A DNA stretch of 48,459 bases, taken from contig NC_090600.1 of the NCBI RefSeq assembly GCF_000497125.1, positions 868,001 through 916,459 of the forward strand. The letters run 5' to 3'. The stretch is from Spironucleus salmonicida. Lineage: Eukaryota. The notes under the pieces are model-generated. The model was not told the origin of the DNA and searched no databases. It was given only the letters and a program-made list of their open reading frames with translations. Below are positions 1 through 48,459 of the stretch, one piece after another; position 1 is the stretch's first letter; each line of letters opens with the position of its first letter. The position numbers and the translations under genes are program-made.

Positions 1-192
1 TATATATAAATGCATTATTAATAATGATATAGTATCTTAATATACATTAATAATTTGACAATTCCAAACAAAAAAGTAACATTATTACAAGTAATAAAGT
101 ATATATTCATTACAAATATATTTCAGATAAGTAGTAACTGTCTATTCATTATACAAATGAGTAATAAAAGATAATTAATGAAATTTAGCTGA

Positions 193-1146
193 TCACTTGC
201 TAACAACATCATTTATGAAGAAGTTGAGCACAGCCATAGCAGACCAAAGTCTGTTACCAGCTTCAGTGTAGGCGATAGATTTAGGTCCATCCATTACACT
301 AGCAGTTTACTCATCACCACGTTAAGCAGGAAGGCAATTCATGAATACAGAGTTAGTAGCAGTAAGAGCCATAGCTTCGTCATTGATCTGGAAAGGCATG
401 AGGTGTTTATAACGTTCAGCCTTCTGATCTTTAGAGATGTGATAAGACATCCAAGAATCAGCATACATAATGTTAACACCAGCACAAGCTTTAATATCAT
501 GAGCGATGGTACATTTACCACCGGAAATACGGTTAAGAGTGGCTACTTCATCAATGACTTCCTAAACTGGGGAATAATCTTTATGATCAGGGCAAATAAC
601 AACCATTTCCATACCAAGCATGGCACAAGCACGCATAATATCATAGGTAACATTATTATAACAATCTCCAGAATAGCACATTCTAAGGCCCTTGAAGGAA
701 CCAAAATGCATCTTGATTGTCATGAAGTCACACACCATTTAAAGAGGATGCGCCCAATCATCAAGAGCATTGATACAAGGAACAGAGGCAAATTTTGCGA
801 GCTCAGTCATAGAAGCACGAGTGGGAAGACGGGCAGAAACGACGTCTACCATTCTGGAGATAACTTCAGCAGTATCCTACATGGTCTCTTTTACACCTAA
901 GTTAGAATTAGCACCTAATTCATAGTAAATGCAGTGACCACCGAGGTTTGTCATGGCAGTCTCAAGAGAAATACGAGTACGAAGAGAAGGCTTGGCAAAG
1001 AAGGCTAAAAGTTACTTGCCAGAGCAAGATTTTTGATATTTCTCTGGGTTAATCTTCATATCAATAGCAGTATCAATAAGGCGTTCAAACTCAGCAGGAG
1101 CAAGAGATGAGATAGTAAGAAGATGTCTGGTATTCTTGTAAGGCAT
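193..1146 (-). CDS. OTC: Ornithine carbamoyltransferase (arginine dihydrolase pathway), 317 aa
   Basis: With TAA/TAG=Gln: MPYKNTRHLLTIS...FAKPSLRT...HPLQMVCD...DSWMSY...FMNCLP...EAGNRLW...VVSK*. These are carbamoyltransferase motifs in the diplomonad-type form (SLRT, NCLP). Stop lies within AGTGA. Confidence 0.96.
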
Positions 1147-1881
1147 TGGGAAGTGGTGACCAAATCTAGAAAAAAGATTTAAGAATATTATTTGTTAAAT
1201 TATTAATCTCTATTATTTCCCCCTCCATTATGTTCAAAAATATATATAAATATACCATAATTATTCTACTTATTTTGTGATTTTCTTAAATATGTGAGTA
1301 TGCCTCAAAAATAGTTTTTAAATAATGACATATAAAAAAATATTACAATATTAGTAAAAACTAATATATTTTTTAATTAATAAGTTTGTTCAAATATCAT
1401 AAAGTCTGTATTGCTCAAATAATTATAACTAGACTAATAATCATTACTAATCTCCACAATATTATCTGCCACTGTATTATTACTTATAAATTTATTTATA
1501 TAATCTGTCATTGGGTTTTATATTATTAATTATTCATATCCTGTAACTTTTTAATGCACTATATATTTATTTTATAAATAATAGTAATCCTACTTCATAT
1601 TGGGTTTATATAAAAGTCATACATTTAAACATTAATATTAATTGCTTAAGTATGATAAACATAGAAGAGATATTTAATATACTTTCACATTGCAATATCA
1701 TCATCGCTCACTATGAACCACTTAACCTATAACGAATAATTACTAACCAAATACAATATTATTATCTTATATATAACTCCAAAACTATGTATATTCTAGA
1801 TCATTTATTAGTACGTAAATATACTGAATTTACAATGGTTAGTGGGGGAAAGTGTTTTTATCTGAATCAGATAATTAATTC

Positions 1882-3210
1882 TTTTCTGCCATGATATCCT
1901 CAATACTCCGATTGGAAGGTCCAGGTACTACTCACGCGCACTTAATAACGGTTGCTGCAGGATGGACATTCATAAAATGATTCCTTTCTAAATGCGTAAT
2001 AGATTCCAATACGAGTTATACTAAAAAATTAAAACCATAAAGAGGATATTTTTAACATATGAAAATACAACTACTAGATACATAATTGGTTCTGGAAACT
2101 AAAAAATGTTATATTTTACTTTCGATATATGCGGTAGATTAGTAGCAAGCCCTAATATTATTGAGTGCCTGCCACTGGTAATGCTACTACTATCAAGTAC
2201 CTAGGGTTAGTAGCTTTAGATAACTATCTAAAAATATGTATACACTAAGAAATCTGGAAATGTAACAAAAATAGCTACACTAATACCCGTCTTTACGTAT
2301 TCGCAACAATCCAGAAACACCCGAAGCTAAAATTTCGAATTTTAGCAAATATACATATGTATATTGTAAATATTCGTTTCGTAAAATTAACTATTCCCCC
2401 AATACTACTTAAGTTCTTTCAGAAACAGTTTCTGTAAAGAAGTAGTTTAAGGAAATATTATCATAAAATACGGTTATACTAATTTGTAATATGGTGAACC
2501 TTAAGCAAAAGGAAACTATCATCCCCAGTACACAACTAACAGAGTTTTCGTCCGTGAAGTCTCTAGCCCTCGCTTCAGTGAAGGCTGGAAACCTCAACAC
2601 CAGAAAGCTTGCCGAGATGGCTCCTGGGGCGAACCTGATGGAGGCAGCAGGTGATCTTGCAGCCTAGCACCGGGTGCTGGTATTCGCCCTACAGGTACTG
2701 GAAATGAACCTACCAAAATCTCAGCGAGAGCTCTGCGCGAGAATGATGCGGAACCTGACAGCAACCAGCACTACAAAGGCCTATCGCGCCATTCTGAGCC
2801 ATATAGAATATGCGTGAATTAACTTAACCTTCGTCGTGTACATGTGAGATTTTTACTTCACCTTATTCCACTTCAAAGGGGCCATAGATCTTGTCCGGAA
2901 TATTCGTATGTAATGAGAAGAGGTAAATATATAAATAAATATTGCATGCTTTAATTTTCATTGTAGTAATTCTATAGGATCCGGGAATCCAATCAAAATA
3001 CAGCACACATTAGCTTATAAGCGGAGGCCTGAGGTGAATCAAGTAGGTTGACCTAGCGGGCCTTAAATTTGGTGGGATCGAATCATGGTACCAGGACAAT
3101 CATGTGATAGAGGTATACTATTCCTGGTCCGGGGAGTAAATGCTTAACTAGGTACAGCTTGATGAGCCTTTCGCAAAGCTCTTGTAATACTGGCGGGTGG
3201 GCTTGCAATA
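1882..3210 (+). repeat. Left arm of a 1329-bp inverted repeat
   Basis: Reverse complement of 5588..6916. Both ends mapped (ttttctgccatgatat.../...gggcttgcaata); no mismatch seen where compared; the ORF track shows the same peptide at 2409..2600(-) and 6198..6389(+). Confidence 0.97.
2491..2817 (+). CDS. Hypothetical 108-aa protein inside the inverted-repeat arm
   Basis: ATG..TGA with one TAG=Gln: MVNLKQKETIIPSTQLTEFSSVKSLALAS...AYRAILSHIEYA*. GC-richer than its flanks. No family recognised. Confidence 0.6.
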
Positions 3211-3650
3211 ATATTGTAGAAGTATAGTGTTATAATTGTAATCCTGATTAATATCGAAAATATGTTGTTATATGCTACCTATAGAATAGTGTATAAACTA
3301 TGGATACCTTTTACTAGTTAAGTATGTAAATTATATAGAACCTATCATATAATTAAGATCCTATTGAGTATATAATATCGTTAGTTTTTCCTTTGGATAA
3401 ATATATCCAGCAATTTTTATAAGAATAAATACATTGAATTAGTGATTTTAATTTTGTTATTTATTATTAGCAGTGACTTAAAGATAATAATTGGGATATT
3501 ACTTACTAAAATCAATGTAATAGCGTAAATTTATGTGCAAATCTTTTTTAAACCTATTTTTATATGAGACATGTTTATGTTTAACTACTAATTATATAAT
3601 TATATAATATTGGTTAATATTACTTTTCAAACCACTCCAAATTTCATATA

Positions 3651-5243
3651 ATGAACTACGTTAAAGTTTCAGAGGCGTTTGAAAAATCAAAGACTATGGC
3701 AGCTCAACAGGCGGAAAATGAAATTCCATCACTAGCATAATTCATTGAGAAACGAGACTTTATTGGAGCTGTCACACTTCTTAATTTCTAAAAATAAACA
3801 AACACTGTTCCAGAAGGAATACATCCTGATTTATGGTTAGCGTATTGTCATTTTCACTTAGGAAACTCTGATGAGGCATTAAGAATCTATACTGAATTAA
3901 ATTAGTAAGAACCTCCTCCATAAGACCATAATTAGCTAGAACTTTATAAGGCAATATGTCTACTTTATTTAGGTAGAATGGACGAAGCTCGCTCAGTTGC
4001 AACTAAACTTCCTGCATCACCACTCTAAAACAGGTTATTATTTCATGCATGTTCTAGGTTATTAGATGAAGATTCATTATAATAATATCATTAGAAGCTC
4101 AAAAATATCTCTCCAGATTAGATGGCTCTTGCTGCGGTACATTTTTTGAGAACACATTATAACTAAGCACTTGAATGTTATGAAGAGGTATTAGCAGTAT
4201 AATAGGAATATTATGCTATATATATGCATATGGCACTTTGTTTTTATAAATTAGGCGAATATGAGAGATGTGAAGAATAGTTATAAAATTATAGAGATCA
4301 TGCTGACGATTCATTTACTTCTATTAATCTCTTGGCAGCTACTAAATTTAAGATGGGAAAATTAAAAGAAGCTAATTAACTCTTAGACTAGATGAAAAAT
4401 GATCATTCTATATCTGAATTACCATAATTTAAGCATAATAAATGTCTGTATTCTGGTTTAAATGCAGCCACTCATATTCTTTAAACATTAACATCTGCAG
4501 TACCTGAAGCACGCGCTAATCTTTTACGTCTTTATATTGAGTAACGCTAGTATAAGGCAGCATATGATTTAATGTAGAATTTTGAACCAGCGGTATCTTA
4601 AGAATATTGTTTGAAAGCGGCTGGATTCGCCTATTTAGGACAACATACTACTGATATGGAAGCTTTAACATATGCTAGAGCAGCGTATGCAACTGTGGGT
4701 TAATCTGATGCAGATAAAGATACTCTATTAGGTCGTCGTTCTATGGCTGCAGCTTACTTTTTAGATGGAGAATTTGATGATGCCGCAGTTTATTATGATT
4801 CGATCGCCGAGATACCTAAAGAATCAGAAGAATAATTTGATCTCAATTATGGTCTCACATTAGCAGCAATAGGAAAAGATGATTAAGCTCTGGAATTCCT
4901 TGCCAGACAGATTAATTCACCATATTTTACATTAATCCATAAACAATGGCTTGCTAGATTATTTATTCGCTCAAAACGTGCTAAAATGGCATTTGAACTA
5001 TATTAAAAAAGCGAATCAAACAATCCAAGAACTGCACAGTTATTGAGAATCATTGCTCATGAATGTTTTGCAGTAGGTGAATTTAAATTAAGTGCTGAAG
5101 CAAGTAAAATTTTAATTAAAATAGATTCTGCTAGCGAGAACTTAAATGAATATAAAACGATGTTTAGAGCAGCTATGGCAGCGAGCACTTTAAAAGAGAG
5201 AGGTAAAAAAGTAACGCCACCTAAAATGGTTATGGAAGAGTGA
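3651..5243 (+). CDS. IFT56: Intraflagellar transport protein IFT56 / TTC26 / DYF-13 (TPR protein), 530 aa
   Basis: IPSLAQFIEKRDFIGAVTLL, LWLAYCHFHLG, LQNRLLFH, QMALAAVHFLRTHYNQA, PEARANL, DKDTLLGRRSMAA match TTC26 blocks. Upstream ACCACTCCAA; stop in AGTGA. Confidence 0.9.
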
Positions 5244-5587
5244 TGGAAATACTATTTTAGTCAAAGTATTTAAAGTTGTAATTTTAAAATGAAACATCGG
5301 TATTTAGATATTATATGTAATTTTAATTTAATTCATGCTTGATTTTTCTAAAAATCTAGAAAATTAAGTATTGAAAATCATTTTTATATACTATATATTT
5401 TATATCTCAATTAATTAAATTAAAATACTGATAAATCTAATGTTAGTTATGACGGTAAAAAATTATCTCTATATATATTTTATAAAATGACATTATAAGT
5501 GTTACTATACTAACTTTATAGGAATATGATAATAGTATTATATTCTCATAAAACAGGGATTAATAGTTATTATTTATCATGTTATTG

Positions 5588-6916
5588 TATTGCAAGCCCA
5601 CCCGCCAGTATTACAAGAGCTTTGCGAAAGGCTCATCAAGCTGTACCTAGTTAAGCATTTACTCCCCGGACCAGGAATAGTATACCTCTATCACATGATT
5701 GTCCTGGTACCATGATTCGATCCCACCAAATTTAAGGCCCGCTAGGTCAACCTACTTGATTCACCTCAGGCCTCCGCTTATAAGCTAATGTGTGCTGTAT
5801 TTTGATTGGATTCCCGGATCCTATAGAATTACTACAATGAAAATTAAAGCATGCAATATTTATTTATATATTTACCTCTTCTCATTACATACGAATATTC
5901 CGGACAAGATCTATGGCCCCTTTGAAGTGGAATAAGGTGAAGTAAAAATCTCACATGTACACGACGAAGGTTAAGTTAATTCACGCATATTCTATATGGC
6001 TCAGAATGGCGCGATAGGCCTTTGTAGTGCTGGTTGCTGTCAGGTTCCGCATCATTCTCGCGCAGAGCTCTCGCTGAGATTTTGGTAGGTTCATTTCCAG
6101 TACCTGTAGGGCGAATACCAGCACCCGGTGCTAGGCTGCAAGATCACCTGCTGCCTCCATCAGGTTCGCCCCAGGAGCCATCTCGGCAAGCTTTCTGGTG
6201 TTGAGGTTTCCAGCCTTCACTGAAGCGAGGGCTAGAGACTTCACGGACGAAAACTCTGTTAGTTGTGTACTGGGGATGATAGTTTCCTTTTGCTTAAGGT
6301 TCACCATATTACAAATTAGTATAACCGTATTTTATGATAATATTTCCTTAAACTACTTCTTTACAGAAACTGTTTCTGAAAGAACTTAAGTAGTATTGGG
6401 GGAATAGTTAATTTTACGAAACGAATATTTACAATATACATATGTATATTTGCTAAAATTCGAAATTTTAGCTTCGGGTGTTTCTGGATTGTTGCGAATA
6501 CGTAAAGACGGGTATTAGTGTAGCTATTTTTGTTACATTTCCAGATTTCTTAGTGTATACATATTTTTAGATAGTTATCTAAAGCTACTAACCCTAGGTA
6601 CTTGATAGTAGTAGCATTACCAGTGGCAGGCACTCAATAATATTAGGGCTTGCTACTAATCTACCGCATATATCGAAAGTAAAATATAACATTTTTTAGT
6701 TTCCAGAACCAATTATGTATCTAGTAGTTGTATTTTCATATGTTAAAAATATCCTCTTTATGGTTTTAATTTTTTAGTATAACTCGTATTGGAATCTATT
6801 ACGCATTTAGAAAGGAATCATTTTATGAATGTCCATCCTGCAGCAACCGTTATTAAGTGCGCGTGAGTAGTACCTGGACCTTCCAATCGGAGTATTGAGG
6901 ATATCATGGCAGAAAA
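5588..6916 (-). repeat. Right arm of the 1329-bp inverted repeat
   Basis: Reverse complement of 1882..3210. Confidence 0.97.
5981..6307 (-). CDS. Second copy of the 108-aa hypothetical protein
   Basis: Mirror image of 2491..2817. Confidence 0.6.
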
Positions 6917-8426
6917 ATACAATAAGACATACGGTTATCCTTGTATAAAAGATTCGATAATGTTTTTAGAAATAATCATATTTATTCATGTTTATCAGTA
7001 TAAGAACTATGCTCTTGGCAAAAATATAAATAATAAATATTTTCTAAAATAGTTAACTGTAATCATAAAATCTTAACTTAGCTAAGGATCTTTTACATTT
7101 TAATTTAAACATATTGGATTATTTTTTAGTAATTTAATAATTATTTCTAATATAACAGTAGAAATTAATAAACAGATAAAATTTGTTATCTAATATAGTT
7201 ACTGAAAAGCATTGATAAATAATACTAAAAAAAGTTCTCTTATAATAGATTTGGTTTAATTAATTTATATAATAATATTATAAGTGCTACATATAGATAC
7301 ATAAATATCAACAACTTTGTATTTTTTAACATTTAATAGTATTGCAGTATCTTAAGGAAATTGCATCTTTTAAATTAGTCTTAACAAGGAAAATCAGTGT
7401 ATATAATTTATGATACTTAATTCCGATAGTTATTAACTATTTTTATTAAATAATCTTAATATTAATAACAATTAAATTCCTAATATTCGTTTGAGCTTTT
7501 ATGTAGTAAGTACAACTATGAAAAGTAATTATTTATTAAAATGGAATCCTACTAGTAGTTATATATTAAGTAAAGGTCAAAATAATAAATTTAACAATTA
7601 TAGTAGAAATAAATTAACAATTTGTTGTTTACTTAATTTATGATTCAGATATAAGTATTTATTGCCTAATAATAAGATTTATACAGTATTAGTTTTTATT
7701 GATAATTATAAATGGAAAGCTTCTATACATTACTACTAGTTAATTCCAACTTTTTAGTTAAATTTATATTTAGCAAATAATCAGACAATGACTTGAATAC
7801 AAATGCTAGATAGTCAATCTAAGGAATTTGTTCATATACACATCAAATAATTTTAGATTAACATATATAAAATTATGAATAATAGCTAAAGGTATTGTAA
7901 TTCCTTTTTAAGAAACATTATATAAAATAAGTCTTGTTAATATCCTGAATCTATAATAAATAAAATTAAAATTTATATCATAGAAGTCTGTTAATTTTTT
8001 ATACTCTTTTATGTCTTTATATATATAATAATTGATATTTTGTTAATAAACCTCAAAACATTAAAATAGTCTAAATGTCTATATTTTATATATAAAACTA
8101 TTATCTATTGAAAATAATAAGTACTATGTTTAGTATAAAAAATAGCGACAAAGGTTTATTTAAAATAAAAATAATAATATTATATATGAGTTGAAAAACG
8201 ATAAATTTCTATTTTATACATATATCCAAAATAATACATAACTGTCGTAGAATTTTGCTGTCCGCAAAAACTAGTTTTTATTTTATAAGGAAACTATATA
8301 ATCTAATTATAGTAATCTAAAAAAACTAAAATATTAAGATATTGTTTTCCTATCATTATTTTTTTGGTAATATACTAAGTTTTCATTAACTATATTTAAA
8401 ATATATAACAGTCTCTATTATTTTTA

Positions 8427-8711
8427 ATGAACTTCGAAATAGAAAAAGAGTTTGCAATACGCAGCATTTTAAAAAATGATACTGATATTGAGTTCCTTCA
8501 AAGTGTTATATAAAATACGTCTAAAGCTGATATTGAAGCCTATATTTCAGAAAGAATCGATTATAGTTATATTATTAATTTCGCTCATAATTTGCTTCAA
8601 AGAAATCCCACTGATTAGGAAAGAAAGGTTTTTAGCAAAATGTTGCTATATTTAAACGAGGATAGTACTGTTTAAGCGTATGCTGAAATTTGTAAGTATT
8701 TGAACGATTGA
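8427..8711 (+). CDS. Hypothetical protein, 94 aa
   Basis: MNFEIEKEFAIRSILKNDTDIEFLQSV...AEICKYLND*; protein-like composition within an AT-rich background. Confidence 0.6.
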
Positions 8712-9330
8712 ATATATATTATATGTTAATATCTATCTTAATATATTAAATAGTAAAATTCAACTTTATGTGTAATAAATAAAATTAATATTATACTAAT
8801 TTAATAAATAAGAAATAGATAACTAAAATATATTATCATTTACGATTTAACGTGGAAATGTAATGTGAATTAAGGAAATCATATTATATTCTATATCAAT
8901 GAGATCTTACTTTTCTTAAATTATAGGAAAATCTTAGTTTTTAAATAGAATCAACTTATTTTAGATAAATATGTTTTACCATAAGAAAACTACTAATAAT
9001 GTGATTTACTATATAGAAACAAGTTTCTTAACTAAACTTAATAATGTTAAAATTTAGAAGCTACAATTTTTCACATAAAGTAATTAAAATAGAATTTATA
9101 TTTGATTTGAATAACTTAATTCTTAAAAAACTATAGACTTAAGCATATATAACATAAAGCTAGATTTCAAATAGTAATTTAGTATCTAAATTCCTAAAAA
9201 CATAATAAACAAACATTTTATATAACTCAATTTTAATAATCTAATATATATTTAAGCAGGCTTATAAAAACTAATAATAGATTCAAATTTATATTTATTA
9301 TATAACAAAATTTATATAACTAAAATAAAA

Positions 9331-12300
9331 ATGGATCATATTTATTCTATCCTAGATATAAAACCAGTTCTAGGGCAACATCGAGTTAAATAATTAACTG
9401 ATGGCATTCATCCATAATTTATATAAGTTCACGGGAATAATAAAAGAGTATGGCCAGAGTATCAGTCAACTAAAGTTTAAGCGCCAAATATTACTAAAAT
9501 AAAAAAATCGAATTCCAAATTAAAAAATTCAAACCCCAATCTAATATAGCAATAAATTGACAATTAACCCAAATCTCTTCTTATTAAAAAGTAAAAATCG
9601 TTAATTCCTGATCTTCCATAAGACTTTAATAAATCTAAAAATATTGGATAGACTAAGATACCATTATTTTCCAATACAATTAAATACCAGTAAACTTTTC
9701 AAAAAACACTAAAGGTAGATGATTTATAAATTGATTAACCATTATCAGAAGGTGATTTTGCAGATATGAGAAGTTAAGGTCAGAAGTTTTTCAAAGATAT
9801 AGAGGAGAGTTGGTAGTTTTAGGGACATGAATTAGGACTGTCTCGCAAAATTATATCTGATAATTTAGTCGGTTAATCATCATTGGAGTAAATCAAAATT
9901 TAGCCACAATTAGCATCTAAAGGATTAGTAAGTGACAGTGATGATATCAGCAATAGCTTATATGATAATAGTTAAGCGAATTAGAAAGAAAATGAAGGTA
10001 AAATATATTTATCCAGAGATATTACCGCTGGTACCGAGACTGATCTGAGCTAATCTGGTGGGTGTGCTGCCGCTGGTACCGAGACTGATCTGAACTAATC
10101 AGCTAGACGTGCTGCCGCTGGTACCGAGACTGATCTGAACTAATCAGCTAGACGTGCTACCGCTGGTACCGAGACTGATCTGAGCTAATCTGGTGGGTGT
10201 GCGGCCGCTGGTACCGAGACTGATCTGAGCTAATCAGCTAAACGTGCTACCGCTGGTACCGAGACTGATATGGACGAATCAGCTAGACGTGCTACCGCTG
10301 GTACCGAGACTGATCTGAGCTAATCTGGTGGGTGTGCTGCCGCTGGTACCGAGACTGATCTGAGCTAATCAGCTAGACGTGCTACCGCTGGTACCGAGAC
10401 TGATCTGAGCTAATCTGGTGGGTGTGCTGCCGCTGGTACCGAGACTGATCTGAACGAATCAGCTAGACGTGCTGCCGCTGGTACCGAGACTGATATGAAC
10501 GAATCAGCTAAACGTGCTACCGCTGGTACCGAGACTGATCTGAACGAATCAGCTAGACGTGCTGCCGCTGGTACCGAGACTGATATGAACGAATCAGCTA
10601 AACGTGCTACCGCTGGTACCGAGACTGATCTGAACTAATCAGCTAGACGTGCTGCCGCTGGTACCGAGACTGATCTGAACGAATCAGCTAGACGTGCTGC
10701 CGCTGGTACCGAGACTGATATGAACGAATCAGCTAAACGTGCTACCGCTGGTACCGAGACTGATCTGAACTAATCAGCTAGACGTGCGGCCGCTGGTACC
10801 GAGACTGATCTGAACGAATCAGCTAGACGTGCTACCGCTGGTACCGGGACTGATCTGAGCTAATCAGCTAAACGTGCTACCGCTGGTACCGAGACTGATC
10901 TGAACTAATCAGCTAGACGTGCGGCCGCTGGTACCGAGACTGATCTGAACGAATCAGCTAGACGTGCTACCGCTGGTACCGGGACTGATCTGAGCTAATC
11001 AGCTAAACGTGCTACCGCTGGTACCGAGACTGATCTGAACGAATCAGCTAGACGTGCTACCGCTGGTACCGAGACTGATCTGAGCTAATCAGCTAGACGT
11101 GCGGCCGCTGGTACCGAGACTGATCTGAGCTAATCAGCTAAACGTGCTACCGCTGGTACCGAGACTGATCTGAACTAATCAGCTAGACGTGCGGCCGCTG
11201 GTACCGAGACTGATCTGAGCTAATCTGGTAGACGTGCTGCCGCTGGTACCGAGACTGATCTGAGCTAATCAGCTAGACGTGCTGCCGCTGGTACCGGGAC
11301 TGATCTGAGCTAATCAGCTAGACGTGCGGCCGCTGGTACCGAGACTGATCTGAGCTAATCAGCTAAACGTGCTACCGCTGGTACCGAGACTGATCTGAAC
11401 TAATCAGCTAGACGTGCGGCCGCTGGTACCGAGACTGATCTGAGCTAATCTGGTGGGTGTGCGGCCGCTGGTACCGAGACTGATCTGAACGAATCAGCTA
11501 GACGTGCTGCCGCTGGTACCGAGACTGATCTGAGCTAATCTGGTGGGCGTGCTACCGCTGGTACCGAGACTGATCTGAGCTAATCTGGTGGGCGTGCTAC
11601 CGCTGGTACCGAGACTGATCTGAGCTAATCTGGTGGGCGTGCTACCGCTGGTACCGAGACTGATCTGAGCTAATCTGGTGGGCGTGCTACCGCTGGTACC
11701 GAGACTGATATGAACTAATCAGCTAGACGTGCTGCCGCTGGTACCGAGACTGATCTGAACGAATCAGCTAGACGTGCTACCGCTGGTACCGAGACTGATC
11801 TGAGCTAATCTGGTGGGCGTGCTACCGCTGGTACCGAGACTGATCTGAGCTAATCTGGTGGGCGTGCTACCGCTGGTACCGAGACTGATATGAACTAATC
11901 AGCTAGACGTGCTGCCGCTGGTACCGAGACTGATCTGAGCTAATCTGGTGGGCGTGCTACCGCTGGTACCGAGACTGATCTGAGCTAATCTGGTGGGTGT
12001 GCGGCCGCTGGTACCGAGACTGATCTGAACGAATCAGCTAGACGTGCTACCGCTGGTACCGAGACTGATCTGAGCTAATCTGGTGGGCGTGCTACCGCTG
12101 GTACCGAGACTGATCTGAGCTAATCTGGTGGGTGTGCGGCCGCTGGTACCGAGACTGATCTGAACTAATCAGCTAGACGTGCGGCCGCTGGTACCGAGAC
12201 TGATCTGAGCTAATCTGGTGGGTGTGCGGCCGCTGGTACCGAGACTGATCTGAACGAATCAGCTAGACGTGCTGCCGCTGGTACCGAGACTGATCTGAAC

Positions 12301-13827
12301 GAATCAGCTAGACGTGCTACCGCTGGTACCGAGACTGATCTGAGCTAATCTGGTGGGCGTGCTACCGCTGGTACCGAGACTGATCTGAGCTAATCTGGTG
12401 GGTGTGCGGCCGCTGGTACCGAGACTGATCTGAACGAATCAGCTAGACGTGCTGCCGCTGGTACCGAGACTGATCTGAGCTAATCAGCTAGACGTGCTGC
12501 CGCTGGTACCGAGACTGATCTGAACGAATCAGCTAGACGTGCTACCGCTGGTACCGAGACTGATCTGAGCTAATCAGCTAGACGTGCTACCGCTGGTACC
12601 GAGACTGATCTGAGCTAATCTGGTGGGCGTGCTACCGCTGGTACCGAGACTGATCTGAGCTAATCTGGTGGGCGTGCTACCGCTGGTACCGAGACTGATC
12701 TGAGCTAATCTGGTGGGCGTGCTACCGCTGGTACCGAGACTGATCTGAGCTAATCTGGTGGGCGTGCTACCGCTGGTACCGAGACTGATATGAACTAATC
12801 AGCTAGACGTGCTGCCGCTGGTACCGAGACTGATCTGAACGAATCAGCTAGACGTGCTACCGCTGGTACCGAGACTGATCTGAGCTAATCTGGTGGGCGT
12901 GCTACCGCTGGTACCGAGACTGATCTGAGCTAATCTGGTGGGCGTGCTACCGCTGGTACCGAGACTGATATGAACTAATCAGCTAGACGTGCTGCCGCTG
13001 GTACCGAGACTGATCTGAACGAATCAGCTAGACGTGCTACCGCTGGTACCGAGACTGATCTGAGCTAATCAGCTAGACGTGCTACCGCTGGTACCGAGAC
13101 TGATCTGAGCTAATCTGGTAGACGTGCTACCGCTGGTACCGAGACTGATATGAACGAATCTGGTAAGTTAATCAGCAATAGGCTCATAAGCTTGTCTAAT
13201 ACAAACATAATCATTTAGGAAATACAACCCATGAAGCAGCTGCAGCTTCATTCGTCTGTCAGCGATAATGATGGAAAAGTATCCCTAAGTAACGTCCCAT
13301 CCTACGAATCCAATGCGGTTAATAACGACAGCAATGCTCAGTTTTTTAAGCTCGAACTAAAGACCCCCGTTTATAACGATAATCAGCTCTTTTTATCACT
13401 TGATAACAGTACAATCGAGGAGGATAATCCAGAGCAAATCGATTTCAACCAGTCATAATCTACCAGAACTGCAAGCCAGATACCTCTGGCGTGTCAAAAA
13501 CAACCACTGCAGCCCCTCGCAGCCCTGCTAAATCCTAAATTGTCCCGGGAGAGCAAATCCAGTGTTGTTGGCTAGCTCCCACCAATCGGCTAACACCCGG
13601 CTAGACGGCCTGTACAGATTGCTCCAGCTAATAAGCCTCGTCCGATTAGCGGCGATCCGTACGGGCAGGCTGGGCCGAAGCGGCCTAAAAATCAGCGTGA
13701 CAGCCTCTATCTACACGGCGAACGCGACATCTGGGGCGACGACTCGACCACGCTATTTAGGAACCCTCGGATTATAAAAAAAGAAATTGTGAAAAAGGAG
13801 ATTAGTTCCGTGTACGGGAAAAAGTGA
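9331..13827 (+). CDS. Large repeat-containing, probably disordered protein, 1498 aa
   Basis: One frame from ATG 9331 to TGA 13825-13827 (AGTGA) running through the 45-bp array, with unique N-terminal (~230 aa) and C-terminal (~220 aa) parts. Confidence 0.85.
10024..13165 (+). repeat. Coding tandem array, 45-bp (15-aa) unit, 70 copies (last one partial)
   Basis: Unit starts at 10024 and 13129 differ by 69x45 with no net indel. Peptide [T/A]AGTETD[L/M][S/N][Q/E]S[G/A][G/R/K][C/R]A. Confidence 0.98.
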
Positions 13828-13834
13828 TTAAAGC

Positions 13835-14734
13835 TCATTTCACAATCTCGGTTGTCAAAAACTTATGCTTTAGTAGCTCCTCTGCGCTGGGCCTCTTGCT
13901 TTCGTCCTTGCTTAGACACCTTTTAACGAAGTCCTTCAGGTCGTTTAGCCCCTCAAATTCGACTCCAAATTCAACTTTTCCTTCCTAAATCTTCCTCTTC
14001 GTAATTTCGATGTTTTCGTCAAAAAATGGGGGCTGTCCAACACGCATTTCGTACACCAGGATTCCTAGCGCCCATATATCACTTCTGGAGCCGTAGGATT
14101 AGCCCGAGACTACCTGTGGCGGCAAGTAGTCCAAAGTGCCACATTGCGTTCTTCTTCTACTTTGCTGCAAAACTGACTTCGCAGCAATAAGAGGCTGATG
14201 AACCGACCATCCGAAATCTGACAATTTAGGGACTAGATCCATAATGCTAGGTGTCAAAAGGGTTGATTTTTGTAAAGAATTTGCTTGTTTTTATAAGAAG
14301 GGCTATGAATACCCTAAAACTATATTTTCAAGCTTTATATCTCGATGAACGATGGATTTAGAATGAAGGCACGCCAGTGCTTTAGCTATTGCTTTTGTAA
14401 CATGCTAAACCTCCAATGGTGAAAATCTGTTGGTTTCCAAATGTGCGTACAGCTCTCCTCCCGGGCAATATTCTAAAACTAAAACAACTCGCTTATCATC
14501 TTAAAAATACGATAACAATCTAACTATATTAGGGTGTCTAAGATTAGCATGTATATCAAGTTCTCTACGAAGTTACCCCTCGCAGCGTTCTTTCAAAATA
14601 TATTATTTAAAAAGTACTTTCAGTGCTACTAACATGCCAGAAGGTATATGCCGTGCTAAATATACTGTGCCATACTTTCCACGGCCCAAAAACTTACCAA
14701 TTGAAAAATCATCCATCGTAGGAACGGGAAGCAT
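13835..14734 (-). CDS. Aurora-family Ser/Thr kinase, 299 aa
   Basis: [74 protein letters not shown]. Confidence 0.93.
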
Positions 14735-15351
14735 GAAATTTTAGGAACGATAAATATTTTGTAATATATTATATAATATTAAAAATTATTCACCAATCAG
14801 AGTTATCTGACTCTTCTATTAAAATTTCTACACCAGCAGTAAGTAATTGCGCCATATTTTCTTTTTCTTAATAATAAAGTACCACTAAACAGTTTGTCTA
14901 TTAAAAAAATTTATTCTGGTGTTAGATTAATTAATGAGACTGAATATGTTTGCTACTTAATTTATCTAAACGGTTTAAGGTGTTATCAATTAATAATTAT
15001 ATATTTTTGAACTTATGTAGGTTATTTACTTCAGAATTTGCTAGCTGATTAAAATCCTCTTTGAAATCGAAAAAGGACATTATAGATGGTTATAAATTTA
15101 TATATAATACTAGATATCTATATATCCAATCCCTAACAAATATTAAAAATATATTTGAGGAATTTCATTTTTAATTTCGAAACTGTAAAAACTAAGTTAG
15201 CATCAAAATATATAAAAATACTATGAATTTCTCAAGAATTTTATCTATATGATATTAATATATGAAATAGTTAAATATAAAATTTGCACTTTTTCATTAG
15301 GTAAACATCTTTATATTATATAAAGTTAACAATGATTATTGAACTCTAAAA

Positions 15352-15924
15352 ATGTTCACAGTAATTTAAGAAAAATACAAAAAGATTCTGAACTTCCCAC
15401 CAAAATCATAGAAACCTATCACTAAATAGGTCTAAAATAATAGTTATTGCCAAAATCTTAAGATTTAAAGAGAAAATTCTATAACCCTTAAAACTACTTC
15501 ATTTTAAAGCATTCCATCCTCAGCAAATTCTCTAAAAAGAGCCAATTCGTTCGATAACACAGCCTTTAAACCTTCTAAATTGCATCGCAATCTATCTTTA
15601 CAGCCGCAGCAACTACACTTTTACACAAATAATTTATAACGCTACATACCATCTGAACCGCCTACGGACAAGCTGGCTGAGTATTAGAGCCTATCGGCCT
15701 CGTATTTCACCGCTAAGAGCAATGGCCAATTTGGCATGCGGCAAATTAACTATTTTTTCCAGAAATGCAAGAGAACGTCCCGGGGAACTGTAATCGACCA
15801 GGTGTTCAACGACGAAAAGGAGAGCCGGGAGAGCATCATTTTGCCAGTTTCGCAGGTGCTCAGAAAGCACGGCAGAGAGCAAATGCGGTAGCGGTTCGAG
15901 CGCGTGAAGTGGATTTGCGAGTGA
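15352..15924 (+). CDS. Hypothetical protein, 190 aa
   Basis: MFTVIQEKYKKILNFPPK...RFERVKWICE*; stop in AGTGA. Confidence 0.65.
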
Positions 15925-15930
15925 AGTCGA

Positions 15931-16186
15931 ATTTTTGAGTTTTTGAGTTTTTTGAGTTTTTTGAGTTTTTTGCGTTTTTTACAATTTTTACAATTTTTGA
16001 GTTTTTTGAGTTTTTTACAATTTTTACAATTTTTGAGTTTTTTGCGTTTTTTACAATTTTTACAATTTTTGAGTTTTTTGAATTTTTTACAATTTTTACA
16101 ATTTTTGAGTTTTTTGAATTTTTTACAATTTTTACAATTTTTGAGTTTTTTGAATTTTTTACAATTTTTACAATTTTTGAGTTTTG
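15931..16186 (+). repeat. T-rich 9-bp minisatellite with 36-bp higher-order unit
   Basis: Monomers tttttgagt / tttttacaa / tttttgaat / tttttgcgt arranged as (acaa, acaa, gagt, x) blocks. Confidence 0.95.
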
Positions 16187-16843
16187 GCAAAAATGCGTCG
16201 CCTGAAACGGGCTAATTCACGCTTCAAAAGTCGTATTCTACGGTAATTTACCATACTCTAATTGTCGTATTTTGATGTAATTTTCGCTCCTTTTCGAGCC
16301 AAAAAAGTTGGACGAAACGCACAAAACAGCGAATTTAGCCCCAAAATGACGAATTTGGCGCAGCTTTTTCACGCGAAAATGGCGATAATCCGGGAAAAAT
16401 TTGCGGCTGAAAAGACGATTTTGGGCGCGTGAGGGAGCGAAAAGCGAAATTGTTGCGTGAAATTTCAGTTTCAGTGAGGAAAAATTGCGAAATAACGAAA
16501 AGTTGGCGATAACGATTTCTGTAGAATAGTTGCAAATTGGGGTGGAAGGGAGGCGGGTTGCGTAGATGAAGCGGTGTTATTGTGCGGAAACGCAGGAAAT
16601 GGTGAGAAAATTTTTTTTAGAAAATCGATAAAGTGTCGATGATGGGAATCGAACCTTAGACATTAGATTAAAAATATAATTTTTTACCACTAAGCTATGG
16701 AGAAATAATAAATAATTAGTTATAATAAGTAAATAGAAAAGTATGATCGAAGGCTTTGTATAGTTTAAAATATACAAAAAGACATTAAAGTCAGTAACTA
16801 TTATATTGTCCTAGTAAATGAATTAAATTGTGACATCCTTAAA

Positions 16844-16987
16844 ATGCCTTGTGGTAAAAAGAACTGTTGTGGAGGAAAATGCTCATCAAAAGGTTGTGAC
16901 TAACCCGAGCCTTGTGAAGATTGCAATTGTGGGAGAAATGAAGAATTAGCTATTAAAAAATAAAACGGAAAAATTATTCTTATTTGA
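16844..16987 (+). CDS. Small Cys-rich, metallothionein-like peptide, 47 aa
   Basis: MPCGKKNCCGGKCSSKGCDQPEPCEDCNCGRNEELAIKKQNGKIILI*; 8 Cys in the first 29 residues, no aromatic residues. Confidence 0.55.
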
Positions 16988-17470
16988 CACCGTATCTTTT
17001 TCTGAGCATGTTTAGTTTTTCGATTTTATATATAGTAAATAATTTATTAGTTAATGAATTCTAGATATTAAGTTCTTTACATCCAATAAACTTCAGCATA
17101 ATGATAAATTTAAAATAGTTTTACGATATATAAAATTTCATTATCACTGATAAATAGAATAATACAGTTACAACTATAATATTAAGTTAACTACTATTTA
17201 TTTAAAACATTACTACTAATTATGATATATAACACTTATACGATGGTACAGTAATTTAGATTATGGATAGAAACTATTGATTTCAGCTAACCTTAAACTA
17301 CAACATGAAAACAAAATTAAGCACAATCATTGCAATATAGTTATAAATTTAATGATTAATAGATTTTTGCTTAAATTGTATAGATTCAATATATAGAAAC
17401 AAACCGTTTTAACAATATGCAAATATTGTACCCAGGATTCACTGTACTAAAAATATTTTTTTTAAATAAA

Positions 17471-18330
17471 ATGTTTGTTCTCCTTGCTGATCTATATCAC
17501 AATCAGGAGTTCCTTGAAACTATTAAACGTATCCCCAATATGAAATGGAAGATGGTATTCCTAAACGTTTTGAGGGCATGACTGTAAAATAAGTTAGATA
17601 ACTCCTTAGCACAAATATTTAGCATCTTCCATCATATTCTGTGACACTAACAGGAGAAGTTCCAGATTCATGGAACTGGAGTAAAAGGATGCCAAAATGC
17701 TCTGGGCCTGATACTGTTCGGGATTAGGCAGACTGTGGCTCGTGCTGGGCCTTCTCAGCTGTAAATCAGCTTGCTGACAACAGATGTATTTAAAAGTTAG
17801 ACAAAAAACGTATTTAGCTTTCTGAACAATATGTAGTTTCTTGTGACCCAATAAATACTGGATGTGATGGTGGATATATAAAAGTTGTTTAACACTATCT
17901 TATCAATACAGGTACTGTTACGGATAAATGCACACCTTATACTTCTGGTTTATCTGGAAGAGACGGTAAATGTCCTTAAAAATGTAAGGATGATTCTGAG
18001 CTGGAATTTATCAAAGCAACTAAGACTGAAAATGTTTGTGCTGATGAAGAATCTATTAAAGTTGCCATCACTAAAGGTCTTGTTTAAACTGGATTTTCTG
18101 TATTCTCCGATTTCATGTATTATGAAAGTGGAATCTATGAACATACTTCTGGGTCTTTAGAAGGTGGTCATGCTGTAATGTTTGTAGGTTATGGTGAAGA
18201 AAATGGCACCCCTTATTGGACTGTTAAAAACTCATGGGGTAACAGTTTTGGAGAAAATGGTTTCTTCAGAATTATCAGAGGCCAAAATGAGTGTGAAATT
18301 GAAGATGCATGCTTCTTACTTACTCCTTGA
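17471..18330 (+). pseudogene. Cathepsin B-like protease copy 1 with a 1-nt frameshift near 17550 (pseudogene or sequence error)
   Basis: 860 bp against 861 bp for copy 2; tggaagatggtattcc vs tggaaggctggtattcc. The shifted frame hits TGA about 10 codons later. Catalytic region is intact. Confidence 0.75.
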
Positions 18331-19293
18331 ATGAATCCTTTATATTGATTTTTTATCTGAATGTTAAATTATTGATAATAATCATGTGTTAAAAACTAAA
18401 TTTTTAATCATTAACAATTATTTGTGTATGTAAATTAAGTAATAATAATAGTAATACCTTACCTGATTTTGATTTATAAAATATAACAATGAAGAATTAA
18501 TCGGATAATAAACTTTCATTGCTTAATTTAAATAAATCTAATCTAACTAATTATTTATCCAATGTAGGAAATAAAATATCCTAAGAATTACTCAACTAAT
18601 ATCCTAATATTAATAATAATTAATATTCTTGTTTCATCTATAGTTCTTAAAATTAGTTCAGATAAAAAGGGTTAACTTTAATTATCCAAGGATATCTGAA
18701 AATTAACAAATTATGACTGAGAAATAATAAAAATAAGTCCCATTTGAATTAATATGCGTTTCATTTTTATACAATACTTAAAACCAAATAGAGTATTGTG
18801 AATCTATGAATAATATGCTAAAATATTACTTCGACTAATCATATTTTACATTAATAATAGATTAATAAGAGAATTTAAATAGTTTTAAGTTAATATGATC
18901 CTAATATTAATAATAGTTCGTAAGTAGCCAAACTAAATAAGAATACTCAAGTTACTATTTGGTTTCTTTATATTATGAAAGTAGTTAATGTTAGTATGAG
19001 AATAGGTGTTGGCCCTATAATATAGTATTAAAAAATTTAAAAAAATTAGTTAACTTATTATAGGCATTTAAATTTTTATTTAGAATGAAATATACTGTAT
19101 TATATATCAACTAATAAGATTATTAGTTGTTTGACTTAAGTGTATAAGAAAGTACTAAATAAAGTGAGTAAACATACTGTTTGGTGTTTTACTTATTCAT
19201 ATACTATTTATTGTATTATCTTATTTACGTTAAGTGTTTAAATATCATTTACTGTAAATAAACTATCATATTAAACATTTCCATATAATAATA
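17713..19293 (+). repeat. 1581-bp direct repeat, copy 1
   Basis: Matches 20430..22010 (offset 2717); covers the cathepsin catalytic region plus ~960 bp of 3' flank. Confidence 0.95.
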
Positions 19294-20186
19294 TTAGTAG
19301 TAAGTATCCATGAGTAAAAGTGTACTTTAGTAGTCTTCAGTTTCAAAAAAGGCAAGGTGTGTTATGAGCGCCACGTGGTCATAAAAATGGTTTGTCATTT
19401 TGAAGCTGAATACTACAAAAGTATGTTTTTCTGTTGGCTATTTACTACCTTTACATATATTAAAATAACTATAATTAAAACAGTGAAACTAATAAATAGT
19501 ACCTAAATGTCTTTATTAATTGCTTAGTACGCAGATTCTAACTTATAGTAGAATATTAGAGTAGAATTTGTTTTTATACGAAATTTTAATATAATTGTTA
19601 CTAAAAATAATTATTTTTATAACAGATAAAATAGCGTATAACATAAATATTATTATTTAAATATTAATATCTATTTTAGAAGACATGATTATGATTATAA
19701 TTTAATATTAATACTCCTTAATTTATTTCCTCTATAATAAGATGTGCTAATATACTTATTATTTTAATTTTTGTCTAAGAAAACTTTATAATTAATACAA
19801 TAAAGTTTTTATGATTCTTAGATGGTTTATATAAGTGTGAAGTAAGTGGTAAATTAATATATTTAAAAAAACAATATATCATCTAAATATCGTTTAATAT
19901 TATATATTTATCTTTTGAGTAATTAACATTATAGTATATTTTTGACATCAATACTAATTATGAATAAATATATATCAGAGCAATATACCGTAGGAAATTT
20001 AATAATATAATACATCTTAAGTAATAAGAGTAATAAAACTTCCTTAATAAAAAATAAGGCTCAACTGCAGTAATAACTAATTATTTTATAATTACGAAAA
20101 TAAAATTTTCTAAATTTGATTATAAACTATAAAGATTTATTTATCTCATAAAAAATAAATCTGTTCTTAATTCCCGTTTCTAATAA

Positions 20187-21047
20187 ATGTTTGTTGTCCT
20201 GGCTGAGCTCTATCATAAGCAAGAGTTCCTCGAATCTCTAAAGCGTGTGCCTAACATGAAATGGAAGGCTGGTATTCCTAAACGTTTTGAGGGTATGTCT
20301 GCTGTCTAAGTAAAATCTCTATTAAGTAAGAATATGTAGCAACTACCAGCTCCTACCGTGAAGTTAACTGGCGAAGTGCCAGAATTCTGGAATTGGAATC
20401 ATGAAATGCCAGAGTGTGCTGGAGCTAAGACTGTTCGGGATTAGGCAGACTGTGGCTCGTGCTGGGCCTTCTCAGCTGTAAATCAGCTTGCTGACAACAG
20501 ATGTATTTAAAAGTTAGACAAAAAACGTATTTAGCTTTCTGAACAATATGTAGTTTCTTGTGACCCAATAAATACTGGATGTGATGGTGGATATATAAAA
20601 GTTGTTTAACACTATCTTATCAATACAGGTACTGTTACGGATAAATGCACACCTTATACTTCTGGTTTATCTGGAAGAGACGGTAAATGTCCTTAAAAAT
20701 GTAAGGATGATTCTGAGCTGGAATTTATCAAAGCAACTAAGACTGAAAATGTTTGTGCTGATGAAGAATCTATTAAAGTTGCCATCACTAAAGGTCTTGT
20801 TTAAACTGGATTTTCTGTATTCTCCGATTTCATGTATTATGAAAGTGGAATCTATGAACATACTTCTGGGTCTTTAGAAGGTGGTCATGCTGTAATGTTT
20901 GTAGGTTATGGTGAAGAAAATGGCACCCCTTATTGGACTGTTAAAAACTCATGGGGTAACAGTTTTGGAGAAAATGGTTTCTTCAGAATTATCAGAGGCC
21001 AAAATGAGTGTGAAATTGAAGATGCATGCTTCTTACTTACTCCTTGA
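20187..21047 (+). CDS. Cathepsin B-like cysteine protease (papain family C1A), 286 aa
   Basis: DQADCGSCWAFS (Gln/Cys), GCDGG, GGHAV (His), WTVKNSWG (Asn), GENGFFRI. Short pro-region; no His-His occluding loop. Confidence 0.95.
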
Positions 21048-22010
21048 ATGAATCCTTTATATTGATTTTTTATCTGAATGTTAAATTATTGATAATAATC
21101 ATGTGTTAAAAACTAAATTTTTAATCATTAACAATTATTTGTGTATGTAAATTAAGTAATAATAATAGTAATACCTTACCTGATTTTGATTTATAAAATA
21201 TAACAATGAAGAATTAATCGGATAATAAACTTTCATTGCTTAATTTAAATAAATCTAATCTAACTAATTATTTATCCAATGTAGGAAATAAAATATCCTA
21301 AGAATTACTCAACTAATATCCTAATATTAATAATAATTAATATTCTTGTTTCATCTATAGTTCTTAAAATTAGTTCAGATAAAAAGGGTTAACTTTAATT
21401 ATCCAAGGATATCTGAAAATTAACAAATTATGACTGAGAAATAATAAAAATAAGTCCCATTTGAATTAATATGCGTTTCATTTTTATACAATACTTAAAA
21501 CCAAATAGAGTATTGTGAATCTATGAATAATATGCTAAAATATTACTTCGACTAATCATATTTTACATTAATAATAGATTAATAAGAGAATTTAAATAGT
21601 TTTAAGTTAATATGATCCTAATATTAATAATAGTTCGTAAGTAGCCAAACTAAATAAGAATACTCAAGTTACTATTTGGTTTCTTTATATTATGAAAGTA
21701 GTTAATGTTAGTATGAGAATAGGTGTTGGCCCTATAATATAGTATTAAAAAATTTAAAAAAATTAGTTAACTTATTATAGGCATTTAAATTTTTATTTAG
21801 AATGAAATATACTGTATTATATATCAACTAATAAGATTATTAGTTGTTTGACTTAAGTGTATAAGAAAGTACTAAATAAAGTGAGTAAACATACTGTTTG
21901 GTGTTTTACTTATTCATATACTATTTATTGTATTATCTTATTTACGTTAAGTGTTTAAATATCATTTACTGTAAATAAACTATCATATTAAACATTTCCA
22001 TATAATAATA
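20430..22010 (+). repeat. 1581-bp direct repeat, copy 2
   Basis: Matches 17713..19293. Confidence 0.95.
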
Positions 22011-22206
22011 ATATTACCTAACCCTAAATTATATTATATAATGCAAAATTATTTTAAATAACTACTTGATAATAGGATTAATTAAATTTGAAATTTATTA
22101 TAGATGAATTTGTATATATATAGTAGAAGTGATGGATGTAAACATTCATTTATCACAAATTTTTAGTTGCAAAAATACTCAAGTATGGACGATTCTATAC
22201 AGTCTA

Positions 22207-22716
22207 TCACCATAGGAACATTGATGCTATCGCAATATCAGCACTGGAGTCGGCTTATCCAGAGTCTGATGCAGGCATCCAGTCATTATCCGCTGAAATT
22301 AGTGAATCATTATATATTTATGCTTCTGCTGTGTCTTCTTAAGTTTCTAGATCTTCCATATGCGAAGAAGATTCTTATTCATCTTCTACACCTAATATTT
22401 ATTTTATATAATCTGCGAACGATTGTGCATCTTAATTTACACCTTATAGGATCATGATACGTCTAGTTTTCTCACAATATGCTATTCTTTTAATACACAA
22501 TCTAGAGATTTAGTCAGCTGGGATACCCTATATTTTATTGAGTACGGCCTAATATGTATCTGGACTATCAATTAAAAAGTCAGGTTTTAATAAAGTAAAC
22601 TAATAATATAAATGTGATCCTGGTGCCTATACCATACCACTAGTATCAAATTTAAGGCATATTTGCTCCTGAACAGTTAAAAGTGCAACGATAGCTGATA
22701 ACGAAAGTTCATCCAT
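22207..22716 (-). CDS. Hypothetical protein with acidic C-terminal tail, 169 aa
   Basis: MDELSLSAIVALLTVQEQICLKF...LGVEDEQESSSHMEDLE...DIAIASMFLW*. Confidence 0.7.
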
Positions 22717-22967
22717 TTGTAGATTTTATTTTTTTGGGGAACCATCTATATTATGACTAATATTAACTTCTCTCCTTAAGAACTATATTTTTAATCGGGG
22801 TAATAAATAATTATTACCTGTATTTAATCCATTATGGTACAAACCACAATTACCTTCCACTTATAAATTTGATACCTAATTCGTTACTACTAGAAATTTA
22901 TATAGAATAATTTCATCTTATTTCCCCATCTACAAGAATATTATAAATTCACTTAAAAACTCTCACG

Positions 22968-23870
22968 TCACATAAAGTAATCTGGAACTCGACTGGTTAC
23001 TCCGCTGATACCATTTTATCCTTCCCAACCATACTACACAAAATTGTAGCCGATGCCCTCTTGAATCTCCATTACCGCGGCTTTGTTACCGCTTCGATAA
23101 CAATAATTTGGTGCAGAGAACACGGTAACGACTTACTTACCGTGCTGCCACTGGTATCCATCTAGCACCATCTGATGTCCCCGAACAAGCAATTTCAGTC
23201 CATTTTCGCGCAGAAAGCTCTCCGTAACATCCTACCCGAAAGTATAACCTGCACCCCGCATAGACTTCCCGTAACCAGGTCGCGTGTCCGGATCGCTCCA
23301 CATCAGGTCAGTCAGAACGTCATTTTCCTACCCCTTCTCGATTTCAGCGATTTCAGTCAGTGTCTCTGCCATCGGAGATAATCCAGCATGCACGGCCAGT
23401 ATCTTGCCGCCAACCACTGCTGCAATCGGCAGAAATTGGAAAACCTCATTAAACGCGTTGTAAATGCTGACGCTGTTGTAGCGGCTAATGCACTCCGCAT
23501 AGAAGCCGTAGAAGTCACCCATCTGCTTTGTTTCGTGGTTCCCACGCAGTAGGAATACGCGGTTCGGGAATGCCAACTTGGCAGAGAAAACGGTCAGAAC
23601 GGTCTCCAAGGACTACAGACCGCGGTCCACGAAGTCACCCAAGAATAGGTAGTTTGTGTAGGGTGGGATACCAGTCACTTTAAGCATTTCGAGGAAGTCG
23701 CTGAACTGGCCGTGCAGGTCCCCGACGATCGTCAGCGGTGCCGGGACTTGCAACAGGTTAGGCTCATTCTGTAGAACCGGCAGGAGTGCAACAAGGAGGT
23801 TCTGGGCTGCTTCGAGCGACGGCAGCTAGCGGTCGAAAATCAGGCTCGTCAAGATTTGCTGGGGGTTCAT
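22968..23870 (-). CDS. PP2A-like (PP2A/PP4/PP6 group) Ser/Thr phosphatase catalytic subunit, 300 aa
   Basis: [41 protein letters not shown]-terminus RVPDYFM. Confidence 0.95.
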
Positions 23871-23880
23871 TTGGAGTGGT
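23871..23880 (-). promoter_or_regulatory. C-rich promoter/initiator motif ACCACTCCAA directly before the ATG
   Basis: Same or near-identical word upstream of starts at 3631-3640, 24765-24772, 25692-25701, 31464-31470 and 1147-1158(-). Confidence 0.65.
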
Positions 23881-24124
23881 ATGGAATGGAATGTAAATAT
23901 TATATTATATATTATAATAATTAGATAAATAGAAATTGTTTTTGGGGTGGGGATGGTTAATACTGAAGTGAGGAATAGAATTTGAAATAGGTTAATTAGA
24001 CGTATTAAGAGGGTATAGGATATGTAAAGTTTTTGCTAGTTCATTGTTATGAGCTGCTCAATGTGAGATTTTTGGGTAAAATGCAAAGGGATATGTTATT
24101 TTCCATCTCAGTAGGTAAGTAGCA

Positions 24125-24709
24125 ATGGACAGACAGTCAGAAAACTATGAATTCTTTTGTTAATTATATAATGAGAACAGTATTTAGTTTAGGAAATTAC
24201 AAAAATTGCTTCAGGAAAATGTAAACCTGACAGTTAAAAATTAAGAGATAAACAGCTCCATTAGTCAATATTAGGATGACTTGGATGCTCTAGACTAACA
24301 TTATCAAATGATGAAAAAGTGTTTTTATTTTGCAGTTAGGGATATTCAGGACGTGGAAGAAGGTGCTAAGGCTAACGCTTAGCGCCTCTCAACACTTTAA
24401 AGCTTAAATAAGAAGTTAAGAAACAGAATACATAAATTAGAAGATACAAATTCTAAATTAGTTAGTTCTAATACTTTCCTTTAGGGGTAATGTAAATAAC
24501 TTATTTAGTATGACATTCAGAATGATTTGATTAAGGATAAGTTAGCAAAGCGAGATCAGTAACTTCTAGAAGCAGAGCGTCGTGCTTTTATTGCAGAAGA
24601 GAGAAGTGAAAGCATGGTAAAAATTATACAAGTATATGCTACAGAGGCGGAACAGTTGCAAGGTGCGTAGGTTTTGTAACTCGCCAGACCAACAGCTGAC
24701 ATGACATGA
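24125..24709 (+). CDS. Hypothetical coiled-coil protein, 194 aa
   Basis: MDRQSENYEFFCQLYNE...LQSLNKKLRNRIHKLEDTNSKL...RPTADMT*; heptad-like L/E/K/Q pattern. Confidence 0.75.
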
Positions 24710-24777
24710 CTAGCATTTATATACTATTATAAAAGTAGTTTTATTTAACTTCAATTCAAAAAACCCACTCCATTGCT

Positions 24778-25191
24778 ATGAAGCTCTTTGTATAGTACCC
24801 CACTGAGACTCTCGCCGTCACAGTTGACGAGAACATGTCGGTCAAGCAATATTAGGAACTTGTAGGCGCTGTTGCCTTCATGTTCGCCGGTAAGATGCTC
24901 CAGACTGCCGCCACCCTCAGGACCATCCCTGAGGATTCCACAATCATCGCTGTTACACCAGTTGATGGTGCTGGTAAGGATAAGAAGCGTAAGAAAAAGG
25001 TCAAAAAGACCCCCAAGCACAAGAGCCACGTTGATAAGAAGGTAAAACTCGCCATCCTCAAGCTTTATTCCGTTAAGGGTGATACTGTAGACTCTCTCCG
25101 TGAGTACTGCAAGCGTTGCGGTGCCGGCGTTAGACTTTCCAACCATAAGGACAGAAAGCACTGTGGTAAGTGTGGTTCAAACGGTAAGTGA
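24778..25191 (+). CDS. RPS27A: Ubiquitin-like domain fused to 40S ribosomal protein eS31 (S27a), 137 aa
   Basis: KKRKKKVKKTPK, KKVKLAILKLYSV, C4 zinc ribbon (CKRCG...HCGKCG). N-terminal ~65 aa carries FAGKML. Stop in AGTGA. Confidence 0.95.
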
Positions 25192-25304
25192 TATTAAATA
25201 CTGCATCACCTGAGGAAGGACTTCGTCTGGAGGGTTAGGCATCTTGCGTAGCCCACCGATGCATCCTTTTATATTTATTTTTCCATCTTTCTTTTACTAT
25301 AAAA

Positions 25305-25664
25305 ATGGATACCAAATTTGATTTTTTATAAAAAGTGCATTCCGAGTATCGTAGAAAGATGCTAATGTAGCTGAATTCTATAGAGTAGGAAAATGAGTCA
25401 CTAAAGCAAAAAATCTTCTTATAATAGTCCTGCACTATAGATAAGATATAGGAAGTTAACCTAATACTGCGTTATTCAAGGATGTTGGCGAAGTAGCTCA
25501 AGAAGGCAAAGGCCTAGCTAGCTGATGTCTTCATAGCATTCGATATGTCTCTTGGGGAAGTAGACAAGTTACATACCGAGTTGGTTATGATTCGGGAGTG
25601 TAAAGAGGTCGAGATGCTTAAGTCTAGTATATAAAATAATAGAAAACCATCCCTTATGACATGA
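25305..25664 (+). CDS. Hypothetical coiled-coil protein, 119 aa
   Basis: MDTKFDFLQKVHSEYRRKMLMQLNSIEQENESLKQK...RKPSLMT*. Confidence 0.7.
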
Positions 25665-25713
25665 GTTTCCTGCTTCGCATTAGTATCTAATACCACTCCA
25701 ACTACCCCTTAAA

Positions 25714-26014
25714 ATGCAAAACGTTGAAGCTTATCTTCAAGATCTCTCAGCTGCCTTTTTTAAATCTGAACTTAGCTTTGAAAGCCTCTAAACAGCCTAG
25801 GCGACAGATCTAGAAATGAGGTTAATACAGTGTATTTAGGCACATAATGGTAAGCCTATTATTGCAACTTCTGCTGATATTGTAGCCAGAGCCGAAGACG
25901 CGTTGCATCTTTAATTAAATGAAAGCTATCATTGATACATAGGAAGAACGAATACTAAAGCTTGAAAGAGAAAATTTAAACCTTCGTGGAGTCCTCGCGT
26001 AAGTTTTCGAATGA
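25714..26014 (+). CDS. Hypothetical protein with uncertain structure (73-aa ORF ending 25935, or spliced/frameshifted to end at 26014)
   Basis: ACCACTCCAA motif upstream of the ATG. Frame 1 stops at 25933-25935; an overlapping frame carries a coiled-coil-like tail KAIIDTQEERILKLERENLNLRGVLAQVFE*. Confidence 0.5.
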
Positions 26015-26184
26015 CTGATGCCATATTTATAAATACGGTACTACATTACTCCAATTCTTAATATATCTTCAACTATTTTACTAATCGCAAATCTAACTAA
26101 CATTGCATAATTGCATTTTTAAAGAGTCAGTAAATATAAGTATTCACATATATAATATTATATACTAGAAATTATTTTTTCATT

Positions 26185-27831
26185 ATGCGCTCAATCGTCT
26201 TCACGATCCAGAAGCTGGAATCAATGCTTAAAGCTAACTTAAGTATCCAAATTGATATTTTCTTCCGCAGAGAAAACCATACATTCACAAGAACTATGAA
26301 GAAACTTGAGCCTTAATTATAATTTTTAATTCCAGATGGATTTGAGGCATAAGATATAACATTTTCCTAGACAGTTGATGGTAAATTGATGTATGTTCTT
26401 AGCAGAAAAATTTCACCCGGAGTTCATGATTTCATAGCTAACGATATAAGCGGAAATTTCACTTTAGAAATTGGGGAGATATCGAGTCCTAAGTTTTCAG
26501 TTGAAATTTTTAGCACATTCATCCACATTAGTAAGATATTCCATGAAAATGGTATCAGAGTTTAATCGGCTGAGGAGACATACTCGATGATCTAGCTTGA
26601 TCCGAACATGGACCGGTTCAAAATTTATTTATAAGAGAAACCCAAGTTGATAAGTATTTTTGGGTACATTTAAGGATATGGAATGAATTTGGATACGCTG
26701 CTTTTTACCAAGAAAATCAGTTATGGGCTTAATATATTTTAGCCAACTAATAAGATAGCCATCGACAAGACAAAAGTATTATCTGGACTTGTTAACTCTA
26801 TCAATTAAGGGAAAAATTCTGATTTAGTAATTCCGTTCATGGCAAATGTAAATCTTACAAACGATGCATCTACATTAAACGAAAAAATCTATCCTTAATT
26901 ATCAAAATTTGCAACCATCAAAGAGTCTATTATGGGGTCCTATCTCAGTTCAGTATTATGCGAAGTTTAAAATATAGAAGATATTTTAACAGAAGATAAA
27001 AATATTTTGTGTAGTTATGAAGGCTCTGGAATCCTAGTTATTTAGAATCAAATGTGCCTGTCAGCAGGAGATAAGCCAAGCTTTTACAATCTGAACGATG
27101 ATAGTTGGAAAAATAACTGGGACTTAGTTTAATATGACCCGGTTTCATTAAAATAAATATCTACAGACAATATATCGACTACGGAAATGTAAGCCTTATT
27201 TAAATCTTCAGCGGGATAGCCATTAAGTTTAGAAACCAAATGCGGAATTATCAAAGTAAGCCATTTGTAAATGCCAGAGTAGGAGAATCCTATAGCAGAG
27301 GAATCTGTTCCGGAACCTGCCCCTGCAGCCTAAAGCCCCGTTTAGGAAGTAGTGGAAGAGGTTATTCCAGCTAAGAGTATTCCTTCTCCTATAATTTAAC
27401 CAGGTAGGTAACTTACCGTTCTTCCGCCTCCTCCGCCGTTAGTAACGCAAATACGCTACCAGATACTCCACTTGTAAAATCCACCCCAATATATCGAGCC
27501 ATAAAAACCTCAGTAAAGTATGCTGTCGCCTATTTAGTAGTCTCCGGATATGCTTCGTTCAGCATCACCAATATTGCCAATTCACGTGCCGTCTGTGCAG
27601 TGTCAAGTTGATTATTCTGAGACAATCAGAATAAATGATCGCGAAATAAAGCGTCTTGAATAAGTACTAGCGAAAGCCACAAAGTCTAATTTTATGTTGC
27701 AGAATTCCTCACCAATTTAGCTAGATGACACTTTCCGCCAAATCTTTAGCGAATCTGCAAAAGTCGCAATACCGAGCCTAGTATAAACGAAATAGGATCT
27801 TCTAGGGTACGTTATGCATGTTAAGCATTGA
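26185..27831 (+). CDS. Hypothetical protein with Pro/Gln-rich C-terminal region, 548 aa
   Basis: Uninterrupted 549-codon frame MRSIVFTIQKLE...LPPPPPLV...YVMHVKH*. Confidence 0.85.
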
Positions 27832-28334
27832 AAAAATATTGAGGCTATTTCCTACTCGCACCAAAAGAGGATTAACAAAATATCCTCATTAGAAACTAAA
27901 AAACGTATTCTATAAAAATAGTAGATATGTACACCTAAAGGAAATTACGTAACAGTTCAAATTATAAGGTCACTATATATTATTAAAAAATTATATTACT
28001 GTTCAATATCATTTATTGTACCTATATTATAACAGAATTATATAAAAATTAGAATCCTGATAAGTTACAGATAAATGAAAATTATCACTTAATATATAAA
28101 CTTTATTACCTAGGAAATAATAGTTGAAGCAAATTAATTTAAACACTGTATATTATATATTAATTACTTCTAATTAAATCGGGTATTCAAATTTTTAGTA
28201 AGTAGAACCTGCAATAATATGTTAATATATCAATTATTTAAATATAAAATCCCATTTTTATATGTTAGTTATTATAGAATTATAGTCGAATATGTTTATA
28301 CTAACAATAGTAAAGAGGTTAAATTTTATTAAAA

Positions 28335-28643
28335 ATGGGCGGTAGAGTTTCAAAAATTACAGAGCAAGCTGACGTTGACATGGATACCTTAGTTAAAATA
28401 CATAGTCAATAAAATTTTTAACATGCTGATGTTCATTAGGTGATGTCGCTACCTAATAATCTTAATGAATACGGAAATAATAACATTGTTAAATCTGTTT
28501 AATCACATATTAATCTTTTTGATAAAAATTCAATCGAGTTAATTAAATTATTATCTGTAAATCAACTAGCAGACTTGATAGAATCAAGTAGCTCTATCGT
28601 TTTTGAATAAGAAAATAGTGTCTAGGAGTAGATTTAGCTATGA
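28335..28643 (+). CDS. Hypothetical protein, possible N-myristoylation (MGGRVS), 102 aa
   Basis: MGGRVSKITEQADVDMDTL...EQIQL*; fits MGxxxS. Confidence 0.65.
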
Positions 28644-28939
28644 TAATACTGACATTATTATATTTCTGAAAGCTGAGTATTTAATATATTTTTTATAAAT
28701 TTTGCCGCCGTACTTAGTTTTCTTGAACAAATTAGTTATTTATTCAAATCTTATTGCATCTTAATATTTTATTTATATATGATTAATGATTATTTATATA
28801 TAATTTCTTTTTAATTGCTAGTGAATTATTTAAAGTTAATTTACTAAAATATATTATAAAGGTGTTATCTAATAGTTTCTTTTAACTATATAAACAGTAG
28901 CTATAGCAATCCTTATAATTATGTTATTTTAAATACAAA

Positions 28940-29230
28940 TCACTCATCTATAACATAACTAAATATTTCATCAAAAGCATAGTCAGTAAACTTTTCTGTT
29001 GTAAAATGTATCATTTTAAGTATCAGCTTCCTATTTTCTACTTTTAATTTTAATTTTATACAATCTAGTGCTAACCTAACAAATAAATAATATTCTGAAG
29101 AATATAACAATAAAGCTAATTGTTCAGGTTATATATTGAATTGTGTTTATATTTACTACGAATATTTACCAGATAAAGTTCCTGTTTTAATAATTTCAGT
29201 GCATAATTTTTTAGTGGTATTGAAGTCCAT
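28940..29230 (-). CDS. Hypothetical protein, 96 aa
   Basis: MDFNTTKKLCTEIIKTG...DEIFSYVIDE*; stop in AGTGA. Confidence 0.6.
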
Positions 29231-29612
29231 TGTTAAATGTAAATAATATTAATACATCAAGTAAGTTATATAATATCCTAGTCTATTAATAGAAATATTT
29301 TTAAATTACGATAAATATTATTATATCTATCATCATTAATTCTATTATTGAGTAAAGTAGATAACTTAATTATTTCTAATTAGTTTTGATATATCCTTAA
29401 AAATCTAATTTTTCAATTTTCATTACCAAAAATTCTACTATTTCTAAATATAAAATATAAGATATTTTAAGAAAAATACATATGTAAATTTATCTATAAA
29501 GATAAAAATTTCACCATAAACTAGTTCTACTTTTTCTGTTTTTACATTTCGAATTAGAATTAAACTAATATAAAATTCAAATAATAATCATAAATAATTT
29601 ATTCTACTTTTA

Positions 29613-30014
29613 TCAATTACCGCTTATTAAGCTTTGAAATAAAAGATCCAGATCTAAAATCTTTCGATCTACTTCCAAAATAGTTCTTTCTAATTTACTA
29701 ACACGCTTTTTCATCATCAGAAGATCCAGTTCCGTGGTTGATATTTGACTTTTTAAGCTTTCGCAAAGAAACTGAAATTTTGACTTTAGATTTAATTCAT
29801 CCATAAAAGTTAAATCAAATTCATCGTCGTCTGGTAAAGTATCACTATTCATATGATACTCAATTTTTTATATTGATAATGGTTGTATTTCTTCAATTGA
29901 TTGATGACTCAGTTTCTAAATTTAAGATTTAAACGTTTTTTAGGTACAACTTAAACTACTAGTCCGATACTTTGGCAAGATTTACGATATATGACGAGAA
30001 TGCAACTTCTGCAT
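29613..30014 (-). CDS. Hypothetical protein with C-terminal coiled coil, 133 aa
   Basis: Track ORF 29613..29852 extends upstream through TAA/TAG to ATG 30014 (MQKLHSRHISQILPKY...). Confidence 0.7.
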
Positions 30015-31044
30015 TTTATATTAAAATGATGACCGCAATCATATGATGAATTAATATATAATTATAATTAAATTTGAAAATAAAATAAATTATACGGATG
30101 TTATTGTTAAGTATTTGTAGATATAATAACGTAAAAGCTGCAATTGATTATATGTAAATTTCTAATAAGAATTTGAATAGTATTATCTAATTGGTTGTTT
30201 TAAATACAAAATTATTTGAAATATTATAGTATACGTTATTATACTAAATAAACTATTGAATTGATATATACTTTTAAATTTGATCATATAATTTATCAAT
30301 TCACACTTAATATTTCTTACTATTATATGGTTGTTATAAGTAATTTATAGAATTGTTATACTAGTTATTCAAAAATTACATAAAATAGTATATGTGTCTA
30401 GTATCGATACCTATAATAACATATTTAGTAAAATCATATATAAATTCATTTTAAAAATTATAAACAATCCTATTATCAATATCTTACTACAGATATATTT
30501 TTATATAAATAAATAATACCGTGTATGGAAGTTTATTACTATCAAAATACAAAGAACAATTCAATGGTTAAACAATATATTATTTCAACTATTATAAATA
30601 ATAGATAACTCGATAACTCATCTTATAGAATTAAATATTTGATACTTATAATAAGCTGATACTAGTTTATTATATTTGCATAATATATTGATGGAAATAT
30701 TTATCAATGTTATTAATAGTGATTTATTCTAATTTAATTCTTTAACAGTGTATTATCTATATCTTACCATAATTGTATACTTATTGATTTACTTATCAAA
30801 AAACTGAAGTCAGAAGTATTTAAAATAAAATATTTATAGTTCTATATAATAATAATTATTAAATATTATTTAGGTTCAGCTTTTTAGTTAATAATATTAA
30901 ATACCTTAATAATCATTAACAATTTTCATGTTTAATGATAAATTGATTGTTACATTTTTAACACTTATATTAAAAAATAATATCAAGATTTATCATATTA
31001 CCTCTGATAATCTAAAATACAAATTAAGTAACTTCTCCTATATT

Positions 31045-31292
31045 TATTCGTCAGTTTCCTTTTACTGCGGGCACAGGTCGACACCACGATAATTTCTTCC
31101 AGCAAGGTGGAGTTATTGTGATATTTTAGTGCTATCCATGCACATTATTAAATCCCTATATACTGGTGTATCCAAACGGGTAAAGAAACACCAGTATAGT
31201 GCTAGGGTAAGATACTTATCTGATATTGCTGGTGCTGAACTCCAGGACCAGTTCTCTATAAAAACAGAGGTCAAGTGATGTGACCCTGCGAA
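31045..31292 (+). ncRNA. Candidate structured RNA of unknown family
   Basis: GC-richer island with several nested stems. G-U pairs occur on the + strand. See findings. Confidence 0.4.
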
Positions 31293-31473
31293 TTATGATG
31301 GTTTAATATATTAGTCTCATTGTGATAATATTATAACCAAAATTGATATAAATACTAAAACACAGATAGTATTATCTTAAACCTATAAAATCATTCAATA
31401 TAGATTAATTTAGTAAATTTCAATACATCATTATTATATTTGTATTCTTAATTTATCATTCTGCCACTCTTTA

Positions 31474-32187
31474 ATGCAGATTCCAGAAGCACTGGACTTC
31501 CCAACCGGTTCAATCCGATCCTCCTCAGAAGCGAAACAGCTTGCCAAAACTATTAAAAATTCGATGCTACCTGCAAAGAATCTGGCGTTCACAGCAATTT
31601 ATGAACATCTTCCGCATCTCATATAATAAATTGAAACGGAGCTTAAAAGTCCAATTTACGCCTATTCGACCCAAAACGACTACTACAACAAAATGATGCT
31701 TCTATGCTCGGATTTTCCTTCCACAAACTCCCTCTCTATTTTGAGAATGCCATCTGCCTAGAATATGCTCATTTACAAGACCGCAGAGAATTTTTCCAAC
31801 GCCTTCAGAAAGATTCTAGACAGTATTCTATTCTGGTTTTAGGTTCTACTACCAAAATAAACGTCATCTGGTGCAGATCACAAGCAGGATGTGCTGATAT
31901 CTCTGACGGGAGAGTGTCAAAAGGCATATGACCGCTCCAATGCAGTTTTTGAATAGATTACTGGTTACCATAATGAGCGCGCAAAGGTTATCAAGCAACT
32001 AAACCAGCATCAGAATAGGGATTTTATGACGGCACTCATCTTACTCGATTTCAAGCATATCGGGCTAGCTAGGGCCTTTATTAATGAGCTAGTACTGAAT
32101 AGTCTCACGCTATACGTAGGAATCAACGGGAACTGGGATACCGTCCAGAGCAACAGCGTGAAGTCTGTGAATGAGGTTATTTACTGA
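31474..32187 (+). CDS. PA28/11S (PSME-like) proteasome activator homologue, 237 aa
   Basis: FWFQVLLPK, FEQITGYHNERAKVI, RDFMTALILLD, INEL...TLY and terminal Tyr line up with PA28 blocks WVQLLIPR, LDQISRYYITRAKLV, EDYRRTVTEID, ISEL...TLH, TLY. Confidence 0.72.
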
Positions 32188-32262
32188 GTATGTATTATAA
32201 TTGGCCAGTGAATAAAGATTTTGTTTATTTCGCTTTGACTTATGAAGATATTCTAAAAAACT

Positions 32263-32335
32263 AGGGAGTAACGAGAATTGAACTCGTGACCGATCACTTT
32301 GCAGGCGATTGCTCTACCACCTGAGCTATACTCCC
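32263..32335 (-). tRNA. tRNA-Cys(GCA)
   Basis: GGGAGTA acceptor stem, D arm TAGCTCAGGTGGTAGAGC, anticodon stem ATCGC/GTGAT with loop CTGCAAA, T arm ACGAG-TTCAATT-CTCGT; T6 terminator just downstream. Confidence 0.96.
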
Positions 32336-34416
32336 ATGATAAAATAATATATAACTTATTATATATATTAATATATACGATCTTAAACAAAATTTACATA
32401 GATTAACCAAATTGTTTCACACAAATCTAAAATAATATAATATGAGCTGCAAATAGTTATTATAGCGGTCCCTATTAAGATTATCTTCATATCATCACTA
32501 TAAAATCTATTAGTAGTATGTAACACGTACTAAATACACAAAATGACAAAGTTCATCTTCAAAAGATTCAATCCTTTTACAGTCACATTGCTCCCGTAAA
32601 AGGCTTGAATTTTTTAAAAAGTGAAATTTCTCATGTTTATACTTTTAGTAAGTATTACATACTACTCTATTACTATTTCATGTACGTTAAATAATAAAGA
32701 AATATGTTGATAATTATCGATGAAACAAATAATGGATTAAAGTATATCATGATTCCAAAAAGTGCACTTCTAGGCCTAAAAAATTATAATAATAATTCTT
32801 CTTACCGAATAGTATTAATAAATTAGCATTAGTAAAAAATTTATGTTTAGTTCTGATTTTTATAGATTACTAATTCAAAGAACAAGGTGATATCAATTTA
32901 TATCAATTTATAATATACTTTTTCAAAATTCAAAATAGAAATTTATCTTGTAAGAATAGTTAAGAAAACATTAGAATATTAGGCTTATGTAAGGAATGTA
33001 TATACTGAATAAGCAATATATTTACAATATACTTATTGCGTATGAATGTACATTAAATTATATAAAAATATTTCAAATAAAGTTTAGTAAAAATATATAG
33101 CCTAGAATTTACTTTTAACTATTACTCCTAATAAGTAATTGACATACTTATAATTTCATTATAATCTTCCTATAAAATGTCTATTAAGTATACTTTAACA
33201 GCTTTTAATTCAGAATCGATATAGTATTAGTATACAATTAGAAAATATTAAAGAAATTTTAAATTAAGAAATATACCGAGATACTTTTACATTAGAACAT
33301 GTAAAAAACTTTAAATTATCTCTTATTCCTTTTACGTTTCCATTAGTGTAACTCTAATTTAAAGGATAAAATAACGACATTTAATAAAACATACAGAAAG
33401 AGTAATTTAATATTAGTTTCATTATTTCATAGAAATAGAATGACTAGTATCGTATAACCCTTATAAATATTATAACTGAAATATTATCATACGAACCATA
33501 TATTAGTATACAACATCGTTTACTAACTGCCTTATCTTTTATTTAGTTATTTATATAATCATATTAGTCTTTAGCTGTCTGATTTTCTCGTTAGTAAAAT
33601 TAATATAACTTTTAAATAGTCTTAATTAAATGTAGTATCAAGAGTATATCACATAGTAGTTACGATAATTTTAAAATTACAATTAAATAATTATTGAAAA
33701 GGAATAAAGTAAAAATAATATGTTAGATTATATTTTTATAAGATATTATAGTCTATAGTTATGAAGAAGAATTAAACAACAGTAATGGTAATTTTCAACT
33801 GCAACTGTTTTGTTTGGCAAGATAATACAGATAATTTAACAAATATTGATTATTTCTAAATAAAAATTAATATTATTAGGGTTTTCAATATAGTTTACAC
33901 TTATAATAATTCAATCTATATATTTCTTTTACTAGGAAATATCAATATGATTTATGAGGATTGTTGTTAGCTTTTAAGCTATTGTTGATCCGATCAATGT
34001 TATTTCAGTAATAAGTAATTATTTTTTTATAATATAATATACTATTATAATTTTTAATCCGTATAATGAGAGTACTTTACGGAAACCAATTTATTTTTAT
34101 ACATGTCTGCTAATAGTTATAATAATGAAAATAATTTATCTAGATTATTTGATATTGTAGATTTTAACTTAAATACCTATTAGTCTGATGAAAATAAATA
34201 TAGTATATTGAAATGTAGAAAAGTCAACTTTCGTCTCTAATCATTAAAATATCAGGGGTATTTTTATTTAATTGTTTAAAATTTAATGTATTAGAATTAT
34301 AAATCTTAAAGCATCCTCTTTTAGATAATAAAGATTATTATAATGAATTATTACTCCATCTTCTACTATATTGCAATAAATAAAGCCTACTATACGTACA
34401 AAAATTAACATTATTT

Positions 34417-37400
34417 TCACTTAAATTGTAAAGAACTCATATTTCGTCTTATATTTGGGTCGGTGGTAATTTTATTCTAATTAATCTATTCTGATTATAG
34501 CTGAAGTTACGGTATTTCCTTATTATTTTATTTTGCAGGCAACTTAGTAATTAAAGTGTCATAATTTTTAAGGTAAAATACTTACTTATTAGAGGTAGGC
34601 GTAACAACCTACTCAGAAATTTAAACAACAGTAGTAGGCATTAGAGATGCTGCACTTAATTATTTTTACGTGATACTTCTAGAATCGATATTAAGCTACA
34701 TATCTTTTAAAAGTTAATTATGGGTCGTAGGTGCACTTTTTTACTAATTATAATTTGTCTTGGCTGGTTTAAAAAATTCCTTGTATTGTTTTCTGGATTT
34801 AAAAAATGCTTTTACTCCAGTAATAATTTTAGATGTATCGGAAATTTGTCTATTTCTTCTATGATCCCAATACGAACTTTATATATTGAAATGTAATAAA
34901 CTTATAAAAACAATAACTAATGAGATTGCTTATAATATTATTACAAGCAATGAAATTGTATAATTATTATCTCTTGCTGTTTTAAAATCTCCAACCGCGG
35001 TAATAAATTATGCCCATATTGCTGAGGAGATGAGGTTTATCCCGAACTCTACTGCAGAAATGTGCATCATAACGACAATATTAACAATATTGAAGAATAT
35101 TTACGTAAATAAGCTGGACAGAAAAATGTCATATTCTAGAATCGATTTTATTATCTCGCTTGGGTATGTTAGACCGACCATGCTATTTACCATAAAGGAT
35201 GCCAGGGAAAGTCTCCCGATGGCACCGACCTCGCCGTATCTCCCGAGTATCAGGTCGAACAGATAGAACTGGGCACCATTTAGCAGTATTGCAATGCTGA
35301 CCATGATCTGCCCTGATATGATATTCCAGCTGGAGGATTCCGAGAAATACCCTAACTGCTCTGTACCTTAAATCGCAAATAGGATCTATGCGAATATCGG
35401 TAACATGATTGCGATGAACACCGCCAGCTTCTGCTAAGATTTGAAGCGGAAGCCAGCTAGAAATACACACATGAAGAGCGTCACGAGCGGACCAGCCAAC
35501 TTGTAGATTTGCTCGCCGAAGTCATGCACCACGTCTGACACCGCCTGGTACTGCACGAAGTGAAACGAAAGCTCTAGGAGTGCCGCCAGGATGAACAGGA
35601 AGAAATGGGATGGGAGGTTGTAGAAGAACTGCGTGTACGTCGGAACCGCCAACAGGAAGAGCACGAGCACGAAGGGGACCATCGAGAAAATATTGACTGC
35701 GATCTACATGAAGAAGTCGTTGATGTAGACGTCCTGGATAGCGATGATAATGGCAAGGGCCTGGGAGAGCATGACGAATATCAGGTGCGGCCCGATCCGC
35801 TTGATTTGGCGCTTGGCATAGACAACTATCTTCCGCTTCCCGGCCTTCGATAACCTGAGAATTACGATTAGGAGCACCAGCAGGAGCAAGAATGAGAGCA
35901 CCGGGACGGCAATCACAAAGGTCATGTATCCGGGGGAGATCCGCTCCACCACGCACTGATCGACCACTAAGATGAACCTTGGCCCGCAGTAGTCGCACTC
36001 CGCCACGCCCATCTGGTTTCGGAAGCACACCCCAGTCGGGCTTTGCAGCAGGGGGCAACAGCAGCGCGAGAAGGCCTCGGTGCGACAGTCGCAACTTATG
36101 TACCCCTGTGTGCACTCTGAACAGACCGCTCCGCCCCAGCCTTCCTAGCACTCCCCGCAGAACAGCTAGTTGGCCGTAGCTATGCAAGTGCCGCGCAGCT
36201 AGTCGTTCTCCGGTGCAGTAGCCGTGCCGCAGTTGCCTTTGATATGCTCCAGCCCGGGCCTGCACACGAGACACTGCTGTATGTTCATGTCGAAACTAAG
36301 ACAGGGCGAATCGGCGCAAGTGACGAGGGTGGCGGTCTGGAAGCACTCGCCTGGGAAGTTCACGGCGTGTTGCTTGCACTCTGGACCGAAGGTGGCTTCG
36401 ACCGAGCACATCGTGCAGTTGAACGACTGACGGTGCGGACCGCACGTTGGACAGTAATAATCTCCGGAACTGTCTTTCCAGCATGCGGTAGATGACGCCT
36501 ACAGGCAGTACCCACCCAGCAGCGAGAAGATGTCCTCGCACCGGAAGCAGTTGTGGGAGAGTGCGTGCCCTAGTGAGCAGGAACCACACTAAATAGAGTC
36601 GCCCGAGTAGAAGCAGCTCCCCTGGGTGCAGTCGGCGCACGGTATCAGGCACCGGTTGACGCCGATGACGACCAGCTCGTCAGCGGGCAGTATGTTGGAG
36701 CTGGTGTAACCGGGCTGGCAGTCGTTGCACTCGCCAGAAACATCGATTTGGTACCCCAGCGAGCATGTGGTGCACAGCGGCATGGCGTAGTTGTACTGGC
36801 ACTCCTGGCAAAAGCTGTCTAGCGAGTCGACCGCGTTCGTGAAGCAGACCCCAGTGGCCACGTCGTTCCGGTAGTAGCAGCTTCCCTCCCTTTCCAGTTC
36901 TGAGCACTCATCGCATGAGGGACCCGCGTACCCCTTGTAGCAGCTGCACATTACTTATCCCTGGAGGGTGAAACAGTCGCCGTTGGGGTTAGGGATCGGC
37001 GGGTAGCACTTGTTCTCGTGGAGAATGAAGCCGAGGTAACAGCTGCAGCAGAAGTACGAGGGTCCCTGGTCGTAACACTCTCCAGCGCACTCCGGAAGTA
37101 CGCACCTCGCCAGACACTGCTGACCCACGAGGACCTTCCCCGGGAGGCAGGAGGCGCAAACCAGTGTTCCAGCCCCGTTGCGGTAACACCCGTCGTCGGT
37201 CACCTGCACCTAGCACGCACCACCTGCGAAGATAAATCCGTCGATGCAGGCATCGCACTGTTAGCCTGTAAACGAGCCGACGCAGCTGGAGCACCGGATG
37301 CCGCCAGGAGTGTAGAAGCAGGTCCCCGCTGCACACGTAATGCACGGCTTTAGGCACCCGCCTAGGGCCGCCACAAACCCGTTAGCAGCATCGCAGACCA

Positions 37401-40400
37401 GACACCCATCCCCCGTGTATCCTGGAAGGCAGAACCCCGCACATATCAGGCGCCCGGACGCATCAACGTAGCACCGGTCTCCCTGGCATTTTTCGCAAAG
37501 CTCCAAGCACTCGGCCCCAATGTTTATGAAGCCGGCCCAGCACCCCTGACAAGACGGACCCTGGAAATTATCTTTGCACGACGAGCAGACGATGCTACCG
37601 TTCTCGTAAAAGCAGTCTCCATTGCAGCCGTCGCATCTCACCAGGCACTGACCCAAGAAGCTACCGGTCCCCGCTTAGCACGAGTCGCACTGCTTTCCAA
37701 CCGCATATTGGTTGCAGCGGCAGGTCTAGTCGTGCTGGCAAACCCCGTTAATGCAATTAGTTGGGAGGCACTGAAAAATACACTGAGCCCCAACAAGGAG
37801 ATAATCCTGCGCGCACGAAAAGCAAATGGTCTCCAGAGCTATTTTGATGCATTTGCCATGTTCTATTTTCTCATCTTCAAGATTATGGCAAACCTCTCCA
37901 TATAACCATTTATCCGCTGGACACTCATCGCACCTATTTCCAGCAATGCCTGCATTGCATGAAAAGCACTTAATGTCACATTTATCTGGAGGTAGCATGC
38001 ATTCCTAGAGATAATAGCAGTCGCCAGTTAGGCATTCTGCACATTTTTTCAAGCAGAGCTCGCCATCTGCCTTAAAACCTGAATCACATTCCTGGCATTT
38101 GGGCGCTTTCCAGCCGATCTTACATGCAGAACATTCCCATTCACCACCATTACCGCTTAAATACACGCACCCAGCACCTTACGCGCATGCTCCGGTCAGG
38201 CAGACATTTTTACAGCCTTTATCGCTGCTTTTCGTACAGAACTGACAGCTTATTCCACCGAAGTGATCTCCACAGTGGCAATCCCCGTCCTCGCATCGAT
38301 TGCCATTACATTCCTGAGAATTTTTACATACAAAACCATCACAAATACCGTCAATACTGAAATAGCCATCAGAACAAACACAAAAGTTGTCAAGGACTTA
38401 TCCATGGAAGCACTGAGATTTTTAATCTCCAATACAGGTTGCAAATCCTGTGCTCGCATCGCAACTAGTAGCCCCACCAATGCAGAAGGTGCAAAGGTCA
38501 ATCTCACATTTATCACCGGAATAACCTGGTCTGCAAACACACCCAAAAATAGCACTACATGTACTACCTTTATTGCAAAAATCTGGAGGACATGTGTGGG
38601 TTTCGCAGTTCTTCCCACTGTAGTCTTAGTTACAAGTTAAAATTTTGCCATCGAAGATGCCGTGGCATTCACTATAACAAAGATTTTCTTGATTTTTAAT
38701 ATTTATTTGGACGCGTAGTAGTTCTTGTTGGATGAATGGTGGGATCTCAGGACTGGCGAGCTCCGCGAGGGAGGCTATTGAAACAGTAAAAAAATCTTAT
38801 AGGCGCACCATACCATCATTGCGGAAATCAACTATCCACTTTCCATCTTGTAATAGTTTGGTGACACCGGGACCTGATTACATTTCTGCTTTGCTGATTT
38901 ATTGAGGGCTACTGATTTTCCCGGTACCTATCAGAATATAAACGTTTATCATATTGCTGTTTCGCTCGGTGGATATGATAGGTACATCGCTTTAACAGAA
39001 TATCTCTGACGACTACTCAACAAAATTGATTATTTCATTATCTTGCGCTTCCTTTATCAGTAACACACATTTTTTGTTATTAGGGCTTATTAGTTTGAAA
39101 TTGACAAGCATGTTAATAAAAAATGATTTTAGCGCAGTTTGTGAAATTCCATTTATTATCCCTTATTATTTAAGCTAAATTTAACCACAAATAACCGCGA
39201 AGTTGAAGCTTATTTATTATATAAGGTCGGATATTCCGCTAAATTTATCAATTGAGACTTAACTAATTTCAATATTCTTCTAAATAATAATATGGTCAAT
39301 GTTTGCCTTTATCATATCTTATGCCAAGCCGAATATAACACTTTTTTCTACATTTACCCCATCTGATATAGTAATAAAATTGCAAAATGACATATTTAAC
39401 ATAAACATAGCTTCAATTTTTAGACTTAATGGATAATAATTTACAGCAGAGGCTGCATAACTTAAATGTGTATTGCAATTGAACGAAATGTTTGTAAATT
39501 TGCAGTTTGTTATTAATTTGCCCATCCCATAATTGCTGAAACTTCCATTCGTAGATCCACTAATAGATAAGTTTAGAGATACCATTGAAATTGTTACTTC
39601 ATCTAAACTATTGAAAAAATAAGCTATCTATTGAGACTTGCATTTTTCCATCTCTAACGTAGAATTTATTGAAACAAAACTTACCTAAATATTTTTAACA
39701 TTACTTTCTGCTAAAAGGATTGCTATAAATGGTGTATCAGTCATAGTTAGGGATGACTATATTGCAATATTTGAAATATCTGCATTTTCTTCCACTATTT
39801 AGGATAACTATGTTATTTTAGTGGCTGTTTTAGAGTTTGACTGTAAGTCTATTGTTATTTTCAAGTTCTTAAGATTTCCAATTAGCTGCTGGCAAATACT
39901 AAAAATAGTAGTATGGGTTAAAGCAGAACTAGTGCTAATGAAAATCATTATTTCAGATTTACTTATAGTTTTTGTGATTTAAGAAAATCCATAGATTAGT
40001 GAAATTTCTCGCCCAAAAATTTTAACATTAATATTTAATAAATCAACAAATGTTTACATTGATACTCCATAAATTTATGTCGTTTCCATGGCAGTAATTA
40101 TTACAGAAACTGGAAAAGCACCCATAAGGTCTTAGCAGATTCCAAAAATTGTAGATGCCATAGTAATACTTATAGTAACTGATAATGATGTAGATTTTAG
40201 ACTTTAAATACTTTTTGATATACCATATACGTTATATTGTGTTTTCAAGAAAGGAGTACATATAATAGAGAAATCGCAGCTTCTAAATTAAGATTCTATA
40301 ACTTAAGTAAAAAATGTGATCTCGGCTAGATTAGTAATTTTATCACTTTGAATTTTGAAAGAAGTGTCTTAAAATGAAGCTGTACTGAGTTGTTCCATAA

Positions 40401-40677
40401 CACGGAAAGAATCTAAGATATCAGTTTCTACAGAGATTCTTATATTACTAAGAATCCCAGTAAACTTTTAAATTAACATCCCACCTCCTGGTATACTTAA
40501 AATTGTAAGTGTATTTCTAGCTCCTGAAAGAGTTCCGTTAAAAAAATTAATTATGGCTGAGCTGGAAATTGTTAGACTGATATCTTTTTCTATAACAAAA
40601 TTATCATTTTACATAGTATTAAGTTGATAAAAACCATCGCCGTCAGAAAGTATAATCAAACTAAAAATAACTAGCAT
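34417..40677 (-). CDS. Giant Cys-rich membrane protein (2086 aa): signal peptide, Cys-poor beta-rich region, EGF/furin-like Cys repeats, ~11 TM helices, cytoplasmic tail
   Basis: Track fragments starting at 39585, 37998, 37656, 37209, 36951, 36411, 36030, 35682 and 35304 share one frame, broken only by TAA/TAG. No in-frame TGA in the 38581-40500 and 34417-35100 stretches I read. Starts MLVIFSLIILS; stop in AGTGA. Confidence 0.9.
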
Positions 40678-41540
40678 TTCTCATTTCAGTTTAATTATGT
40701 TCATAATATCAATTTATTGATTATTGCAAATTAATTTAAATCTATAAACAAAATTTAATATTGTATTATTATTGCGTATTAGAAAATTTTATAACTTATA
40801 GATTTATTATAGAGTTGAATAATAATTAATATGTGTTTAAGACTCTTTTTATTATTGATAATATAATTAAATATAAATTATTTATAGGCTAGCATATACA
40901 ATTATTTTTGAATTATAGAATAATACTTATATAATAGCTTAAGTTTATTTTTATTTTTATAATTATACACATATATTCAATTATTTCATACTTACATAAA
41001 ATCAAGTATAAAATTATTATTAACTAATAAATAATTATAGATTCTAGATATTTATATTTATTAAGAAAAGTATACTTACCATACCAAATATAATTTAATT
41101 CTAAGAGCTCTATATAAGTAAATAAGATATAATAATATTTATTTAGAAGTAATATCTTAATAGTTTATATAAATTTATATCAACTAAACATTATAATACA
41201 GTAATATATATTATTGTTAATTATCAAATATTATAATAAGACAAACAATGATTATTTTATTAATTATTCGTCATGTTAAAATTTCAAGATTATACATCAA
41301 GCTATATAATTTCACATGCGATACAACAAATTTAGTCGCCTTCTGCATAGTTGTAGATTCTAATAGCCAAGACAATAATTTATTAATTTGATATGCAAAT
41401 TCATTTATGTAGTTTTAATTAAAAATAGCTAATTCTATTGAAATAATACTTTAAATCACCAAATATCGAGTACGACATAATCTAGCAAATTTTAACATTC
41501 ACCTCTTGATCCGCTACAATATTTAGGAATATGCCACTTA

Positions 41541-41909
41541 TCAAAAGTCTGCATACGAGTCTTCAAGCAGATCACAACAGATATTCGTTCTTATATGTAA
41601 TGAATCATCTCTATTTTAAGATCTGACTTCAAAAATTCTTGATTTGTGCACCATTGGATTTATAGGCGATAACATAACTTCAATATATGAATTTGTCTAG
41701 CGCAGTGCATGATTTTGACTGATGAATGCTTCAGAAATAACTATCTTGTTGCTAGCTTCTTAATTGTTCATGTTGCCGATAAAGTAATGCTACCAAATAT
41801 ATTGTGTAAGCATCTTTTGTGCAAAATCCACAGAATTCTCCAGTCTTCCACACGCAGCTTAAATTCGCTCTACGATCTCTTATTGACAGTAATTTCTATG
41901 CCTAAACAT
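41541..41909 (-). CDS. Hypothetical protein, 122 aa
   Basis: MFRHRNYCQQEIVERIQAACGRLENSVDFAQKMLTQYIW...DLLEDSYADF*; the most protein-like of several open frames here. Confidence 0.45.
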
Positions 41910-42924
41910 AGATCTATCAATAATCTAAGCCACGAATACCAACCAATGCCATATTGCGCTATCTTGCAATGAATAAAATTGACTCTATCACCAACTACTC
42001 GTATTGCTCCAATATCAACCAAATGCCCTAATAACGCACACAACTCTTCACAGCAAGAAATCCGCAATAATTCCCTATAACTTTCCTAATTACCACTCCA
42101 GAAACTAAAACTGAATTCTGTACAATTGATTATATTACTTAAAATTAGCTAATTTTCCACTCCTAAACTGTATTTTTCAGTATTTTTTTTCGCGCTGGCC
42201 CCCGAAACGAAGCTGGAAAGTCCAAATTCAGTGAATTTCAGACCGTCTGAAACCAATTTTCCTGATTGTAAAACGCGAAATTAAGTGCCCAAATCCAAAC
42301 ATGTTCAAAACGCAATGTGACGTTTATTTCGACATTCGAATGCGAGTTATGGACATAATGGGATATGATGTTCGTTTTGCAGAAATTTTGACGATTTACC
42401 TTACAAAATTGATTAGAAATGTCCCAGAATTGGTCCATAAACTTGAATATCCTCGCTAAAATCAACTTTCAGCGCTGGAAGTTTTGCGGAAATTAGGCGG
42501 TCGGGAGAGCTGTTTTCGGAGTGAAGACAACCTCTAGAGTCGTTTTTAAAGTCTTTCAAGACATAGCTGGTGAAAAATGCAGAATTTCGGCACAAAATAA
42601 CCTTTGAAACCAGCTGCGCAAGTTAGTTTTCGCAGTGAGCAGAGGCTCATAGCGTCTTGCAATTTGCGTCCCTTGCAATTCGCATTCTAAGCCAATAAGT
42701 GCGGGTTAAATTGGTATTGGGAGCATTTGCGGCCTAAAACGTCTATCGCTGTACCGCACCATTTGCGAGCCTTTATGAGTAAAAGTCGCAACAAAATGAT
42801 GCGTTCTGAATATGCTAAACGAGTAAATGGTGAGTCCGGTCAGTGCTCAAAACCAGAGACTTTGGGGCTAAAAACCAGCAACTGGGAGTCCCCAAGAATG
42901 CAAAATTTTCGTTTAGGTTCATAT

Positions 42925-43470
42925 GGTGATTTAAATCGTTTAAAAGTTTAAATTTTTAAATCGTTAAAACCTCTAATTTAATCCCTTAAAGGATGTAATT
43001 TGAATTTTTAAAACACTTGAAGACGTAAATTTCAATCGTTAAAGCTTCTATTTATATATATTATGGGTTCTAATTTAAATCACTTAAATTGCTCTAATTT
43101 TAATTTCTTAAATACTTTAACCCATACCTTTAAAGACTGGAATTCATACCACTAAAGGCTCTAATTTGTATTGCTTAAATGCTGTAATTCCAATCAATTA
43201 AAAGCTGCAACTTAAACCCTTAAATACTTCAATTTGAATGAATAAACGGCGATAATTCAAATAACTTAAATCGCTCTAAGTTGAATTGCTTAAATATTCT
43301 AATTTAACTGTTTAAAGGTTCTAATTTGAATGACGTAAAGTCTTTAATTTAATCTTTAAAGGCGTAAATTGTAATTAATTAAAGACGTAAAATCAAACCC
43401 TTGAATACTCTAATTCCAGTCAACGTAAATGTCTCTAATTTTTAAATTTCTCAAATAGGTCTAATTCACA
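42925..43470 (+). repeat. Degenerate ~22-23-bp minisatellite, roughly 20-24 copies
   Basis: Units such as ctctaatttaatcccttaaagg, ctctaatttgtattgcttaaatg, ctctaagttgaattgcttaaata, ttctaatttaactgtttaaagg. Confidence 0.8.
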
Positions 43471-45168
43471 CCCCAAACGCTATTTTTTCAACCCGCTAAA
43501 CCATCAAATCCGTCCATTCCACGCCCTTTAAACCCCAATTCTACCTCAAACTCCCCCAAACCATCAAAAAGTCTGCTACCAAACGATTTCTGGAACCCCG
43601 CAAATGCAATTTTCCAAACCTCTCAAAGTGCTTAAACTGCTAAAATGCACGCCAGGAGCGCGAAATTAGCCTCTAAATTTAGTGCGTTCTGAGTGGAAAA
43701 TTACGCGTTTTGGAGATTTTCCAGTCAAAAAATTATGGCGAAATGCGATTTTTCTTTACTGAAAATAACGGAAAGACCGGACGGGTAATAGCAAAATTAT
43801 GAATTTTTAGCACTATTTAGAAGGTTCGAAAATGGAGAATAATTGCTGAAATCGGTGCGCGGGGGCTTCCCGTTTCGGTTTTTAGGGTTAGCGCAGGTCT
43901 GGAAGGAAATACTGATTATTATATGTTGAAATGTTAGTGTGAGATTTGGGATGGCAAATTTGGGGGATGTAGAGAAGGTAGAATTAGGGAAGTCGTGGAA
44001 TGTGGGAATGGGGTGGAAATGTAAGTTTTGTGCTTTTAAGGGTGGGAAATGGAGGTGGGGCGCGATTCTGTAGTGGGTGGTGTAATTGGGGGTGGTGAAA
44101 GATTGCGTTAATTTTAAAGTTTAGGGTGGAATTTTATGGGGGAACGAGAAGGGATTGAATAGGGGAAGTTTGTTATGAATAATAAGGAGGTTGGGGTTAA
44201 TTTTGGGTTAACATTTATTGGTAGTGAATGTCTAGTAATGTGTAAAGATAATATAAATGTGCTTAAGAGTAATAATAGAAATTTATGAATTTTGGTATTT
44301 TTATATCAAGCTAATAATTGATTTTGTCATTTTTTGATGTGGGTGTTTAATTAAATACTACTCAACAGGCTAGTAGTAATAATTATGTTACAATTATATA
44401 TGCTCCATTATTATTAAAACTAACTGATAAAAAGGAAAAACTCTAAGTTGAAGTGGTGATTTTGAAAATAAAAGATTATATGGAATAAATAAGAATATTA
44501 ATTTTTTCTGAGTAAACCCGTAATACTAAAATTAAAACTATTTAAAAGTGTTAAAAATATCCTTTTTAGTAAAAGGTTAATATTAATAAAATATAACACA
44601 CTATTACTGACTGGATCTCTAAAATTATTAAATTTTAAAATCTATTACTTTATGTTAACCTAAATCTTTATTTATTTTGGTTAGGTAAAAACATAATTTC
44701 GTATTTTTATAGATTTTCAGATTTATATATCAGTTTAGTGCATATTATTAACATTTAAATTGTTGTGTTTTTGTTACATAAACCAAAACTAAAGTTTATA
44801 TATATAAATATATTATATATAATCGTTCGAATAAGTATAATTAGAAATAATTATGATGATTATTTAAAAATTAGTTATATTTTGAGAACTGTTTAAAGTC
44901 AGTTACTCTGTCTAAAAATAATAACATGTTTTATTATACGCAATAAGATTTTATATTTAATAACTATCTGTTTTAATAATATATACTTACCTCTGTAAGT
45001 TAGTAATATTATCATTTTATTATTTTATAAGTATATATAATATAATGTTTCTCTTCCCATTATGTTATTATATTAATTACTTATAAATCTAATAATTGAA
45101 ACTATTTAAAAACCAAAAAATTGTAATATCTATTTATATTGTTATCACAATGTACATAACAATTAAAA

Positions 45169-46098
45169 ATGATCGTTGTTGTAAAATGTACGGAATCTAA
45201 AAATACGTGCCCTGTAGACAAATTTTGCCCAGCACCCGCCGAAGAGGAAATGGAATGTCTAGACTGCACTGATGATAAAATTGAATCAACTCAAGGGTGT
45301 AATTGTGTGGAGAAAGTTGCAATTAAAAGGTGCAAGGAATGCAATGAAGGATAATGCACAAAGTGCTTCGATAAGTCATTTATGAAAGCAGATGGCTCCT
45401 GCGAAGACTGTAGTTTTAACTGTGCTACCTGTGAGACTACCTAGGATAACTGTACCTCATGTAAGGCAGGATTTATATTGGATATGTAAACAAAAATGTG
45501 TGAAAGGACCTGCAAGTCCCACAAAGAATGCACAAGCAAGAATAGTGGTTACTGTGACTTCTCAGTGGGATAATGTAAAGCTTGCTCAGATGGTTGCCGC
45601 TCCTGTGCTTCCAAGACATTTTGTGCCTAATGTAATGACTCAGAGGGAAAACCAGTACTTACTATAGATGGTACATGCACAGCTGCTTGTGCTGGTATTT
45701 AAGATGGAAATTACTGCAAGAACGGAACTGCCACAAAATGTGAAGGTAGCATTACTTCAGAGTGTAAATGTGGTGAGAAAAAGAGCTGCGCTACTTGCAA
45801 TACTGACAGTTCAGCTTGTGAGACATGCCTACCGAATATTACTAAAACTGCAGATGGTGACTGTAGTGATTGTGCAGAAGGATACGAATCTGTTGGGCTC
45901 TTGTGCATATCAACATCTACATTGGAAAGTAATGGTACAAACCTTGGCGGGGGTGCAGTAGCAGGAATAATAGTTGGAGTTCTGGTAGTTCTAGGAGCTG
46001 TTGGAGGAGGTTTGACCTACTATTTCATCAAAAAGTCAAAAACATAGAAGTTCTAAGCAGGTATGGAGGAAAGCACATCGAAATAAGCTCCAGAGTGA
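45169..46098 (+). CDS. Cysteine-rich membrane protein (CRMP/VSP-like), 309 aa
   Basis: Many CXXC motifs; TM segment LGGGAVAGIIVGVLVVLGAVGGGLTYYFI followed by KKSK; stop in AGTGA. Confidence 0.93.
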
Positions 46099-46329
46099 AC
46101 ATAATTTTATGGTAAACATTGAATCTCAGAATAAGAAGAATTTTGCATAAATTTAAATATAATGTATGATTTTTACCTTACATATCTAGATAAACTTCAT
46201 TATTTTATGAAATAATGGAGAATAAGTGCTAATTAAATTATCTTAAATAAAACTTTAATATAACATAATTATAAATATAATTTAATTAAACTTGCGATAA
46301 AATTTAATAAAAGGACTAAATTACGGTGT

Positions 46330-46572
46330 ATGAATAAGTAAATACACTAAATATTATCAAATTTATCTAATAATTATGATACATCTGATATGATAATTCA
46401 ATTCACCTATGTTAAGGTAAATTAGATACTTCTTTTTGCATAAAACGACATTGATCCATGTGATTAATATTATATGTTCTACATGAAATTCGATGAATCA
46501 AGGCGAGTACGATACCCTAAAAATTTTATGGGAGTTATATGGAATTTAGTTAGAAATAAGCAGAATTAGTGA
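46330..46572 (+). CDS. Hypothetical protein, 80 aa (alternative in-frame ATG at 46207)
   Basis: MNKQIHQILSNL...VIWNLVRNKQNQ*; stop in AGTGA. Confidence 0.4.
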
Positions 46573-46593
46573 TATTTCGTCGTTCCACAAGAA

Positions 46594-46860
46594 ATGAAAA
46601 ACATCAGTCCAAGGCACCTCTTTATGAAGAAGTTGTCTCTTAAAGTATTACCATATATAAGGTAATAAAAAGTTAATAATGCCTCATTATCACCTGTTAG
46701 TCCTACACGATAGCATCATACACATAATATTTATAAAAATAAAAAAAGATATGACTCTCTAGATATTAGTCAAAGTAATATAACAGAATCATTAAATGAT
46801 CCTTATTCAGAGAGTAGTGAAATTTCTATTTGGGTTATAGACTCTATTTTTAAATAATGA
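46594..46860 (+). CDS. Hypothetical protein, 88 aa
   Basis: MKNISPRHLFMKKLSLKVLP...SESSEISIWVIDSIFKQ*; same frame as the preceding ORF. Confidence 0.5.
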
Positions 46861-48459
46861 TATTTTTGTGTGTAGTAATATTGAATATTGCTCTGAAGTG
46901 ATTAAAATAGTGATAAAATACGTTACTTAATATAATTTTATTAAATAAGGCAATTCTACACTACTATCAAGTTAAATATACCTCTTTTAACTACATAGTA
47001 ACATATAAATAATTATTTACCTGTTAATTGTAGTATTCATCCTGATACAACCTCAGTTTTCATTATAAAATAAATTACGTTACTACTAGGTAAACTTTAC
47101 ATATTAGAGTAAATAATTTTCCTTAAAGGCAAATAACACATTCCAATTTTCATAAAATGCTACTTATATTATGCGACAGCTCAATACGGAAAAATACAAA
47201 ATATCTAACAGTTAGCTAGTCTCACTTTTTAAATCCCAGACGCGGTTCATTATTATTTTAACTAAATATTATCCTAAATTATTAAGCGTATATATGTTTA
47301 TTTTATACTTTATTTCTAAAAACAATACACACTAAATTAAAATTGATGCGTATACCCTTAATTTTTCATTTCTATGAAGTTAAAACGTAAATTTTAGCTA
47401 ATATATAATATGAAAGCCCGATATAAATTAGCATAAACTTATAGAATACAAAATACGTACTTTTGAATGTTATGTTCTGCCATACTGGATTTCAACCAAA
47501 CCAGAAATTTACATTGCATTATTATATATTATTATAAATATATTTTCTGAAAATCTGTTTTTAAACATTTCACTTCGAAACATCCCAACCACAACATAAA
47601 AAAACTATTTCTATTCCTTATTTTTACTATTTAGCATGCAATCTACTTCAAATTTACTAAAACCAATTTTTATTATATTATATTACATTATTATACCCTA
47701 ATAATTATTAAAATTCCGCTCCTAATTTAAATATTTTTATCACATCATCAAAAATCCCGTAGAATTCTAATCAATTTTCATTATTATTATATCAAAATAT
47801 CATAGTTTCTAAAAATTTAAAACCGAATTGCACCATCAAGTTTACCATCTAAAGTTTACATTCCCCGCAATATCCAAAACTTTCCATTTCGCAATTCCTC
47901 AATTTGCAGACCATCGCCATTTTCGATTTCTACCAAATTTTCGATCTCAAATTGAGAAACAATTAGACTTTTCGCTTCCAAAACGCAAATTGCGGCCGTA
48001 ACGTTAAAATGCGAATTTTAGAAAACTGAAATTGCGAAAATTCGAGCCGCCGAATGCGTTTCTCTTGTCAGCTCGAAGCTGCGCTAAAGAATTTTTCTGG
48101 GGTTCAAATTTTACTTAATTTGAATTTTGACGTCGAAATCGGAAGAATGGCGCAATTTGGCGATTTGGGGGCTTAATGGTTTAGTTTTTGCACTATGTAA
48201 TAATAATCATTATTATATCAATTAGAGGTACTTGCTAGTTTCAAAATTTTGAGAATGGGCGAAAATTGGTAGTTTGGGTTGAATGTGTTAAATAATGAAA
48301 AATAATGCTAGTTCACATTTTTAGAGTCATAAGGTGTTAAGGGCGCAGAAAGTAATTACTCGTATCGGATTAATCGATTGCTTATGAGGAAATACGTAAC
48401 TTAGGGGTTGATTGCGTGAATATTTACTGTAAATGGGTTTTTGCAGCTGTTTAGCAAAC

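Follow-up and report, generated by a model that had tools for sequence, protein, structure and literature searches.

A giant Spironucleus salmonicida protein with predicted beta-helix and DMT-fold domains joined by a cysteine-rich stalk

Locus and gene structure

The window is a stretch of 48,459 nucleotides of Spironucleus salmonicida contig NC_090600.1. Its reverse strand carries at 34417..40677 the gene of protein P0001, which under genetic code 6 (NCBI table 6) is a single reading frame: 2086 aa, with 66 in-frame TAA or TAG codons read as glutamine and no TGA inside. Read with the standard code, the same span yields no piece longer than 120 aa. The coding strand holds 63 TGA triplets when all frames are pooled and the terminal stop is included, in-frame TGA before the stop being zero; given the TGA frequency of the window (0.0169 per triplet) the probability of 2086 codons without TGA is approximately 4e-16. 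The N-terminus of P0001 lines up with the starts of its paralogs in the alignment. From N- to C-terminus the order is beta-helix head, Cys-rich stalk, anchor helix, basic linker, ten DMT-fold helices and tail, with the following coordinates and methods of delimitation:

34417..40677, (-) strand: whole coding sequence of P0001, 2086 codons plus TGA stop (34417-34419), genetic code 6
38773..40665, (-) strand: predicted right-handed parallel beta-helix head, residues ~5-635 (AF2 model, VIA, Foldseek)
35941..38679, (-) strand: Cys-rich stalk with EGF/VSP-like CXXC repeats, residues 667-1579 (composition)
35857..35919, (-) strand: anchor transmembrane helix FVIAVPVLSFLLLLVLLIVIL, residues 1587-1607, outside to inside (hydropathy)
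35794..35856, (-) strand: basic cytosolic linker, residues 1608-1628 (charge count and model)
34879..35793, (-) strand: predicted ten-helix DMT-fold domain, residues 1629-1933 (AF2 model, VIA, Foldseek, ESM)
34420..34878, (-) strand: cytosolic Q/N/K-rich tail, residues 1934-2086, 153 aa (sequences read by eye)

Ectodomain

A short, hydrophobic, signal-like start (MLVIFSLIIL) precedes the head. The AF2 model of the head, made with alignment A2, is all-beta over ~630 aa (pLDDT 85.7, pTM 0.86), and the ~660 aa of beta-rich N-terminal sequence noticed earlier thus correspond to a predicted solenoid of residues 1 to ~635. The predicted model shows three-strand coils stacked into a long solenoid, as in the right-handed parallel, pectate-lyase-like beta-helix. 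All 50 chains listed in the wide VIA search are beta-helix or solenoid proteins (Z 11.9-20.9), and the Foldseek list, its rows checked in part, consists nearly throughout of beta-helix proteins. Model residues ~150-640 superpose with Z 12-21 over 231-479 residues on PL6 alginate lyases, phage tailspike depolymerases, the AlgE4 epimerase, the adhesins PfbA, pertactin and EtpA, and NosD of the NosDFY transporter, at 6-12% sequence identity, the comparison being one of fold. Unlike P0001, these bacterial and phage proteins have no tether to a DMT domain. Polysaccharide lyases and hydrolases have the beta-helix fold, as do phage tailspikes and the adhesins of bacteria, so that it is common to enzymes and inert adhesins alike; an enzyme family for the head was not found in Pfam. 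Judged from the modelled fold, the most likely role of the head is to bind a glycan or host-surface ligand, which it might also cut.

The stalk comprises 913 aa with 139 Cys (15.2%), which bears out the ~900 aa of Cys repeats that had been proposed, and P0001 as a whole contains 32 CXXC and eight CXC motifs. GC content is 0.543 in the stalk versus 0.295 in the head. Pfam gives only weak matches below the cut-off for the stalk (EGF_TEN, E 5.6e-4; EGF_LMN_ATRN, E 7.3e-3), and no sequence relative was found in the PDB at E<=0.01. We read head and stalk together as the extracellular, or luminal, part of the protein.

Membrane domain

The single anchor expected after the Cys repeats is present: FVIAVPVLSFLLLLVLLIVIL has a Kyte-Doolittle hydropathy of 3.33 and falls inside helix 3-32 of the structure model. 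It is followed by the expected basic linker, with seven K/R and no acidic residues among the 18 positions counted (33-50 of the model), modelled as an amphipathic helix that runs unbroken into DMT helix 1. Hydropathy indicates 8-10 further hydrophobic segments, and the structure model gives exactly ten helices (residues 1630-1933, window 34879-35790) where about ten had been placed at ~35790-34890. The DMT fold rests on one AF2 model of the C-terminal part, with 11 helices in total (pLDDT 72.8, pTM 0.67) and an alignment of nine sequences from a single species.

When this model was compared by VIA-align with 48,161 chains, the top eight were all DMT proteins (Z 14.6-21.2), followed by a chain with Z 8.2. 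These matches, which cover model residues 51-355, are the CMP-sialic acid transporter CST (6i1r, 6oh4; for 6i1r Z 21.2, with rmsd 4.1 over 279 aligned residues of 309), PfCRT (6ukj, 19.1), YddG (5i20, 18.3), Vrg4 (5oge, 18.0), LicB (7b0k, 17.4), the triose-phosphate translocator TPT (5y78, 16.4) and SLC35B1 (9gry, 14.6), and the eight Z values also include 17.9. Over these solved carriers 241-295 residues are superposed with rmsd 3.6-5.1, at identities of 6-13% in the VIA and 8-14% in the Foldseek alignments. Foldseek ranks 1-38 are likewise all DMT (probability 1.00, one row 0.96), and by ESM features the domain lies nearest to the SLC35F, CRT-like, UAA, EamA and TPT clusters (score 0.96). 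The ten helices of the predicted model are thus packed as in solved carriers, and a complete ten-helix DMT fold is predicted for the multi-pass region at the C-terminus. Comparison of the N- and C-terminal halves of alignment A1 by hhalign gave a probability of 0.1%, so that an internal 5+5 repeat was not detected in the sequence; divergent DMTs often lose the signal of this duplication, for which the structural superposition by VIA, taking in both halves of the solved proteins, gives indirect support.

Predicted inside segments carry 13 K/R versus one on outside segments, a charge distribution which suggests that the ten-helix unit is oriented N-in/C-in, as is usual for DMT proteins. The N-terminus of the domain would be brought to the cytosolic side because the extra anchor helix is placed before it. 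Solved DMT carriers are stand-alone proteins of ~255-350 aa, whereas in P0001 the domain makes up the last sixth of a 2086-aa chain and is preceded by a 1580-aa ectodomain and one more helix.

Assignment to a DMT family by sequence had a different outcome. At E<=10 no family of the DMT clan (EamA, SLC35F, TPT, UAA, Nuc_sug_transp or CRT-like) was detected by Pfam in P0001, in its C-terminal 507 aa or in nine paralog domains; a PDB profile search returned no match at E<=10, and phmmer against 1.84 billion representatives gave 12 matches with no stand-alone transporter among them. The SLC35F/EamA-type assignment that had been proposed from four motif-level resemblances has no counterpart in these profile searches, including those of the C-terminal part against the EamA, SLC35F (PF06027) and TPT profiles, and since no DMT family matches by sequence we consider the label "SLC35F-type" unsupported. 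The nearest named ESM cluster, with SLC35F on 43% of its members and a score of 0.96, is a lead only, and structural matches favour no single subfamily, as CST, PfCRT, YddG, Vrg4, LicB and TPT all have Z 16-21. The original prediction was therefore correct in what it observed, and of its interpretation the predicted DMT fold and the fusion in one frame are supported, the SLC35F/EamA type is not.

Paralogs and integrity of the junction

Cys-rich and DMT parts are fused in 11 or more paralogous gene models, spread over four contigs, nine of which also have the head, and for this reason the fusion is no annotation accident. P0001 probably belongs to a family of giant membrane proteins of S. salmonicida with 11 helices each. 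Databases call the paralogs only "Transmembrane domain-containing protein", without precomputed Pfam domains. All named homologs are from S. salmonicida, and the architecture, which had been thought worth seeking in Giardia, Hexamita, Trepomonas and Kipferlia, was not found there among the homologs. Outside this species, only three short fragments (P0015-P0017) hint at it.

In each of four runs, all from one study and taken by guess to be RNA, single contigs of 2133-2553 nt reach from the DMT domain (34592-34976) over the anchor to the stalk (37107-37144) without joint or indel, which does not prove a single transcript; intergenic flanks are uncovered. An artefact, in which an adjacent single-pass Cys-rich gene and a transporter gene were merged by an assembly or reading error, has in its favour that an older assembly contains the P0001 gene only as a 386-aa fragment, P0008, with a frameshifted end. 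We regard it as extremely improbable, since no stop lies between the parts or anywhere in the 2086 codons, the same junction recurs in 11 paralogous gene models on four contigs at identities down to 24%, and the contigs of all four runs pass it intact. Because the linker is conserved, start codon context was not needed here.

Between P0001 and P0003, P0004 and P0005 identity is 74-78% in the DMT part, 55-62% in the stalk, 32-37% in the head, 32-38% in anchor plus linker and 27-44% in the tail, which makes the DMT part the best-conserved domain. Across nine paralogs, with identities down to 24%, 27 columns are invariant, and those inside helices include Q60, Q69, D70, Y72, K147, Q170, R243, N284 and N302. 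By eye, close paralogs have the tail motif …TKLP.K… …LQL.S.[EQ]I… in common.

The heads of the eleven paralogs are only 15-37% identical, which looks less like an enzyme of biosynthesis and more like a repertoire for recognition. This, together with a 900-aa disulfide-rich stalk typical of exposed surface proteins, argues against a protein of the ER, Golgi or encystation vesicles in which the DMT domain would act like a nucleotide-sugar transporter and feed a beta-helix enzyme in the lumen, similar to an epimerase, lyase or synthase, which would assemble or trim a polysaccharide, for instance that of the cyst wall. The Golgi nucleotide-sugar transporters CST and Vrg4 are among the top structural matches, polysaccharide-modifying enzymes (AlgE4 epimerase, PL6 lyases) are among those of the head, the topology is identical whether outside means cell surface or lumen, and tagged CRMP-1 of S. 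salmonicida is described at ER-like structures (PMC3916229); transporter and enzyme taken jointly, we nevertheless hold this reading to be improbable.

Comparison with cysteine-rich membrane proteins

With S. salmonicida CRMP-1 and CRMP-2 and Giardia VSP and HCMP, as these are described in PMC3916229 and PMC11437800, P0001 shares a CXXC/CXC-rich stalk, behind which lie a hydrophobic anchor and then basic residues, and like the diplomonad CRMP/VSP class it has a Cys-rich ectodomain with multiple CXXC/CXC motifs. By the definition given in PMC11437800 that class has a single C-terminal transmembrane helix with less than 100 aa behind it. P0001 departs from it in having 479 aa after the anchor, ten more helices, a beta-helix head and an overall Cys content of 7.2%, where >10% together with a single helix and short tail is expected. 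The motif [KR][KR]X[KR][KR] reported after the transmembrane helix of CRMP-1 (PMC3916229) is absent from P0001, and one of ten paralog linkers has one. A canonical small Cys-rich membrane protein lies in the same window at 45169-46098.

Apicomplexan CRMPs (Toxoplasma CRMPA/B, Plasmodium CRMP1-4) are described as giant proteins with EGF-like Cys-rich ectodomains, in some cases with parallel beta-helix repeats, and a C-terminal multi-pass core of nine transmembrane helices whose fold is unassigned; they act as a heterodimer in rhoptry discharge (PMC9815656). P0001 resembles them in architecture, the level compared here, as a giant parasite protein with Cys-rich ectodomain and multi-pass core, and differs in having 1+10 helices with a predicted DMT fold versus nine.

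Discussion

So far as is known, DMT carriers are small stand-alone proteins, and diplomonad Cys-rich surface proteins are single-pass antigens. To our knowledge the combination of a beta-helix/Cys-rich ectodomain and a DMT-type membrane domain in one chain has been described for neither part, and we read P0001, on its predicted structures, as a new domain architecture built of known folds. The sequence features and models give a chain that begins with the signal-like start and continues through the predicted ~630-aa parallel beta-helix head and the ~900-aa EGF/VSP-like stalk, both of which we read as outside or luminal; the extra transmembrane helix then returns the chain to the cytosol, and the basic linker leads into the predicted complete ten-helix DMT-fold domain, N-in/C-in, and the 153-aa cytosolic tail.

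We infer that the DMT domain functions by binding or carrying a solute and is more than an anchor, because among the paralogs it is conserved far above head, stalk and anchor, and because polar or charged residues inside its helices (Q, D, Y, K, R, N) stay invariant. It could instead have lost transport and serve as a scaffold for dimerisation, trafficking or conformational signalling in a giant adhesin or variant surface protein. Its divergence past recognition by every DMT profile would fit such a role, the conserved cytosolic tail motif would suit signalling or sorting, and the apicomplexan CRMPs, with Cys-rich ectodomain and nine helices, act in a complex and not as known carriers in the account of PMC9815656. 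Yet a domain that did nothing but anchor would not have to hold 74-78% identity when the actual anchor helix has drifted to 32-38%, a ligand cavity is where one typically finds polar and charged positions that are invariant within helices, and a complete ten-helix fold appears in the model to be kept; we therefore think a scaffold rather unlikely, though worth keeping in mind.

For a surface protein with a functional DMT domain, the variable head would capture a ligand and the tethered domain would move or sense a solute, the paralogs differing mainly in what the head recognises. That capture by the head is coupled to solute movement or sensing by the DMT domain is the reading we are inclined to favour, and a transceptor or capture-coupled uptake can reasonably be inferred. 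A bolder and doubtful extension is that the family is a repertoire of such capture-and-carry or transceptor machines, whose heads recognise, and perhaps depolymerise, a host or environmental glycan, while the DMT domain imports the product or reports it via the conserved tail. If true, the family would provide the first case of a DMT-fold carrier with a receptor ectodomain directly attached, and diplomonads would have in it a new class of proteins for interaction with the host.

The family is invisible to the VSP/CRMP gene-count filters described in PMC11437800, because those require less than 100 aa after the transmembrane helix. Sequence-based transporter censuses would miss it too; that of S. 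salmonicida is described as made by BLASTP against TCDB and Pfam hits (PMC3916229). The architecture would also independently parallel that of the apicomplexan CRMP proteins of invasion. The fusion family points to a way in which an extracellular parasite could link what it recognises around it to the uptake or sensing of solutes, and its architecture is a concrete candidate, amenable to testing, for a role in scavenging nutrients or sensing the host in this salmon pathogen.

Gene structure and paralog family

The gene at 34417..40677 (minus strand) forms one open frame of 2086 codons when its 66 in-frame TAA/TAG codons are read as Q (NCBI table 6), TGA being the sole stop under this table; read with the standard code, the longest piece in the same span is 120 aa. 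Spironucleus salmonicida is a diplomonad and uses this genetic code. TGA occurs 63 times over all frames of the gene's coding strand, terminal stop included, and is absent from the reading frame up to that stop, an absence whose chance over 2086 codons is ~4e-16 as calculated from the TGA frequency of the window. GC content shifts sharply within the gene (34420-40665), being 0.295 in the head, 0.543 in the stalk, 0.516 in anchor plus linker, 0.434 in the drug/metabolite transporter (DMT) domain and 0.283 in the tail.

In the product, P0001, Cys is almost missing at residues 1-600 and 1601-2086 and reaches 12-17 per 100 residues across 701-1600; the stalk (residues 667-1579) holds 139 Cys (15.2%), and CXXC and CXC occur 32 and eight times, respectively, over the whole protein. 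Comparison of the stalk with Pfam gave EGF-type matches, all sub-threshold, and its comparison with PDB sequences gave no relatives at E<=0.01. The top hydrophobic segment, FVIAVPVLSFLLLLVLLIVIL (residues 1587-1607), is the anchor; it is followed by a linker in which the 18 positions counted (model residues 33-50) include seven K/R and nothing acidic, by additional hydrophobic segments occupying residues 1630-1930, and by a C-terminal tail of 153 residues rich in Q/N/K. The original prediction had described and placed the stalk, anchor, linker and further helices in agreement with these Cys counts and hydrophobic segments. It had also put ectodomain and transporter in one protein, which is borne out by the single frame and by recurrence of the fusion in at least 11 gene models, window gene included, on contigs of 1.07, 1.73, 1.88 and 1.92 Mb. 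The paralogs are as follows.

P0003, P0004, P0005, P0007, P0009/P0018, P0014/P0025, P0020 and P0026: 2082-2766 aa; long N-terminal region, stalk and DMT domain
P0006 (1253 aa) and P0012 (1457 aa): stalk and DMT domain only

The N-terminal region is beta-helix-like by alignment in P0003, P0004, P0005 and P0009, and the printed sequences of P0014 and P0020 contain corresponding regions. Every named member, including the named paralogs recovered by search, is from S. salmonicida according to the sources; the short fragments P0015-P0017 (24-41% identical) hint, by sequence, at relatives elsewhere. A phmmer search of 1.84 billion representatives gave 12 matches, all family members or fragments. Among ESM Atlas clusters of at least 50 members, a 711-aa query of stalk plus DMT domain did not find the fused architecture and retrieved stand-alone DMT clusters only (0.85-0.86).

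In all four public runs considered, single contigs of 2133-2553 nt pass from inside the DMT domain through the anchor into the stalk at 37107-37144, with no joints or indels. The run contigs do not cover the flanks (34200-34423 and 40696-40900) and are nearly missing over the 5' third of the gene (~39365-40677). One transcript across the junction is supported weakly by the spanning contigs, since the runs come from a single study and their RNA nature was guessed. Taken with the recurrence among gene models, the fusion of ectodomain and DMT domain is real and recurrent, and its being an artefact is highly improbable.

Over 34420-39364 the run contigs and the window disagree at 7-16 positions per 1.7-2.6 kb, with many of these differences common to all four runs; strain variation, allelic variation or mixing with paralogous sequence could account for them. 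P0008, a 386-aa record of the window gene from an older assembly, is 95-99% identical to P0001 at the junction and continues with unrelated residues past '…IYKLA', which suggests a frameshift or faulty assembly in the earlier record. On a divergent branch, KAH0576935-37 are the adjoining models P0020 (2766 aa), P0019 (1564 aa, no DMT name) and P0012; the latter two may derive from a single gene interrupted by a break.

Predicted fold and topology

The region from anchor to last helix (P0001 residues 1580-1952) was aligned with its equivalent in eight paralogs, 71% down to 24% identical, and folded. The model has the anchor helix and ten more helices (mean pLDDT 72.8, pTM 0.67). Foldseek against the PDB placed exclusively DMT-superfamily transporters at ranks 1-38, each with probability 1.00 and with target-normalised TM-scores of 0.46-0.66, namely SLC35B1, PfCRT, the CMP-sialic acid transporter, LicB, Vrg4, YddG and the triose-phosphate translocator; below rank 38 stand unrelated carriers at probability <=0.6, except for a YddG chain at rank 41 (0.96). 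VIA-align, an aligner independent of Foldseek, compared the model with 48,161 chains and ranked 6i1r best (Z 21.2, 279 of 309 residues aligned, rmsd 4.1), followed by PfCRT (19.1), YddG (18.3), Vrg4 (18.0), a further DMT chain (17.9), LicB (17.4), TPT (16.4) and SLC35B1 (14.6), after which the next chain falls to Z 8.2. All ten helices lie inside the VIA-aligned range, model residues 51-355. The closest language-model feature clusters (all 0.96) carry SLC35F, CRT-like, UAA, EamA or TPT domains.

Sequence profiles gave no such match. Pfam, searched with whole P0001, three pieces of it and the nine aligned domains, returned no DMT-clan family at E<=10, which was also the outcome for the proposed profile comparison of the C-terminal region with EamA, SLC35F and TPT; a PDB search with the nine-domain profile had no hit at E<=10. 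When profiles were run against proteins of similar or greater length, no DMT family was retrieved, a result that argues weakly for absence because scoring was confined to the 8000 candidates with the most words in common. The two halves of the DMT domain showed no mutual similarity when hhalign was used to look for an internal repeat. At the level of fold, and by way of a predicted model, a DMT assignment of the multi-pass helices is nevertheless well supported. The proposal of a DMT transporter of SLC35F type, with its suggested check by structure model and Foldseek, thus held for the predicted fold as seen by both aligners; the SLC35F/EamA subtype found no Pfam counterpart.

A DMT unit normally begins and finishes in the cytosol. 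With the head outside and the anchor crossing inward, the ten-helix unit would start and end on the cytosolic side, in agreement with 13 K/R on predicted inner segments versus one on outer loops. The extra helix would therefore provide precisely the crossing required between an N-out ectodomain and an N-in carrier.

The head (P0001 residues 1-666), aligned with four paralogs, was modelled as a long all-beta solenoid (pLDDT 85.7, pTM 0.86). Its Foldseek matches are parallel beta-helix proteins nearly throughout, as far as rows were checked, at low TM-scores (0.11-0.30), and all 50 chains listed by VIA-align are beta-helix or solenoid proteins (Z 11.9-20.9), including PL6 lyases, phage tailspike depolymerases, AlgE4 epimerase, the adhesins PfbA, pertactin and EtpA, an IgA1 protease and NosD. 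The predicted fold class is clearly a parallel beta-helix, which fits an enzyme or an adhesin alike. On the enzyme side, the protein might work in a lumen as an enzyme supplied by a domain resembling a nucleotide-sugar transporter, a reading to which we give little credence.

Conservation

Identity between P0001 and the three paralogs nearest to it, by region
DMT domain: 74-78%
Stalk: 55-62%
Head: 32-37%
Anchor plus linker: 32-38%
Tail: 27-44%

In a comparison of four paralog pairs (P0004-P0005, P0001-P0004, P0001-P0003 and P0014-P0020), DMT-domain identity was 77-79% in each. The alignment of nine domains has 27 invariant columns, and the polar or charged residues among them that fall inside predicted helices include Q60, Q69, D70, Y72, K147, Q170, R243, N284 and N302 (domain numbering). 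Judged from sequence, this pattern resembles that of a ligand-handling module, unlike a passive anchor. The DMT-fold domain could instead be a non-transporting scaffold, which we regard as the less likely reading at perhaps a quarter of the weight; since the conservation looks ligand-handling, a working carrier or sensor is favoured. Close paralogs also have a tail motif in common, …LQL.S.[EQ]I…, noted by eye.

Over 600 aa of stalk (aligned to P0001 residues 901-1500), P0004 and P0005 share 98.5% identity, which drops to 34.5% for the head, 77% for the DMT domain and 25.5% for the tail. Such a patchwork suggests recent segmental gene conversion or recombination limited to the stalk; the signal falls in the GC-rich stalk.

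Genomic neighbourhood

193-1146, minus strand: ornithine/aspartate carbamoyltransferase, an ordinary neighbour
3564-5243, plus strand: TPR/ANAPC3-like protein, an ordinary neighbour
9331-13827, plus strand: tandem-repeat ORF, 1498 aa, overlapped by an antisense ORF (9780-13232, minus strand)
13835-14734, minus strand: protein kinase, an ordinary neighbour
17545-18330 and 20187-21047, plus strand: tandem pair of cysteine protease genes of the papain family (Peptidase_C1), E ~1e-59
45169-46098, plus strand: small canonical diplomonad Cys-rich membrane protein, 309 aa, Pfam VSP at a sub-cut-off E of 5e-5

The tandem-repeat ORF, which lies in a GC-rich block (0.52-0.54), consists mainly of many 16-aa units, AGTETDL(S/N)(Q/E)S..R(A)A(A/T), and matched no Pfam family. 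The two proteases differ at their N-termini and are identical over the C-terminal ~220 residues. The 309-aa protein has one TM followed by a tail that is short and basic (…YFIKKSKTQK…), in contrast with the 11 helices of P0001.

Discussion

S. salmonicida Cys-rich proteins have been sorted into CRMP-1, CRMP-2 and CRP by CXXC/CXC, a C-terminal TM and a KKXKK-type motif (classification text of PMC3916229), and a later survey set a condition of <100 aa past the TM (definition in PMC11437800). The P0001 family falls outside these definitions as worded there; it is entered in its sources simply as 'Transmembrane domain-containing protein' and carries no Pfam domain there. Apicomplexan CRMPs likewise combine a Cys-rich ectodomain with a multi-pass core, a likeness of described architecture; in the description of PMC9815656 that core has nine helices and no fold assignment, as against an anchor plus ten helices with a predicted DMT fold in P0001. 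Full-text searches returned no account of a DMT domain joined to an ectodomain of this kind; the supplementary Cys-rich and transporter lists of PMC3916229, which lie beyond those searches, might list the genes.

In silico, the family combines head, stalk, anchor, DMT domain and tail, in this order, in one chain of coherent topology, the head varying among members while the DMT domain stays constant. The original observation is confirmed, and its interpretation is partly supported, namely in the predicted DMT fold and the true fusion; a transceptor role would be a possibility. The head may bind, and perhaps cut, a glycan or host ligand, the DMT domain would move or sense a small solute, the two could be functionally coupled, and the tail motif may serve sorting or signalling. 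The P0001 family is a new domain architecture made from known folds, with at least 11 genes in this fish parasite.
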